From NCBI GenBank assembly GCA_965208675.1, contig OZ242351.1, positions 4,704,001 to 4,768,000 on the forward strand: DNA of 64,000 nt. The letters run 5' to 3'. The notes under the pieces are model-generated. The model was not told where the DNA came from, ran no database searches, and worked only from the letters and a program-made list of their open reading frames with translations. Made by a program: the position numbers and the translations under genes. Each line of letters begins with the position of its first letter. Within the stretch, counting starts at the first letter, position 1. Below are positions 1 to 64,000 of the stretch, piece by piece. The DNA is from Candidatus Poribacteria bacterium. Its GTDB lineage: Bacteria > Poribacteria > WGA-4E > PCPOR2b.

Positions 1-1540
1 TCGAGAATATTACGGTTCTGTTCATCTTTGCCATTGCGTCATTCAGCACACTCATGAGTTTTTGCAGATGATAGCGATCCTGACCGGTTGTAGGCTCGTC
101 GAGAAGGAGGAGTTGCGGATGGAGCGAAAATACGGCAGCGACCGCCGTGCGTTGACGCTGACCTTGCGAGAGTGCATACGGCGTTTCCGAACTAAAATTC
201 GTGAGATTGAACATCTGCAGCGTGTTCTCCAGTCGATCTACGACCGTTTGAGAGGTTAGCTTCAGATTTTTCGGTCCGAAGGCGACCTCATCGGACACCG
301 TCGCGGCTTGCAGGAGCAGGTCCGGATTTTGAAAAGCTAATCCCGCCAACCCTGCAAGCTGATGAGGTTTGTAACGCACAGCATTTCGTCCGTCGAGAAT
401 CACACTCCCTTCGGACGGAGTCAAAAGCCCAATCATGAGCATGAGCAAGGTTGTTTTACCGCATCCATTTTCCCCCATAATTGCTATGGTTTCACCGCGA
501 CCGACTTGAAAAGAGATTCGCATCAGTACGTCCGGCGATGCCCGGTGATAACGAAACGTAAGATTTTTTACGTCAATCAGCGGATTGCCATCGAAATTAG
601 ACCTGCGTCCAGTTGGGTACTCGTCTGGTATATTTGAGCACGGTCCATTTCGCATTTCGTCCGCCGCTGCCCGCTTTTCAACCTCCGTGGTGGGCGTCGG
701 CGGCATTCCAACCGTATCGCTGCGAAAACAGCGCAGGGCATCTTCAAGCGTTAGCGGCCGATCATCGAGCCCGCGCTCCTCCGCGATCTGTGCGAGTGCA
801 GGCGCAGGAATCCCCAGTTGCCGAAACCGATCCAGTCGCTGGAAAGCTCGGTCTCTTGGCAGATCAGACACAATTTCGCCACTATGCATCAACCAAACGC
901 GATTGCACAACGGGGCAACTTCATCGACCTGATGCCCAGCGATAATCACGGTGGTGCCTGCGGATTCGTTAAGTTGGCGGAGGAGTTCGAGCAGCTTGGA
1001 CGCTCCCTTTGAATCCAGATAACTGGTTGGCTCATCGAGCAGAAGAATCCGCGGCTGCATGGTTAACAGACTGGCAAGGGCGATCCGCTGTTTTTGTCCG
1101 CTGGAAAGTGAAGCGATTGCACATTCCCGGAATCCGGATAGTCCAACCTGCGATAGAGCGGTGTCAATTCGCCGATTTACCTCATTCGGCGGCACGGCGA
1201 GGTTTTCCAACCCAAATGCGACTTCATCTTCTACAACGACGGAAAAAAGTTGATCTTCGGGATTTTGGAATAAAAACCCAACCTGTTTTGACGTGACGTT
1301 CAGCGGCTGTTCAGCGACGTTTGCCTCGTTGATGAGTACGCGGCCGGAAATCGACCCGCCCGACGTGTGAGGAATTAAGCCGTTTATGGTTCGCAGCAGC
1401 GTAGACTTACCGCACCCCGTGGGGCCTAACAACAGAACGAACTCTCCAGAATTGACGCGTGCATTGATATTCCGCAGTGTCGGTTCGCTGCGACCCGGGT
1501 AGGTAAAACTGAGAGATTCGATCGCAATATTTTGTGACAT
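1..1540 (-). CDS. Dual-domain ABC ATPase (ECF-type energy-coupling ATPase-like), runs off the window edge
   Basis: Absent from the ORF track; read manually on the minus strand from ATG 1540: MSQNIAIESLSFTYPGRSEPTLRNI...GPTGCGKST. A second ATPase domain follows (GENGCGKTT, LSQGQRQR, LLLDEPTTGQD). Confidence 0.85.
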   Translation of the reverse strand, partial: MSQNIAIESLSFTYPGRSEPTLRNINARVNSGEFVLLLGPTGCGKSTLLRTINGLIPHTSGGSISGRVLINEANVAEQPLNVTSKQVGFLFQNPEDQLFSVVVEDEVAFGLENLAVPPNEVNRRIDTALSQVGLSGFRECAIASLSSGQKQRIALASLLTMQPRILLLDEPTSYLDSKGASKLLELLRQLNESAGTTVIIAGHQVDEVAPLCNRVWLMHSGEIVSDLPRDRAFQRLDRFRQLGIPAPALAQIAEERGLDDRPLTLEDALRCFRSDTVGMPPTPTTEVEKRAAADEMRNGPCSNIPDEYPTGRRSNFDGNPLIDVKNLTFRYHRASPDVLMRISFQVGRGETIAIMGENGCGKTTLLMLMIGLLTPSEGSVILDGRNAVRYKPHQLAGLAGLAFQNPDLLLQAATVSDEVAFGPKNLKLTSQTVVDRLENTLQMFNLTNFSSETPYALSQGQRQRTAVAAVFSLHPQLLLLDEPTTGQDRYHLQKLMSVLNDAMAKMNRTVIFS

Positions 1541-1704
1541 TAACGGCTCGAAAAGGTGATACCCTGAGTGCCTGGCGCTATACGATCGGAGAGGGATTTA
1601 TGCCTTTTTGATATGATAATTGATAATCTGACATCGGGGGTATGTAAACCGCGGCCTGGATAAACGATGGTATTAGGGCATGGATGTCCAAGGGGGATGG
1701 TACA

Positions 1705-3702
1705 TTAGGCCTTTATTGCGATCGGTACTCCAACCTGGTCCAAATGCGATTTCACAGACAGTTTGAAGGTTTCAAGCGTGTCTTCTAAATGGTCTCTGAA
1801 ATCGTGGTGTACGCGGTCATATTGCGCCTCTACCCGTGCGAGCAGTTCCTGTGTACGGGCTCCGATTGTCTCGATTCGATTGCTTTGTGTTTTCGCAAAT
1901 CGAGAAACGGTTTCCTTAAACACGCGCATTTCAGCGTCAAGATACTGCCTGAAAACCGATGTTTGGAAGGAAACAAGCGTGTCATGAACGCTGTGTCTGA
2001 AATCGTGGTGAATCTGCTCATACTGAACCTGTACACGCGCAAAAAGCGCTTGTGCATAGGTGCCAACGGCTGCGATTCGGTCGCCTTGGGTTCTGCGCGA
2101 CACCGTTTCTTTGAAGGCTTCAGATTCGGATTCGAGGGACTGTTTGAAGTTGTCGACCGCAACTGTTTGACTCGTTATCTTCTCGAAATGATACCCATGA
2201 ATTGCCAGCGTAACCGCGGGTACAAACATTTTCGGGTGATCTGCAATCACTTTCATCAGATACCGGAAATACGCAGGGCCCTGTTTTGAAAAGAGCTGCC
2301 TCTTTATAGACTTGACTAAAGCCAACAACTCTTTTAAACCGAGGCTGCGGGTACCGTGTTGCACCGGTTTTAGGTGCTTGAACATTGATAGGCACCGCTC
2401 AAAATAGTTCTTCAGCGTCGGATCATAGAGCGTTGAAAGTACGCGCTTGTATCCATCAATGAGTACCTGCCGATCCATCTCCGTCTTAAAATTCAAGCTG
2501 TCGAGACCGACATTGTTGCCATCAGACTCTCCCAACAGCCTGCCTTCTTTCTGTAAGCGGAAGAAGAGGTCTGTGTTTTTCAGGACAGTTAAAAGCCCGA
2601 CCATTGCCCGCGGGATACCGACAGTTTGGATGAAGTCAATTTGTGTATCAAATGCGTCTTCGGTATCGTCGTCCAATCCCAAGATAAATCCAGCCATCAC
2701 TTCCATGCCTTTTTCCTGAATACTCCGAACCGCTTTTACCAGATAGTTATCTTCGCCTTTTTTCGTGTTCTGTTTCTTCTTCATCTTTACTAACGCATCA
2801 GGATTAGGCGTTTCAATTCCTAAAAACACCTCACTCAGTCCGGCTGCAACCATGGCATCCATTAGCGGTTCCATGTCGGCGAGGTTCACGCTCGCCTCGG
2901 TGTACAGGTCGAACGGATAGTCTCTGTCGTTTTGCCACTTAGTAACTTCCGGCAATAGGCGCATGGCGTCCCGTTTATTTCCGATGAAGTTATCATCGAC
3001 GAGGAAGAGCGATCCGCGCCAACCGAGATCGTGCAACAATTGAAACTCACTTAACATCTGTTCATTGGACTTGGTGCGGGGTACGCGCCCGAACAGCTTG
3101 GTGATATCGCAAAACTCGCAGTCGAACGGGCAACCTCGAGAGAACTGAAGCGCCATGGAACCGTAATTTTGAAGATTGATTAGATCGAACCGCGGTATTG
3201 GGGTCTGCGTTACATCGGGTTTTCTCGTCTCTGCATACACCTCTTTGGCGACACCGCTCTTGAGATCGGTGAGAAAATCGCCAAAGACCTCCTCGACCTC
3301 TCCATAAAGAAAGTGGTTGACCGTTCCATCAGCTTCCTCTTTGATATTGTCGTGATAAGAGGTCGGATGCGGACCGCCAGCGATAATGGGTACGTCTGCA
3401 CGGTTGCATCGCCGCACAACGTCGTATAGCGACTCTTTCTGAACAATCATTGTGGAGGTTAAGACGAGATCAGCCCACTTGAGATCTGCGTCCGATAAAG
3501 TATCCACATTCATGTCAACTACTTTGAGGTGGTAATCTTTTGGGAACAAACCTGCAACCGTTAGCAAGCCAAGCGGCGGCATTGAGGCTTTTTTTCCAAT
3601 AAACTCTAAGGCGAATTGATAACCCCAGTAGGATGGGGGAAATTCTGGGTAAACTAACAACGCATTCGGCACAATATTCCTCCAACTAATCATTTGCAGC
3701 AA
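1705..3702 (-). CDS. B12-binding radical SAM protein (DUF4070-type) with a duplicated helical C-terminal extension
   Basis: N-terminal cobalamin-binding region (PPLGLLTVA, GGPHPT), CPFDCEFC motif, DDNFIGN. The true start may be the GTG near 3669. Confidence 0.85.
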   Translation of the reverse strand: MLQMISWRNIVPNALLVYPEFPPSYWGYQFALEFIGKKASMPPLGLLTVAGLFPKDYHLKVVDMNVDTLSDADLKWADLVLTSTMIVQKESLYDVVRRCNRADVPIIAGGPHPTSYHDNIKEEADGTVNHFLYGEVEEVFGDFLTDLKSGVAKEVYAETRKPDVTQTPIPRFDLINLQNYGSMALQFSRGCPFDCEFCDITKLFGRVPRTKSNEQMLSEFQLLHDLGWRGSLFLVDDNFIGNKRDAMRLLPEVTKWQNDRDYPFDLYTEASVNLADMEPLMDAMVAAGLSEVFLGIETPNPDALVKMKKKQNTKKGEDNYLVKAVRSIQEKGMEVMAGFILGLDDDTEDAFDTQIDFIQTVGIPRAMVGLLTVLKNTDLFFRLQKEGRLLGESDGNNVGLDSLNFKTEMDRQVLIDGYKRVLSTLYDPTLKNYFERCLSMFKHLKPVQHGTRSLGLKELLALVKSIKRQLFSKQGPAYFRYLMKVIADHPKMFVPAVTLAIHGYHFEKITSQTVAVDNFKQSLESESEAFKETVSRRTQGDRIAAVGTYAQALFARVQVQYEQIHHDFRHSVHDTLVSFQTSVFRQYLDAEMRVFKETVSRFAKTQSNRIETIGARTQELLARVEAQYDRVHHDFRDHLEDTLETFKLSVKSHLDQVGVPIAIKA

Positions 3703-3897
3703 TGTGGTGAGAGGGATTATATCACAACTTTATGAATAATCTCAACCTTTTTCTTGCGGGTGTTCATCCGAAGTGTTAGAATTACCGCGCAACCTCACCG
3801 TATGGCACACCCAACCGTAGATGGAAACGAAGACTCGAAGACCGCGAAGAACCCCTAAACAACGACAAACCTCGACTTCATTAGCACGCGAAACCCA

Positions 3898-5808
3898 ATG
3901 CAGACAAAAATGCGCCGGCGCATGACAATCCATTTCAATACAGAAACCGAGTTTTTGCCAAAAACTCGGTTTCTATTCGCGCTTATCCTCATTTTATCGC
4001 TTTTGACCATCCCACTTATCGCGCTCAGCGATGCGGATGATACAGCTATCCCCACTCCAATCGATCCCGATCTGACGTACCTGATTCGGCAAATTACGTT
4101 TGAAGGCAACGACTTTCTCAATCGCAAAGCGTTGGCGCAGCACATCGGTGTTGGCGCCGGACAACCATATGACAAAGGAGAGATTCTTGAGGGACTAAAC
4201 CGCATTACGGAAGAATACAGAAAAAACGGGTTTATCTCCGTGGTGCTTCGCCCGGAGGTTACTGTGATTTCGGCCGATCAGGTGCGTGTCCGCGTTCACA
4301 TTGACGAAGGAAAGCGAGTTCTGACGGGTAAAATTACGATTGACGGCGTCCAACTGTTTTCTGTACGCGAACTGAGGCGAGAACTTCGTCTGCGTAAAGG
4401 CGCACCGTTTAGCCACACGGCGCTAGAGCGCGGAATTGCGCGCATTCTCGCCCTGTACAGCGAACGCGGTTATCCGAAAGTAGAGATTCAACCGGTCGAT
4501 TTTCGACTATCGCCCGAAAAGGATTTGGTCGATTTTCACCTCCAAATCGATGAAGGCAATCTGACCCGCATTGGCGGGGTGAAATTGACCGGTTTGAAGA
4601 AAACAAAAGCAGATGTCGTCTCCCGCGAGTTGCCGATTCAATCCGGCGACGTGTTTAATCAGCGCAAAATCGATCAGAGTTTTCACCGGCTGGTAAATCT
4701 CGGCTACTTTTATGAGGTGAATCCTAATGTGCTGGAGCCGGGGAACGCGCCGGACGAGGTCATATTTAACGCACTGGTCACAGAAGCGCGGACAGGCAGA
4801 TTTAGCGGAGTGATTGGTTACGCCCCGCCGACCTCCGGCCTTGAAAACGCCCCCCAACTCACCGGAGTGATTGAAGCCAGCGAATCAAATCTGCTCGGCA
4901 CGGGCCGGCAGGCAAACTTTTTTTGGAAATCCGGTTTGATTTCGACGCTGCAGGTCGGGTATGAAGAACCTTGGCCCTTCGGTAAACCGCTCAAAATCGG
5001 CGTCGAATACAGCCGGTTGACGCAGCGGAACCAATTTACGGACGCAGAATCTAAAGAACAATCCACCCGCTTCATCGTGGGGACGCGCTTTCGCAGTTTA
5101 TTTGAAGGGTCTCTGGCGCTCTCGTACAAACGGATTGAACTGCCAACCATTGCCGCACCCTTCACTTCTTTGGACGCAACCGATCCATTTCTTCGAGGGG
5201 GTTCGCAGCGCCAGCCGCGTGACATCTCGGATTCAGATGGGGCGGGCGCGTTTATCGGTGAGAACGGCGTAAAGTACGGGATAACTTTGAGCCTGGCGCG
5301 CGACAGCAGGGATTACTTTCTGAATCCGACCCGCGGCCGCCGCGATCACATCGCTTTTGAATTTGCGCGCGGCGATTTCAAGCTTCGCAAATTGTGGTTA
5401 GATTTTCAACAGTATTTTCCGACGTGGCGGAAGCAGGTCATCGCTATCGGCGTGCACGGGGCGGCGGCGTGGGGGGCGAATATCCCGCCGACAGAACTTT
5501 TCTATTTGGGCGGCGCAAACACGCTGCGGGGTTACGATGAGGATTGGTTCTCCGGTCCTCGACGCGTACACGGTAATATCGAGTATCGATTTCTGACCGG
5601 GCGAACCTCGCAAATCTTCGCGTTTGTTGATCTCGGATCGGTGACGGCAATCGACCAGCCGTCGCGGCTGGACCCGCTTCGCGTCGGCTACGGTTTCGGC
5701 ATGCGGCTCGAATCAAAAGGCGGCGCACTGCGTATGGACTACGGACTGGCTGAGGGAAGTTCGGCGCTGCAAGGGAAGATTCATGTGAACCTGGGAACCA
5801 CTTTCTAA
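3898..5808 (+). CDS. Omp85 (BamA/TamA) family outer-membrane protein with POTRA domains
   Basis: Signal peptide, POTRA repeats (ITFEGN, GYPKVEI), ESNLLGTG, GGANTLRGY, C-terminal Phe. Confidence 0.9.
   Translation: MQTKMRRRMTIHFNTETEFLPKTRFLFALILILSLLTIPLIALSDADDTAIPTPIDPDLTYLIRQITFEGNDFLNRKALAQHIGVGAGQPYDKGEILEGLNRITEEYRKNGFISVVLRPEVTVISADQVRVRVHIDEGKRVLTGKITIDGVQLFSVRELRRELRLRKGAPFSHTALERGIARILALYSERGYPKVEIQPVDFRLSPEKDLVDFHLQIDEGNLTRIGGVKLTGLKKTKADVVSRELPIQSGDVFNQRKIDQSFHRLVNLGYFYEVNPNVLEPGNAPDEVIFNALVTEARTGRFSGVIGYAPPTSGLENAPQLTGVIEASESNLLGTGRQANFFWKSGLISTLQVGYEEPWPFGKPLKIGVEYSRLTQRNQFTDAESKEQSTRFIVGTRFRSLFEGSLALSYKRIELPTIAAPFTSLDATDPFLRGGSQRQPRDISDSDGAGAFIGENGVKYGITLSLARDSRDYFLNPTRGRRDHIAFEFARGDFKLRKLWLDFQQYFPTWRKQVIAIGVHGAAAWGANIPPTELFYLGGANTLRGYDEDWFSGPRRVHGNIEYRFLTGRTSQIFAFVDLGSVTAIDQPSRLDPLRVGYGFGMRLESKGGALRMDYGLAEGSSALQGKIHVNLGTTF
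3942..3974. repeat. Palindrome AGAAACCGAGTTTTT-N3-AAAAACTCGGTTTCT (second copy at 8694-8726)
   Basis: Perfect 15-bp inverted repeat; the same arms occur in an intergenic copy at 8694-8726. Confidence 0.8.
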
Positions 5809-5863
5809 GTTCTAAGTGCCGGCGGACGCACGAAATGGTTCCCGTAAAAATCCCAATTATTCT

Positions 5864-6772
5864 TCAACGCGCAACGCGAAATCCGATAATGAACTCGGTG
5901 TAGTCGGGGCTGAAATAGTCGAAACTGGTGCAGGTACTTGCGTCGTGGTTGTAGTACCAGGCACCGCCGCACACGACTCGAAATTGCGGGTCTTGCTCGT
6001 CGTACCAAGTGTTCGTCCATTCCCAGACGTTGCCGGTCATATCATAGCACCCTACGGGGCTAACACCGCCGGGGAACGCGCCAACAGGCGTTGTGCCGCC
6101 TGCACCGAGCTCCGCGGTGTTACAACGCGGCTTATCAATCTCGTTTCCCCACGGAAAGCGGCGCCCGTCGTCTCCGCGTGCGGCTCGTGTCCACTCCTCG
6201 AACGTCAGCAACCGACAGCCATTCCATTCGGCATAAGCCGCCGCATCGTCTGAATTTACCCAGACTACCGGATGATCGCCCTTCTTCTCCGGATAGGCAT
6301 CACCTTCCCACGATTGCGGCGAGGGATGTCCAGTGTCCCGAATAAACCGCTGGTATTGGGCGTTCGTGACGGGGTAACGGCCAATCTGAAATGCCTCCAC
6401 CCGTAACGGCGTCAATTCATCGCCGATGAGGACACATCCGGCGGGTACCTCGGCGATTGCGTCCAACACTTGAAGCGCCGATTGGCGTATAAGTTCGTCA
6501 CTCGAATCGAGCGCTATTCCCAACGGCGAAATAACCTCTCCGACGGGCGGGGTTGTGAGTTCCCGGTTTTTATCCCAGCCCAAATCCGCCGCCAAAAGCG
6601 TCCGAACCGCGTTGGACTGTGACGCATCAAAATGCCACTGCCAATACCGCTTAATGAGGAGGTCCAATGCCGCCGGATTGTCACATTCAGCGAGCGTTTT
6701 TCTGTGCTGATCGAAGTCATCCTGTATAGCGCCGTCCGGCAATTTGAGTTTTATTAGTGTGTCATCCGCCAA
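5864..6772 (-). CDS. Formylglycine-generating enzyme (SUMF1/FGE-sulfatase) domain protein
   Basis: YPVTNAQY, HPVVWV, RLLTFEEW, FPWG, DMTGNVWEW, IGFRV. Confidence 0.85.
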   Translation of the reverse strand: MADDTLIKLKLPDGAIQDDFDQHRKTLAECDNPAALDLLIKRYWQWHFDASQSNAVRTLLAADLGWDKNRELTTPPVGEVISPLGIALDSSDELIRQSALQVLDAIAEVPAGCVLIGDELTPLRVEAFQIGRYPVTNAQYQRFIRDTGHPSPQSWEGDAYPEKKGDHPVVWVNSDDAAAYAEWNGCRLLTFEEWTRAARGDDGRRFPWGNEIDKPRCNTAELGAGGTTPVGAFPGGVSPVGCYDMTGNVWEWTNTWYDEQDPQFRVVCGGAWYYNHDASTCTSFDYFSPDYTEFIIGFRVAR

Positions 6773-6984
6773 AATTGGTTAACCTTTCGAAGAATACTCA
6801 TGATCCAACCGTCAAGCGTTTTGACCTCCCCTAACCCCTCCTTGGTAAGGAGGGGGATAATGTTATAATTACCCCCAAAAACTAGACAGTGTCTTAAGGT
6901 GGAATTGTTGCTGTCAAAACGGCCATGTTATGAGCCATAATAAGGCTCAGCAATGCCAAGAATTGCGAAAGGAGTTTGTTTAAC

Positions 6985-7272
6985 ATGGCTCGTAGAAAAC
7001 AGTACGATAATCGATTCAAAGCGCAGGTGGCGATTGAAGCCATTAAAAATGAACGCACCATGGCGCAGATTGCCAGTGACTACGAAGTCCACCCGAATCA
7101 GGTCAGGCAGTGGAAAAGACAGATTCTGGAACAATCACCCCAGCTATTTGCGAACGGACACACGCAATCAACTTCCGACAACGACCGCCTTATAGCTGAA
7201 CTCTACCGGCAAATCGGTCAGTTGAAGGTAGAACTAGACTGGCTTCAAAAAAAAACTCGAATGCTCCATTAG
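6985..7272 (+). CDS. IS3 transposase OrfA (HTH)
   Basis: MARRKQYDNRFKAQVA...IASDYEVHPNQVRQWK...LYRQIGQLKVELDWLQKK. Confidence 0.9.
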   Translation: MARRKQYDNRFKAQVAIEAIKNERTMAQIASDYEVHPNQVRQWKRQILEQSPQLFANGHTQSTSDNDRLIAELYRQIGQLKVELDWLQKKTRMLH

Positions 7273-7343
7273 CACAGAAGCGGCGGCTTGTCAAGCAAGA
7301 GCGCGGTGCTCCATCGGTTTCGAGACAGTGCGAACTGTTAGGG

Positions 7344-8099
7344 TTGCCGCGCGCTTCGTATTATTATCAACCCGCAGCGGAAGAATCGCCGGAAAACCTG
7401 CTTTATATGCGTCTGATTGATGAACAGTACATTAAAACGCCGTGCTACGGTGTCCCTCGAATGACGGACTGGCTATGTGATAATGGCCACGCTGTCAACC
7501 GGAAACGGATTGCTCGGTTGATGCGAAAGATGGACTTAGTTGCCATCTATCCCAAGCCCCGTCTCTCCAAGCACGGCAGGCCGTCGAAAAAGTATGCTTA
7601 TCTACTGAAGGATTCAATTATCACTCGACCGGACCAGGTATGGGCAACTGATATCACCTATATCCGTTTGAACACCGGCTTTGTGTATCTAGTGGCGATT
7701 ATGGATTGGTACTCTCGATATGTGTTATCATGGGAATTGTCAAATACACTAGACGTTTACTTTTGTCTATCGGCACTGGAACGGGCATTGAGTTGTTCTA
7801 GCCCTTTGATATTCAATAGCGACCAGGGCGCGCAGTTCACGTCAGATGCCTTTACGACTCGGCTTGAATCGGCTAACATTGCCATCAGTTGGACTGGTGC
7901 TGGCAGCGTGTTTGACAACATTTTAATTGAGCGGCTCTGGCGGACCGTCAAGTATGAACATGTGTATCTTCACGCTTATGACTCAGTTCACGCGGTTTGG
8001 TGTGGCTTGAACAACTATTTCAAGTTTTATAATGAGGAGCGGCTTCATACGTCGCTCAATACTAGAACACCTCATGAGGTGTATTTTCAAAAATCCTAG
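7344..8099 (+). CDS. IS3 transposase OrfB (DDE integrase core), probably fused to OrfA by -1 frameshift
   Basis: WATDITYI, NSDQGAQFTS, DNILIERLWRTVKYE, YNEERLHTSL. Confidence 0.92.
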   Translation: MPRASYYYQPAAEESPENLLYMRLIDEQYIKTPCYGVPRMTDWLCDNGHAVNRKRIARLMRKMDLVAIYPKPRLSKHGRPSKKYAYLLKDSIITRPDQVWATDITYIRLNTGFVYLVAIMDWYSRYVLSWELSNTLDVYFCLSALERALSCSSPLIFNSDQGAQFTSDAFTTRLESANIAISWTGAGSVFDNILIERLWRTVKYEHVYLHAYDSVHAVWCGLNNYFKFYNEERLHTSLNTRTPHEVYFQKS

Positions 8100-8177
8100 G
8101 TGTTGAAGCATAGCCGGATTGTCTAGCAATTACACCTTAATAGACGAGCATTACTGTCTAAACATTGGGGGTAAGTA

Positions 8178-8630
8178 AATGTTTCCGTCCCCTTGCTAAG
8201 GGGAAGATAGAGGGGGTTGGTAGCGTATCGTTGAGAACAAGGAAGACTATCGCCTTCGCTATTCGCTCAGTTGATCCTTCCTTGTTCGGTCGGTTGATCC
8301 TTCGCTATTCGCTCAATTGATCCTTCCTTGTTAAGGAGGGGGATAATGTTTCCGTCCCTTTACTAGGGGGAAGATAGAGGGGGTTGGTAGCGTATCGTTG
8401 GGTATGGTGAAAACTATCGTCCTCCCTATTCGGTCGGTTGATCCTTCGCTATTCGCTCAGTTGATCCCTCCTTGTTAAGGAGGGGAATAATGTTTCCGTC
8501 CCCTTGCTAAGGGGAAGATCGAGGGGGTTGGCGGCGAATCATTGGGAATAAGGAAGACTATCGCCCTCCCTGTTCGGTCGGTTGATCCTTCGCTATTCGC
8601 TCAATTGATCTCCCTTGGCAGGGGGAGAAT
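8178..8630. repeat. Three tandem ~145-165-bp units of intergenic repeat family R1
   Basis: Units start AATGTTTCCGTCCC at about 8178, 8345 and 8489. Each has a CCCTT..AAGGGG-type hairpin and a core AAGACTATCGCC...CTATTCGCTCAGTTGATCC. Confidence 0.85.
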
Positions 8631-8741
8631 CTGGCAAATCCATACCGACGGAGTCATAACGCCTCTTTTCAACGATGTTGGTATTTAGTCGGGAGAAACC
8701 GAGTTTTTTGGAAAAACTCGGTTTCTTTGTGTGCCAACGAT

Positions 8742-10424
8742 TCAATTTGCAACCTTCTGATGTCGATGCCGCGGTCCATTTAGCAGCGTGCCAACCGGTG
8801 TATAGCGCACCAAGTATTCGTAAGTCACCAATAGCACCGCTGTGGTTGCGACACATATCAGACTGAACTTTAGCAGCGCCGGAAGTTGCCAAGGCTTAAT
8901 TAGCCATTGCGCGATGACGATTAACGGGAGGTGCGCGAGATAAATCCAGTAGGATGCATCCGAGACATACCGCCACACTCTGCTGCCTTTAACTACCAGC
9001 CGGCGAAACGCCCCCATCAAGGAAAACACCATCATCCAAGCGAACAGTGCCTGTGCGGCGACCGAGGCGATATGATTTGGCACTTCCGGATCAGCCGACC
9101 AGCCGAGCGTTAAACCGATGGGGGAGACAATTAGCAAGGCTACGGGCAGGGTGAAGAACCACCGTTTGCCGATTTTTCCGGTCTCGTCATTGCAATCGTA
9201 GTAGAGCGCGCCGAAGAAAAAGAAGATGGCATAATAAAAGAGCATGTGCGGCATAGGTAAAAAATTGGCTGAAAGGTCCGGACCAAAATTCGGGATTTTG
9301 CCTTGGGCGCCCATAAACCATTGCGGCAGCATCGTGAGCGGAATGAGCCACAGGTAGCGGCTCCACGGGAGTATGAACCTATGAAGACGACGCGACCAAC
9401 CGGTTCGATCGTCGATGGCGGCATATAATGCGAAGGCAGCCACAAACCAACATAGATACCAGAGGAACCAGAGGTGTGTGAGTATCTCGCCTGCGGTAAG
9501 GAAATTCCAAATGCGGCTCAGAATCTCGTAACCGGCGGACGCTTCTTTGCTATCCGTTATTAACTCGTGATGCCCTTGTTGTGCCATGCGATCACGGAGT
9601 ATCTCAATTACCTCCGCCCTGCCGGCTTTCACATTTTTCGAGTCAAATGAAATCTGTAAATAATTTGCGATTGCCCGTGTGTACGTCCAATTCGCCTGTG
9701 CGGTATCCAACGGTGTTTCACCGTTTAGGGTCTTGGCGGCGACATCTGCACCGTTGTCCAGAAGCAGTTTTACAATCTCCAGCTGTCCCATGAATGCCGC
9801 GGCGTGCAATGGGGTCGCCCCGTCTCTATTTTTAGCGTCAATGTCAGCCCCTGCCTCAATGAGAAGTTCCGCTGTTGCTTCCTTTCCCTCAAGGGCTGCC
9901 CATGACAGAGCCGTAACGCCGAATTCAGAATCCGCGGCGTTGGGGTCGGCGCCATCCGACAAGTGAAGCTTGAGCGCTTCAACGTCTCCAGTTTTTACTG
10001 CCGAGTAGAAATCACGTCGCCGAGTTTCTGACGGTGAACTAGGTTCGCCCTTGTCGGGCGTGATTGAAAAAGTGAAATTCGTCGCTGCAGCGAAGTAGCT
10101 AACATGGGTAATAGGGACGATGGTAAACAGCCCCAATATAAACGGGAGCAAAATGCGGCGAAACCGATGCTGCAAGAGCGACGCCAAACCTCGTTTGCGC
10201 CACAACATCGCCGTGAAGAAACCGCTCATGACAAAGAATACCGGCATTCGAAATCCGTGAATCAGCGCAAAAACGACACCGAGTCCGTCGGTTCGTTGCG
10301 TGTCTTGAACGGGCCAGATTGGCATATAAAAATATGCCATTGAAGCGTGCAATACGATGCCGAGCAGCATGGCGGCGGCACGCAAGGCATCGAGGTCGTG
10401 CCGCCGATTGGAAGGGGTGTTCAT
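8742..10424 (-). CDS. Acyltransferase family 3 (OpgC/MdoC-like) membrane protein with inserted ankyrin repeats
   Basis: RRHDLDALRA, HGFRMPVFFVMSGFF, HLWFLWYL, DASYWIYLAH. Ankyrin repeats GVTALSWAA, GATPLHAAA, GETPLD. Confidence 0.85.
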   Translation of the reverse strand: MNTPSNRRHDLDALRAAAMLLGIVLHASMAYFYMPIWPVQDTQRTDGLGVVFALIHGFRMPVFFVMSGFFTAMLWRKRGLASLLQHRFRRILLPFILGLFTIVPITHVSYFAAATNFTFSITPDKGEPSSPSETRRRDFYSAVKTGDVEALKLHLSDGADPNAADSEFGVTALSWAALEGKEATAELLIEAGADIDAKNRDGATPLHAAAFMGQLEIVKLLLDNGADVAAKTLNGETPLDTAQANWTYTRAIANYLQISFDSKNVKAGRAEVIEILRDRMAQQGHHELITDSKEASAGYEILSRIWNFLTAGEILTHLWFLWYLCWFVAAFALYAAIDDRTGWSRRLHRFILPWSRYLWLIPLTMLPQWFMGAQGKIPNFGPDLSANFLPMPHMLFYYAIFFFFGALYYDCNDETGKIGKRWFFTLPVALLIVSPIGLTLGWSADPEVPNHIASVAAQALFAWMMVFSLMGAFRRLVVKGSRVWRYVSDASYWIYLAHLPLIVIAQWLIKPWQLPALLKFSLICVATTAVLLVTYEYLVRYTPVGTLLNGPRHRHQKVAN

Positions 10425-10475
10425 TTAATGAAGTCCTTTCAGTCCAGGGTTTTAGCGTGGGGGTTGAGAATATGG

Positions 10476-10845
10476 AAGAGACTATCGCCTTCGCTATTCA
10501 CTCAGTTGATCCCTCCCTGTTCGGTCGGTTGATCATACCCAACCTACGACCCTGTAGGAGCGATTTCCTAATCGCGACATTGTTCATTCCGTGCGACCTA
10601 ACCTGTGTGATTTTTAACCTCCCCTTACCCCTCCTTGGTAAGGAGGGGGATGATGCATGTGTTCGGTTCTCATTTAACCCCTCGCTTGTGAGCGTCCTAA
10701 TAATCCTCCCCCTTTCTAAGGGGGAGATTGAGGGGGTTGGTAGCGTATCGTTGAGAACAAGGAAGACTATCGCCTTCGCTATTCACTCAGTTGATCCTTC
10801 GCTATTCGCTCAGTCGATCCCTCCTTATCAAGGCGGGGAATGATG
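10476..10845. repeat. R1 repeat cluster plus GTAG-type REP palindromes
   Basis: AAGACTATCGCCTTCGCTATTC core at about 10480 and 10763; CCCCTCCTTGGTAAGGAGGGG hairpin; GTAGGAGCGATTTCCTAATCGCGAC at about 10555. Confidence 0.8.
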
Positions 10846-13800
10846 ATTTTGTTCGGTTTCTGGATTTTCAATCACCAGCCATGTGACGAGTTCGAAGTCA
10901 GTTGCTCCGCTAATCTGATCGGTTAAAAGCGGCAGGGCGCCGCCGCGGCCTGACGTGAGGTTGTCGAAGGCGCGTTTTTTGTAGGTCTGGGCTATAGATT
11001 TTACGGTCTTTTCAAGAAGGTCGTCGTATTGGGACATTTCTGCCCCGTTAGCTGTGTATTCGTCGAACAGCGCACAGAGTTCGTCATACGGTCTGTTTTT
11101 GCCAGAGCAGAGTTGGCGGTACATTTCCAGAACCTGTTTGGGATAGGCAAATGAAAAGCGCACCATGCCATCATTTCGAATATAGACGAGGAAGTAGGGT
11201 TGGGTCGGATTCAATTTCACGTTTTCGTCCGACTCGGTTTTCTGGCGGAGGCAGAAGATGACTCCGGGTTGAATTATCGGGTCATTTGGAGGCGGCGGCA
11301 CGACAGCATAGAGCCCAAAAGGCGATTCCTCAAGTTTTTTCCGGTTACTTTCAATGTATTTTATGAGTTCTATGCGAAAATCGTCAAGCGTGAATTCGTT
11401 AAGGTTGACGTTTTCGTCAAAGTCTTCAAGGTCAAGGACTTCATCCTTGAGCCGAAGCAGTTGTTGATCACGGTATCGGAGATCGCCTTCAATCACATCG
11501 TGAAGTGCATCGGGATCGAGCAGGTTATCTCCTTGCGTAGCGGTAACGTCCACGAGCGCCATCCGGGCTTCAACCCGGTTTTTAAGGTTTATGTAACGAT
11601 TTAGATCGTCCGTGGGCCAGAAGTTGACAAGATGCACACGCTGGTTGACGCTTCCGATCCGATCAATCCGCCCGAAACGCTGTATGATGCGCACCGGGTT
11701 CCAGTGAATGTCGTAATTTATCACGTAGTCGCAGTCTTGGAGGTTTTGTCCTTCGGAGATACAGTCGGTGCCGATGAGCAAATCAATCTCCTCGTTCTGG
11801 GGCATGGATTCGTCGCTGGCACGGTTCTTCGCAATCGGGGAGAAGTTGGTGAGAATGTCGATGAAGTTGGTCCTGCCGAGCGTGGTTTTGTTCGCGCCTC
11901 CGCCTGTCACCATGCCGACGTGAATTTTCAGTTCAGTCCGCGCCCATTCGTGCAGCGCGCCGTAGAGGTAGTCGGCGGTGTCGGCAAATGCAGTGAATAC
12001 AAGCACCTTGCGATTCGGTGTATTTTCCTTCGTGGTTGTCGGATTATTTACCTTCGTCTCAACTAGTTCTTTAAGTTTAGCGAGTTTAGCATCACGGTCT
12101 ATGTTAATTTCTTTTGCCGAACGGAAGGGGCCTTCAAGCTGGTCTCGGTCATGTTGTAAATCCTCCAGCCACCGCTCAACGTCAAGGTGCGCCATCTTGA
12201 ACTTTAGGCTTTTACCAACTTCGAATGCATCCTGCCGTTCTTCGTCATCATCTGCGCCAATATTCATCTCCGCCGGATCTAGTTCAAGGTCTTCGGCTTG
12301 AGACTTTTGAAACAGTCGAATTCGCTTCTCCAAATCCTCAATCTTATCGAGCGTCCGCTTCAACGTAATCCTGAATGAATGTACGGAACTTTCCAACCGT
12401 TTAAGGAAGTTTACCTTCATCATGCCGATTAGGTAGTGCTCGCGGTCGCGCTGTGTAAAGTTATTGACCATTACTAGGTCGTATTTGGACTCGTATTCGG
12501 GGCGGAGATATTTGGTCGGATTGTAGAGGGAGAGCTGATACTGCGAAATCTCCGCGTTTAGCTCGTCGTAAGACATGAACTCACCGCGTGTATCAATATC
12601 CGGATAAACGGGTTCGGGTTTACTACGCTCCGGGAACCCGCCCAATTCCTTCAGTGAGCTAGGATAGTATTTTTCAATTTGTTTCCGGGAACGGGCGATT
12701 GTCAACCCGTCTAGCAACCTGAAGAAGGAGGTGCTTAGAATTTCAAGCAACCGTTGACTGCGGCGTACTCCATCCTGTTTTGCCCACCTGTTAAAGTCGG
12801 TTTGGGCGGCTGAGATGGTTTCTCTCAGGTTGGCGACGCCAAGCGATTCCTCGAAAGCGTCGTCACGCTCCTCCGTGAGAAAGTAGAGTTGGTTCCGTAG
12901 ATCCCTTAGGTCGTTGTTGACGGGCGTCGCGGACAGCAGCAGCATCTTGGTTTTTACGCCGCTCTTGACGATGTCTTCCATCAGCCGCTCGTAGCGGGAT
13001 CGGCTAATTGGAACCCCGTCCTCGTCCCGTTTTCCGCGGGTGTTGTTTCGGAAGTTGTGCGACTCGTCGATAACCACCAGCCCGTAGTTTCCCCAGTTAA
13101 ACGATGCAAGGTTAATATCGCCCGACTTACCGCTGCTCCGGCTCAGGTCGGTGTGCGACAGAACAGTGTAACCGAAGCGGTCGTTGGGAAACGGATTAAA
13201 CGTGTTTCCGGTGTGGGCTTGGTAGAGCGTCCAGTTCTCGCGCAATTTCTTGGGGCACAGCACCAGCACGTTTTCGTTGCGGAGTTCAAAGTACTTTATC
13301 ACCGCCAGCGCCTCGAACGTCTTGCCCAAACCGACGCTGTCAGCGATGATGCAGCCGTTGTGCGTCAAGATTTTATTGATGGCGCCTTTCACGCCGTCCT
13401 TCTGGAATTCATAGAGAACTTTCCAGATTTGGGTATCAACCAGTTGCGGCGGTTCGTCCAGCAGCCCCCACCCCTCCTGATCGCCCAAAAATTTTTCAAA
13501 AACGTGAAAAAGTGTTTTGTAGTATATGAATTCCGGGTCGTGATTCTCATAGAGCTGTTTTAAGTAGGTCAACACCTGTTCCTTAACGTCATCAACCCGA
13601 TTCTTGTCGTTCCAGAGTTCATCAAACCACAATTTCAAGTCGTTCAGGTCGCGCTTGTCTTCCACCGTCAGATTGAGTTCAATGTTACCCGCTGTTTGAC
13701 TTAACCCTAAACCCCGAACGGTAAAATTTGAACTGCCGAGGATGGCGTTTTCAACGCCGTTCTTAGCGATGTGGTACATCTTGCCGTGCAGCAAATTTGA

Positions 13801-14160
13801 TTCACGGATTGACCGCACCTCTACTTTCTCCTCAATCCAGTCAGCGCATTCCCGTGCCACCTGCTTGAGTTGAAGTTGGTTCCTCAAACGCAATCCGTCG
13901 CTATTTATGATGAAAGATTTCTTTTCAGATTTCTCGGAGTCTAGCCGATTAATGAATCGGGGTTCGCCGAATAGAAAGCGAAGGTCCCTGATTTGATACA
14001 GGGATGATTTCAACGCCTCGAAGGCGTAAATTGTAAAGTAAGCGGATACAACCGAGAGTGACGAACCGTTTTCGATTTGTGACTTCAGAAACTCGCCAAC
14101 CGTACCCCGCTCGCGGTTATCGCGGATGCCGGACGGGAATAGCGTCGTGTTTTCTGGCAT
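10828..14160 (-). CDS. PLD-nuclease domain plus SNF2-like SF2 helicase (restriction-modification associated)
   Basis: LHGKMY...GSSNFT (PLD), IADSVGLGKT, VIDESHNFRN, SATP, QRFGRIDRIG. Confidence 0.9.
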   Translation of the reverse strand: MPENTTLFPSGIRDNRERGTVGEFLKSQIENGSSLSVVSAYFTIYAFEALKSSLYQIRDLRFLFGEPRFINRLDSEKSEKKSFIINSDGLRLRNQLQLKQVARECADWIEEKVEVRSIRESNLLHGKMYHIAKNGVENAILGSSNFTVRGLGLSQTAGNIELNLTVEDKRDLNDLKLWFDELWNDKNRVDDVKEQVLTYLKQLYENHDPEFIYYKTLFHVFEKFLGDQEGWGLLDEPPQLVDTQIWKVLYEFQKDGVKGAINKILTHNGCIIADSVGLGKTFEALAVIKYFELRNENVLVLCPKKLRENWTLYQAHTGNTFNPFPNDRFGYTVLSHTDLSRSSGKSGDINLASFNWGNYGLVVIDESHNFRNNTRGKRDEDGVPISRSRYERLMEDIVKSGVKTKMLLLSATPVNNDLRDLRNQLYFLTEERDDAFEESLGVANLRETISAAQTDFNRWAKQDGVRRSQRLLEILSTSFFRLLDGLTIARSRKQIEKYYPSSLKELGGFPERSKPEPVYPDIDTRGEFMSYDELNAEISQYQLSLYNPTKYLRPEYESKYDLVMVNNFTQRDREHYLIGMMKVNFLKRLESSVHSFRITLKRTLDKIEDLEKRIRLFQKSQAEDLELDPAEMNIGADDDEERQDAFEVGKSLKFKMAHLDVERWLEDLQHDRDQLEGPFRSAKEINIDRDAKLAKLKELVETKVNNPTTTKENTPNRKVLVFTAFADTADYLYGALHEWARTELKIHVGMVTGGGANKTTLGRTNFIDILTNFSPIAKNRASDESMPQNEEIDLLIGTDCISEGQNLQDCDYVINYDIHWNPVRIIQRFGRIDRIGSVNQRVHLVNFWPTDDLNRYINLKNRVEARMALVDVTATQGDNLLDPDALHDVIEGDLRYRDQQLLRLKDEVLDLEDFDENVNLNEFTLDDFRIELIKYIESNRKKLEESPFGLYAVVPPPPNDPIIQPGVIFCLRQKTESDENVKLNPTQPYFLVYIRNDGMVRFSFAYPKQVLEMYRQLCSGKNRPYDELCALFDEYTANGAEMSQYDDLLEKTVKSIAQTYKKRAFDNLTSGRGGALPLLTDQISGATDFELVTWLVIENPETEQNHHSPP

Positions 14161-14268
14161 ATTCTTCTCCTATGGGTCGGTGTCTGCTATTTTGGGGCTT
14201 TGAACTGTCTGAATCGCGGATTGGCGCGGATTTTGCGGATTACGCAGATTAAAACGTCGTAATCTGCG

Positions 14269-14670
14269 TCAATTTTTATCGGATTGCGTGAGTATTAACC
14301 TTTTGAATGTCAATTTTTTCGATCCGAAATTAATCAATAATCCGACTTTCAACCGGTATGTTCTCAAGTAATTTAACGCTTGGGCGATGTGCACGTCTTC
14401 CAGGTCGGTTATCGCTTTTAATTCCACCAATACCTTTTCTTCGACCACGAAATCTGCTCGACGAGTACCGATTGGTTCCGGCACATCTTTGTAGAAAATA
14501 TCTCGCTCCATTTCGCGCGCAAATGCCAAGCCTGCCCGCGCCAACTCAATTGCTAATCCTCGCTAATTTATCACCTCTTGAAAGCCGTTTCCTAAAAACT
14601 TGTGCACTTCAAACGCAGCCCCAATAATCTTTTCGGTGATATCCCTGTGTTTTAGATTGCCGCTCGTCAT
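14269..14670 (-). pseudogene. GxxExxY protein (PD-(D/E)XK-like), inactivated copy
   Basis: ATG at 14670, same length as the 16304-16705 paralogue, but the motif reads GFQEVIN*RGL (TAG at 14563-14565). Confidence 0.88.
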
Positions 14671-15233
14671 GCGTATGGGGTGTTGGTATGTATTCTTCTT
14701 TGTCTGAATCGCGGATTGGCGCGGATTAAGGGATTACACGGATTGAGAAGACCACACTATCAACCTGCTAACCGTGGGAGGGGACCTCCCCCGATTGGAT
14801 TAGCGATGAATCGGGACTGCCCTCAATCGCATCGGGGTATTGGTGCCTGCCCAAAGACAATAATGCCCAACAGCAATCATGAGCAGGGAAACCACAAGTA
14901 TCTTAATCCCGATTTATAGGGGGTTACCCCGACAAAAATTAACCATTTGCAGAGATGGATCACATCGCTTTACACCTTCTTTTACATGAGGCGAAATGTG
15001 GTGAATCTTATAGCCGTTTACATTCATATTTACACACATTCAGATACCCCCCTGATAAGGGGGGCTAGGGGGGTTGACACCTCTTTTTGATCGGAGTGAA
15101 GGTAATGTGTAATTTTTAGTTGCAGTGACTATAGATTTAATGAGACGCTCCGAACCGGTGCCGTTCGGAAACCGCGCCTACCGCGGAGGACGAAAGCGTC
15201 TATTTTTTTGGTGTTCACCATAATTTAGGGCAC

Positions 15234-16001
15234 TCATGTGACATCGAGGAACAGTTTACGACCATTTAACGGCTGTACCGGCCGGTTGTTGCCGTGGATA
15301 ATCGCTTTAAATGCCGCAATTTGCGATTCAGACATCTCAGCGGGTGTTGTGAGCACAATCCATTTGACACCCTCTGTACATGGCGGGGTCGTCAGTGAAC
15401 CGTCGTAGCGGTAGGTGCTAGGAAAAGTCTGTATTGCCGGATCTCGCATCTGTCCATTGGACGAGAGCATCAAATCAAGATCGATAACGACATTCTCAAT
15501 GCGCTGTTTTTCGAGCGGCGAGGACGGTAAGGAAGCCCAGATTGGGTCGAATGCAGGGTGGTGACGACCACTCTCGATTAACAAACCCACGACTGCTAAA
15601 TCGCCCGCTTCACTTTCGTGAACGAGGTGCATTTCCATGTCAAACGATTTACCTTCTACCGTATGTTCGCTAGGTGCATGGAAATGGAATTGGAGCAGTT
15701 GATAGTCGGTGCCATCGATCTGGATTCGGCTGCCTTCAGGATACGCCACTTCAATCGTGTGTCCATTATGGTGGACGTTCACACTCGTTGCAGTGTAATA
15801 CTCATAGAAGATTGGCGAAAGTTGGGTTGGCATTGGGTTCACAATGTCGATAGGTGATTGGTGCGTACCCTCGCCGCAAAGGATATATTCCTGATTAAGG
15901 TGCCCCCAAACATCCGGCCCATTCTCTGCTGCATAACCCCATTCCGCCTTGTGAGTATGGGCGGGAAATTTTTTTGTCCTATCACAACCTGTTATACACA
16001 T
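15234..16001 (-). CDS. cah: Alpha-class carbonic anhydrase (signal peptide probably interrupted by TGA)
   Basis: QSPIDI, QFHFHAPSEH, EMHLVH, YDGSLTTPPCTEGVKW, NNRPVQPLNGR. An in-frame SD-ATG lies upstream at 16097, with TGA at 16008-16010. Confidence 0.9.
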   Translation of the reverse strand: MCITGCDRTKKFPAHTHKAEWGYAAENGPDVWGHLNQEYILCGEGTHQSPIDIVNPMPTQLSPIFYEYYTATSVNVHHNGHTIEVAYPEGSRIQIDGTDYQLLQFHFHAPSEHTVEGKSFDMEMHLVHESEAGDLAVVGLLIESGRHHPAFDPIWASLPSSPLEKQRIENVVIDLDLMLSSNGQMRDPAIQTFPSTYRYDGSLTTPPCTEGVKWIVLTTPAEMSESQIAAFKAIIHGNNRPVQPLNGRKLFLDVT

Positions 16002-16303
16002 AATAAATCAGATAACGAAGATAAATCTCTTCGCAATACAAGGACTCTGGAAATCGAGCCATGTTAGTAGTAAATAGACTTGGAATTGCGTCGTCATCAA
16101 TCAGATAACCTCCGAGTTTTTTATCGGCAACGTTCAGAATTTGTTTGAGAGAAGATATGGAGAAAACGGGAAAACGAGAAGCTGACAAAGATTTTGTTTG
16201 TCTGAATCGCGGATAGCCGCGGGTTTTACGGATAACGCAGAACAGTCTGAATCACGGATTGCCGCGGATTAAAGGATTACACGGATTAAAGGCGTTATTT
16301 GAA

Positions 16304-16705
16304 TCAGCGGCGATTCGGTTGCGTGAGAATTAACCTTTTGAATGTTAATTTTTTCGATCCGAAATTAATCAATAATCCGACTTCCAACCGATATGTTCTC
16401 AAGTAATTTAACGCTTGGGCGATGTGCACGTCTTCCAACTCGGTTATCGCTTTTAATTCCACCAACACCTTTTCTTCGACCACGAAATCTGCCCGACGAG
16501 TACCGATGGGTTCCTGCACATCTTTGTAGAAAATATCCCGCTCCATTTCGCGCACAAATACCAAACCCGCCCGTGCCAACTCAATCGCTAATCCTCGCTG
16601 ATATATCACCTCTAGAAAGCCGTTTCCCAAAAACTTGTGCACTTCAAACGCAGCCCCGATAATCTTTTCGGTAATATCGCTGTATTTTAGATTGGCGTTC
16701 GTCAT
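16304..16705 (-). CDS. GxxExxY protein (PD-(D/E)XK-like nuclease fold)
   Basis: IIGAAFEVHKFLGNGFLEVIYQRGL, RRADFVVEEKVLVELKA, AQALNYL, GLLINFG. Confidence 0.92.
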   Translation of the reverse strand: MTNANLKYSDITEKIIGAAFEVHKFLGNGFLEVIYQRGLAIELARAGLVFVREMERDIFYKDVQEPIGTRRADFVVEEKVLVELKAITELEDVHIAQALNYLRTYRLEVGLLINFGSKKLTFKRLILTQPNRR

Positions 16706-17097
16706 TCGTATGGGGTGTTGGTATGTATTCTTCTTTGTCTGAATCGCGGATTGGCGCGGATTTTGCGGATAACACAGATAGAAGAAAACCACGATTTTGG
16801 GGTTTGTTCCGCAAAACTCGGTATTGCGATTTCATTGTTGATATTCCAACAGAGATACATAACTGTCAGACACATCTCCGAAGTCGAAATTTGACAAAAC
16901 TTGACAAAATTTGACAGATTTTGTTTTTTCTCCGCAATGCACTCATTCATCGCCGTAGAGCCGCAATTGTCTGAATCGCGGATTGGCGCGGATTTTGCGG
17001 ATAACACAGATAGAAGAAAACCATCGCATTTGGGTTCGTTTCGCAACAAGGGGTGTCAGGTTTTCATCGTCAATGTGTCACAGCGGTCTGTAATTTG

Positions 17098-17928
17098 TCA
17101 CGCCTGCGGCGGCGACAGCATGGCGGTGATGTCTGGCGGCAGCTTCACCTCATGTTTCTGCTCGAAGTCCGGGACGCTTTCGTAGTCGTTTTGGAACGCG
17201 GCAATAACATTTAATCCCAAATTCTCAGCGGTAATCAGGTCTGCTTTGGCTTTTTCCCATTCCGCCAGGATTAACCACGCTTCACCACGATTGTAATAGG
17301 CATCGGCATAGTCTGGTTTCAGTTGCACGGCTTTAGTATAATCTACGATGGCACGCTCAACCTCCCTCTTTTTTACATAGGTTACGCCGCGATTGCTATA
17401 GGCTTCCGTTAACTTGGTATTTAGCGCTAATGCCTTGTTAAAATCTACGATAGCGCGGTCATATTCTCCTGTACGGAGGTAGGCTGTCCCCCGATTGTAA
17501 TAAGGTTCCGCATAATCCGGTTTCAACGCAAGTGCCTTGTTAAAGTCATCAATGGCTCGGTCATAATCCTTCTTGTCGCGGTAAGTGCTGCCACGATTAT
17601 TATAGGCTTGTGCATACACCGGCTTCAGTTGAATCGCCATATTATAGTCTTCGATAGCCCGGTCATACTTGGCTATCTCGTGCCGAACAACGCCACGATT
17701 GTTGTAGGCTATTGCATAATTAGGATTAATCTCTATTGCCTTGGTAAAATGTTCAATGGCATGGTCATAGTCTCGTGCGTTGAGATAATCAAGGCCGAGA
17801 TTGTTTAAGATTGCGGCGTCGCGCCGCTTTTGGCGCGCTTCTGGTCCGCGATGAATTTCGCCGAGTTCTGGTGCGTGTTCCTTCATATAAGCTTGATAAT
17901 CAAATTCCGCTTCCTTTATAGTATTCAT
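17098..17928 (-). CDS. TPR protein with a short antitoxin-like N-terminal head
   Basis: About 6 TPRs (AYNNRG...AI.D...A..L.P). The start overlaps the BrnT gene and has a GGAGA SD. Confidence 0.85.
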   Translation of the reverse strand: MNTIKEAEFDYQAYMKEHAPELGEIHRGPEARQKRRDAAILNNLGLDYLNARDYDHAIEHFTKAIEINPNYAIAYNNRGVVRHEIAKYDRAIEDYNMAIQLKPVYAQAYNNRGSTYRDKKDYDRAIDDFNKALALKPDYAEPYYNRGTAYLRTGEYDRAIVDFNKALALNTKLTEAYSNRGVTYVKKREVERAIVDYTKAVQLKPDYADAYYNRGEAWLILAEWEKAKADLITAENLGLNVIAAFQNDYESVPDFEQKHEVKLPPDITAMLSPPQA

Positions 17929-18184
17929 CGACCAATCTCCTTTCCGCATCAAAAGCAGTGATTAAACGGTAAACTGGCAATTCTTCGTCGGAATAAACCA
18001 CTGCCAACAGTCGATTATCGACGGTCTTTCCTACAAGCATCCACCGGTCGTCGTGCCCGGTGGGAGCGGGGATTTCGTATCCATTTGGATCATCAAATGC
18101 AGAGACTACCTCATGAAATTGGACACCGTGTTTTCTTTCCACTTCTTTAAATTTGTCTGCATCCCATAAAAATCCGATATCCAT
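17900..18184 (-). CDS. brnT: BrnT-family toxin
   Basis: FLWDADK...KHGVQFHEVVSAFDD...RWMLVG...RLITA. Confidence 0.8.
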   Translation of the reverse strand: MDIGFLWDADKFKEVERKHGVQFHEVVSAFDDPNGYEIPAPTGHDDRWMLVGKTVDNRLLAVVYSDEELPVYRLITAFDAERRLVDEYYKGSGI

Positions 18185-18575
18185 GTGATGGAGTCCATGT
18201 ATTTTACCAAATTATTGTAGAATTGCGTTGAGATTAGAAATCATCGGGATGCTGCACGATGACATGGTGAGGATAATTTCTTCCACAAATGTGTGTGCTT
18301 TCTTGTCTGAATTGCGGATTGAGGAAAAACACGGATTGAAGAATCCGCGTTATCCCCTTAATCCGTTTAATCTGTGATTCAGACAATTGGCGCCTCATTT
18401 ATAATCCATTTATTGTCTGAATCGCGGATAGCCACGGATTTTACGGAAAACACAGATTGAATAAATTCATCATATTTGGTTCGTTTGGCTTCGTTTCGCA
18501 AAAATGGGAATTACGTTTTTCATTGCGGCAACTTCTCTTATTCATCGCCAAGGAGGTACGTTAGTCTGTCATCGT

Positions 18576-20978
18576 TCACTCCTGCGATGGCGTCAGCATC
18601 GCAGCGATGTCCGCCGGTAGCTTCACCCCATTTCTCCGCTCGAAGTCCGGGACACTTACGTAGTCGCTATGAAATGAAGCGATAATATTTTTCCCCATGT
18701 CTCTGGCAATCATCAGATCTGATTTCGCTTTCTCCCATTCTCCTACGTGTAACCACGCCTCACCTCGATAATTATAGGCATTCGAATCATTGGGATTCAG
18801 TTCTATGGCTTTGGTGAAGTCTACGATGGCACTGTCATTCTCTCCGACTTTACGGTAAGCGACGCCGCGATTACAATAATAATGGGCCTCATCAGGTTTC
18901 AATTCTATTGCTACATTAAAGTCAACAATCGCGCAGTCCAATTGGCCTCTGCTGGCGAAAACAACACCGCGACTGTTATAGGCCAGGGCAAGGTCGGGTT
19001 TGAGTTGTATCGCTTTGGCATAGTCTGTGACGGCATGCTTAGAATCACTTTTGTTCCTGTAAGCATTGCCACGATTGTAATAAGCTATAGTATAATTGGG
19101 ATCGAGTTCTATTGCTTTGGTGTAGTCTGTGATAGCGCGGTCATGATTATCCTTCTGATCGTAGGCATTGCCGCGATTGAAATAGGCTTCGGGATAATCG
19201 GGTTTGAGTTGTATCGCTTTGTCGTAGTCTGCGATGGCACGGTCATTATCGCCCTTGTTGAAATGTGCCCTGCCTCGATAATAATATGCTAAGGCTTCCC
19301 TTGGTTCCATGTCTATCACTTGAGTATAGTCTGCAACAGCGCAATTATAATCGCCGATATTATAATAAGCCATGCCTCGACAAAAATAAGCCTCAGTATA
19401 ATCGGATTTTAGTTGTAAGGCTTTTCCGAAGTCGGCTACGGCCGAGTCAAAATTGTTCATATCATTGTAAGTAGATCCACGGTAGAAAAAAGAGTTCGCG
19501 TTGTAGGGGTTGAGTTGTATCGCGCTGCTAAAGTTCGAAATTGCCAATTCGAAATGGTGCTCTCTGGCGTGAACCATGCCACTCCTGAAAAAGGCTTCCT
19601 CATCTTTGGGATTCAGTTGGAGAGTTTTAGTATAGTCTTGAATGGCACGGTCTGAAGCGCCGTTATCGTCGAAAGCAACACCACGCCTGAAATAGGCTTC
19701 CCCGTAATCGTGTTCCAACTCTATCGCAGTGTTATAGTCTTCAATGGCGCGGTTAAGTTCGCCCTTGGCACTGTAGGCATTACCGCGATTGTAATAGGCG
19801 TTTGCATAATCGGATTTGAGGTGGATCGCCCAACTAAAGTCTGAAATAGCCGCATTATACTGATTTTTCTTGGCCTTAGCAACTCCGCGATTGTTGTAAG
19901 CCTTGGCACAATTTGGGTTAAGTTTTATTGAGGTGTTGAAATCGGCAATGGCCGAGTCATGTTCGTTTCTGTCATTATAAACAGTGCCGCGATTGTTATA
20001 AGTTTCGGCACTATTAGGGTTGAGTTCCAACGCTTTGTTATAGTCTTCGATGGCGTGGTTAAGTTCTCCAATACTACTGTAAGCCGCTCCGCGATTGCTA
20101 TACGCCTCAACAAAAGCGGGGTAGAGTTGTATCGCAATTTTGAAATCTTCAATATCGGCGCTATGCTCCCCCAGATGATTGAAGGCAACGCCGCGATTGT
20201 TATAAACTGGGGACAGTTCCAAATTCAGTCTTAGGACATTGGTGTAATGACTAATGGCTTCTTTGCATGCCTTTCGTGCTTCTTTAGAGGTCTTTGCTTT
20301 GGCCGCTTCACGCTGTAATCTAAGCCCTCTATAATACTCTCTGTATGCTATTCCATTATCGCTCTGGCTTCTAATAAATCCATGGATATCTTTGTAAATG
20401 GTCTTGGCAGATACTTCGTCTTCCAGCACCTCCCGTAGATATTTCAATATGAGTAGTTTCACGACTGATGGAATACAGATTTCCTTATATTCCAACTCAA
20501 TATAACCCTTCGGTGGTTCAACGAATACGCTCTTTTGGGCACGGACGCGAACTTCTGGTGTTTGGGGCTTGTGGCGGATTTTCTCTAATTCATCCGTTTC
20601 CTGCAATATAATTACTCTGCCACATTCAGCCGGCGTTCCATAACAAGCAAAGAAGAGGGCAACGGTATAGTCAGTTGTAAAATCAATTAAGTTGGTTTTA
20701 CCGCCATAGTGCTGGATTTCAGTGAGGATGTCAAAATATTCTGTTTTGTCTGTATACTCTTTTGCCTCCGCTACAATGGAGTCCTGGATTTCCTTTAAGT
20801 TAGAGTATCTAGCATTAACATTTTCTAGCTCGCGGTATAGGTTCGAAGATATTTTCTCATAGCATTCAGGTTCACCGCGGAAGATGTAAGAACCGTCTGC
20901 AGATTTTTCCTCTATAGCGTGGACGATGTCCTGAACTGTGCGGGGCATATCATTGGAGGTATTGGATCGATTTGACAT
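18576..20978 (-). CDS. FRG-domain protein with a long TPR array
   Basis: YIFRGE and QHYGGKTNLIDFT..ALFFAC (FRG), followed by roughly 14 TPRs. Confidence 0.88.
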   Translation of the reverse strand: MSNRSNTSNDMPRTVQDIVHAIEEKSADGSYIFRGEPECYEKISSNLYRELENVNARYSNLKEIQDSIVAEAKEYTDKTEYFDILTEIQHYGGKTNLIDFTTDYTVALFFACYGTPAECGRVIILQETDELEKIRHKPQTPEVRVRAQKSVFVEPPKGYIELEYKEICIPSVVKLLILKYLREVLEDEVSAKTIYKDIHGFIRSQSDNGIAYREYYRGLRLQREAAKAKTSKEARKACKEAISHYTNVLRLNLELSPVYNNRGVAFNHLGEHSADIEDFKIAIQLYPAFVEAYSNRGAAYSSIGELNHAIEDYNKALELNPNSAETYNNRGTVYNDRNEHDSAIADFNTSIKLNPNCAKAYNNRGVAKAKKNQYNAAISDFSWAIHLKSDYANAYYNRGNAYSAKGELNRAIEDYNTAIELEHDYGEAYFRRGVAFDDNGASDRAIQDYTKTLQLNPKDEEAFFRSGMVHAREHHFELAISNFSSAIQLNPYNANSFFYRGSTYNDMNNFDSAVADFGKALQLKSDYTEAYFCRGMAYYNIGDYNCAVADYTQVIDMEPREALAYYYRGRAHFNKGDNDRAIADYDKAIQLKPDYPEAYFNRGNAYDQKDNHDRAITDYTKAIELDPNYTIAYYNRGNAYRNKSDSKHAVTDYAKAIQLKPDLALAYNSRGVVFASRGQLDCAIVDFNVAIELKPDEAHYYCNRGVAYRKVGENDSAIVDFTKAIELNPNDSNAYNYRGEAWLHVGEWEKAKSDLMIARDMGKNIIASFHSDYVSVPDFERRNGVKLPADIAAMLTPSQE

Positions 20979-21097
20979 TTCTATTCATCCTCCTGCAGGA
21001 TGCTGATTTCCTTATTGTCCGAATCGCAGATTGCCGCGGATTAAAGGATTACATGGATTTATATGTCCGCTGTCAGCTTCATCCATCAATCCTTGAT

Positions 21098-24000
21098 TTA
21101 AACGGTATTTTCCTCCACAATCGCAATTTCTTCAGGGGTTAGATCGTACAATGAGTATACAACCTGATCAATCTCATTTTCAAGTTCGGATACATCGGCG
21201 TCTGGGTCGGCGCGTTTGGCAGCGAGGATTTTATTAACTAGGTTACTGATAAATGATTTCTGCGCCGAATTGGCAGCAGGGATTGGAATCTGTCTCATGT
21301 AGTCGCTAAATGCGCGAAGTGCCGCCCCTCCCAATCTATTCGACACCAGCGAATAAAACCACTCCACAGATTTAGAATTAAGTAATCCACATAGCCAAGT
21401 TTCCTCTGTAGGGATAAAATAACAGGAATTACTACAGAAGAAACCAGTCGTATCAACTGTGAAACTTTGGTGTTGGAATATATCAGGATAAACAACTTTC
21501 GGTAGCAGGAAATCACGCCAATAATCTGATGCATATCGACTTAGAGCATACCACGGAACACGCCCTTGTTTTACTTCTGGGCGTTTCTTTAATTTTCTCT
21601 CATACTTTTTCAGATAGGCAAAAATTGCGGGATACTCTTCAATTGGTAAATCCCATCCAACGTAACACAGGTAATGTCCTTTATCTTCAATTGTCCAGCG
21701 TTTCACGTCGCGTCCACGCAAAAATGGTTTTAACACTTGGATGGATGATGGATGATCCGCAATGAGTTGATTCTGCACCGGTTGGTCCACAACAAACGCT
21801 TCGTTCAAACCTGTTACAACACCGCGATAGAACCTTTCTTTCACATATTCTCCCAATGGTATACCCACTTTGCGGAGTATATCCAACAGATTCAATACGG
21901 CGGGAGGTGCGAGCTGCCATCCGTCAGCGGTTAAGGCATTTTGTGGCATTTTAAATCTCTGCCTCCGAAAAACTGTCCCAAGTTCGTCAATGGGCGGTCC
22001 CGGTTGCCAATTCAGAGCGCTAAGATGGTTCGCGTCAGAGAGGGTCTTGGACATAGTAATAATGCTAGCATCTACACCGGCCGAAAATACGCGACCCGCG
22101 CCAAAGTCAATGATATTGGAAAATGTACAATTACGAGTGAGAAATCCACGAAGTTTCTTGCCGTAGGCAGAACGGAAATATTTATTAGAAGAGATGTAGG
22201 TCAAGACTCCGTTGTTTCGGAGCAGCCGGCAGCCCTGTTCATAGAAATAGACGTAGAGATCTGCTACACCTGAATAACAGTCGTATAGGGTTTTTAGCGT
22301 CGGTTTCAGTGCTTTAATTTTCTCCTGGCGTACGTACGGTGGATTGCCGATTACGACGTCAAATCCGTCCTTGATACTGAACATCCATTCGGGATTAAAA
22401 AAGCGAGCTACGGAATTCTGGTCATAAGGGTCCCAATCTGCAATTTCACGCGCGGCCTCGCTTGACAGTCCTAAATCACTTAGTATTCCACTAATTTCTG
22501 TACGGAGTTCTGCATCGCGTTCGCGATAGCGCTTTTTTGTGGCGGGAGTGCGTGCCGTGAAGTGTCTCCGGCGAACCTCTTGCAGTTCATCTTCTCTTTT
22601 TCGAATCTCTGAATCTCGGAGCGTCCGTTGACCTGTAATATCAATCAATGTGTTTGCTGCCACAAACTTGGTTTCTAGATTTGGTAGCGGACGTACCCCA
22701 CGATTTTCCTGAGAGTCGTCCATCTTCTGATTCACCACTAGCGATATAAAGAATCGGAGTTTTGCAATTTGCACGGCGATAGGCTGTATATCCACACCAT
22801 AGATGCAGTTTTCGATGAGGTAGAGTTTCCGTCCGTAATCCAGTTCATTCCGTTCAAACGCCTCGTTGATGTTGTCAATTTCGCGCTCTAGGTCGTGGAC
22901 AGTATTCTCACGTACCGTGCTATCGTCAATCTGTTCTGCGATTTTGATGGTGCGATTCACTTTGTCAATCTGCCGCTGTCGCCACTGCTCGTTGCCCGGG
23001 TCAAGTTTCCCCAAGATAAACACCAGTTTGTGCAGCACACCCATCGGAAAGGCACCGGAACCGCAAGCGGGGTCAAGTATTCTGAGGGAGTCAACTGCGT
23101 TTATCAACGCTTCAGTTTCGTCGTCGTTAAAACGGTGCGGTTCGTCATTATAGGCGAGAAGATGCCGGAGGTTAGCTTCTATTTGGTCTTTTTGCTCATC
23201 AGAGAGTTTTACTCCACGAGCATCAAATTGCGTTTGGACAGGTTCTACACGCCCATCCAAATCCAGTTGCGCGGACGGGGCAGTCGGGGCAAGGGCGTTA
23301 CGGGATTCGTGATAGGCGATGCATTTATGCTTTAGGTAGGCAATGAGTGATTCATCGGTCATGTAGTTGACGATTTCACGGGGGGTGTAGTAGGAGCCAC
23401 TCTGCTTACGGGCAGAAGTACCGGTTTCGGGGTTATAGGCGGCGAGCAGGTTCTCAAACACTTTGCCGAGCAGTTCCGGGTCAAGTGCAACCTCCTCTTC
23501 GATTGGCGTATTCTCGGCAACCGTGAATTTGTACCTATCGAGAATATTGATCAGGCCGCGTACTTTGTAATCCTTGCCGCGTGTGCCGTAAGCGGCGTTG
23601 AGGTCAACGCTTTGTTCATCGGAGAAGAATAGGAAATTTGGGACAATTAACGGGTTTTTTTTATGGTCGGAAAAGCCATCAACGCGTAGAATTTTTTTAG
23701 GGACATCTTTGTCTTCCTTGTCCAGACATTCAAACAAACCGCCGTTAAGGAAAGGAATGTCACCAAAATGTTTGAACGCGCTTTGCTTATCCTTGAAACA
23801 ATTTTCGTACCGGTATAGGGAATGCGCCATGTAGTTTTGATCTCTATCGCCTGATTGCTTCGCCTGAATCCTGAATTTGCGGTTATTGGGTTTTTCTTCG
23901 GTGTTCATTTCCTGATTCAGTGTAGCGAAGAACAGGTTCTGTAGGATAGCCTTGTAGTAGGTACTCTGCTCGGGTTCCGTGTTATCAAGGATTTTTGCAA

Positions 24001-24238
24001 TTTCCCTTGGGTAAAAGAGCGCATCCGAAATTAACCCTTTTTCCTTGATGAACCAGACGAAAATCAGCCGTGTTATCAGCCGGATCACGCTGGTGGCGTT
24101 ACGCACCTCGAAATCTTTCCCTGCATCTTCAGGGAAAGTTACTTGATTAACCGCCCAAAAATACCAGTTCGCAATCTCTTTGAAGAAGCGTTTGTTGAGT
24201 ACCTCAGTGTCGAGCGTCTTTTTCCACGCTTCATGCAA
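21098..24238 (-). CDS. Eco57I/Type IIG-like N6-adenine DNA methyltransferase with TRD (main part of a split gene)
   Basis: SGSYYTPRE, ILDPACGSGAF, VIGNPPY, TaqI_C-like TRD. In frame with 24296-24862. Confidence 0.9.
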   Translation of the reverse strand: MHEAWKKTLDTEVLNKRFFKEIANWYFWAVNQVTFPEDAGKDFEVRNATSVIRLITRLIFVWFIKEKGLISDALFYPREIAKILDNTEPEQSTYYKAILQNLFFATLNQEMNTEEKPNNRKFRIQAKQSGDRDQNYMAHSLYRYENCFKDKQSAFKHFGDIPFLNGGLFECLDKEDKDVPKKILRVDGFSDHKKNPLIVPNFLFFSDEQSVDLNAAYGTRGKDYKVRGLINILDRYKFTVAENTPIEEEVALDPELLGKVFENLLAAYNPETGTSARKQSGSYYTPREIVNYMTDESLIAYLKHKCIAYHESRNALAPTAPSAQLDLDGRVEPVQTQFDARGVKLSDEQKDQIEANLRHLLAYNDEPHRFNDDETEALINAVDSLRILDPACGSGAFPMGVLHKLVFILGKLDPGNEQWRQRQIDKVNRTIKIAEQIDDSTVRENTVHDLEREIDNINEAFERNELDYGRKLYLIENCIYGVDIQPIAVQIAKLRFFISLVVNQKMDDSQENRGVRPLPNLETKFVAANTLIDITGQRTLRDSEIRKREDELQEVRRRHFTARTPATKKRYRERDAELRTEISGILSDLGLSSEAAREIADWDPYDQNSVARFFNPEWMFSIKDGFDVVIGNPPYVRQEKIKALKPTLKTLYDCYSGVADLYVYFYEQGCRLLRNNGVLTYISSNKYFRSAYGKKLRGFLTRNCTFSNIIDFGAGRVFSAGVDASIITMSKTLSDANHLSALNWQPGPPIDELGTVFRRQRFKMPQNALTADGWQLAPPAVLNLLDILRKVGIPLGEYVKERFYRGVVTGLNEAFVVDQPVQNQLIADHPSSIQVLKPFLRGRDVKRWTIEDKGHYLCYVGWDLPIEEYPAIFAYLKKYERKLKKRPEVKQGRVPWYALSRYASDYWRDFLLPKVVYPDIFQHQSFTVDTTGFFCSNSCYFIPTEETWLCGLLNSKSVEWFYSLVSNRLGGAALRAFSDYMRQIPIPAANSAQKSFISNLVNKILAAKRADPDADVSELENEIDQVVYSLYDLTPEEIAIVEENTV

Positions 24239-24295
24239 CGCCGCGAAGTCCGTGAAACCGTGCTGGCGCTGCAGTTGACTTAGTGACAGATCGAA

Positions 24296-24862
24296 TTAGA
24301 TCTCAATGTGTGCGCGGTGGGGGTTAGGGAATTCGATGTCTTTAATGAGGGTCACCTTTTCGAGGACATCTTTGGATAGGTCGCGTTTGTGCAACCGGCG
24401 GTCGATTACAGCGAAGGTGAGCGTATCACCGTGCTGGAAAAGGACCAGGGCGGGTATCATAAACAGTCTGTTGATTTCGCGAGTGATATCCGACAGTTGG
24501 GTGCGGGTGTATTCGCACTTTTGTAGTTTTAGGGCGAAGAAGAGGTAGGATTCAATACGGATTTTATCTACAACGTTGCCTTCGAAGCCAAATGTAGTTT
24601 GGGTGCTCTGGACGATTTCCTCCTCAGTCAGTTGGAAGAGGAAGTCGATTGATTCCCACTCGCTTACTAGACCACGTTCCCGGTTCATCGTGTTATCTGA
24701 GTCGAAGTGCTCAACAAAGTTGTCGGCGGTATTCGGTTCAAGGGATAGCGTCCGTTGGCTTCGGTAGCCGAGGATGTTGAGAAGATTTCGGGCGTTGTCG
24801 GCGTGGTCGACGTTCGTGAAGCGTTGTAGGGCTGTTTTGATTTCTTGTTTGGATGTGGTCAT
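24296..24862 (-). pseudogene. N-terminal fragment of the Eco57I-like methyltransferase, cut off by one in-frame TAA
   Basis: Reads HRAHIEI*FDLSLSQLQRQHGFTDFAALHEAWKK continuously into the downstream ORF. Confidence 0.85.
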
Positions 24863-24894
24863 TCTTTAGGTTCTCCGCAAGGAAATCATGATTC

Positions 24895-26315
24895 TAAGGG
24901 CAGGCACGAGACCTGCCCCTACAAATGGATTTTGTCAATTCCTGTAGGGGCAATCCTTGTGGTTGCCCTTTTGTCGTCGGGAATCGGAATTTCGTCCTAC
25001 CGAGACGATCCTGTAGGAGCGAATTCTGAATCGCGACACGGATTGTTAATTCTTCCCGTTCGACAGAATCTGTCTGTATATGAACCTCCCCTAGCCCCTC
25101 CTTGGTAAGGAGGGGAATGGTGTTTGCGTTCGGTTCTCATTCAACCACTCGCCTGTATGTGTATCGTAATAATCCTCCCCGTTACTAAACGGGAGTTAGA
25201 CTGGTTGGTGGCGAATCGTCGGGAATCGGGAAGACTATCGCCTTCGCTATTCGCTCAGTTGATCCCGTTGGCAATGGGATCAACCGAGTGAATAACGAGG
25301 GCTATGGTCCTCTCTAAAGCTCACGCAAGCTGACAACTCTCAACATCTTTACAAGAATAAACATGAAAAGCGTTGGGTTACGCTAGCTTTTGATAAATTT
25401 TGAAATTCATTTATTTGGCGAAACCGATGGGGTATTTGAGCTATATTTCACAAAACCCGCTCAACCCAACCTACAAAAACCAAAAAAACTGATTTACTTA
25501 TTTTGTGAGCATTTGGTATATGCAAAAAAGCACCAAATACCGCCTAAACCTAGACAGGGTGCGGGTTTAGGGCGTTGAGCATTTGAAAAAATAAGTTGAG
25601 AATACTCATTTTTCGACATCTTCCCACTGATAAAAAACGTTGAGTTAATACGCCCCGCCTGGTTCTCCCTTAACTACGAAATCAACCGAGCGAATAGCGA
25701 GGGCGTAGTCCTCTTTACAGTTCACGCATGTTCACAACTCTCAACATCATTACAAGAATAAACATGAAAAGCGTTGGGTTTCGCCTTCGGCTCTACCCAA
25801 CCTACGAAAGCAAAACAAATTTGCTCATTATGTGAGCATTTGGTTATGCAAAAAAGTGCCAAATAGGGCTTAACGCTAGACAGGGTGCGGGTTTCGGGCG
25901 TTGAGCATTTGTGAGCATTTGAAAAAATAAGTTGAGAATGCTCATTTTTCGACATGTTCGCACGAAAAAAAATGTTGGGTTAAAGACAAGACTATCGTCT
26001 TCGCTATTCGCTCAGTTGATCCCTCCTACCAATACAGCTCTGTAGGAGCGATTTCCGAATCGCGACACAGATTGTTAATTCTTCCCGTTCGACAGAATCC
26101 GTCTGTATATGAACCTCCCCTAACCCCTCCTTGGTAAGGAGGGGAATGATACGTTTTTTCGGTTCTCATTCAACCGTTCGGCTGTGCGTGTCTTGATAAT
26201 CCTCCCCTTTACTAAGGGGGAGCTAGAGGGGGTTGGTTGCGTATGGTTGGGAATCGGGAAGACTATCGCCTTCGCTATTCGCTCAGTTGATCCCTCCTTG
26301 CTAAGGAGGGGAATG
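24895..26315. repeat. Gene-free mosaic of REP-like palindromes, R1 copies and two internal direct duplications
   Basis: GTAGGGGCAATCCTTGTGGTTGCCC and GTAGGAGCGA..ATCGCGAC palindromes. About 25010-25270 resembles 26040-26300, and about 25320-25640 resembles 25720-25980. Confidence 0.8.
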
Positions 26316-26393
26316 AGGCTTGTGTTCAGTTCTTATTCAACCTCCCATTTTGTTAGGATTAGGATGGAATTGTAGGTTAATTCGGTTGCATAA

Positions 26394-27674
26394 TCACCTC
26401 GTGTCGAGATGGGTGGTGTACCAGAGGCTGCCTGTTGGAATCTCCTCTGAATCACGGTTGCGTACTGCGGGATCGTCGCTGGCTCGGCGGATTGTGGAGT
26501 AGCCGTCCTCGCCCTTGTCTAGGATCCAGACCTCTTGCGGTTCTAACAGATCGACAAAATACGGTTGATGGGTCGTAATGAAGACTTGGGATCCGCCTCT
26601 GCGTCCGGTGACGTATTCACGAAACTGTTTGGCGAGCGATTCCAAGAGTTTGTGGTACAAGCCGTTTTCCGGTTCTTCGATACAGAGGAACGGAGGCGGC
26701 GCCGGGTCTTTTAGCAGCAGCAAATAGGCGAATAGCTTAAGTGTTCCGTCGGACATCTGCTGGGCGTAAAACGGCGCCTGAAAGCCTTTGTCGTTGAACC
26801 TGAGCAGCAGACGCCCGTCACTGGTTCTTTCCGTGTCGATTTGGTCTACCCCCGGAATCTTGTCGGCAATCTCTTTGAGTATGGCACCGAATCGGCGCGG
26901 ATGTTCGCGTTCCATGAATTGGACGACGTTGCCGAGGTTATCGCCGTGAATGTTGAGATGCTGCTGGGGACCGGCGCGCGGCAGGCTGCGCGCCGCGTCC
27001 GGAGTAAAGTAGCTGAGATACCAGCCTTCAATGAATTGCCGGAAAGCCGAGATTCGCGGGTGTTGTTTCAGCGCGCCGAGCGTGGCGATGCCGAGCTTGC
27101 TCCGATCTTCCAATTCGATGATTTCGGTCTGGCTGGATTCATCCGCAATAATCAGTTTGATGAGTTCCGGGAAGTCGAGTTGCTCCATCTTTTCGTCAAT
27201 CTGATGACCCGCCTGTTCGCCCTTCCACGCGACGCCTTTGCCGCCGTTCAGGAACAAGAACGAGAATGGGCGGCCGTATTTCTGGCCTTTGCGCCTCTGT
27301 CTGAGGCGCTCTTTCAACACATACGGGCGCCCGGTCTCCTCTACCGCGATGGCGATCTCGTAGGTCATGGGCCGGGCGTTTCCGTGCTCTCTATAGTATA
27401 CCTCAAACTCGATGGGCTCCAACTCGCCTTGGGTACGGATCTGCTCGAACCCGCCGCGTGCGCGTGTACCGCACGCCTCCGCTACGCCGGACTTGAGGGC
27501 GTCTGCAAGGAATCCGAACGCATCGAAAAGCGCGCTTTTGCCGACGCCGTTCTTGCCAATGACCGCGGTCATGAGCGTGAGCGGTTGTATTTCCCGTTGG
27601 TTCCAAAGGCGCCCCAACGTCACATCTTTGAGTACCTTGAAGTTTTTTACTCTGAAGCCTTCGATTTTTGCCAT
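26394..27674 (-). CDS. AAA_21-like ABC ATPase (defence-associated type)
   Basis: GKNGVGKS, MSDGTL, CIEEPENGLY, ITTHQP. Confidence 0.88.
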   Translation of the reverse strand: MAKIEGFRVKNFKVLKDVTLGRLWNQREIQPLTLMTAVIGKNGVGKSALFDAFGFLADALKSGVAEACGTRARGGFEQIRTQGELEPIEFEVYYREHGNARPMTYEIAIAVEETGRPYVLKERLRQRRKGQKYGRPFSFLFLNGGKGVAWKGEQAGHQIDEKMEQLDFPELIKLIIADESSQTEIIELEDRSKLGIATLGALKQHPRISAFRQFIEGWYLSYFTPDAARSLPRAGPQQHLNIHGDNLGNVVQFMEREHPRRFGAILKEIADKIPGVDQIDTERTSDGRLLLRFNDKGFQAPFYAQQMSDGTLKLFAYLLLLKDPAPPPFLCIEEPENGLYHKLLESLAKQFREYVTGRRGGSQVFITTHQPYFVDLLEPQEVWILDKGEDGYSTIRRASDDPAVRNRDSEEIPTGSLWYTTHLDTR

Positions 27675-27721
27675 GATACTGTGTTGGTTGGTGGAGCGTG
27701 ATTGATTCTGCGGCTACAAAA

Positions 27722-28723
27722 CTACGCTAATGTCACCCGCACCATTATCTTTTCTGCTAATTCTTTGAAATCACGACGAGCGGCGTTGGCAGCAGCGGCG
27801 TGACTGCCGATAGCTCCGTCGGCTGAAGTAAGGTGAAAAATTGGTTTTCGCGCTTCCTGTGCCATTGGCACCAAGCTCCAGTAGTGCTTAACAGTGGCGA
27901 GGGCGTGCGCTTTGTCTTGTTCCGGCGTCTGAGGGTAAGGTCCGTCGTTGTCATTGAGCAGGTTTCGTGCATATTCCTCCGGCATGCGGTTGACCCATTT
28001 GTTATACGCTTTAACAGGACGCTCCAAGCGGACGCCGTGCTGCTGTACCACATAACCAATCGGTTGAATTAATCCGCTGGGTATAGGTAGGTCAGAGACA
28101 GGGTTGCGGTCGTATCTATCCAACCACCCATTGCGCCAATCGTGCAGCGTTGGACCGAGGTTGCGCAACCCTTGAAGCGAGAGTAGATCTGATCCAAGTG
28201 GAACGATAACGTAATCTGTCGCCACTAGCACTGCCCTATTCAAAGCGCCCAAATTTGGGCCGGCATCTACCAAAACTATCTCGACCTGATTGCTTTTCGC
28301 CGCGTTTTGCACAATACGCCATAACGCCGAAATTACCCGGAAAGCACGAGGGCGCTTATCGAGGCATTCTTGCCATTGGCTGGAAAGTTCATCTTCTGTG
28401 GCTGATAAAGTGAGGTCCCCCACGATGAGACTCAATTCCGGCGTTATAATCTCCAAATGAGGTTTTTCAATGTCGCCAGTTCCGTCTAAAAGCGGTTCAA
28501 GTGCACTATAGATGGACTTTCGGGGTCCATTGTCGGGCCAGAGTATTTCTAGTTGGTCTCCATTGATAAACATGCTCGTAAGGTTTGCCTGCGGGTCGAG
28601 ATCACAGGCAAGGACGCGGTGACCGATGTCGGAAAGCATCCACGCCAGGTGATAAACAAGGGAGGTCTTGCCAACACCACTCTTATTGTTGAAAAATGTC
28701 AAAACTGGAACGGGCATTGTCAT
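27722..28723 (-). CDS. ParA/Soj-family ATPase
   Basis: FFNNKSGVGKTS, DLDPQANLT, DAGPNLGALNR. Confidence 0.88.
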   Translation of the reverse strand: MTMPVPVLTFFNNKSGVGKTSLVYHLAWMLSDIGHRVLACDLDPQANLTSMFINGDQLEILWPDNGPRKSIYSALEPLLDGTGDIEKPHLEIITPELSLIVGDLTLSATEDELSSQWQECLDKRPRAFRVISALWRIVQNAAKSNQVEIVLVDAGPNLGALNRAVLVATDYVIVPLGSDLLSLQGLRNLGPTLHDWRNGWLDRYDRNPVSDLPIPSGLIQPIGYVVQQHGVRLERPVKAYNKWVNRMPEEYARNLLNDNDGPYPQTPEQDKAHALATVKHYWSLVPMAQEARKPIFHLTSADGAIGSHAAAANAARRDFKELAEKIMVRVTLA

Positions 28724-29943
28724 GTTCTCATAGGATTTCTGGCGATCTTGATTGTAGTTAGCACGTAACTGCCATTTACCTTAAATTCGGGTTCCGGGTG
28801 TCCGGCTGCTTTGAGCGACATTCTAGCAATCGGTATTCCCATGCCGTACCGCTGCACAAAACCGAGGTTTTTCATGGCTTCCGCTAAATTGGGGTTACGA
28901 TAGTCGGTAAAACCGGTGTGACCGAAATTCTCGGTGGTCACAGCCCCGAAGGCGCCGCCGGGGCTCAACACCTCAATGCGGTCATTGAACCACGACACAC
29001 GAATCGGCGCATTGGTTGCTTCGTAGCTCCTATGCATCACCGCATTCCGAGTAATCTGTTGCACCGCCATCATGGGATAAAGCGATCTTCGTTGTTCGAC
29101 GTCACTCGTCGTAATATCAACTGCGATGCGGTTGTGAGCGTTTAGTTTATCGTGAAGACGGCGAAGCAGGTCCGGAATTGCGCCGCGAATCTCCTCACTG
29201 TCAATTATATCGTCGGTTAGCGCGCCGCCATCAATTTTGAGGAACTGGACGTATGCGCCGGGAAGAAAATCTTGTGTATTCTTACCAAGCACCAGGATTC
29301 CGAGCACTGTTGCGATTCGTTCATCGCCTGGAGCGATCATTTTAGTTGCAGCCAATCGTTCGTCAGGAGTGCGTTCATTGGCTTCCAATATTTCGGTAGG
29401 GACAACCCGCGGCAGATATTCATTCTCGAACTTCGCAAGATTTAGGTCAGAGATGCCGGCTGTGGGGATAGGATTTATGTCGAAGGGGATGTCTCCATAT
29501 CGCCGCTTTTCGTTGAGAATGCTTTCCTCCTGCGCTGTCGCGATGCCGCGGCGCGGACCAATACGGATATGGATAACACCCTTGTACCGAACCGGCGGCG
29601 AGTTAGATGGTTGCACCGTGACCAATGCAATTTGCCTTGCGCCCAGCACATACTTTTCAACGGCCAGTGAAGGCGGCGGTACGATATTCCCGTCGGTTTT
29701 CATGTCAGCCAATTGGCGGAGCAATTCGTTCGTGTCAGTTAACCCCGCGATAGATTTGTCGTTCCGTACCCCGACGAAAACAAAGCCTGGTTTTTCATGG
29801 CGCGGCAAATCGTTGGCAAATGCACAGATGGCTTCCCTGATTTCTTTCGGGGCACTGCCGGATAGTGACTCTTTGAACTCAACCCGGTCGGCTTCGTCGT
29901 CTTCTATAATTTGCAGCAATTCCTTTTCTGTAAGATTCGGCAT
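28720..29943 (-). CDS. AlbA_2 (Schlafen-like) DNA-binding domain plus RecG-C/HATPase-like domain protein
   Basis: EADRVEFKES, AICAFAN, GFVFVGV, NAVMHRSY, DRIEVLSPGG, YRNPNLAE, GMGIP. Confidence 0.85.
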   Translation of the reverse strand: MPNLTEKELLQIIEDDEADRVEFKESLSGSAPKEIREAICAFANDLPRHEKPGFVFVGVRNDKSIAGLTDTNELLRQLADMKTDGNIVPPPSLAVEKYVLGARQIALVTVQPSNSPPVRYKGVIHIRIGPRRGIATAQEESILNEKRRYGDIPFDINPIPTAGISDLNLAKFENEYLPRVVPTEILEANERTPDERLAATKMIAPGDERIATVLGILVLGKNTQDFLPGAYVQFLKIDGGALTDDIIDSEEIRGAIPDLLRRLHDKLNAHNRIAVDITTSDVEQRRSLYPMMAVQQITRNAVMHRSYEATNAPIRVSWFNDRIEVLSPGGAFGAVTTENFGHTGFTDYRNPNLAEAMKNLGFVQRYGMGIPIARMSLKAAGHPEPEFKVNGSYVLTTIKIARNPMRT

Positions 29944-30083
29944 ATCAATTTCCGTTCATTTTCGATAAAGTTTACCGACTGTGCTTTCCACTACAACCCG
30001 GTATGTGATGCCATGAATATTTTCCTATTGATGACTTTTTTGGTTGATTATGCTCGAATTGACCGTTGAATCTTGGAAATTCG

Positions 30084-30443
30084 TCAAGTTCTTTCTTCCC
30101 GCCCCAGGAGTGTTTCGACTCTCTGTAGAACGGCGTCTACCGTTGTTGCGGGCAAAGGACAAATCAACTCGGCGTTGCGCGTCCGCCAATCGACGCTCTT
30201 GACCTGATCCGCCAGAATAACGCCCGACACATCCAGCCCGGCGGGGATGGCGACCTCAAAGGGATAACCTTTTTCACGATTGGTAATTGGACACAGAATC
30301 GCCAAGCTGACCTTGCCGTTATAAGCCTTCGGTGAAATCACAACGGCGGGACGGCGTCCGCTCTGCTCGCTGCCGGCGCGGGGATTTGGGTCAAGCCATA
30401 CTGCATCGCCGCGCTGTGGAACGTACTCGGATGGGGCTACCAT
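30084..30443 (-). CDS. mazF: MazF/PemK endoribonuclease toxin
   Basis: QRGDAVWL..P.AGSEQSGRRPAVVIS, CPIT, GVILADQVKSVDW. Confidence 0.92.
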   Translation of the reverse strand: MVAPSEYVPQRGDAVWLDPNPRAGSEQSGRRPAVVISPKAYNGKVSLAILCPITNREKGYPFEVAIPAGLDVSGVILADQVKSVDWRTRNAELICPLPATTVDAVLQRVETLLGREERT

Positions 30444-30679
30444 GATTCGCTGCCTACGCTGCCGCCGGTGTCTACTTCACTGTGCAGGTTTTTGTCGGTT
30501 ACCTTAGCCAAAAGGTCATCTAGCGCAAGACTGGCGGGGCTCACTGGAACGATGACCAGATTTGTCCCGCTAAGCGATAAGTCTACGGTTGAGTTGGGTT
30601 CGAGTCCAATTTGGTTTGCCAGCGGCTTGGGAATCCGCAGTGCAAGGCTATTGCCCCATTTCTGTACACGGGTTTCCAT
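30437..30679 (-). CDS. mazE: MazE/AbrB antitoxin
   Basis: VQKWGNSLALRIP...LDDLLAKVT..NLHSE; overlaps the mazF start. Confidence 0.92.
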   Translation of the reverse strand: METRVQKWGNSLALRIPKPLANQIGLEPNSTVDLSLSGTNLVIVPVSPASLALDDLLAKVTDKNLHSEVDTGGSVGSESW

Positions 30680-30698
30680 TATATTTCTCCTCTATGTC

Positions 30699-30739
30699 GT
30701 AGATACAATGAGTATACATCATGAATTTGACATTGTCAA
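30699..30739 (-). promoter_or_regulatory. Sigma70 promoter and probable operator of mazEF
   Basis: Minus-strand TTGACA-17-TATACT, overlapping GTATAC/GTATCTAC half-palindromes. Confidence 0.7.
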
Positions 30740-30850
30740 GACCGAATTAGGGCGCGGTGAGCGGAGTGGGAGGGGTGTCAACGTCCCGATAGTCGGGGCT
30801 GGGAAGCCCCTCCTACAGATATTGTCGAGATATCGGCAATAGGTCTTTGT

Positions 30851-31312
30851 TCAAACGGTTTTAGATGAGAGGGCGAGCAGTTCGCGCAATTTTTCGGACC
30901 GGTAGGCAAAGATTTTCGCTATGTCCGGGGCGACGAAGAGTTTTTGGACGAGCCAGCCACCGAATACCGCGTATTCGACCTCGTCTTTGATCAGTGTGCC
31001 GTCTGGGTTTGCGACGAAGGTATGCTTGTGTATCCAGCGGCGGTAGGGGCCGCGGCGCTGTTCATCGACGAAGGAGTGCGGCGGATCCCATGCGGTAATC
31101 TCGCTCTGCCAGCGGATGGGGATGCCACGCAGCTTCAGGCGGTAGTCGATTAGCGTTCCGACCTTCATGTCAATCGGCGGGGGTGACAATACGTGGAAAT
31201 GCAGCCAAGGGGGCGTAATTTTCGCGAGGTTGTGCGCATCTGAAAAGAAGCTGAATAGTTCGTCCTGCGGCTTCTCGATTAGTTGTACGGTTTTTAGGTG
31301 GTAGGTTTTCAT
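30851..31312 (-). CDS. SRPBCC-family protein
   Basis: FFSDAHNLAKITPP, WQSEIT, FVDEQRRGPY..W.HKHTF, IFAYR. Confidence 0.85.
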   Translation of the reverse strand: MKTYHLKTVQLIEKPQDELFSFFSDAHNLAKITPPWLHFHVLSPPPIDMKVGTLIDYRLKLRGIPIRWQSEITAWDPPHSFVDEQRRGPYRRWIHKHTFVANPDGTLIKDEVEYAVFGGWLVQKLFVAPDIAKIFAYRSEKLRELLALSSKTV

Positions 31313-31375
31313 TGATTTTGAGTTTGGTGCGCGACCGGGGATCTTGGGAATTCTTTTGAAGGGGATTAGTCCACG

Positions 31376-32398
31376 TCAGGCAGTAGCGATACCAGCTGAG
31401 CGTAGGGATTTGAGAAGTTTGGAGACGGGTCTGTTTTTCTTTTTGATTGCGAGGGCCGCCTCGCACGCCGCGATTGCGCGTAGTCCTATGGCGTTATCCT
31501 GTGTGGTACGATATAGGGCTGCGCAGATCTTTGCCGCGGCGGTGTGGTATTCGACCGGATCGATACCGTCTGGGTACTCGCTGGACTGAGTCTGGGGAGA
31601 TTCGCCGAGGTGGCTGGCGATACGGTCTAACGCGGCTAAACCCGCGTCCCACGCTTCAGAATTCGCTTCGCAGACGACCTTTAAGTATAGCGGTTTTAGG
31701 GCGGCGTTGTTTAACCAGTACGCCTGTTCGCAGCATTCTGCCGCTTCGCCGTAGACCTCATTGTCCTGGTGCAGCTTCGCCAATTCGCTATAAAACGCAT
31801 GCAGTCCGTCATGGGTAATGGTGTACCTGTTATGCGCGGTGTTCGCAAGCCAACCCCTGTCCTCTAGAAATTCTATGGCGGAGTTTTTGTCATCTTCTGT
31901 AATGATGATGCCGGTCAATAAGTGCATCGCAACAGCGGCGTTTGGGTAGATTCTTGTGCGGCTACTCATCAAGGGATAAGCTTGAACGGGTTTGTCCATC
32001 TGGAGCAGTTTTAGTCCTGTGGCGATTCGGAAAAGCGAGATAATTTGGTCACTGTTTTTTCGTTCCCGCTCCGCAATCATCACGTCCTGATTTTCTGCGA
32101 TGCGGCGATTGAGATTGTCGTATTCCGTCCGAATTTTCGTATCTGCGGGATTCAACTGAATCGCACGTCCGAGAAACCGGTGGGCGGCAAACACTTCGTT
32201 CCAAGTTTCGTAGATTTTAGCGAGATGGAAGTTGGCTTGGGCGCGGATATCGGGTTCAGCCTCGACGGACAAAATGGTCTCCCACAACTGGATGGCTTTC
32301 GGAATGTCGTCCTGTTTTTCCAAGGATGGGGCGTATTCAACAAATTTGTTAATGTCCGAGCGAACCTGATTCTGTGTGGGTAAAACGTGATTTTGCAT
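31376..32398 (-). CDS. TPR-like helical repeat hypothetical protein
   Basis: 340-aa ORF with TPR-like helices (AIQLNPAD, EAAECCEQAYWL). Confidence 0.65.
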   Translation of the reverse strand: MQNHVLPTQNQVRSDINKFVEYAPSLEKQDDIPKAIQLWETILSVEAEPDIRAQANFHLAKIYETWNEVFAAHRFLGRAIQLNPADTKIRTEYDNLNRRIAENQDVMIAERERKNSDQIISLFRIATGLKLLQMDKPVQAYPLMSSRTRIYPNAAVAMHLLTGIIITEDDKNSAIEFLEDRGWLANTAHNRYTITHDGLHAFYSELAKLHQDNEVYGEAAECCEQAYWLNNAALKPLYLKVVCEANSEAWDAGLAALDRIASHLGESPQTQSSEYPDGIDPVEYHTAAAKICAALYRTTQDNAIGLRAIAACEAALAIKKKNRPVSKLLKSLRSAGIATA

Positions 32399-32504
32399 GG
32401 GGGTGGGGGGGGGTGATTAAATTTTGTTATGATTAATGATGTTTTTTAAAGCAAAAACTTCGCATGTAAATCCGATTTGAAAGTGGTGTGAAACACCACT
32501 ACTA

Positions 32505-32715
32505 GAGAAGACTATCGCCTTCGCTGTTCGCTCAGTTGATCCCTCCTTAGTAAGGAGGGGAATGATGTATGTGTTTGATTCTCATTTAACCACTCGTCTG
32601 TGTGCGTCCTAATAATCCTCCCCCTTGCTAAGGGGGAGCTAGAGGGGGTCGGTGGTGTATGGTTGGGAATCGGGAAGACTATCGCCATCGCTATTCGCTC
32701 AGTTGATCGCTCTGC
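32505..32715. repeat. R1 repeat cluster (another copy at about 33183-33236)
   Basis: AAGACTATCGCC..CGCT.TTCGCTCAGTTGATC cores at about 32508, 32675 and 33185, with CCCTCCTT..AAGGAGGG hairpins. Confidence 0.8.
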
Positions 32716-32769
32716 CCTACCTACAGGGTACTATTCGGTCGGTCAATCTCTCTACCCTACCCGGAGTGA

Positions 32770-32979
32770 CTACGGGCTTCGGAATCCCTTTATTATCCAT
32801 AGAACTGCTCTGAAGACGATGTGCCCGACGACGAATGTAACGCCAAAGAATACAGTTGCCACCCAGATGCCTTCACTGAACGCTTCTAGAACAGTAAAAA
32901 CAGCCAATATCAAAACACCAAGGACAATAGAGAAAAACAACCAAAGGCGGTTGAATCCCTTCTGCCAATTTATTCCCAT
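32770..32979 (-). CDS. Small two-TM membrane protein
   Basis: AGGAGG SD; MGINWQKGFNRLW...WIIKGF with two hydrophobic segments. Confidence 0.7.
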   Translation of the reverse strand: MGINWQKGFNRLWLFFSIVLGVLILAVFTVLEAFSEGIWVATVFFGVTFVVGHIVFRAVLWIIKGFRSP

Positions 32980-33283
32980 TTAAACACCTCCTATTATCAC
33001 GTATGTGTCACCGACGACATGGTGTTGGTTCTAAGCTAGTGTGTAGGTTGGGTTGAGCGGTGTTAACGAGCCAACGCCCGTATGCCGCGTGAATGTACGT
33101 GTTTTGATTGCCTTCAAATTTTGGGCTGATGAAGCGTAACGCAACGTATTTTGTCGAATTCGCAATGTAATGTTGCAAATCGAGAAGACTATCGCCTTCG
33201 CTATTCGCTCAGTTGATCCCTTGGCAAGGGGGAGAACGTACTTGGTACGGGGGAGAATGTAAGATGCTCCATCAACCTGCGAG

Positions 33284-33496
33284 CTACGAGACTTCTTCAG
33301 AACTCCAATTTTCCGTCTCGGTTGCGAAGGTGTCGGCGAGGTCATCGGCGATGGTGTCCTTAATGAGACTGATGAGATCTTCGCGGAATTTCATCCAATC
33401 TTGTCCGCGCCTCGTGAAACGATGGGGACCGTCAATTTCGACAAACATGGTGTCATTAGGTTGAGACAGCGATTCAAAGTAACGAGTGACTTTCAA
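33284..33496 (-). CDS. Small hypothetical protein downstream of the HAD gene
   Basis: AGGAGG followed by a TTG start at 33496: MKVTRYFESLSQPNDTMFVEIDG... Confidence 0.6.
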   Translation of the reverse strand: MKVTRYFESLSQPNDTMFVEIDGPHRFTRRGQDWMKFREDLISLIKDTIADDLADTFATETENWSSEEVS

Positions 33497-33543
33497 TACG
33501 TTTTTCCTCCTGATAACAGTTTCCAGATTATGAAACGGCGGAT

Positions 33544-34245
33544 TTATGGATCGGGATTTAGCGTCCAATTTTGGATTTCCCAATTTGACTCAAGCGCAAT
33601 TCGCCGAAATTTCTTGCCGGGATTGACTGCAACGGGATGATTTACGCATTGCAGCATCGGCAGATCTGCACTGCTATCGCCGTATGCGTAGCTAGCAGTG
33701 AGATCGATGCCGTGATGTTCGGCGAATTCTGTGACGGCGCGAGCCTTTTCCTCTCCGCTCAATGGTGGTGTTGTGAGTTCACCTGTGAATTTTCCGCCCT
33801 GCTCATGTATCTGCACGGTCAAAGCATGGTCGCATTCGAGAAAATCGGCGAGCGGCTGGATGATAAAATTGAGAGAACCGCTCACGAGAACGACCAAATC
33901 GCCGCGGCTTCGGTGTTCACTTATGCGATTTAATGCGGCGGGAAAGATTTTCGGGCGGAGATGCGTATCGAATTTTTCGTATGAATGATGTCGAAGCGTC
34001 TCAACATCCAGACCTTTGTAGTTTCGGTAGAACACACGATTGAATTTTGTGCGGCTGGCTTTATCAAGAATGAGGTAGTAAATCACTTTAGGGGCGAATT
34101 GAATCATCCAGAACGGACGCAGCACGGGAGGAAGCAGCGGAACGCGAAGCCAAACATAGTAGTGTACAATGGTGCTCTTGACTATGGTGCCATCGACATC
34201 GAAGAATGCAGCCGTTTTTCGTTCAGGCGGCTGAGTTTTTGACAT
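33544..34245 (-). CDS. HAD-IB (SerB-like) hydrolase/phosphatase
   Basis: AAFFDVDGT, VSGS, K, YAYGDSSADLPML, AVNP. Confidence 0.9.
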   Translation of the reverse strand: MSKTQPPERKTAAFFDVDGTIVKSTIVHYYVWLRVPLLPPVLRPFWMIQFAPKVIYYLILDKASRTKFNRVFYRNYKGLDVETLRHHSYEKFDTHLRPKIFPAALNRISEHRSRGDLVVLVSGSLNFIIQPLADFLECDHALTVQIHEQGGKFTGELTTPPLSGEEKARAVTEFAEHHGIDLTASYAYGDSSADLPMLQCVNHPVAVNPGKKFRRIALESNWEIQNWTLNPDP

Positions 34246-34292
34246 CGATTTTGAACTCCAATTTGAAATGTCCTAGGTAACAAACGGAATAC

Positions 34293-37200
34293 TTACACGA
34301 TATGCGCGCTTTCCCGCAACAGTTCGATTTTTTCTCGCACCTCATCAACAAAGGCTCTATAGACTTCATGATTGATTGCCGCGCCGTCCTCGGAAGCACG
34401 GAGGGTCATTGGCTCACCGAAAACCACCTTAATTTGCTTCCTGCGCGGCAAGTTTTTGCCTTTGGGCAGCGCTTGGTATGCGCCGTCAATATATGTTGGG
34501 ACAACCGGCGCCCCGGTTTCGTAGGCGAGCAATCCCAGCCCGGCTTTGAATGGTTGGAGTTCGCCTGTGACTGATCGTGTACCTTCCGGATAGATGAGTA
34601 AGCAGCGGTTTTCAAGCATAATTTCGTGAGAAGTCCGTACATCCTGCAGAAACTGCGAAAAATTGTCTTTCCGTTCGAAAGGCAGAAACTTAAAAAGTTT
34701 GCCAAAGAACCATGCTTTGAAGCGGGTATTGAAGAAGTAGTCGCGTGCGGCTAGAATTTTGATGCCCCTCGCTGATTTACCGAGCGCAGTAACTACGGCG
34801 CCGGTATCAAGGTGACTTGTGTGATTAGCGACAAAGATGCACGGTTTGCCGTCCGGGATGTGTGCTTTACCGTAAGTCTTGATGGAGAAATACCCGTGAT
34901 AGGCGATTCGCATGCCGAGCCGCAAAAGGCGTGTTTTGATTGATAAGTGCGGCAGACCCATGTCAGTGTAGGTCGGCGGTTCAGCGCGGGCAGAAATCGA
35001 CACACTGCTCTCAACCATGTGAATTTCAGGTTGGACTTGCAGCGTTTTGACGGATTGAATTACGTCGCCAACGGTGCGAATTTGCATGACCATCTCGTCA
35101 GGTATGGGATGTTGGATTTTGGCTTCCAGCAATAGCAATAGTTCAACTCGCGCAAGGGAATCCAATCCGAGATCGGCGTCCAAGTGATCTTCCAAACGTA
35201 TCTTTTCAAGCGGCAGCCGTGACAGGCGGCTCAATTCAGAAGCAATGGCACCTTCCCAACCGCCAGAAATCCAATCCGGTTGCGCTGAGGAAGCCGTTTC
35301 ATCAGACGCGTCGTCGGCGCTCTCTCCCGTTGAATTATCGTCCTGTGTCACGCCAGACAGCCGATCCAATAGCATCTCTTTGACGCGCCGGCGGTGAATC
35401 TCAAAGGTTGGTAGTTTGGGCAGTTCCGATTCCCAAAAATGCAATTTGTGAAGATGTTGATAGCTGGGGAGATCGCGCGCGCAGTTTTGAAGATGTTGGC
35501 GAATTGTAGATTCAACCTCCGCCGGATTGGGTTTACCCCTTCGATTGGGAACTATGACAGCGTGAACTTCCTCCCCGTGCGAATCGCCGATGTTCACACC
35601 GACAACACAGATTTCTGCGATGTTTGGGCTGTGCTGATACAGCTCTTCAAGTTCGACTGGATATATATTTTTCCCCGCGCTCGATACGATGACATCCTTG
35701 AGACGTCCGGTGATATAGAGATAACCATCTGCATCAATGTACCCGAGATCCCCTGTATGCAAGGTTCCACTCCGCATCATGTGTTCGGTTGCCCCCGGGT
35801 TCCGATAGTAACCTGCCATTAGGCTAGGACCTTGCGCTACGATTTCGCCAATCCCGTCTGGGTTGGGATGATGGATTTGAACTTGTGTGCCTTGTACGGG
35901 AACGCCGACAGCCGCCCGCTTACTTTTGTGATGAGGATTCACGGTAAGCACGGGAGCCGTTTCGGTCAGCCCGTAGCCCTGATAAATTGTTAACCCGAAA
36001 CGCTGGTATGCGTCATAAATTTCGTTGGACAACGCCGCACCGCCGCTCACTAGGACACGCATGTTGCCACCTAAGGCGGCGTGTAACGCTTCAATCGCCG
36101 CTCGGTCAGGCGGGGCGTCCTCCGCGGCGGTAGATTTTAAAACGTAGCGCATGATAGTGTCATAAATTAACTTAAACATTCGCGGCACGCCTATGACGAC
36201 AGTTGTCTGTGTTTCCTGCATGGTATCCAGGACCATGTTCGGCTTAAGCGTGTTGGGATAAGTGACCGTGGCACCGCCGTAAATTGACATCAGAAAACAG
36301 CAGGTAAACTCCAGCGCGTGATGCAATGGCAATATCGACAAGAACTGGTCTGTATCGTGGGGCGGCAGCGCGTGTGCAACAGCGTGGACGTTAGCAATGA
36401 AATTCTTGTGCGAGAGCATTACCCCTTTCGCCTCGACCGTGGTGCCCGCAGTGAAGATTATTGAGGCGATTGTGTCTGGTTGGATATCCACTTTGGGGAA
36501 GCCGTTGGTTACGTCGGACGCATTACTCTCTTCGATTGACGCAGATTGGGGTTCCGGCGAATGGTCGAACTCAAACGGTTTGCAGAAACGAACGATGTTC
36601 AAGAGGTCTACCGTAGGTGTGCCGTCGTCGGACTGGGTTAGTGCACGGTGTAATTGCCCAGCCAGTGAATCTGAGGTTAGAATGGCTTTCGCCTCGGTAA
36701 ACTTTGCGAGTGCAAAGATTTCGCGCTCCGAGGTTTGCCGGTCGACTGGAACAACCGTGATGCCAATGTGTACGGCGCCCAAATAAGCGATAGCCCATTC
36801 CGGGCAGTTCTCAGCAAAGAGAATCAGGCGGTCGCCTGGACGGTAGCCTCGATTCCAGAGAGAACAAGCGATTTGCCGGGAAATGTCATAGAGTTGGCGG
36901 TAGGAATACCGTACCCAATTGTCTCCGGCTTTCATCTGAAGCGCGGTTTTATTCGGATTGGATTTGACACGTTCGGCAATCAGGTCTGGAATGGTACGAT
37001 AAGGCAATTGCGAATTACCGCCGGCACCGTCAACTCGGCTGCTGACCCCCTCTTCACTTTGTTCCGGCACGGGATTTTTTCCATTGCCGCTTTCGAGTTT
37101 GAGGATGTGACGCTTGATGCCGGGAATATGAACCTCCTGAAGATAGTGCCTCCAGTTAAATTTTAAGACATCAAAGTTGAACCGCCGTTGATCGGACGGG

Positions 37201-38690
37201 TCGAGAGCACGAAACAGCGCTTCAGTTTTACCGGTTTCAAACTCAAAACTCAAGCGGGTGTATGTGCCGTAGAGCCGAATATAATTCTGTAAGCCTTCAA
37301 TTGCATTCTGCATCACGCCAATGCGGCGGTTTGCAGCCGCCGCCGATTTCAGCGGCAACCGGCTGAGGATGGAACCGCCCAAACCTAGCATGAGATATTT
37401 AAGTCGTAGTTGACGTTGGAATTTCTTGAGGCTAGGATATTTCCACACAGGCACAGGAATCGGCTTCCCTTTGTCAAACATGGGGGATTGGACGAAGTAG
37501 TCGTGGGTTGCTGTTACGATACCGTGGAAGGTCAACGGGTTCCGAGATCCAGTAGCGACATGATAGACCTCGATTCCGCGTTTGCGGTATGTCTGGAACG
37601 AAATCGCCAGGATAGCATTTACAACGAAGTCAACGGGAATAATGTCGGTAATGGCTTCCGGTTTTCCGGGAAAGTCCGGCAGACGTCCTTTCGCAAACCC
37701 GATAATAATCGGGTCCGCCATACGGAAACCGTCAAGCCAACCGGGTTCCGGTTCCTCAAGGCTACTCTCGATTATTGAGGGGCGGACAATAGCGATCGGT
37801 AAATCGCCTTTTACCGCGGCAATCATCTGTTCGCCGAGTGATTTTGTGTAAGTGTACGTATCGTTCCATCCACGCGACTTTGCCCGATTTAAGCCCTCTT
37901 CTACCAACCGGGCTTCAATCCACCTATTCCGAACCGTTTCGATCTGTGCTTCGAGTTTCTGACTCTTCCTTTTCCCTCCTCCCAACTGGCGTTGGGCTTG
38001 TTTGCGGAATTGAACCGTCCGCGAGGAATGATGTGCTTCGGTGCGCACCTTCTCGCTCAAGTGGAAAATGTCCTCAATTTCCGTGTCGAGGTTGCTAGGC
38101 ATGGTTTCACCGGTTTGTTCGCGATGTCCGTCGGCGTAAGACTCATAGGGCTGATGGAGCGCTTCTGCAACCTTCCCAGGACGCATTCCACAGACGTAAG
38201 CCGTCGATACGTGGATTAACACGGCGTCATTGCAACTCTTAGCGAACTCTACGGCATATTTTGCACCGAGCGTGTTGCTTCTTAGGGACGCATCAATGGC
38301 GGGATCGAATTTTACAAGGCCTCCGCTGTTGATGAATACCCTCACTTCACTCGTCAGGCGTTCATAATCGCTATCCGATAGACCGAGCCGTTTTAACGAG
38401 AGGTCGCCGTCTACTGCGGAAACTTTTTCACGAATCCATTCGTCAAAGCTTGAACCGTGAATACCCTTCAATTTGGTGAAGACGCTGGACGTGAATATTT
38501 CTTCCTGTAGGCGAGTTTCGGCTGAATAGACGTTGCCGTTGGGTTCTGCACGGGCGCGGATTAGCAGGTAAATCTTATGGATGTCGGGAATGTCCGTAAG
38601 AATTTTGGCAACCAACGGCTTTCCGAGGAAACCTGTGGCGCCCGTGATCAGGATTACTTTATCGCGGAAAAATTCTGGAATTGTGTTCAT
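34293..38690 (-). CDS. ElbD-like multidomain enzyme: fatty acyl reductase, AMP-binding domain, ACP and lysophospholipid acyltransferase
   Basis: TGATGFLGK and YTYTK (FAR); IIFTAGTT..KGV, QGYGLTET, TGDLG (adenylation); LGLDSL (ACP); NHTSHLD and YPEGTRS (PlsC). Confidence 0.9.
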   Translation of the reverse strand: MNTIPEFFRDKVILITGATGFLGKPLVAKILTDIPDIHKIYLLIRARAEPNGNVYSAETRLQEEIFTSSVFTKLKGIHGSSFDEWIREKVSAVDGDLSLKRLGLSDSDYERLTSEVRVFINSGGLVKFDPAIDASLRSNTLGAKYAVEFAKSCNDAVLIHVSTAYVCGMRPGKVAEALHQPYESYADGHREQTGETMPSNLDTEIEDIFHLSEKVRTEAHHSSRTVQFRKQAQRQLGGGKRKSQKLEAQIETVRNRWIEARLVEEGLNRAKSRGWNDTYTYTKSLGEQMIAAVKGDLPIAIVRPSIIESSLEEPEPGWLDGFRMADPIIIGFAKGRLPDFPGKPEAITDIIPVDFVVNAILAISFQTYRKRGIEVYHVATGSRNPLTFHGIVTATHDYFVQSPMFDKGKPIPVPVWKYPSLKKFQRQLRLKYLMLGLGGSILSRLPLKSAAAANRRIGVMQNAIEGLQNYIRLYGTYTRLSFEFETGKTEALFRALDPSDQRRFNFDVLKFNWRHYLQEVHIPGIKRHILKLESGNGKNPVPEQSEEGVSSRVDGAGGNSQLPYRTIPDLIAERVKSNPNKTALQMKAGDNWVRYSYRQLYDISRQIACSLWNRGYRPGDRLILFAENCPEWAIAYLGAVHIGITVVPVDRQTSEREIFALAKFTEAKAILTSDSLAGQLHRALTQSDDGTPTVDLLNIVRFCKPFEFDHSPEPQSASIEESNASDVTNGFPKVDIQPDTIASIIFTAGTTVEAKGVMLSHKNFIANVHAVAHALPPHDTDQFLSILPLHHALEFTCCFLMSIYGGATVTYPNTLKPNMVLDTMQETQTTVVIGVPRMFKLIYDTIMRYVLKSTAAEDAPPDRAAIEALHAALGGNMRVLVSGGAALSNEIYDAYQRFGLTIYQGYGLTETAPVLTVNPHHKSKRAAVGVPVQGTQVQIHHPNPDGIGEIVAQGPSLMAGYYRNPGATEHMMRSGTLHTGDLGYIDADGYLYITGRLKDVIVSSAGKNIYPVELEELYQHSPNIAEICVVGVNIGDSHGEEVHAVIVPNRRGKPNPAEVESTIRQHLQNCARDLPSYQHLHKLHFWESELPKLPTFEIHRRRVKEMLLDRLSGVTQDDNSTGESADDASDETASSAQPDWISGGWEGAIASELSRLSRLPLEKIRLEDHLDADLGLDSLARVELLLLLEAKIQHPIPDEMVMQIRTVGDVIQSVKTLQVQPEIHMVESSVSISARAEPPTYTDMGLPHLSIKTRLLRLGMRIAYHGYFSIKTYGKAHIPDGKPCIFVANHTSHLDTGAVVTALGKSARGIKILAARDYFFNTRFKAWFFGKLFKFLPFERKDNFSQFLQDVRTSHEIMLENRCLLIYPEGTRSVTGELQPFKAGLGLLAYETGAPVVPTYIDGAYQALPKGKNLPRRKQIKVVFGEPMTLRASEDGAAINHEVYRAFVDEVREKIELLRESAHIV

Positions 38691-38800
38691 TTCGCATTGG
38701 TGTTTTCAAAAAAAGATAGTCCATCGACCAACGTCACGGAAAGGAGAGGTGCGCGACAGCATAGATGAGTGACGTTCGGTGAGTTACACGCGTTAGCTTT

Positions 38801-38830
38801 AGTATAAAGGAAAAAGTGGGTTTGTGTCAA
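38801..38830 (-). promoter_or_regulatory. Sigma70-like promoter of the ElbD-like operon
   Basis: Minus-strand TTGACA-18-TATACT about 110 bp upstream of the ATG. Confidence 0.55.
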
Positions 38831-39132
38831 TGCAAAACCCAAACCTCAGAGACATGCTATGAAAATGCGGAAAATGTCAAGAAATACGCAAGCGATTTGA
38901 GTCTCCACGGGTAGCATGAATCTTCTTACTATTCGACATTTCAAATTAAGGAAGAACCGTAATTTTTCCAGGGCTTTGCGTGATAGCGAAAGGCACACAT
39001 TGCATCCGCAAATTATATCATAGAATTGCGCGATGAACCTATGCTATAATAACAGCCTTAATCGCCTAGAGGTTGTGGAAACGGTGAATGCTCTTTATGG
39101 AGTTTTGAAAACCTACCGCAAGTTCAGGAAAT

Positions 39133-39501
39133 ATGGATAGACTTGTAATCAAGGGTGTTCGGTTTCACGGATATCACGGGGTATCGGAATCAGAACGCCA
39201 GGTTGGCCAGGAGTATGAAATTGACGCGGAATTGACGTGTGATTTGTCCCTGGCGGGAGCGACCGATGAACTTGCCCACACAATTGACTATGGAGCAGTC
39301 GTAAGTCTGATTGTTGAAATTGGCACGCGGCAATCATTTCAACTCATTGAGGCGCTCGCCGAAACCGTTGCGTCAGCGATTTTGGATGAGTTTCCAGTCG
39401 ATGAAGTGCAGATACACGCCAAAAAGCTGTCGCCCCCGATTGAACATCAACTTAACTATGCCGGCGTTAGGATTCGGCGAAAGAGGAACTCTCAAGTGTG
39501 A
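39133..39501 (+). CDS. folB: Dihydroneopterin aldolase
   Basis: FHGYHGV..SERQVGQ, TIDYG, FQLIEALAE. TGCTATAAT extended -10 at 39042-39050. Confidence 0.93.
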   Translation: MDRLVIKGVRFHGYHGVSESERQVGQEYEIDAELTCDLSLAGATDELAHTIDYGAVVSLIVEIGTRQSFQLIEALAETVASAILDEFPVDEVQIHAKKLSPPIEHQLNYAGVRIRRKRNSQV

Positions 39502-39830
39502 AGGGATGAAGGAGGTTTTTTTTACTCTACCCCCTCTCGCTCCCCCTTGTTAAGGGGGAGGACAATTGTGGCGACTTGTTAAAGAGGAAGAAACTTGCGG
39601 CGACTGTTTAAGAGGTTGGATAATCGGGAAAATTTGCTAATGGGGAAAACGTCGGTGGTGACTTCTCAAAGGGAAGGACATATGTGGTGACTTGGTAAAT
39701 GTTGGGTAGAGGTGTCAGCTTGGCAAGAGGGAAAAATTTTGAGAGCGATCCAAAAAACCCGACGTTTGTACCGGTCTTATTATCTTCCGAACGGGGACAG
39801 CGGACGATCAAGGTTTCCATGAAAATCTGC

Positions 39831-39859
39831 TTGAAAATTCAATACCGATCAAGTATTAT
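39831..39859 (+). promoter_or_regulatory. Sigma70-like promoter
   Basis: TTGAAA-17-TATTAT upstream of the ppiD-like gene. Confidence 0.5.
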
Positions 39860-39918
39860 TTTGGCGTTCTAAAAACATTGACGCACGCCGAAACGGATTT
39901 GTTAGGAGAAATTAAGCT

Positions 39919-41919
39919 ATGATTGTTTTTCTGCGGGAAAAATTTATTGCACAGATATTTATGTGGATTATTGCGATTGTTTTTGTGATTGGTTCTTTTT
40001 TACTGTATACCACGATGTCGGGCAATTCGAGTGCTGGGCCCGGTGATGATGACGTTGTCCTCAAGATTAATGGCGCGAAGGTGCGGCGCGGTGAATTTGA
40101 ACGGCTCGTTAGTAACCACCTGCAGAGACAACAACAGCAGGGACAAGCTGGTTTAACAACTGAACGCGATGAGATTGAACAGCAGGTGATTGATCAGATA
40201 ATTCAAGAGCAGATTTATCTGAACGGCGCCCAGTTTAGCGATGCTGAAATTGAGGATGGTATTCGCAGGAATTATTCGCACTTGTTGGGGGCATACAACG
40301 CGTCTAACCCGCAAGAGCGGAACTACATCCGCCAATTTGTCCGTTTGCAAATGAGTTTTGAAGCCTTGCGCAACCAGTTTGAGGGGCTTAACTTAATCAC
40401 GGATACAGAGATTGAAAATGAGTATCGTCTCCAGAATGACAAGGCGAAGTTGAAATACATCCAATTCCAACATACGTCATATACCAGCGCTGTAAACGTT
40501 GAAGACGCCGACATCGCCTCGTATTTTGAAGAACACAAAGATGATTATAAAATTGACGATCGGATTGATTTACGGGTCATCAAGCTTGATCCAAGGGATT
40601 TTGTGACAGACGAATCGGTACGGGCGTACTATGATGAACGTAAAGGTGAGTTTACAACGCCTGAAGCGGTTAAGGCGCGCCATATTCTCGCAAAATTTCC
40701 GGATAGCGCATCGGATGAACAGAAAGCTGAAGTCAAAGCCAGAGCGGAAGAACTCCTTGAAAAAGTGAAGACTGAAGTCGAAGCGGGGACGGATTTTGCC
40801 GACCTGGCGAAGGAGCATTCGGAAGACGCCGGTTCGGCTCCATTAGGAGGGGCGTTGAGGGGACGCCACCCGAAACTACCGCCGGGAGATTATTTTGCGC
40901 GCGGCGATATGGTTGCCCCATTTGAAAAGGCGTGTTTTGAGGAATTGCAGCCGGGTGAGGTGAGCGGCCTTGTTGAGTCCCGATTCGGGTATCACATTAT
41001 CAAATTGGAAGAGAGAAAACCGGAGGAGATTCAGACGTTCGATGCTGCGGAGCGCGAGATTCGTGATAAGTTAATCCAAATTGATGGTGTCGATGAAGCG
41101 AAGACTGTCGCGGAATTTCTGCTTTTCGACGTGGAATATCAAGATTTTGAAGCGGCCGCCAAAGGGGAAAGATATAGTGACTTATCAGTTTTGGTGCAAG
41201 ACACGGGATGGTTTTCTCAAGATGCTACCAACATCCCTCAAGTTGGATCGAAATGGACGTACCGCGGTTTAATTGACCAGGTGTTCAACATGGAAGTGGG
41301 CGTAAGCGATATCATTGAAGCGAAGAAGGGGAACGGGGACATAGAGGCTTATTTTGTCGCGCGGGTGCTTGAGAAAAAGGTTGGCGGCGTCCCCGCGCTT
41401 GAGGACACCTGGACAGCGAGCCCGAAGCGTACCGTTAAAGAACAGGTGGTTGAGGACATAAAAAAAGAGAGAGCACAACAGATGGCGCGCGAGGACGCGC
41501 AGAGATTGTTCGGTCTTCGAAGCGGCGGCGAATCGCTCGAAGATCTACTTAAAAAGTATGAGGCGCCGCAAGGGGTAACCAAGAAAGAACAGTCGGTAGA
41601 AGAGAGCAGATTGTTTGCCATCTCTCCAACCAGCGATTTTGTTTCAGGGCTAGGCGCGTCTCGGGAGGTTATGTTTGCCGCATTTAATATGGACATTGAT
41701 GCCGTTGGCGGGCCTTTTGCGGGCAATGACAGCGAATACCTTATTCAACTTGTTGAGCGTCAGGAACCAGATATGGAAAAATTTGAAAACGATCCCGCCG
41801 AGAAGACCAAAATCCGCCGATCATTGCTACAATCGAAGAAGAGCCAGGTATTCAATAGCTGGTACAATACGCTGAAAAAACAGGCGCAGATAACGGATAA
41901 CCGTTCTGAATCGAGTTAA
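39919..41919 (+). CDS. ppiD: PpiD/SurA-like periplasmic chaperone with parvulin PPIase domain
   Basis: N-terminal TM anchor, VKARHIL, FADLAKEHSED, MVAPFE, SRFGYHIIK. Confidence 0.85.
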   Translation: MIVFLREKFIAQIFMWIIAIVFVIGSFLLYTTMSGNSSAGPGDDDVVLKINGAKVRRGEFERLVSNHLQRQQQQGQAGLTTERDEIEQQVIDQIIQEQIYLNGAQFSDAEIEDGIRRNYSHLLGAYNASNPQERNYIRQFVRLQMSFEALRNQFEGLNLITDTEIENEYRLQNDKAKLKYIQFQHTSYTSAVNVEDADIASYFEEHKDDYKIDDRIDLRVIKLDPRDFVTDESVRAYYDERKGEFTTPEAVKARHILAKFPDSASDEQKAEVKARAEELLEKVKTEVEAGTDFADLAKEHSEDAGSAPLGGALRGRHPKLPPGDYFARGDMVAPFEKACFEELQPGEVSGLVESRFGYHIIKLEERKPEEIQTFDAAEREIRDKLIQIDGVDEAKTVAEFLLFDVEYQDFEAAAKGERYSDLSVLVQDTGWFSQDATNIPQVGSKWTYRGLIDQVFNMEVGVSDIIEAKKGNGDIEAYFVARVLEKKVGGVPALEDTWTASPKRTVKEQVVEDIKKERAQQMAREDAQRLFGLRSGGESLEDLLKKYEAPQGVTKKEQSVEESRLFAISPTSDFVSGLGASREVMFAAFNMDIDAVGGPFAGNDSEYLIQLVERQEPDMEKFENDPAEKTKIRRSLLQSKKSQVFNSWYNTLKKQAQITDNRSESS

Positions 41920-41978
41920 TTATCTAGTCGATAAAGGTTGATGACTTTCTGTCAGTTTGGAAGACTGAAAACTTTAAA

Positions 41979-42836
41979 ATGCCTGCCGCTACCACGAGCG
42001 ATAATCTCTTCATGAGTCGCCCCTTGACAGCCCCCGGTGGTTTCACTGCGGGCATTGAGGGGCCCGCTTGCGACGACGAAGGCAACCTGTATGCCGTCAA
42101 CTATGCCCGTCAAGGTACAATCGGGAAAGTGACTCCCGAAGGTGAGTGCAGCGTATTCCTCGAATTGCCGAACGGCAGCATCGGCAACGGCATTCGTTTT
42201 AATCGCGCCGGTTTCATGTTTATCGCTGATTATGTGAACCACAATATCCTCAAAGTCGACATGGACACGCGAGAAGTCAGCGTCCATGCACATTCGCTGG
42301 CGATGAACCAACCGAATGACCTTGCCATCGGTGCGAACGACATTATCTACGCCAGCGATCCGAACTGGGCGGACTCCACAGGACGGATTTGGCGGATTGG
42401 TCCGGATGGTGCGGTTTCCTGTCTTGAATCCGGAATGGGAACTACCAATGGGATTGAGGTCAGTGCTGATGAGCGGATGTTATACGTCAATGAAAGCGAC
42501 CAACGCAACATTTGGGCATATGACCTCTCTTCAGATGGCGAAATTAGTCATAAACGCCTCTTTATCCAGTTCACGGATTATGGAATGGACGGTATGCGCT
42601 GCGATATTCGGGGCAATTTATATGTAACGCGCTGGGGGAAAGGCACGGTTGCCAAAATTTCTCCACAGGGCGAAGTGCTTCTGGAAATCGAGCTCGCGGG
42701 GAAAAATTGCACGAATCTGGCATTCGGCGGCGCCGACGGCTGTTTGTGTTACGTCACTGTCGCGGATCGGGGGAACGTCGAGTATTTCCGCACTGACCTT
42801 CCCGGGAGGAGTTGGTGCCTCAGGAGAAGGGATTAG
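41979..42836 (+). CDS. SMP-30/gluconolactonase family protein
   Basis: EGPA, PNDL, NGIEVS, DGMRCD, TNLAFGG. Confidence 0.88.
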   Translation: MPAATTSDNLFMSRPLTAPGGFTAGIEGPACDDEGNLYAVNYARQGTIGKVTPEGECSVFLELPNGSIGNGIRFNRAGFMFIADYVNHNILKVDMDTREVSVHAHSLAMNQPNDLAIGANDIIYASDPNWADSTGRIWRIGPDGAVSCLESGMGTTNGIEVSADERMLYVNESDQRNIWAYDLSSDGEISHKRLFIQFTDYGMDGMRCDIRGNLYVTRWGKGTVAKISPQGEVLLEIELAGKNCTNLAFGGADGCLCYVTVADRGNVEYFRTDLPGRSWCLRRRD

Positions 42837-42865
42837 ACAGCCGTCGTATTGGTTGACGCATAATA

Positions 42866-44092
42866 ATGCAAGCCATTCAATACAGGAAAAGTGTGCCGCG
42901 CTATTTGATTGCGAGATTCTTGGGGAAGCGGTGGAACTGGCTTTATACGTCATGGCTGTCGTGCGCTCGTTTGGTCAATATTGAAAGTCCGCAACTCCCC
43001 TCGCCCGATTGGGTAAAAATTAGAACGCGCTTGAGCGGTATTTGCGGCTCTGATCTCGCAACAATCACTGCCAAGGGGAGCCCATATTTTTCGCCGTTTA
43101 CCTCCTGCCCGTTCGTGTTTGGCCACGAAGTTGCGGGAGAAATTGCGGAGATTGGACCGCAGGTTGAAGGGTATGATGTTGGCGACCGCGTCGTCATCGA
43201 ACCGGTTTTGCCGTGCGAGATTAGGGGCATCGTACAAAAATGCCGTCAATGCCAACAAGGCCATTATGCCGGTTGCGAAAATGTTGCACGGGGTGAAATT
43301 TCCGCGGGCGTTCAAACCGGGTATTGCCGGGACACCGGCGGCGGGTGGAGTAAGTATTTTGCGGCACACAAGAATCAGTTACATCGTGTGCCGGATGATG
43401 TCCCTGACGAAATCGCCGTGTTGATTGAACCGTTCGCGTGTGCGTTACATGGGGTGCTGCAAGCTAACCTGAAAGACGCGGATGAAATTCTGATACTTGG
43501 CGCGGGTACGATTGGGCTGCTCACGCTCGCGGCGATTCGGCATCTCGGAAGAGGGAACCGAATCTACGTCATCGGGAAGCACCAGCATCAGCAGAAACTC
43601 GCCCGTGAACTCGGCGCCGATGTGGTTTTTGCCCCTAGTAAAGCGACATACCGTGATTTTTGCCAATTGACTCAGGCAGAAAGTTATCAGCCGGAACTTG
43701 GCAAACCGGTTATTCTTGGCGGTGTGGATGTCACCTTCGATTGTGTGGCGTCCGCCGACACAATCGACGATTCACTCCGCATGACCCGTTCGGGCGGGCA
43801 AGTGATGCTTGTCGGTATGCCCGCTATTCCGAAAAACATTGATTGGACGGCGCTCTGGCACAAGGCGCTGAATGTTCGGGGTGTGTACGCCTATGGCTTG
43901 GAAAGCTACGAAGGCAAGCGGATTCGCACCTTTTCGTTAGGAATTCAACTTTTGCAACAGATGGGAAGCGAACTGTTACCGTTAGTCGGGGGGTTATTTT
44001 CTTTGGATAATTATCGGAAAGCCGTTCAAACCGCGCTGCACACCGGAAAATTCGGTTCCGTGAAAACAGTCTTCGATCTGCGTTCATCGTAA
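42866..44092 (+). CDS. Zinc-binding (MDR) alcohol dehydrogenase
   Basis: GICGSD, GHE, CxxCxxG..C, GAGTIG. Confidence 0.9.
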   Translation: MQAIQYRKSVPRYLIARFLGKRWNWLYTSWLSCARLVNIESPQLPSPDWVKIRTRLSGICGSDLATITAKGSPYFSPFTSCPFVFGHEVAGEIAEIGPQVEGYDVGDRVVIEPVLPCEIRGIVQKCRQCQQGHYAGCENVARGEISAGVQTGYCRDTGGGWSKYFAAHKNQLHRVPDDVPDEIAVLIEPFACALHGVLQANLKDADEILILGAGTIGLLTLAAIRHLGRGNRIYVIGKHQHQQKLARELGADVVFAPSKATYRDFCQLTQAESYQPELGKPVILGGVDVTFDCVASADTIDDSLRMTRSGGQVMLVGMPAIPKNIDWTALWHKALNVRGVYAYGLESYEGKRIRTFSLGIQLLQQMGSELLPLVGGLFSLDNYRKAVQTALHTGKFGSVKTVFDLRSS

Positions 44093-44132
44093 AGAGCAAT
44101 TTCTAAGGAATTGGGGGCAGAAGGGTAAATTT

Positions 44133-45731
44133 ATGGGAAACGAAAATGACAGAAGTGACCTTATCACACACGTAGAGGACCCCGACCAAAAATATCTGTT
44201 CCACTATGGGGATGGTTTCCTCTATGACCGCCTTCCGAAGGGAACTCGCGTAATCTATCCGCCGAAACCTCTCACGCCGATTGCTGATGACACAACTGCA
44301 ATTAAAAACGCTATTGAGAATCCCTTGGGTGCGCCGCCGCTGTCAGCCCAGCTTCGCCCCGGCATGAAGGTCACGATTGCGTTCGACGATCTTTCGCTGC
44401 CGCTGCCGCCGATGGAGACGCCGGATGTGCGGCAACGCATCATTGAAATCGTCCTTGAGGAACTCGCTGACGCCGGCATTGACGATATTCATTTGATAGC
44501 TGCATTGGGTCTTCACAGGCGAATGACGCCCGCTGAACTCAAGCGGTGCGTTGGCGCAAGGGTTTTTAATCAGTTCCATCCAGATCGATTATATAATCAC
44601 GATGCTGAGGACAATGATAACCTGTCTTTCCTTGGAAAAACGGAGATGGGAGAAGAGGTCGAAATCAATCGACGGATTGCGGAATCCGACCTCTTGATCT
44701 ATGTAAATATTAACCTCGTTGCCATGGATGGCGGTTACAAATCGTTGCCGACCGGCATTTGCAGTTATCGAAGCATTCGCCACCACCACAACACGCACAC
44801 GTTGATGCATTCTCTGTCGTATATGCACCCTCCAAAATCTGCATTGCATCACTCCTGCCAACGGATTTGGAAGGTGATAACGGAACATATCAACTTCTTT
44901 ACGATTGAAACCACGCTTAACAGCGCTACCTTCCCGAAACTGTTTCCTTACCTCGAAAAGCGGGAGAAGAACTTCAATCTGTTCGATGGACTCAATTTCC
45001 ATATCAATAAAACTAGCTTGGATATTATGCCGCGTGCTATGGCTCGCGCCGTGATGCAGAGCATGCGCGCGCCTTACGGGTTAACCGGGGTGCACGCGGG
45101 GCACACCGAACCGGTGCACGAGAAGACGCTTGAAAATGTCTATAAACAGCAGTTGGTGCCTGTCAAAGGCCAGGCGGATATTTTGGTTACGGGCGTTCCG
45201 TATATTGGCCCTTACAACGTCGATTCAATCATGAATCCAATTCTGGTCATGTGCATGACGCTAGGGTACGCCTTTAATTTTTACCATAACCTGCCTTTGA
45301 TACGCCAAGGGGGCGCGGCGATTTTCACTCACCCTGTCGATTACGATTTTCATAAAATCCATCATCCGTCATACATTGACTTTTTCGAAGAGGTCCTTAC
45401 AGAGACTACTGAACCTGCCGAAATCGAAAAGCGGTACGAAGAGTCGTTTGCCAATAATCCTAGGTACATTGACCTCTACCGAAACTCCTACGCCTATCAC
45501 GGTGTACATCCCTTTTACATGTGGTATTGGGGCTGTTATGCACTTGACTATTTGGGGAAGGTGATATTCGTCAAACCGAGGAGCGTTGAAGCGGTACGCC
45601 GTATGGGTTTTGACTACGCGAAAAACCTCACGGAAGCGATCGAAATGGCGCAGAGTTTCGTAGGTGGTTCAACGCCGGAGATTACCTACTATCACTACCC
45701 GCCAATTTTCATGTGCGATGTATCAGCGTAG
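44133..45731 (+). CDS. LarA/DUF2088 (lactate racemase-like) domain protein
   Basis: AIENPLG, VTIAFDDLS, ALGLHRRMT, NHDAED, GGYKS. Confidence 0.8.
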   Translation: MGNENDRSDLITHVEDPDQKYLFHYGDGFLYDRLPKGTRVIYPPKPLTPIADDTTAIKNAIENPLGAPPLSAQLRPGMKVTIAFDDLSLPLPPMETPDVRQRIIEIVLEELADAGIDDIHLIAALGLHRRMTPAELKRCVGARVFNQFHPDRLYNHDAEDNDNLSFLGKTEMGEEVEINRRIAESDLLIYVNINLVAMDGGYKSLPTGICSYRSIRHHHNTHTLMHSLSYMHPPKSALHHSCQRIWKVITEHINFFTIETTLNSATFPKLFPYLEKREKNFNLFDGLNFHINKTSLDIMPRAMARAVMQSMRAPYGLTGVHAGHTEPVHEKTLENVYKQQLVPVKGQADILVTGVPYIGPYNVDSIMNPILVMCMTLGYAFNFYHNLPLIRQGGAAIFTHPVDYDFHKIHHPSYIDFFEEVLTETTEPAEIEKRYEESFANNPRYIDLYRNSYAYHGVHPFYMWYWGCYALDYLGKVIFVKPRSVEAVRRMGFDYAKNLTEAIEMAQSFVGGSTPEITYYHYPPIFMCDVSA

Positions 45732-45747
45732 CGGAGAACACCCGGTT

Positions 45748-48700
45748 ATGGAGATCATAAAACCCGTCCAACAAGAAACTGCCGCTATGACTAAGGGAAA
45801 AATATTTCGCGTTAGCCTCCAGATTTTCTTGGCGTGCGCGCTCTTTTCTTTTCACGCATTGACTTGGGCTGAGAAGGCGACGAGGCCTTCGGACGTCATT
45901 GAAACCGCCATCCGCCACCAAAGCCTCGGACTTGCTTACCTGGAAGAGTCTCAACCGAGCAAAGCCATTTTGGAATTTGAGGCTTTAGTGGAGATAATTC
46001 CCCAAGAACCGATTGGTTACGGAAATCTTGCAGTTGCGTATCTTCGCCTGCAAAAAAGCGATGAAGCCGAAACGTGGGTGACACGCGGCCTCGAAATTGC
46101 GCCGATGGACAGCCAGTTGCGTTTTATCCTCGCAGAGGTTAATCAATGGCAGGGTAAGACAGAGGAGATGGTCGCGGAAATTCAGGAAGCTGTAAAGCTC
46201 GCACCGGAAAACTTGGAGATGCGGTATAAGCTGGCGCGCCACTATTTGGGTCAACGGAACGACCCACAAGCGAATTTACAGGCGATTGACCACTTATGGA
46301 TACTGCGGGAGGGCGCGCCAACCAATATCGTGGTGCTACTCCAGTTGGCGCAAGCGCTTCTGCAACGAGAACAGACTGAAGAGGCGAAACGGATTTGTAC
46401 GGAATTACATGCGCTGTTGTGGGATGTCGATGAAAAGTTCCTCAAGTTCTTAAAACAGGGATTGCTCCTGCTCGACCAAGGTGACATCAAGGGGGCATCT
46501 CGTAACGTTCGGATATTTAGCAACGTCCAGCGAAACACCCCCCGCTACCAACAGGGAATTGGCGAACTTGTTACTGACATTATTGGACACCCGATTGAGG
46601 AATTCAGCCCCGGTTTCAAATCTCGCGTTGTTGCTAAACTTAGCCCTGCGGTTGATATGCGCTACGTCGATGAAACGCAGGGACTCGGACTTAGCAATTT
46701 GTCAGGCAAAAGATCGAGGGTCATACTGTCAGATACGGACAGCGACGGCGATTTAGACCTATTTGCGCTCTACGCGAGCAGCGGCGAGGAAACAACCGGC
46801 AGTTTTTTCCTAAACCACGATGGGAAGTTTGTAGCTCATCCACCCAGCGAATACGGTGATGCCGCCGCGTTCGTCGACATTGACAAGGACGGCGACCAAG
46901 ATTTGTACGTGCTAGTGGAGAAACGGGAGCGGTTACTCGTGAATTCGGGCGACGCTTTTGAGCTTCAATCGCCGCCGAGAGGTGGTTCAGCGGTGCTATT
47001 TGTCGATTACGATCACGACGGCGACCTGGACAGGATGACAGTCAGCGATGGCGAAACCAGCATGCAGCGGAATAACGGTGACGGCTCATTCACCGATGTG
47101 ACGCTTCAGACCTTTTTGCCTCCTGAGACGCAGGGCGGTCTTGACGCCGCGTTCGGCGATTTTGATGATGACGGCGATGTTGATATATTTACCGTGAATG
47201 GTGCGAGCGGAACCACCCTATACACCAATCTGCGGCAGGGCAAGCTACGCGCGGTGACCGATGGACTGGGAATTTCACAGGATGTGTTTTTTACATCGGT
47301 TGCCGTGGGCGATTATGATAATGACGGCGATCTCGACCTCTTTTTGGCGACGGACGGTGATACCCCTCATCAGCTCTATCTCAACAGGGGGAACGCCGCG
47401 TTTGTTCACGATAACCGATCGATGGCGGGATTATCTTCGACAAATGGTGTGCGCGGATGGGATGCGCATTTCCTGGATTTTGACAACGACGGTTTTTTGG
47501 ATCTTTGGGTTGTCGGCCAACGAGAGGGCGGAGATGGAATTTTGCTATTTCGGAATGACGGCACCGCAAAATTTGACGATGTTTCAAGACTGTTGCCGGA
47601 CGGTGCCGCCGGTGGGATTGACGGAGCGGTGGGCGACTACGACAACGACGGCGATTTAGATTTGGTTTTGATTGACGGTGAGGGACAAGTTTTCGCGTTA
47701 CGAAATGATGGCGGCAACAAGAACGGATGGCTGCAAGTTCGGCTAGAGGGAGTCACTGCGGGCAATAATAAGGTCAATATCGACGGTATCGCTTCGAGGG
47801 TTGAACTCAAGGCTGGCGACCTCTACCAGATGAGGAATGTCACCGATCCGATTACGCATTTCGGGCTAGGAGCTGCCGAGCAAGGTGATGTGTTGCGTGT
47901 GGTCTGGACGAACGGCGTTCCCCAGAACCTTATACATCCGAAGGCGAATCAGCGCATTGTTGAGAAACAGATTCTGAAAGGCTCTTGTCCGTTTTTGTAC
48001 GTTTATGACGGGGAGAAATATCAATTTGTGACAGATCTTTTGTGGCGCAGCCCGCTCGGGATGGCAACGCCGATGGGGTTCCTCGCCCCCGCCCAGACTG
48101 CAGATTACGTCAAAATATCGGGCGACCTCATGAAGCCCAAATCCGGCGTCTATTCGATACAAGTCACAGAAGAACTCTGGGAGACTGTCTATGTTGATGA
48201 GGTCAAGCTAATCGTCGTGGACCACCCAGACGGGACGCAGATATTCGTCGATGAAAAATACAGCCCACCGCCGTTTCCGGACTTCAAAATCTATGCAACT
48301 CAAGAGATTCATCGGCCGCGCGCTGCGTTCGATTCCCATGGTAACGATGTCGCCGATGCACTGATGGAATTCGACTACCGTTATGCTGTCGAACATGAAC
48401 CCGGTAAGTTTCAAGGCGTGGTTGAACCGCATTCTGTTATACTCGACCTCGGTGATGTTCCAAATGACCAGCTGTTAACGTTGTTTCTCTCCGGTTGGAT
48501 ATTTCCAACAGACACGAGTATCAATGTTTCACTCTCGCAAAATCCGTCGCTCAGCCCGAGATTCCCTTATTTACAAGTGCTAAACAGTGAGGGCGAATGG
48601 CAAACGGTGATAGACGTGATTGGGATACCGGCAGGGAAGAACAAAACAATCGCCGTAGATTTGACGGGAATATTCCTTTCTGAAGATCGGCGTGTGAAGA

Positions 48701-49251
48701 TTTCAACCGATATGCAGATATACTGGGATTCGGCGTTTTTTTCAATTGGCGCACCGGTTGTGCCCATGCAAATTACGGAATTACCTCCCCATAGCGCGGA
48801 TCTTCACTATCGCGGCTTCTCCGAAATGTATCGTCCGACAGCGCATGCGCCGCACCTGTTCAATTATGAGAGCGTCGTCAAGGAGGCGCAGTGGCGGGAT
48901 CTTGCGGGAAATTATACGCGTTATGGAGATGTCACGCCGCTGCTCCAGCGGATTGACGATATGTATGTGATTATGAATGCTGGCGACGAAATGACGGTTG
49001 AATTTGACGCGGCGAAGCTGCCGCCGTTGAAAGATGGGTGGGTGCGAGATTTTATTCTTTTCAGCGATGGCTGGGACAAGGATGGCGACATCAATACGCT
49101 CTTCTCGCAGACCGCCGGCCCGCTGCCATTTCACGGCATGTCCGCCTATCCATATCCTGAAGGCGAGAATTACCCCGACAATTTAGAACATGTGCGTTAT
49201 CAACTGGAATACAACACGCGTCGGGTAGGGCACAAGTTGCCCGATTTTTAG
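45748..49251 (+). CDS. Secreted TPR plus FG-GAP/VCBS repeat (CRTAC1/ASPIC-UnbV-like) protein
   Basis: N-terminal TPRs, many DxDxDGDxDL repeats, THFGLG, KGSCPFLY C-terminal domain. Confidence 0.88.
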   Translation: MEIIKPVQQETAAMTKGKIFRVSLQIFLACALFSFHALTWAEKATRPSDVIETAIRHQSLGLAYLEESQPSKAILEFEALVEIIPQEPIGYGNLAVAYLRLQKSDEAETWVTRGLEIAPMDSQLRFILAEVNQWQGKTEEMVAEIQEAVKLAPENLEMRYKLARHYLGQRNDPQANLQAIDHLWILREGAPTNIVVLLQLAQALLQREQTEEAKRICTELHALLWDVDEKFLKFLKQGLLLLDQGDIKGASRNVRIFSNVQRNTPRYQQGIGELVTDIIGHPIEEFSPGFKSRVVAKLSPAVDMRYVDETQGLGLSNLSGKRSRVILSDTDSDGDLDLFALYASSGEETTGSFFLNHDGKFVAHPPSEYGDAAAFVDIDKDGDQDLYVLVEKRERLLVNSGDAFELQSPPRGGSAVLFVDYDHDGDLDRMTVSDGETSMQRNNGDGSFTDVTLQTFLPPETQGGLDAAFGDFDDDGDVDIFTVNGASGTTLYTNLRQGKLRAVTDGLGISQDVFFTSVAVGDYDNDGDLDLFLATDGDTPHQLYLNRGNAAFVHDNRSMAGLSSTNGVRGWDAHFLDFDNDGFLDLWVVGQREGGDGILLFRNDGTAKFDDVSRLLPDGAAGGIDGAVGDYDNDGDLDLVLIDGEGQVFALRNDGGNKNGWLQVRLEGVTAGNNKVNIDGIASRVELKAGDLYQMRNVTDPITHFGLGAAEQGDVLRVVWTNGVPQNLIHPKANQRIVEKQILKGSCPFLYVYDGEKYQFVTDLLWRSPLGMATPMGFLAPAQTADYVKISGDLMKPKSGVYSIQVTEELWETVYVDEVKLIVVDHPDGTQIFVDEKYSPPPFPDFKIYATQEIHRPRAAFDSHGNDVADALMEFDYRYAVEHEPGKFQGVVEPHSVILDLGDVPNDQLLTLFLSGWIFPTDTSINVSLSQNPSLSPRFPYLQVLNSEGEWQTVIDVIGIPAGKNKTIAVDLTGIFLSEDRRVKISTDMQIYWDSAFFSIGAPVVPMQITELPPHSADLHYRGFSEMYRPTAHAPHLFNYESVVKEAQWRDLAGNYTRYGDVTPLLQRIDDMYVIMNAGDEMTVEFDAAKLPPLKDGWVRDFILFSDGWDKDGDINTLFSQTAGPLPFHGMSAYPYPEGENYPDNLEHVRYQLEYNTRRVGHKLPDF

Positions 49252-49404
49252 TCTGATGTGTACTGAGATTCAATTTGTACTTTTGGTCTGTTTGATACGG
49301 TGAGTGAGCGGTTTTAGATAATATGGAAAATTGCATGAGATGAATGATATAATAATCAAAATTATAAGGATTAAGAAATTAAAGCGACAAGGAGAAGGGA
49401 GCAA

Positions 49405-50457
49405 TTGATACCGAGAGTAACAGAGGATCGTTCAGCGTGGTGGGCGACAATAACGGCCGTAACGGTTATATTATTTTTGTTGGTTGGTGATGCAGGTATT
49501 GCCGCTACGAGCGATTCTACGGATGCCATAAAACCAAAAGAGCCCCCAACGCCAAGACAAAACGCTGATTCCATGGAAGATGCGGCTAACAACCCGACAG
49601 CTTCGCTAGATGATAGCATCGCTCTTCGAGATTTTGAAATCCTTCCGGGCGGACTACTGGAGTGGTCGAATAATCTGAGGATGGGCTATGGCGGGGTAGG
49701 TCCTGGTTTTCCTCCCATCTGCGATTCAGTCCGCGCACAAAGGGGCGGCAACATTTTTCTTGAACCGCAAGGCGACTATATGCGGTGCGCCATCGACCTG
49801 CTCCCGACGTCGGGCAAGCTACCAGATTTGGACGCCACCACAGAGCTAACGATTCACCGAATTCACCCCAAAACTGTTGACGCGCGTACGGATGCGGAGA
49901 TGATTAGCTACAGCGGGATGGGCACAAAGAACGGCGTGTTTGGAATTATTGTCGAAGCTCACGGACGGGGGAGGCTGCGACCGCTGGTGTTTATGACAGT
50001 GCAAGGAGGGTTGAATGAGGGAGAAGAAAACTTCGCGGCAGAAGCCATGCGTATGAATGAAGACGGCACCATTGCACTTGGGGTCAACCGAGTTGGCGGA
50101 AAACTGAAGCGCCCGCTCGACAGCCTCACTATCCATCAGCCCGATCCGGATAAAGTTGGCGCCTACGATTCCGATTACTTGAGGTGGATTGGAAAATCAC
50201 ACGACGGGGAGATGGCTCATCAGGTCAACTGGCGCATGAACGTCGATGTAAAAAACAAGAATGGTGATTCCAACCTTGTGGTCGAGAGCGGATTTGACGG
50301 CGCCAATTACAGAAAGCGGGTGGAGATTACCGACAGCGGCGATGTGGAGCTTTCATCCATTGGCAGCGGCGTAATCTTGCGTTCTCCCAATGGCAAGCGT
50401 TGGAAACTGACCGTCGAAAATAACGGCAAACTACGAACTGACCCAATGGGACGCTAA
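49405..50457 (+). CDS. Secreted hypothetical protein with a fibre-like C-terminal tip
   Basis: N-terminal hydrophobic segment; ends GSGVILRSPNGKRWKLTVENNGKL. Confidence 0.65.
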   Translation: MIPRVTEDRSAWWATITAVTVILFLLVGDAGIAATSDSTDAIKPKEPPTPRQNADSMEDAANNPTASLDDSIALRDFEILPGGLLEWSNNLRMGYGGVGPGFPPICDSVRAQRGGNIFLEPQGDYMRCAIDLLPTSGKLPDLDATTELTIHRIHPKTVDARTDAEMISYSGMGTKNGVFGIIVEAHGRGRLRPLVFMTVQGGLNEGEENFAAEAMRMNEDGTIALGVNRVGGKLKRPLDSLTIHQPDPDKVGAYDSDYLRWIGKSHDGEMAHQVNWRMNVDVKNKNGDSNLVVESGFDGANYRKRVEITDSGDVELSSIGSGVILRSPNGKRWKLTVENNGKLRTDPMGR

Positions 50458-50591
50458 CCGCATTGCCCAGTTCACCAGTTCTTATTTGCGGGAATCAGAA
50501 TTCCGTTTTGAAGTCAGCGAATATCTGTGACACGATGCTATAATTCATACAAAAATTTTCAAACTAGATGAAATAACAGGAGACTAAAGAA

Positions 50592-51662
50592 ATGCCTGAA
50601 ATACGAACCGCGATTGTCGGCGTGGGGAATTGCGCTTCCTCACTGATTCAAGGGATTCAATACTACCGGGACGCACAAGAGGATGAATTCGTTCCCGGCC
50701 TCATGCATGTGAGGGTGGGCGACTACCATATCAGCGACATCAAAGTGGTGGCGGCCTTTGATGTTGATAGCAACAAGGTGGGACGCGATGTGGCTGACGC
50801 CATTTTCGTTGATCCCAACAACACGATAAAATTCTCGGACGTGCCCGCGACGGGGGTAACTGTCCAACGCGGACAGACGATGGACGGGTTCGCGAAATAC
50901 TACCGCGAGACTGTGGAGGAATCTACCGCTGACGTAGTGGATGTCGTTTCCGTGCTGCGCGAAACTCAAACGGACATTCTTATCAATTATCTTCCTGTTG
51001 GCAGCGAAGAGGCGACGAAATGGTATGTGGCTCAGGCGCTGGACGCCGGGTGCGCTGTGGTAAATTGCATGCCCGTTTTTATTGCGAGAAACGACCAGTG
51101 GCGGGCGAAGTTTGAAGCCGCGGGCTTGCCCATCGTTGGGGACGACATTAAGGCACAGTTCGGGGCGACAATTGTGCACCGGGCGTTAGCCAAACTGATG
51201 AGTGACCGCGGATTGAAAATGGATCGGACCTCCCAGTTGAACGTTGGCGGCAATATGGACTTTAAGAACATGTTGGAAAAGGAGCGTTTGGAATCCAAGC
51301 GCATCTCCAAGACGAACGCCGTGGTTTCACAATTGGACCATGACATTTCGCCGGACAACGTGCATATTGGACCCAGTGACTACATTCCTTGGTTAGCCGA
51401 TCGGAAATGGTGTTATCTATATCTGGAAGGCACAGAATTTGGGGATATTCCGGTGCGGTGTGAAGTTAAATTAGAGGTCTGGGATTCGCCAAACTCCGCA
51501 GGCATCGCCATCGACGCGATTCGGTGCTGCAAAATTGCGCAAGATCGCGGCATCGCCGGCGCACTTTATGGTCCCAGCGCATATTTCATGAAGTCGCCGC
51601 CAGTTCAGTACGCCGACACCGAAGCACGCGAGATGTTGGAAGCGTTCATTGCGGGTCGATAG
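50592..51662 (+). CDS. ino1: myo-inositol-1-phosphate synthase
   Basis: [49 protein letters not shown]. Confidence 0.95.
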
Positions 51663-51691
51663 ATTTAGAAAAAGCCATTCGGCGTTTACAA

Positions 51692-51728
51692 GGGAAAGCA
51701 GGGATATCTTCTGCTTTCCCATTTTTAT
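51692..51728 (+). terminator. Intrinsic terminator after ino1
   Basis: GGGAAAGCAG-loop-CTGCTTTCCC followed by ATTTTTATTTT. Confidence 0.7.
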
Positions 51729-51832
51729 TTTACCGTTTAAGCGGCACCAACCGTCACGATACAGCCGTTTCCCGCCGATTGGTTTTTTTTCGAAACTGGG
51801 TCAAATTCTTTATTTAGAGATAGGAGAGAAAC

Positions 51833-52183
51833 ATGCCTCAATTCCGTGCAATTCATACCATCGAGTTAAAGCAGAATGTAGATGCCGAAGTCTTTGAAGA
51901 TTTTATGTCACGCGAATATTTGCCTGCTACGCGTTCGCTGCCGGGGTGCTTGCGGGTAGAATTTCTCAAAGGGTACAAGGGGGATTTCGTGGGGGTCGCG
52001 CCGTCAAAACATGATTATGCCTGGGTGACACTTTGGGAGAGTGTAGAAGCGAACAACGCCATCTGGTCAAGGGCCGGAACACACCACACGCCAGAGGATA
52101 TTTTGGAAGTCAACGCCAAGCTATATCACTATGCCGCAAGCTATTCCTTAGTCGGCGGGTTTACTGTCGAGGCAGCGGTTTGA
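51833..52183 (+). CDS. Small dimeric alpha-beta barrel (ABM-like) protein
   Basis: GGAG SD; LPGCL and WVTLWESVEA pattern. Confidence 0.6.
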   Translation: MPQFRAIHTIELKQNVDAEVFEDFMSREYLPATRSLPGCLRVEFLKGYKGDFVGVAPSKHDYAWVTLWESVEANNAIWSRAGTHHTPEDILEVNAKLYHYAASYSLVGGFTVEAAV

Positions 52184-52322
52184 TATTCAAATAATGCACG
52201 TAGACTGAATACGCCTTGTGTGATCTGAGGGGTGTTTCCACACACGCAATTCACGGGTCACGTCTCGGTTCTTACCTTCCGCTAATTAGATTCGTCTCCA
52301 GACGGTGAACAACTGCATATGC

Positions 52323-52706
52323 TTAAGGTTTGACCGCTAAAGTGCTCGTCGGCCACTCAGGTCTAAAATCGCCTTTAGGGTCGTTGGTGAGATTGAGAAT
52401 CCGATCCGCCTTCAAATCGTAGAAATATATATCCTAGTTATCTTCGCTAAATTCACCCTTTTCTTCTCGTCCAGTGAAGGCAAAATGAGTCGCATCCGGC
52501 GACCAGACTGGTTAAGTGTCACCCTCATTCTCCAGACTGTGCGTCAACCGGCGAATCTGACTGCCATCTGGGTTCATAACATAAATCTGTCGATTGCGAC
52601 TTTCACGGTAAGAAGAAAACACAAGCTTGCCTTGTAGCATCGGTAACACATGTGTGTTGAGAAACACTACCGGGAGACAAACAACCATAACAAATTTCAT
52701 TATCAT
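52323..52706 (-). pseudogene. TolB/PD40 beta-propeller remnant
   Basis: QIYVMNPDGSQIRRLT...GDT*PVWSPD...EDN*DIYFY...RPEWPTSTLAVKP*: three in-frame stops. Confidence 0.8.
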
Positions 52707-52974
52707 TTACATCTCGGCGGTAGAACGAAAAACAGGCATCGGGTCACCCAGTTGAAATGAGCGCAGGCGACCTGTTAAATTTGAAATGTAAGCTTTTTTC
52801 GATGGGACCAATGCAATTACGGACATCTGAAGATTGGCTAGTTCTGCCAGAAGACGTTATTGCAACTTAATTTAATCCATTTTAGATGAAATTAAGCGTC
52901 ACGTAAACGATTGGGGACCTTGGACACAGTAGATTACCAAACTAGATTTTTAAAATGCACTGATTTCATCCGAT

Positions 52975-54117
52975 TTATTGAGAAGTTTGTTTCAATTCGC
53001 GAAAAGGGCGTTCCGTGGCGAGTCCATAATCATAAACGGGTGTTTCTTCAGGAACGTCTAAATGAAATTGCCCGGATACATTAGTATTCAACTCACACGT
53101 GGTGGTTTGAAGTGTCGTCTTCCCGATGCGGTCTCCCTTTTTTTGCGGATCCGTTGCGAGCAATTGATGAATAGTTTCCTCAACTTTTTCAGGGAACCAA
53201 ATACCAGGTAGATATTCCCGATACTGAAGGACGCGTTCCTTAAGATAGCGCACACCCTTTTCAAAAGGAATCAGTTCGGATTCATTATGAGACTGCCATA
53301 TATTCTTCAGTTTTACCAAGCGGAACCCTCTCTCAGTGGAGATCCATAATTTAAGACTTTCAGTGTGTGGGTGCTTTACACCGACGAGGTATGCCTCTTC
53401 ACCGTTCAACATTTCTGTTTGCAGGATTTCGCTTTCATAGGTTTCAAGGACTTTCCAAAGCGGAGTCATCAGGTAACTGTTCGGTGTTGCCTTTCCGTAT
53501 GTCATCCAGAACCTCGGATCTAAGTGCGCATGTATCACACATCCCGGGCGAACCCCATGCTCGAGGCGAGGGGTATAAACCGAGAAGTATTCCTCCGTAT
53601 AGTAGATGTAGTAGCTGAGCCCCGTTACATTGTCAATCATTTTGAGATAGGAACTTTCTTCGATGGTTTCGATGCGAAAATCGTCAGAGAAGCTGATGCC
53701 GTGGGTTTTGAACCGCTGTTTGACGGCGGGCGGAAGTTCAGGTTTCCCTTTGTTGAGCCGTTTGTGGTCGGTGGACGAGATATCGACACTGAAGAGATTC
53801 GCCTTCTCTGCATAGATTTCCCATTGTCTTTCGCCATCGTAAATCTCCGTTAAGGTGGTGTCGTTTGAATAGTCCACTCTGACTTGTGCAGTTTTAAAAG
53901 TGGTGCCTTCAAATGTGTAAACGTATGCCCTTTTATCTTCTCCTCCTAGATTGTGTTCGTAAACAAACTTTCCCTTTCCCGAAGTCACCGCTGCATCAAA
54001 ATGCTTGATGCCTGCGATGAGCGTTTGTAAGTCGAAATCAGGTGCGGCAGCGGAGAGATATGGCGTTGCTGCGAATAATGTTGCCAGAAGCAGTAGAATA
54101 AAAGTTGGTTTTTTCAT
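52975..54117 (-). CDS. Secreted protein, possibly LolA-like/lipoprotein-sorting fold
   Basis: Signal peptide (MKKPTFILLLLATLFAATPYLSA), KLWISTERGFRLVK, GIWFPEK. Confidence 0.6.
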   Translation of the reverse strand: MKKPTFILLLLATLFAATPYLSAAAPDFDLQTLIAGIKHFDAAVTSGKGKFVYEHNLGGEDKRAYVYTFEGTTFKTAQVRVDYSNDTTLTEIYDGERQWEIYAEKANLFSVDISSTDHKRLNKGKPELPPAVKQRFKTHGISFSDDFRIETIEESSYLKMIDNVTGLSYYIYYTEEYFSVYTPRLEHGVRPGCVIHAHLDPRFWMTYGKATPNSYLMTPLWKVLETYESEILQTEMLNGEEAYLVGVKHPHTESLKLWISTERGFRLVKLKNIWQSHNESELIPFEKGVRYLKERVLQYREYLPGIWFPEKVEETIHQLLATDPQKKGDRIGKTTLQTTTCELNTNVSGQFHLDVPEETPVYDYGLATERPFRELKQTSQ

Positions 54118-54188
54118 GTCAAACTCCTACGGTATGCAGCATTCAATGCGAGGTTGGGCATTGCCAGGGCTCCGCCTTAGATTGCGCG

Positions 54189-55469
54189 TTATCTTTCGAT
54201 GGAAACGCCGATGTGGTTTTGTACCATTAAGTCGTAAAAATCGCCTCCGGGCTGAAATTGCGAGTCATTCTGCGTATAGTGAATATATAGATTGCACAAA
54301 GTAAAGATTGCCTTTCTGAGTTCACGAGTTTCTTCGAAGGCTTGACGCCTTAGCAAATAAATTTCTTTGTCTTCCCGGGAAAATTCGGCGAACTCATCAA
54401 CCAAGTCCAGCAAGTCGAGGCGTTCTTCAAGGGCTTGATGGATTCTGTTGCGGAGCTCAACGGTATTAGCTTCAATCGCAGGCCGTGTCAACCCGATAAA
54501 ACGGTCTTCCCGAGGCTTTGAATCGGCTTCCGTCTCAAAAGTGTCCAGAGCTACCTCGCCGTCCATTTCAGATAGGAAAGTGTCTTTCGATTTCTGCAAA
54601 TCTTGCGGGTTGGTTTCTCCGAGTTGCTGGAAAAAATTTTCGATTTGTGCCATTTCCTCCGCAGAAATGTGAGGTTCATTGGCAGGTTGGGACGCGGTGA
54701 CGACTCTCTGTCGAGAAAAATCTGTTCGTGGTCTCGAGGTTGGTGCGATAATTTCTACCGTTGGGGACGAACCTGCCTTCGACAATATGAAATGGTGAGT
54801 CCCGATGAAACCGAGCCCAATGATGGCTGCTGTACCGACAGTGATTTTAGAAGCTGTTCCAATTTTCATGACCGTAAGTCCTCCTGTGCCTATCTGTTTG
54901 AATGTCATGGACGGAGTAACAAACACCCCAGTGAGCAGATGCCGCAACCGTTTGGCGAGTTTCCGCTTCGCACGCGACAGCCGAACTGAAATCGCCTTGT
55001 ATGACAATCCGTGCGTCCGAATCAGTTCCTCGTAGCTTGCACCGTCAAGATAGTAGCCTTTAACTAGCTCCTTGTCTTTTGTCGACAGCGACTCCATTGC
55101 GCTGCGAATCAGCGCCCTCTGTTCGTCGCGAATTAACTGCGCATCTAGGGAACCAGGAGCCTGAAACGAGTGTTCGCTCACTTCATTGATGGATACGATA
55201 TCGACTCTATGTCCCCGCAGTCGGTCTCGTACACAGTTTCGAGCAATCTCCGCCAACCAGCTATTGAATCGGGCTGCATTCTCAAGTTGCGGCAAACCGC
55301 GATAAGCATTGACAAAGACATCTTGCACAACCTCCTCTGCATCGTGGGAATCCTTCATGATTCCGATGACTATCGCATAGACGAAGGTGTGATATCTCCT
55401 GACTACGTCTGCAAATGCCTGTTCATCGCCATTCTGCGCACGAGAAATGATTGTTGTGTCGTCCGCCAC
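54189..55469 (-). CDS. ECF sigma factor with fused TM and C-terminal extension
   Basis: GDEQAF, DAEEVVQDVF, FNSWL..IARN, sigma4 YYLDGASYEE...RLSRAKRKL, then a TM segment. Confidence 0.88.
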   Translation of the reverse strand: MADDTTIISRAQNGDEQAFADVVRRYHTFVYAIVIGIMKDSHDAEEVVQDVFVNAYRGLPQLENAARFNSWLAEIARNCVRDRLRGHRVDIVSINEVSEHSFQAPGSLDAQLIRDEQRALIRSAMESLSTKDKELVKGYYLDGASYEELIRTHGLSYKAISVRLSRAKRKLAKRLRHLLTGVFVTPSMTFKQIGTGGLTVMKIGTASKITVGTAAIIGLGFIGTHHFILSKAGSSPTVEIIAPTSRPRTDFSRQRVVTASQPANEPHISAEEMAQIENFFQQLGETNPQDLQKSKDTFLSEMDGEVALDTFETEADSKPREDRFIGLTRPAIEANTVELRNRIHQALEERLDLLDLVDEFAEFSREDKEIYLLRRQAFEETRELRKAIFTLCNLYIHYTQNDSQFQPGGDFYDLMVQNHIGVSIER

Positions 55470-55497
55470 TGTTTTCCAATTCTCCTTTGCACTTAAC

Positions 55498-55534
55498 CAA
55501 GACGTAATTTTTCGGTTTTTTCTACCACTTTTTT
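55498..55534 (-). promoter_or_regulatory. Putative ECF promoter (shared with 58254-58289)
   Basis: AAAAAAGTGGTAGAAAAA-N12-(C/T)GT(C/T)TT upstream of both ECF genes. Confidence 0.5.
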
Positions 55535-55562
55535 GCTTCCGCTTGTTAGTCCTAAGTCTGGA

Positions 55563-56894
55563 CTAATGGCGCGTTTCCAATTCGGCTGCGTGCGGGGCGC
55601 AAATCTTTTTCGTTCCCAATATGTAGAGAATGTTTTTATCTACAGTGAGACATTGCGACGTCTGGGAAAGGTTTTCAAGGAGACCCAGTCCTCTCAAGTA
55701 GTTTATTTTCGGGGAGAACTCTGAAATAAACAAGCCCCCATGTTCCATGAGGATATAGACAAAATTTGCCGAGAGTTGAAAGTCTGTTATTCGTCCTCCT
55801 TCATCTGGGGCAATTTTTACCTTTTCCATCCAATTGTCGCGGGAGATTATATAAAATTCTCCACGCTCTGTGATGACATCAGTTACATGTCCTGCCTTGG
55901 GCGGGCGTTTTACTCCCGAGTTATACTGGCACCGAATGTATTCTGGTACGACCTCCACCAAAAAAATTCGATTTCCTTCCGATGGCAAAAACCATAATTG
56001 AGGGACATCATCGTAAAGATACACCCAGCAGAGATATTGCGAGGACATTTGGGCTTTAACCACCCAGTTTACGCTGAACTCAAGTAAGTTATTCCAATCG
56101 GCAAGTTGCCTTGAAAAATCGGGCGGCAGGTCGAGTTGCCTCATATGAGGAAGGCGGTGCAAATCCACCAAAGATAAGAAGTTAATTTCTGAGGTAGGCT
56201 GAATTAATTCCGCCTTTCCACGCAAGACCCGGAACAAGAGTAAAGAGGAGGGAAAATCAACCGCGTAGGACTTAACTAATCTGGGCAGTTTAGGTTGTGA
56301 GAGATCAAACACATGCAGGTATTTGTGTGCGTCATGTGCGTAGGCGTGGTTTCCGCGTATTTCCAAATCAATGAGATGGCTACGGATATGTCCTTTTTTT
56401 CCTGCGTGAAACACCCAATTTGGTTTCAGTGGATTCTTGAGATGGAGCACATACAAGCCGTTCCGAGTTGGGAAAAAGGCATAATCATCGTAAACCGCCG
56501 CTTTGCCCGAGACCGTTTCAAGCGGGAGATTCCAAAGCAGCGTTGGCGCTGCCGGATTCATTACATCCAGCAAATGAACGCCATATGCTGTGGTTGCCAA
56601 TACGAACTGTTTCCAGACGGTTATACTGCTATAATATTCGGGTTTTGAAGGCAGATAGACTGAGGACACCCTGATAGGCTTGGTGGGGTCCGAGACATCC
56701 ACAATCTCCAAAACAGTGTTAAAATCGGCAACTGCTAACCATGCTCCAGTATCGGAAATAGGTGATTGCAGATTTGAACCGCAACTATTAACACAAACCA
56801 GAAAAAGCGGAAACATCATTAGGTGTAACAAGGAAATTGAGATGAAAATCCATGTCTCTCGCTGTTTTTCTTTCACACAACTGCTTATCATCAC
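55563..56894 (-). CDS. LVIVD-repeat (beta-propeller) putative lipoprotein
   Basis: LEIVDVSDPTKP, LLDVMNPAAP, LHVFDLSQPKLP; possible lipobox VNSC; overlaps the ECF stop. Confidence 0.75.
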   Translation of the reverse strand: MMISSCVKEKQRETWIFISISLLHLMMFPLFLVCVNSCGSNLQSPISDTGAWLAVADFNTVLEIVDVSDPTKPIRVSSVYLPSKPEYYSSITVWKQFVLATTAYGVHLLDVMNPAAPTLLWNLPLETVSGKAAVYDDYAFFPTRNGLYVLHLKNPLKPNWVFHAGKKGHIRSHLIDLEIRGNHAYAHDAHKYLHVFDLSQPKLPRLVKSYAVDFPSSLLLFRVLRGKAELIQPTSEINFLSLVDLHRLPHMRQLDLPPDFSRQLADWNNLLEFSVNWVVKAQMSSQYLCWVYLYDDVPQLWFLPSEGNRIFLVEVVPEYIRCQYNSGVKRPPKAGHVTDVITERGEFYIISRDNWMEKVKIAPDEGGRITDFQLSANFVYILMEHGGLFISEFSPKINYLRGLGLLENLSQTSQCLTVDKNILYILGTKKICAPHAAELETRH

Positions 56895-58225
56895 GTATCC
56901 CCCATTAAAAACCGGATGGGTGTAATTCGCATATTAAGTATTGACCCTTCTTGTGTCACTGGAATCAACTCTATTTCCATGACTCCCTCGAAAAGAGGCA
57001 GAAGTTGTTCAAAGCCATCCATGTCCCGTGTTATTAAATAATACTTTGACAATAGGTTTGGCAATTCACTGTCAAGAGTGTCTATCCTTCGTACGGCTTG
57101 AATCTTCTGTTCATGAACTTCCGGCGTCCAGGGCACATCGGCCATGCGAATTTCCATCAGTCTTTTATACTCGTCAGTTCCGTCATAAAGCCGTTCAACT
57201 ATAGAATCAACTTCGTTCTGTCGCTCAGGGGTTAGCCCCGAATCCGACTTTGAAGTTTCCGGCTCATCATCAGAATTATCATTAGTGCCACCAGGAAAAA
57301 TTCCCTCTGCTTCTGCTATTTCTGCCAAATCTGCATCCTGTTGTGTGCCTGCTTCATCGAGTTGCGCGAAAAAATTCTCTATCTGTTCCATCTCCTCAGG
57401 GGAAATTTGGGGTTCTTCTACACGCCGGGGTGCAGTGACCGTCTTTTTACGAGTAGCATTTGTTTGGGGGGCCGAGTGGGTAGCTTCACTTGATGCTGAC
57501 GTTACAATCTCAACCAATGGGGACGAATCTTCTTTTAAGGATATAAACTGGTGAATCCCAATGAAGGCAATCCCAATGATGGCTGCTGTACCGACAGTGA
57601 TTTTAGAAGCTGTTCCAATTTTCATGACCGTAAGTCCTCCTGTGCCTATCTGTTTGAATGTCATGGACGGAGTAACAAACACCCCAGTTAGCAGATGCCG
57701 CAACCGTTTGGCGAGTTTCCGCTTCGCACGCGACAGCCGAACTGAAATCGCCTTGTATGACAATCCGTGCGTCCGTATCAGTTCGTCGTAGCTTGCGCCA
57801 TCGAGGTAATACGAACGAGCAATCTTCCTATCCTTTGGCGAGAGCGTCCCCAGTGCACCGCGAATTAGTTCCCTATGCTCTGCGATTATCAACTGCTCGG
57901 CAAGCGCGTCCGGTGTTTGGAGTTTGTGTTCGCCTACATTGTTGATGGACACGTTTTCGCTTTTTTTGTCTCGCATCCAGTTTAAGGCTCGATTTCGTGC
58001 AATTTTTGCCAGCCAAGGTTTGAATTTGGTGCGTTCTTCATACCGGGGCAAACCGCGATAGGCGTTGACGAAGACGTCCTGCACAACTTCCTCGGCGTCT
58101 TCGGGATTGCCCACAATTGCCATGACAATCGCATAAACAAAGGCGTAATGCGCCCGCAATAGGTCTGTAAACGCCTGTTCATCTCCTGCACGGGCACGGA
58201 AGATGAGGGTCTTGACATCTGTCAC
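56891..58225 (-). CDS. ECF sigma factor with fused TM and C-terminal extension (paralogue)
   Basis: Same architecture as 54189-55469, with a different C-terminal domain. Confidence 0.88.
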   Translation of the reverse strand: MTDVKTLIFRARAGDEQAFTDLLRAHYAFVYAIVMAIVGNPEDAEEVVQDVFVNAYRGLPRYEERTKFKPWLAKIARNRALNWMRDKKSENVSINNVGEHKLQTPDALAEQLIIAEHRELIRGALGTLSPKDRKIARSYYLDGASYDELIRTHGLSYKAISVRLSRAKRKLAKRLRHLLTGVFVTPSMTFKQIGTGGLTVMKIGTASKITVGTAAIIGIAFIGIHQFISLKEDSSPLVEIVTSASSEATHSAPQTNATRKKTVTAPRRVEEPQISPEEMEQIENFFAQLDEAGTQQDADLAEIAEAEGIFPGGTNDNSDDEPETSKSDSGLTPERQNEVDSIVERLYDGTDEYKRLMEIRMADVPWTPEVHEQKIQAVRRIDTLDSELPNLLSKYYLITRDMDGFEQLLPLFEGVMEIELIPVTQEGSILNMRITPIRFLMGDT

Positions 58226-58671
58226 TGTTCTTCGTCCTCCACTTCACCTTATCAAAACACGGTTTTACGACTTTTTCTACCACTTTTTTCGATTCGGCAT
58301 GGCAGTTTTTGATAAGGCCACCGTGATGCTTCCAACACTGATGCATTCAAGGAACATTTCCTTGGGGGAGTTTCAGATTTTGGCTTGTCCAAGTATGTAT
58401 CGAATTCGCCGCGGGCAAAACCAGTGCAGGCAGAGCACGTCGTTTCAATATCATACTTCAATTTTGGGCATTGAAGACTGTTGTATCACGGCAACAAAGA
58501 GTTCGGGGTCATCAATCTGGAGAGTCGTCGCTTATACCAAACTGTGCAGTTTAAACGAAATCTTGCGCCATTTCCTACACCAACAGATGAAGCGGGTTCA
58601 TTGCGACAATCAGCTTCTTGGTCCAGCCAATTGTCGGCATGAGATTCTGCGGAGTTGCAAATCTCCCGTCT

Positions 58672-59511
58672 TTATTGCTGGGGAGTTTTAATTAAAGCCC
58701 ATAGCGACAGGAGTTTTGCCTTTGGAGCGACCGCCAATGGAACAGGAGACCACACCGGTTTGACATCAGAAGCCGGATGTTGTGTGAGATTGGTCGGATT
58801 GTCACCGTCAGCATCCATAACATAAACCTCCGATATTCCATTTCTATTTGTCGTAAAGGCGATTTTCCGCCCGTCTGGAGACCAACTTGGTACGGAGTCC
58901 GCCGAGGCGTGTCTAGTAAGCCTGTCAAAGTTTTTTCCCTTAGCACTCATAACATATATCTCATCATTCCCATCCCGGTCTGTCATAAAGGCGATTTTCC
59001 GTCCGTCCGGAGACCAGCTAGGACCCGTGTCTGTCGAGGCGTGTCTGGTAAGCCGGTCAAGGTTTTTTCCGTCAGCATCCATTGCGTAAATATCCATGTT
59101 CCTATTACGCAATGACGCGAAGGCAATTCTTCGACCATCCGGCGACCATTTGGGAACGCGGTCCACTCCCGGGTCAATAGTAAGCCGGACAAAGTTTTTG
59201 CCATTGGCGTCCATAACGTAAATGTCCGAATTGCCATTAAGACCAATTGACTCAAAAGCGATCAATTGACCATCTTTCGACCAGTCTGGGGCCGAATCCA
59301 TGGAGACCGGGTTATTCAAAATGTTTCGCACCTCGGTCCCATCATCTTTCATCAAAAAAATGTCGCGATTCACACCGTGGCTATCGCGGCTTGAAGAAAA
59401 AGCAATAACTGTTTCGAGCGACCGGGCTTGATTAACCGGAATGAGGGCAATGCCCAGTATCAAACAGTAACTGCGCAGATGCGCGATTCGGTTCTTTCGT
59501 ATGAAATTCAT
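58672..59511 (-). CDS. TolB-like PD40 repeat secreted protein
   Basis: Repeated P.WSPDGRKIAF; tail LAVAPKAKLLSLWALIK. Confidence 0.88.
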   Translation of the reverse strand: MNFIRKNRIAHLRSYCLILGIALIPVNQARSLETVIAFSSSRDSHGVNRDIFLMKDDGTEVRNILNNPVSMDSAPDWSKDGQLIAFESIGLNGNSDIYVMDANGKNFVRLTIDPGVDRVPKWSPDGRRIAFASLRNRNMDIYAMDADGKNLDRLTRHASTDTGPSWSPDGRKIAFMTDRDGNDEIYVMSAKGKNFDRLTRHASADSVPSWSPDGRKIAFTTNRNGISEVYVMDADGDNPTNLTQHPASDVKPVWSPVPLAVAPKAKLLSLWALIKTPQQ

Positions 59512-59594
59512 GAGTTGAGCCTCCTAGTTAGGATTCATTCTGAGATTAGGTTAGTTGATTTGCACACTCGGTTTCTCACCCCAATCGTGCGATG

Positions 59595-61829
59595 CTACTT
59601 GACAATCACCATCCGGCGTGACGCGGTGTAATCTCCCGCACTGAGTTGATAGTAATAGGTGCCGCTTGTGACGGGTTCTCCGTTTTGGTTGCGGCCGTCC
59701 CAATATGCGGCGCTTGCTCTGTCTCGGTATCCTCCCGACTTTTTACGTCCAATGTCGAGGATACGGACGATATGACCGCCCTGGTCATAGATGCTCAAGG
59801 TCACGAGCGCATCGTTCGCCAACTGATACGGTATCCAAGTTTCGGGGTTGAACGGATTCGGATAATTCTGCAGTAGGGCTGTGCGTTTGATGCGTCCAAG
59901 TGTAGTAGTCCGTATTGTCAGCGGCTTTACGCCTAATTCGATTGAAAAGTCCACTTCCCACAGCACGACCGTACCGTCCCTACTCCCACTTGCAAGTTTG
60001 CGTCCATCGGGACTGAAACCTACGCTAGAAACTACCCAGGTATGCGCGACGGGCATTTGTAAGTGTTTTCCGGTTTTAATGTCCCACAGCCGAATGGCGT
60101 AATCCAAACTCCAGCCTCCACCCGCACTTGCGAGCGTGCGTCCATCGGCGCTGAAGGCGAGGCTATTGATTGATTCGATATGCCCGAGGAGTTTTCGCAT
60201 AAATACTCCTGTGTTGGTATGCCACAGACGGATGGTTCTGTCCGAACCTCCACTAGCGATGATGCTGCCATCGGGGCTAAACGCAACGCTATTGACGTGA
60301 TTAGTATGTCCGTTGAGGGTTCGCAGATGTTTTCCCGTATCGGCGTCCCACAATCGGATGGTATGGTCCCCACTCCCACTAGCGATGATGCTGCCATCTG
60401 GGCTGAACGCAACACTATTGACTTGTTTAATATGCCCGTTGAGAGTTCGCACGTGTTTTCCCGTGTCGGCGTCCCACAATCGGATGGTTTGGTCCCAACT
60501 CCCACTGACGATTGTGCTCCCGTCAGGACTAAACGCAACGCTGGTTACCGTTTTCGTATGCCCTTTGAGCATTCGCAGGTGCCTTCCCGTATCGGTGTGC
60601 CACAGACGGATGGAATTGTCGCCGTTTCCACTGGCAATGGTGCTGCCATCGGGACTGAAAGCAATGCTATTGACCGAGAACTGGTGTCCGTTGAGGGTTC
60701 GCAGATGTTTTCCCGTATCCGCGTCCGTCAAACGAATGGTATTGTAGTTACCACCGCTCGCCATGATGTCGCTGTCTGGACTGAACGCAACACTATAAAC
60801 CTGAGTCGTATAGCCGGTTATTGTTTGCAGGTGTTTTCCCGAATTGGCGACCCACAATCGGATGGAATTGTCCCAACTCCCACTAGCGATTGTGGCATCG
60901 TCGGGACTGAACGCGACGCTCTGTACGCCATCCAAATGCCCTTCAAGTGTATGCAGGTGATTTCCGGTATCGGCGTCCCACAGCCGGATGGAATTGTCCC
61001 GACTCCCGCTGGCGATAATGCCGCCATTATGACTGAACACAACACTTTTGACCAAAGACGTATGCCCTTTTAGTGTATGCAGGTGTTTTCCGGTATCGGC
61101 GTTCCACAGTCGAATGGTGTTGTCTCCGCTACCACTAGCGATGGTTTTGCCATTGGGGTTGAACGCTACACTTTCTATCCATTCCGTATGTCCCTTCAGG
61201 GTTCGCAGGTGTTTCCCCGTACCAGCCTCCCATATACGGACGTAATCGTGCCCGGTTGCACCAGCGATGGTGCTGCCATCGGGGCTGAACGCAACGCTTC
61301 CTGCACCAACGCTCCAGTTTTCACCCATATGCCCCTCAAGCCTTCGCAGGGGATTTCCTGTATCGGCGTCCCATATTCGGACGGTGCGGTCTCCACCGCT
61401 CGCGCTAGCGATGGTGTTGCCATCGGGGCTGAACGCAACGCTAAAGACCCAATCCCCATGCCCGGTGAGTGTTTGCATGTGATTTCCCGAATCGGCGTCC
61501 CACAGGCGGATGGTATAGTCTCGACTCGCGCTGGCAAGGATCTCACCATTCGGACTGAAGGCGAGGCTAGTGACAAAACCTGTATGACCGGTGAGCAGGG
61601 CGATTTCCTGATGAGTCGCCGTATCGTAAAGCCAAATACCAATACTGCTAGCCACCGCAAGTCGAGTGCCGTCGGGTGAATACTGTATTTCCCCTATGCT
61701 CCCCTTACCGATGCGCGTTTTTGCGCCCTCGGGCAGACCCCATTGCGGTGAATCTTGGGCAAAGCTGTGCGGTAGACATAGAGCGGAGACGAATAATAGG
61801 CTAAGCTTCAGCACCTTCGCTTTTTTCAT
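59595..61829 (-). CDS. Secreted WD40-repeat protein with FlgD-Ig/T9SS-like C-terminal domain
   Basis: About 13 GH..V.SVAFSPDG..IASGS.D.TIRLWD repeats; ALLQNYPNPFNPETWIPYQL...WDGRN. Confidence 0.9.
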   Translation of the reverse strand: MKKAKVLKLSLLFVSALCLPHSFAQDSPQWGLPEGAKTRIGKGSIGEIQYSPDGTRLAVASSIGIWLYDTATHQEIALLTGHTGFVTSLAFSPNGEILASASRDYTIRLWDADSGNHMQTLTGHGDWVFSVAFSPDGNTIASASGGDRTVRIWDADTGNPLRRLEGHMGENWSVGAGSVAFSPDGSTIAGATGHDYVRIWEAGTGKHLRTLKGHTEWIESVAFNPNGKTIASGSGDNTIRLWNADTGKHLHTLKGHTSLVKSVVFSHNGGIIASGSRDNSIRLWDADTGNHLHTLEGHLDGVQSVAFSPDDATIASGSWDNSIRLWVANSGKHLQTITGYTTQVYSVAFSPDSDIMASGGNYNTIRLTDADTGKHLRTLNGHQFSVNSIAFSPDGSTIASGNGDNSIRLWHTDTGRHLRMLKGHTKTVTSVAFSPDGSTIVSGSWDQTIRLWDADTGKHVRTLNGHIKQVNSVAFSPDGSIIASGSGDHTIRLWDADTGKHLRTLNGHTNHVNSVAFSPDGSIIASGGSDRTIRLWHTNTGVFMRKLLGHIESINSLAFSADGRTLASAGGGWSLDYAIRLWDIKTGKHLQMPVAHTWVVSSVGFSPDGRKLASGSRDGTVVLWEVDFSIELGVKPLTIRTTTLGRIKRTALLQNYPNPFNPETWIPYQLANDALVTLSIYDQGGHIVRILDIGRKKSGGYRDRASAAYWDGRNQNGEPVTSGTYYYQLSAGDYTASRRMVIVK

Positions 61830-62612
61830 CGGATAATCCTCCATATTCGCGTTCGGCAGCTAATTTCCTAAACTTTAAATTTGGGGCACGACTTTGAGTT
61901 TAGTGATTGTTGGAAAATGAGAAAATTATGCGAACGTTTTTTGATTGCGCCATCTCATTCGGACAGCTAATTCTTAACCAAAGGATAAAGAGAAAATGTG
62001 TACATAAAACATCATTTTTGCGATTCGCCAAATCCTCAATGGCTGCAGTCATCAAGAACATCTTTGTGAATAAATTAGCAAATTCTGTGCCATTTGTGCA
62101 AAAAGAGAACTTTTCAGGCGGTTTAAGCGTAGGCCATTACTAGAGATGAAGAATCGGAATTGGCAATGTAGCGAAATGCTGACAGCACCGTGTCAATTAC
62201 GCTACACCGTTGTTCACATATTCACAAGAATTGCCGACTGCGAAATAAAACCGGCGAAGATTAAAATTGGCGCACTAGTAATGGAAACCAGTTGCCTTCA
62301 ACTGCGGGGAAATTGATTGAGCAACGGTTGAGTATTGAGCAGACTGAAACGGGCCAATTGAACGCTGTAGACGTGAACCCTTGTCCGAAATGAAGTGGAC
62401 ATAACGCAACCAAGACTATTTCAAAACCTGGCACTTGGTGCAATTCTCGCCGAATGAATACGAATTAAACTCTTCTAATCGAATCCGTGGGGATGAGACA
62501 CTCGAAGAAATAACGCGAGAATCATAATGAGGAAACCCGGTAGGTATAAGTTATAGAATTGTTCCTATGCATCGCTATGGGATTTTGTAAGCGCCTTACA
62601 ATTCCGCGTCGA

Positions 62613-63599
62613 TCAATGGGTATTTTTTATTGCCGCCCATAGCATCAATAATTGCTTCTTTGGAGAAACCGCCAATGGATTCGGCGGCCATGCAGGGCTA
62701 TTATCGACCGCCGGGTGTTGGGTGAGATTGGTGGGATTACCGCCGTCATCGTCCATAACATAAATCTCCCAGTTCCCATCACGCACTGACGCAAATGCAA
62801 TTTTACGCCCGTCCGGAGACCAGCAGGGTGCACTATCTTTTGCAGGGTCTCTAGTGAGCCGGTCAGGATTTTTTCCGTCAGCGTCCATGACATAAATCTC
62901 CCCGTTTCCATCGCGCTTTGACGAAAATGCAATTTTACGCCCGTTTGGCGACCAGCTAGGACTGACATCCCAGCCGCGGGATTCCGTAAGTTGAACCACG
63001 GGCGGATGTTTGCCACTTGCGTCCATAGTAAATATCTCAAGATCTCTGAATCCAGCGCGCCATGACGTGAAGGCGATTTTCCGTCCATCCGGAGACCAGC
63101 TAGGATCGCGGTCGAACCCACGGTTTAGCGGAAACCGGAAGCGGTTCTTTCCGTCAGGGTGCATAACGTATAATTCTAAACCTCCAAGCCCCCCAACCCC
63201 ATACTCAAAGGCGATTTTCCGCCCGTCCGGAGACCAACTGGGATCGACGTCCAAAAACCGGTTAAACGTAAGCCGAACAGGATTGTTGCCGTCAGCATTC
63301 ATTACGTAGATTTCAGGATTGTTCCCGTCGCGTTCCGCCTGAAATGCGATTCTCGTCCTATCTGGAGACCAAGCAGGGGCCTGATCGTGTGACAATGGAT
63401 TATTCGAAAGATTGCGTACCTGTGACCCATTCGGTTTCATTACAAAGATGTCACGATTTCCACCGGGGTTGTCACGGTCTGATGAAAAGGCAATCATTGA
63501 GTCTAGGGATTGGGCTTGATTGACCGACATGAGGACAAAGCCCATTACCACAATTAGGCTGCGCAAAAACACGATTCGGTTCAATTGCACCGTTTTCAT
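62613..63599 (-). CDS. TolB-like PD40 repeat secreted protein (paralogue of 58672-59511)
   Basis: PSWSPDGRKIAF repeats; tail LAVSPKKQLLMLWAAIK. Confidence 0.88.
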   Translation of the reverse strand: MKTVQLNRIVFLRSLIVVMGFVLMSVNQAQSLDSMIAFSSDRDNPGGNRDIFVMKPNGSQVRNLSNNPLSHDQAPAWSPDRTRIAFQAERDGNNPEIYVMNADGNNPVRLTFNRFLDVDPSWSPDGRKIAFEYGVGGLGGLELYVMHPDGKNRFRFPLNRGFDRDPSWSPDGRKIAFTSWRAGFRDLEIFTMDASGKHPPVVQLTESRGWDVSPSWSPNGRKIAFSSKRDGNGEIYVMDADGKNPDRLTRDPAKDSAPCWSPDGRKIAFASVRDGNWEIYVMDDDGGNPTNLTQHPAVDNSPAWPPNPLAVSPKKQLLMLWAAIKNTH

Positions 63600-64000
63600 T
63601 GACAGATTCCTCCTTTATCATGAAAAGCAAAATGCCGCCGGTTGTTTTTTCACCCGATAGTTTGCTGGAATTCTGGTTTTGCGTATGGTGCGAAAAGGGT
63701 TGCTGAATAACTTCGGATTAGATATACTATAGCACTCAAGCGAACTTAGGTCAACGTCCGACCGCTCGGCGGAAAATATGTGCAAGTCAGTTCGATACGC
63801 ATGTAAAACCCGTGCCGGAACGATTAATGCAACAATTCCCCAAGGGCATATCGGTAAACGCAAGGCATACCACAAGCGGCTTTCAGGACGGTCGTACGAA
63901 CATTCCTAATTCTTTATCACGTCAATGGAACACGGAGAAGAACAGAGATGGGAGGCGCAATACAGGTTCTCGCAGGCAGCCTTTTGTTAAGCGTTGTTCA

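Follow-up and report, generated by a model that had tools for sequence, protein, structure and literature searches.

Integrons have attC sites and an IntI integrase, and integrase-less (CALIN) arrays also exist. The pdif modules of Acinetobacter plasmids are delimited by 28-bp XerC/XerD sites in alternating orientation. REP and REPIN sequences are described as short intergenic repeats that occur as singlets and inverted doublets and are linked to RAYT genes (PMC3116915, PMC3337134). The 64-kb stretch of DNA analyzed here (hereafter, the window) contains a defence island in which a short repeat, termed the arm, is present at every gene junction, and related strains differ by whole blocks of genes bounded by arms.

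The arm has a core of ∼48 nt, comprised of the terminus TTGTCTGAATC followed by three to four CGGATT-type units at 9-10-nt spacing; it is built of direct sub-repeats that are phased after the terminus. A search of the window with the 16-mer of the repeat, allowing up to three mismatches, returned 13 matches against 0.81 expected, a number reached in 0 of 100 shuffles. Nine are co-oriented on the plus strand (14206, 14701, 16199, 16244, 16736, 16968, 18304, 18414, and 21016), and a tenth, at 18370-18385, is inverted and forms a palindromic doublet with the copy at 18304. Each of the seven module junctions that separate the methylase from the helicase carries at least one arm. The first-pass annotation had listed the nine co-oriented copies, one or more per junction, but not the inverted one; its statement that no copy lies elsewhere in the 64 kb also holds, because the matches at 22606 and 49717 (three mismatches) are at chance level and nhmmer detects no arm in the window outside of the methylase-helicase array. 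The gene order, strand, and gene identities given by that annotation were likewise confirmed, with all array genes on the minus strand (Table 1). A further match, at 15319, is weak (nhmmer E 0.28), falls within the carbonic anhydrase coding sequence, and is probably not an element.

Table 1. Features of the array and its two anchor genes, with positions in the window.
Feature	Position	Strand	Evidence and remarks
PLD (HKD) + SNF2 helicase	10828..14160	-	Pfam PLDc_2, SNF2-rel, Helicase_C; PADLOC C3a139 'HKD+Snf2', E 3e-127
Arm 1, 3' end of broken-GxxExxY cassette	14204..14253	+	nhmmer E 4e-16; terminus 14204-14216, then CGGATT array; 45 nt ahead of helicase ATG
Broken GxxExxY gene	14269..14670	-	TIGR04256 E 3.6e-23 on 91-aa ORF; Tyr35 to Asn (Y35N), then TAG stop (1 TAG within match)
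Arm 2, 3' end of carbonic anhydrase cassette	14699..14748	+	nhmmer E 1e-14
∼125-nt dispersed repeat, unrelated to arms	15009..15133		blastn gap vs L037
Alpha carbonic anhydrase, cassette cargo	15234..16001	-	PF00194 E 4e-42
Arms 3 and 4 in tandem	16197-16242, 16243-16290	+	nhmmer E 4e-14, 1e-13; Arm 4 closes the GxxExxY cassette at its 3' end
Intact GxxExxY nuclease gene, 133 aa	16304..16705	-	TIGR04256 E 2e-38, PF13366 E 2e-36
Arm 5	16734..16783	+	nhmmer E 2e-16; terminus 29 nt before GxxExxY ATG
Non-coding unit between two arms	16784..16965	-	repeat families D8, D13; 3 x 10-nt TTGACAAAA-type tandem repeat
Arm 6, 3' end of BrnT+TPR cassette	16966..17015	+	nhmmer E 2e-16
BrnT-like toxin gene; TPR gene	17900-18184; 17098-17952	-	PF04365 E 3e-15; TPR families
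Palindromic arm doublet; arm	18303-18340, 18342-18387; 18412-18461	+, -; +	nhmmer; inverted repeats I15, I19
FRG-domain + TPR protein, 800 aa	18576..20978	-	PF08867 + TPR; PADLOC PDC-S15
Arm at methylase 3' end, array start	21014..21061	+	nhmmer E 4e-13
Eco57I-type (type IIG-like) DNA methyltransferase	21098..24238	-	PF07669, TaqI_C; PADLOC REase_MTase_IIG E 3e-108

The array has a cassette anatomy. Its proximal anchor is the methylase, and the junction between this gene and the adjacent arm is conserved at paralogous methylase loci; its conserved distal anchor is the helicase, which has orthologues in three congeners (79-91%). The first cassette behind the methylase encodes the FRG-TPR protein, and an FRG-TPR gene is likewise first at the L002 and L037 methylases. 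The overlapping BrnT and TPR (284 aa) genes form one cassette, and at L042, a separate methylase locus in G001, its DNA has a 74% match. The broken GxxExxY gene retains 89% DNA identity to the intact copy (direct repeat family D3). The non-coding unit, together with its arms, has an 88.6% match in G002, where it is on the opposite side of the TPR gene, and only its tandem-repeat motif recurs elsewhere in the genome. Throughout the sponge-associated order, single arms follow nearly every gene or pair of genes of variable islands, which start at the 3' end of restriction-modification genes, so that a unit consists of a short leader, the ORF(s), a trailer, and an arm. Such units are co-oriented, as in an integron array, and most are too tightly packed to carry a promoter of their own.

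Similar to integrons, the units are co-oriented, mostly promoterless and single-gene, and each ends in a conserved repeat; the array is anchored at one fixed gene, toxin-antitoxin and defence genes abound in its cargo, and strains differ by whole units. Unlike integrons, the arm combines a terminus with phased direct sub-repeats and lacks the attC hairpin with its R''/L''-L'/R' boxes, and no tyrosine recombinase is found at or near the arrays, where the sole linked gene encodes a PD-(D/E)XK nuclease. The analogy to attC drawn in the first-pass annotation fails on structure, because single arms, which fold weakly (-6.6 to -14 kcal/mol, z -0.4 to -2.2), are not hairpins (the arm doublet and arm at 18303..18461 reach -26.6 kcal/mol as DNA, z -4.9). 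Neither an integrase nor a RAYT accompanies the arrays. As with pdif modules, short conserved sites delimit discrete groups of genes, toxin-antitoxin pairs among them, that occur in many contexts; unlike pdif sites, the arms are 48 nt long, keep one orientation, and bear no resemblance to dif. The integron-like anatomy, together with the conservation of arms in genomes without GxxExxY, would agree with a site-specific cassette system in which a recombinase encoded elsewhere acts on the arms, as XerCD does on dif-like sites, and GxxExxY is one more cargo. We consider this very unlikely: the four tyrosine recombinase matches (PF00589) in the genome all lie at least 29 kb from any of the six arm clusters, the array neighbours encode no recombinase domain, and among the four Y1 transposase matches (PF01797) only one is within 10 kb of a cluster (at 7 kb) and none adjoins an arm. 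Furthermore, GxxExxY type and arm type co-vary and travel together across phyla, which is not expected of random cargo.

The arms might instead be retained as an expression signal, for example an operator, an insulator, or a site at which a polycistronic RNA is processed or stabilized, in which case their boundary position would be a by-product of being shared intergenic sequence. Their strict orientation relative to transcription would fit this, as would the narrow range of distances from the terminus to the start codon of unrelated genes (26-49 nt, six real genes). The 17 sigma-70-like promoters predicted in the region do not, however, exceed the number in shuffles (mean 14.4), and no cassette gene has one ahead of it on its own strand; there is no Rfam match. 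The weak folding of single arms, the tandem runs of up to ten arms, and the presence of the arm as inverted repeats flanking the nuclease gene in unrelated phyla also speak against a regulatory role, and we regard it as very unlikely.

Genome-wide, nhmmer identified 25 arm copies (E<1e-3) in six clusters, all of which are in restriction-modification or defence contexts (Eco57I-type methylases, HsdR, an HKD-SNF2 paralogue, and DUF1156/DUF499). With a single exception (24/25), the arms are antisense to their flanking genes, one orientation relative to transcription in six of six clusters. Solo arms predominate; inverted doublets occur at 18303-18387, at 3515631/3515680, and, in L040-L042, at the 3' ends of methylase genes. 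Of the 41 genomes of the order, 33 contain the 16-mer (reversed-pattern controls, 0-1); because the genomes compared are kin, counts across them do not represent independent events.

The arm is linked to the nuclease gene. In relatives, the arm type of the window lies beside ten of ten close homologues of the window GxxExxY gene and is absent next to all 20 other GxxExxY genes. Another arm type, with the same terminus and AGGAT units, accompanies a second GxxExxY gene type only, at 6 of 12 loci. Across 80 GxxExxY loci from about ten phyla, flank repeats rank above the 95th percentile of displaced controls at 63 of the 75 that were testable, and the 13-mer terminus is within 200 nt of the gene at 33, in comparison with ∼0.02 expected (estimated from motif degeneracy and the span searched). 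About ten loci have the canonical layout of two inverted arms spanning 473-682 bp. In the window, arms flank the intact gene on both sides, 29 nt upstream and 13 nt downstream, in direct rather than inverted orientation; of the ten close homologues, five have a direct upstream arm, three an inverted one, and two none. The link proposed from the first reading of the sequence is borne out by these counts, but its specificity is not: five of the six arm clusters in this genome are without a GxxExxY gene, and 13 of the 33 arm-bearing genomes, including G040 (316 copies), G021 (71), and G005 (60), return no GxxExxY hit at E<=1e-5. The nuclease is therefore not required for arms to persist or, perhaps, to multiply.

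The window GxxExxY protein scores well above the curated cut-offs of both families (TIGR04256, 131 bits, cut-off 35; PF13366, 125.5 bits, cut-off 22), and in a 14-sequence alignment residues G29, E32, and Y35 of the GxxExxY motif, as well as the catalytic PD-(D/E)XK residues D73, E83, and K85, are invariant or nearly so. Its structural model (pLDDT 90.8) has Cas4 SSO0001 as the best fold match (E 3.7e-4, TM 0.59), with RecE and Hjc also among the top matches. By genome-wide phmmer, 16304-16705 is the sole intact copy of the GxxExxY type that is paired with this arm.

The arms share with REPIN/RAYT systems their occurrence as singlets and inverted doublets, a single low-copy gene per genome, and co-varying repeat and gene types. 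They differ in that the gene encodes a 133-aa PD-(D/E)XK nuclease rather than an HUH/Y1 transposase, in that gene and arms are found across phyla at 58-82% protein identity, in contrast to the mostly vertical RAYTs, and in that arms form clustered arrays at gene junctions instead of being dispersed. The full form also resembles MITEs and their autonomous parents, with terminal inverted repeats around one gene and gene-less derivatives outnumbering full copies; unlike in MITEs, the gene encodes no known transposase, and solo half-elements in one orientation predominate. No target-site duplication was identified for the arm element. We found no published description of an element bounded by terminal inverted repeats that carries GxxExxY.

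Units are gained, lost, and replaced between strains, with breakpoints in arms; accordingly, whole repeat-bounded modules differ between relatives, as the first-pass annotation had suggested should be looked for. In the alignment with G002, identity stops ∼20 nt inside the arm at 14204 and starts again precisely at the terminus of the arm at 14699, and a ParE toxin-antitoxin unit replaces the broken GxxExxY unit of the window. At the arm at 16197, G000 has an extra 537 nt relative to G002, an arm-bounded segment consisting of a solo arm and the GxxExxY unit; G002 holds one arm at the 16197-16290 site. Carbonic anhydrase, found in 11 of the 41 genomes, is flanked by arms at all seven loci (seven genomes) of family f1 and at none of the four loci of families f2 and f3; in f1, the unit shares 85-90% DNA identity, and homology is limited to the unit while neighbours differ. 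In G001 and G003, which have no arm there, the helicase-side breakpoint is 9-31 nt outside the arm.

As the explanation for these observations, we propose that the arm is the ∼48-nt end-repeat of a small selfish element carrying the GxxExxY nuclease gene, and that units move by nuclease-triggered recombination between arms, a reading to which we assign about an even chance. The complete element, ∼480 bp, would place the nuclease gene between two arms, with the CGGATT units about one helical turn apart behind the terminus. Units may shift through recombination between arms, which the GxxExxY nuclease would most likely trigger by breaking or binding an arm. A nuclease of 133 aa is not able to join DNA on its own; repair would be by host homologous recombination with another arm as template. 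Plain tandem duplication also enlarges arrays. Any 48-nt repeat that recombines would put breakpoints at the repeat, and the breakpoints therefore do not prove a dedicated mechanism. In the contigs compared, neither circular forms nor empty sites were seen. The arms could instead be passive MITE/REPIN-like remnants, decayed copies of the GxxExxY element that lack the gene and have built up in spacers where the islands are under little constraint. All of the swaps would then be made by ordinary RecA recombination across 48-nt stretches of homology, either following the uptake of DNA or from one paralogous array to another, and neither the nuclease nor a site-specific step would be involved. This somewhat unlikely alternative would account for the arm-bearing genomes without GxxExxY and the absence of a recombinase nearby. 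Orthologues of the window methylase are methylases that occupy other loci in G001 and G003, and the window helicase is orthologous to the helicase locus of G001-G003; such differing locations point to recombination between arrays. Much of the 35-kb array of G040 is made up of tandem arm repeats of 69 nt and of genes that are paralogues of one another (63-94% identical), which is growth by duplication rather than capture. Against purely passive repeats, random insertion would give both orientations relative to transcription, the arm at the G002 swap junction is only ∼22 nt long and a poor substrate for homologous recombination, and the conservation of the terminus beside the gene across phyla argues for recognition by a protein. 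Returning to the nuclease-carrying element, its stronger form, in which arms and GxxExxY constitute a previously unknown gene-capture system that cuts at the terminus and inserts, removes, or swaps ORF-plus-arm units by arm-to-arm repair, is doubtful. If true, libraries resembling those of integrons, holding defence, toxin-antitoxin, and other genes, would be assembled immediately behind the methylase genes of restriction-modification systems, with capture occurring without an integrase across an order of sponge symbionts and the core element present in about ten bacterial phyla.

The dispersed repeat at 15009-15133 is inserted in the trailer of the carbonic anhydrase cassette, and G002 is without it at that site. 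A 140-nt probe of this repeat returned 28 more match rows elsewhere in the genome, and in four runs a depth peak coincides with it, with loose ends at 15008/15133.

The repeat that separates the genes of this island, hereafter the arm, is ∼48 nt long and consists of a terminus, TTGTCTGAATC, followed by three to four CGGATT-type units at 9–10-nt spacing. The window contains 13 matches to the arm 16-mer (≤3 mismatches), against 0.81 expected, and none of 100 shuffles reached 13. The first-pass annotation had placed nine co-oriented copies of the repeat, all of which were recovered on the plus strand at their coordinates, and its proposal that a repeat occupies every module junction holds for seven of seven junctions, each with at least one arm; an inverted copy (18370–18385) forms a palindromic doublet with the copy at 18304. 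A profile search of the window found no further arms, in agreement with the claim that there is no copy elsewhere in the 64 kb. The gene identities and shared strand also stand from methylase through helicase (all minus), as does the description of one GxxExxY copy as dead: it carries Tyr35→Asn and then a TAG stop. The carbonic-anhydrase gene has a weak arm-like match in the part that encodes its C-terminus; this match is kept in five genus-g5 loci (L128–L132), was not detected in locus L127 of the congener G002, and is probably a coding coincidence.

Features of the array, its surroundings, and the arm clusters of the genome (window coordinates)
Feature	Position	Strand	Context
IS3-family transposase ORF (rve domain)	7344-8099		just past helicase end of island
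Acyltransferase-ankyrin fusion, 560 aa	8742-10424		just past helicase end of island
PLD-SNF2 helicase	10828-14160	minus	one end of array
Dispersed repeat, ~125 nt	15009-15133		in trailer of carbonic-anhydrase unit
Weak arm-like match	15319-15334		in carbonic-anhydrase coding region
Intact GxxExxY, 133 aa	16304-16705	minus	within array
Gene-less unit	16784-16965		between two arms
TPR cargo tail and 3′ trailer, first copy	17063-17362	minus	within array
TPR cargo tail and 3′ trailer, second copy	18541-18840	minus	within array
Eco57I-type methylase	21098-24238	minus	other end of array
Arm cluster L001			behind type I HsdR
Arm cluster L002			following a second Eco57I-type methylase with its FRG-TPR gene
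Arm cluster L003			upstream of HKD-SNF2 paralogue, among Schlafen/AlbA_2 and AAA_21 genes
Arm cluster L004			edge of Schlafen/HNH block near third methylase
Arm cluster L005			between DUF1156 and DUF499 genes
Sixth arm cluster			the window itself

The association of the arm with GxxExxY genes was examined in the 30 GxxExxY loci found by searching 41 genomes, the window's own and those of 40 relatives. All ten GxxExxY genes close to that of the window (phmmer E ≤ 1e-57) have the window's arm type beside them, and none of the 20 others does. A second arm type, with the same terminus and AGGAT units, flanks the GxxExxY gene at 964 kb of the window's genome; it adjoins only a second GxxExxY gene type (6 of 12 loci), with no crossed loci. 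Copies of this second type are dispersed rather than clustered (91 kb, 964 kb, 2289 kb, 2757–2771 kb, 2865 kb, 2919 kb, 4148 kb, and 4204 kb).

When one genome per species was scanned, 595 relatives were found, of which the best 80 have 58–82% protein identity; this set is skewed towards close relatives because the query was a 9-sequence GxxExxY profile (the full set of 14 being too diverse). The best 80 span Poribacteria, Latescibacteria, Bacteroidota, Cyanobacteria and their non-photosynthetic kin, Chlorobiota, Ignavibacteria, Spirochaetes, Fibrobacteres, Nitrospirae, Verrucomicrobia, Calditrichota, Chloroflexota, and a candidate-phylum lineage, and the closest named records among them that bear these arms carry the label Candidatus Poribacteria. 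Of the 75 loci with both flanks, 63 have repeats between upstream and downstream flank (inverted in 52, direct in 46) that outscore 95% of control pairs taken at displaced positions. Within the same best 80 of 595, the 9-mer GTCTGAATC occurs in 37 loci (∼3 expected, as estimated from the span searched), and the 13-mer terminus lies <200 nt from the GxxExxY gene in 33. About ten of the 80 have a canonical layout of two inverted arms, termini outward, spanning 473–682 bp; the window's copy departs from it in having both arms direct, a state shared by 5 of the 10 close homologues. Conservation of the terminus goes far past the level that drift would permit. The co-occurrence, together with the repeats in the 80 loci, therefore identifies the arm as the cognate end-repeat of the GxxExxY nuclease gene, and we conclude with high confidence that arms are the ends of the GxxExxY element.

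In six Bacteroidota loci (L051, L052, L055, L057, L060, and L066), a canonical 473–482-bp GxxExxY element follows a histidine-kinase-like gene at its 3′ end, and the right flank repeats the C-terminal coding sequence of that gene (∼40–90 nt by eye; the full extent was taken from L051, and the other five were judged on 40-nt flanks). This suggests either that kinase-gene ends are a preferred target or that insertion duplicates the end of the gene.

Across the whole 4.89-Mb genome, a profile search identified 25 arms (E < 1e-3), which form six clusters of 1, 4, 7, 1, 3, and 9 copies; 24 of the 25 are antisense to flanking genes, and all six clusters lie in a restriction-modification (R-M) or defence context. 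The genome has three GxxExxY loci, two in the window and one at 964 kb, so that five of the six clusters are without a GxxExxY gene. The 16-mer is present in 33 of the 41 genomes of the order and a GxxExxY match in 22 (both in 20, arms only in 13, gene only in 2, and neither in 6); the matches in the two gene-only genomes are weak and divergent, and the arms-only genomes include G040, an arm-rich relative with 316 copies. The expectation that the repeat would be enriched around GxxExxY genes across the genome and its relatives was borne out in part: the arm is tied to cognate genes (10/10 vs. 0/20), but five of six clusters and 13 of 33 arm-bearing genomes are without GxxExxY.

The arrays themselves vary between strains. 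The set of genes between the helicase and a methylase differs in all four genomes of the genus, and comparison with G002, whose helicase protein is 91% identical to that of the window, bears out the prediction that strains differ by whole repeat-bounded modules. Identity spans the helicase and ∼20 nt of the arm at 14204, ends there, and returns exactly at the terminus of the arm at 14699; between these arms, where the window's genome carries the broken GxxExxY unit, a ParE-type toxin-antitoxin unit is present in G002. At the arm at 16197, the window's genome carries an additional 537 nt, comprising a solo arm and the GxxExxY unit, and the pair of arms that encloses a non-coding unit (16736–17041) occupies the opposite side of the TPR gene in G002. 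Arms make up ∼8% of the 6.9-kb interval, yet they contain four of the five module-level breakpoints, and the remaining one is ∼30 nt from an arm; any recombination within a shared 48-nt repeat puts breakpoints there, so this pattern does not separate a dedicated enzyme from RecA, and the counts are not independent events because the compared genomes are relatives. In the congeners G001 and G003, the helicase-side breakpoint is 9–31 nt outside the arm position, and neither has an arm there.

The carbonic-anhydrase gene is present in 11 of the 41 genomes. Family f1 is arm-flanked in 7 of 7 loci, with DNA homology (85–90%) confined to the unit and differing neighbours, and in three genomes this homology starts directly after the arm terminus; carbonic anhydrases of two other families (4 loci) have no arms. 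Orthologues of the window's helicase occupy the helicase locus of G001–G003, and those of the window's methylase (62–82% identity) are methylases located elsewhere in G001 and G003 (within L037–L042). Since methylase and helicase are orthologous to different loci, the present array looks like a recombinant of two arrays, which seem, from this orthology, to have exchanged ends. The usual partner methylase of the helicase (∼1180–1240-aa type) is at 1.81 Mb in the window's genome, without a helicase. The window stretch is also present in sponge metagenomes, and contigs of four runs break at arms. One contig from run X3 (helicase, arm, GxxExxY-like unit, arm, then 16745–16871) passes over ∼2 kb, and its joint falls within an arm; it was not counted as an excision, because the two GxxExxY units are 89% alike and its placement is ambiguous.

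We describe the arrays, with fairly high confidence, as sets of exchangeable ORF-plus-arm units. On the gene strand, a unit consists of a leader, the ORF(s), a trailer, the array of CGGATT-type units, and the terminus, and the next unit begins directly after the terminus, which is 26–49 nt before the ATG for six real genes. The TPR cargo proteins of the window, L002, and L037 have a conserved C-terminal tail and 3′ trailer in common and differ at the N-terminal head, with FRG, with TIR, or with a preceding BrnT gene. FRG-TPR is first behind three different Eco57I-type methylases and so may belong functionally to the methylase. The gene-less unit has three 10-nt tandem repeats of the TTGACAAAA type; elsewhere in the genome, this motif recurs at 471.86 kb and 1810.1 kb, in both places just past an arm terminus. 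Because the motif alone recurs, the unit was rejected as a dispersed element, and it is possibly a promoter or small-RNA cassette.

The GxxExxY nuclease may drive the exchange of units. Several results count against capture driven by this nuclease: the 13 arms-only genomes, the duplications in the G040 array, the outcome of the recombinase searches given below, the helicase-side breakpoints of G001 and G003, and a breakpoint pattern that RecA could equally produce. If active, it would act by cutting, with joining left to host repair and other arms serving as templates. The protein is a bare PD-(D/E)XK domain (model pLDDT 90.8; best fold match Cas4 SSO0001, E 3.7e-4); the fold search returned generic PD-(D/E)XK/Cas4-like matches only, a sequence search found no solved structure at E ≤ 1, and PADLOC has no model for this nuclease. 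Tyrosine recombinases are absent within 29 kb of any of the six clusters, one Y1 transposase match only lies within 10 kb of a cluster, and the neighbours of the window's array contain no recombinase domain, with an IS3-type transposase 6 kb away. An integrase or RAYT beside the arrays was rejected, as none was found.

Arrays can also grow by another route. G040, in which no GxxExxY match was found, has a 35-kb array (L043–L045; G040:C2:8400-43300) with 115 arm matches and ∼20 single-gene units, mostly of two paralogous gene families (63–94% identical), with three insertion-sequence copies and 69-nt tandem arm runs; each of its spacers has a plus arm after the stop codon, ∼200 nt, and then 2–10 tandem minus arms with a 69-nt period. 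The sequence of this array is that of growth by duplication. The three insertion-sequence copies in or by it are near-identical. A CRISPR-like reading of the tandem arms was rejected, as the "spacers" are identical and constitute the 69-nt tandem repeat.

The first-pass annotation had likened the arrays to integron attC arrays, an analogy that was not borne out: single arms fold weakly, which excludes an attC-like hairpin, and no integrase lies beside the arrays. Integron arrays are similar in strict orientation, short leaders, and an anchor, here the methylase gene 3′ end, and the logic of their expression from one upstream promoter is paralleled here. Because both integrase and attC features were tested for and not found, this likeness is functional rather than one of membership. 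Sigma-70 promoters and terminators in the arms were likewise rejected (no enrichment over shuffles), and Rfam has no known RNA family matching the arm at E ≤ 1.

GxxExxY/PDDEXK_3 is a large and widespread protein family, and linking it to one particular DNA repeat supplies a substrate that can be tested. The arrays show a route by which defence islands are assembled from exchangeable units without an integrase, and bear on how R-M loci turn into hotspots for new immune genes. Should the nuclease turn out to recognise the sequence of the arm terminus specifically, it would also amount to a compact programmable-site nuclease that has a natural recognition module of its own. In the portions of the literature consulted, GxxExxY, PF13366, PDDEXK_3, or TIGR04256 receives passing mentions, and a superfamily survey lists the function as "Unknown" (PMC3424549); such arrays were not found in the parts covered on PDDEXK with REPIN/RAYT, Poribacteria R-M with repeats, or gene cassettes with defence islands.

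Besides the arms, the carbonic-anhydrase trailer contains an inserted dispersed repeat with G-rich/C-rich hairpin-like runs. It is absent at the same site in G002, has 28 further full or partial match rows in the genome (blastn), and its borders show depth peaks and loose ends in four metagenome runs.
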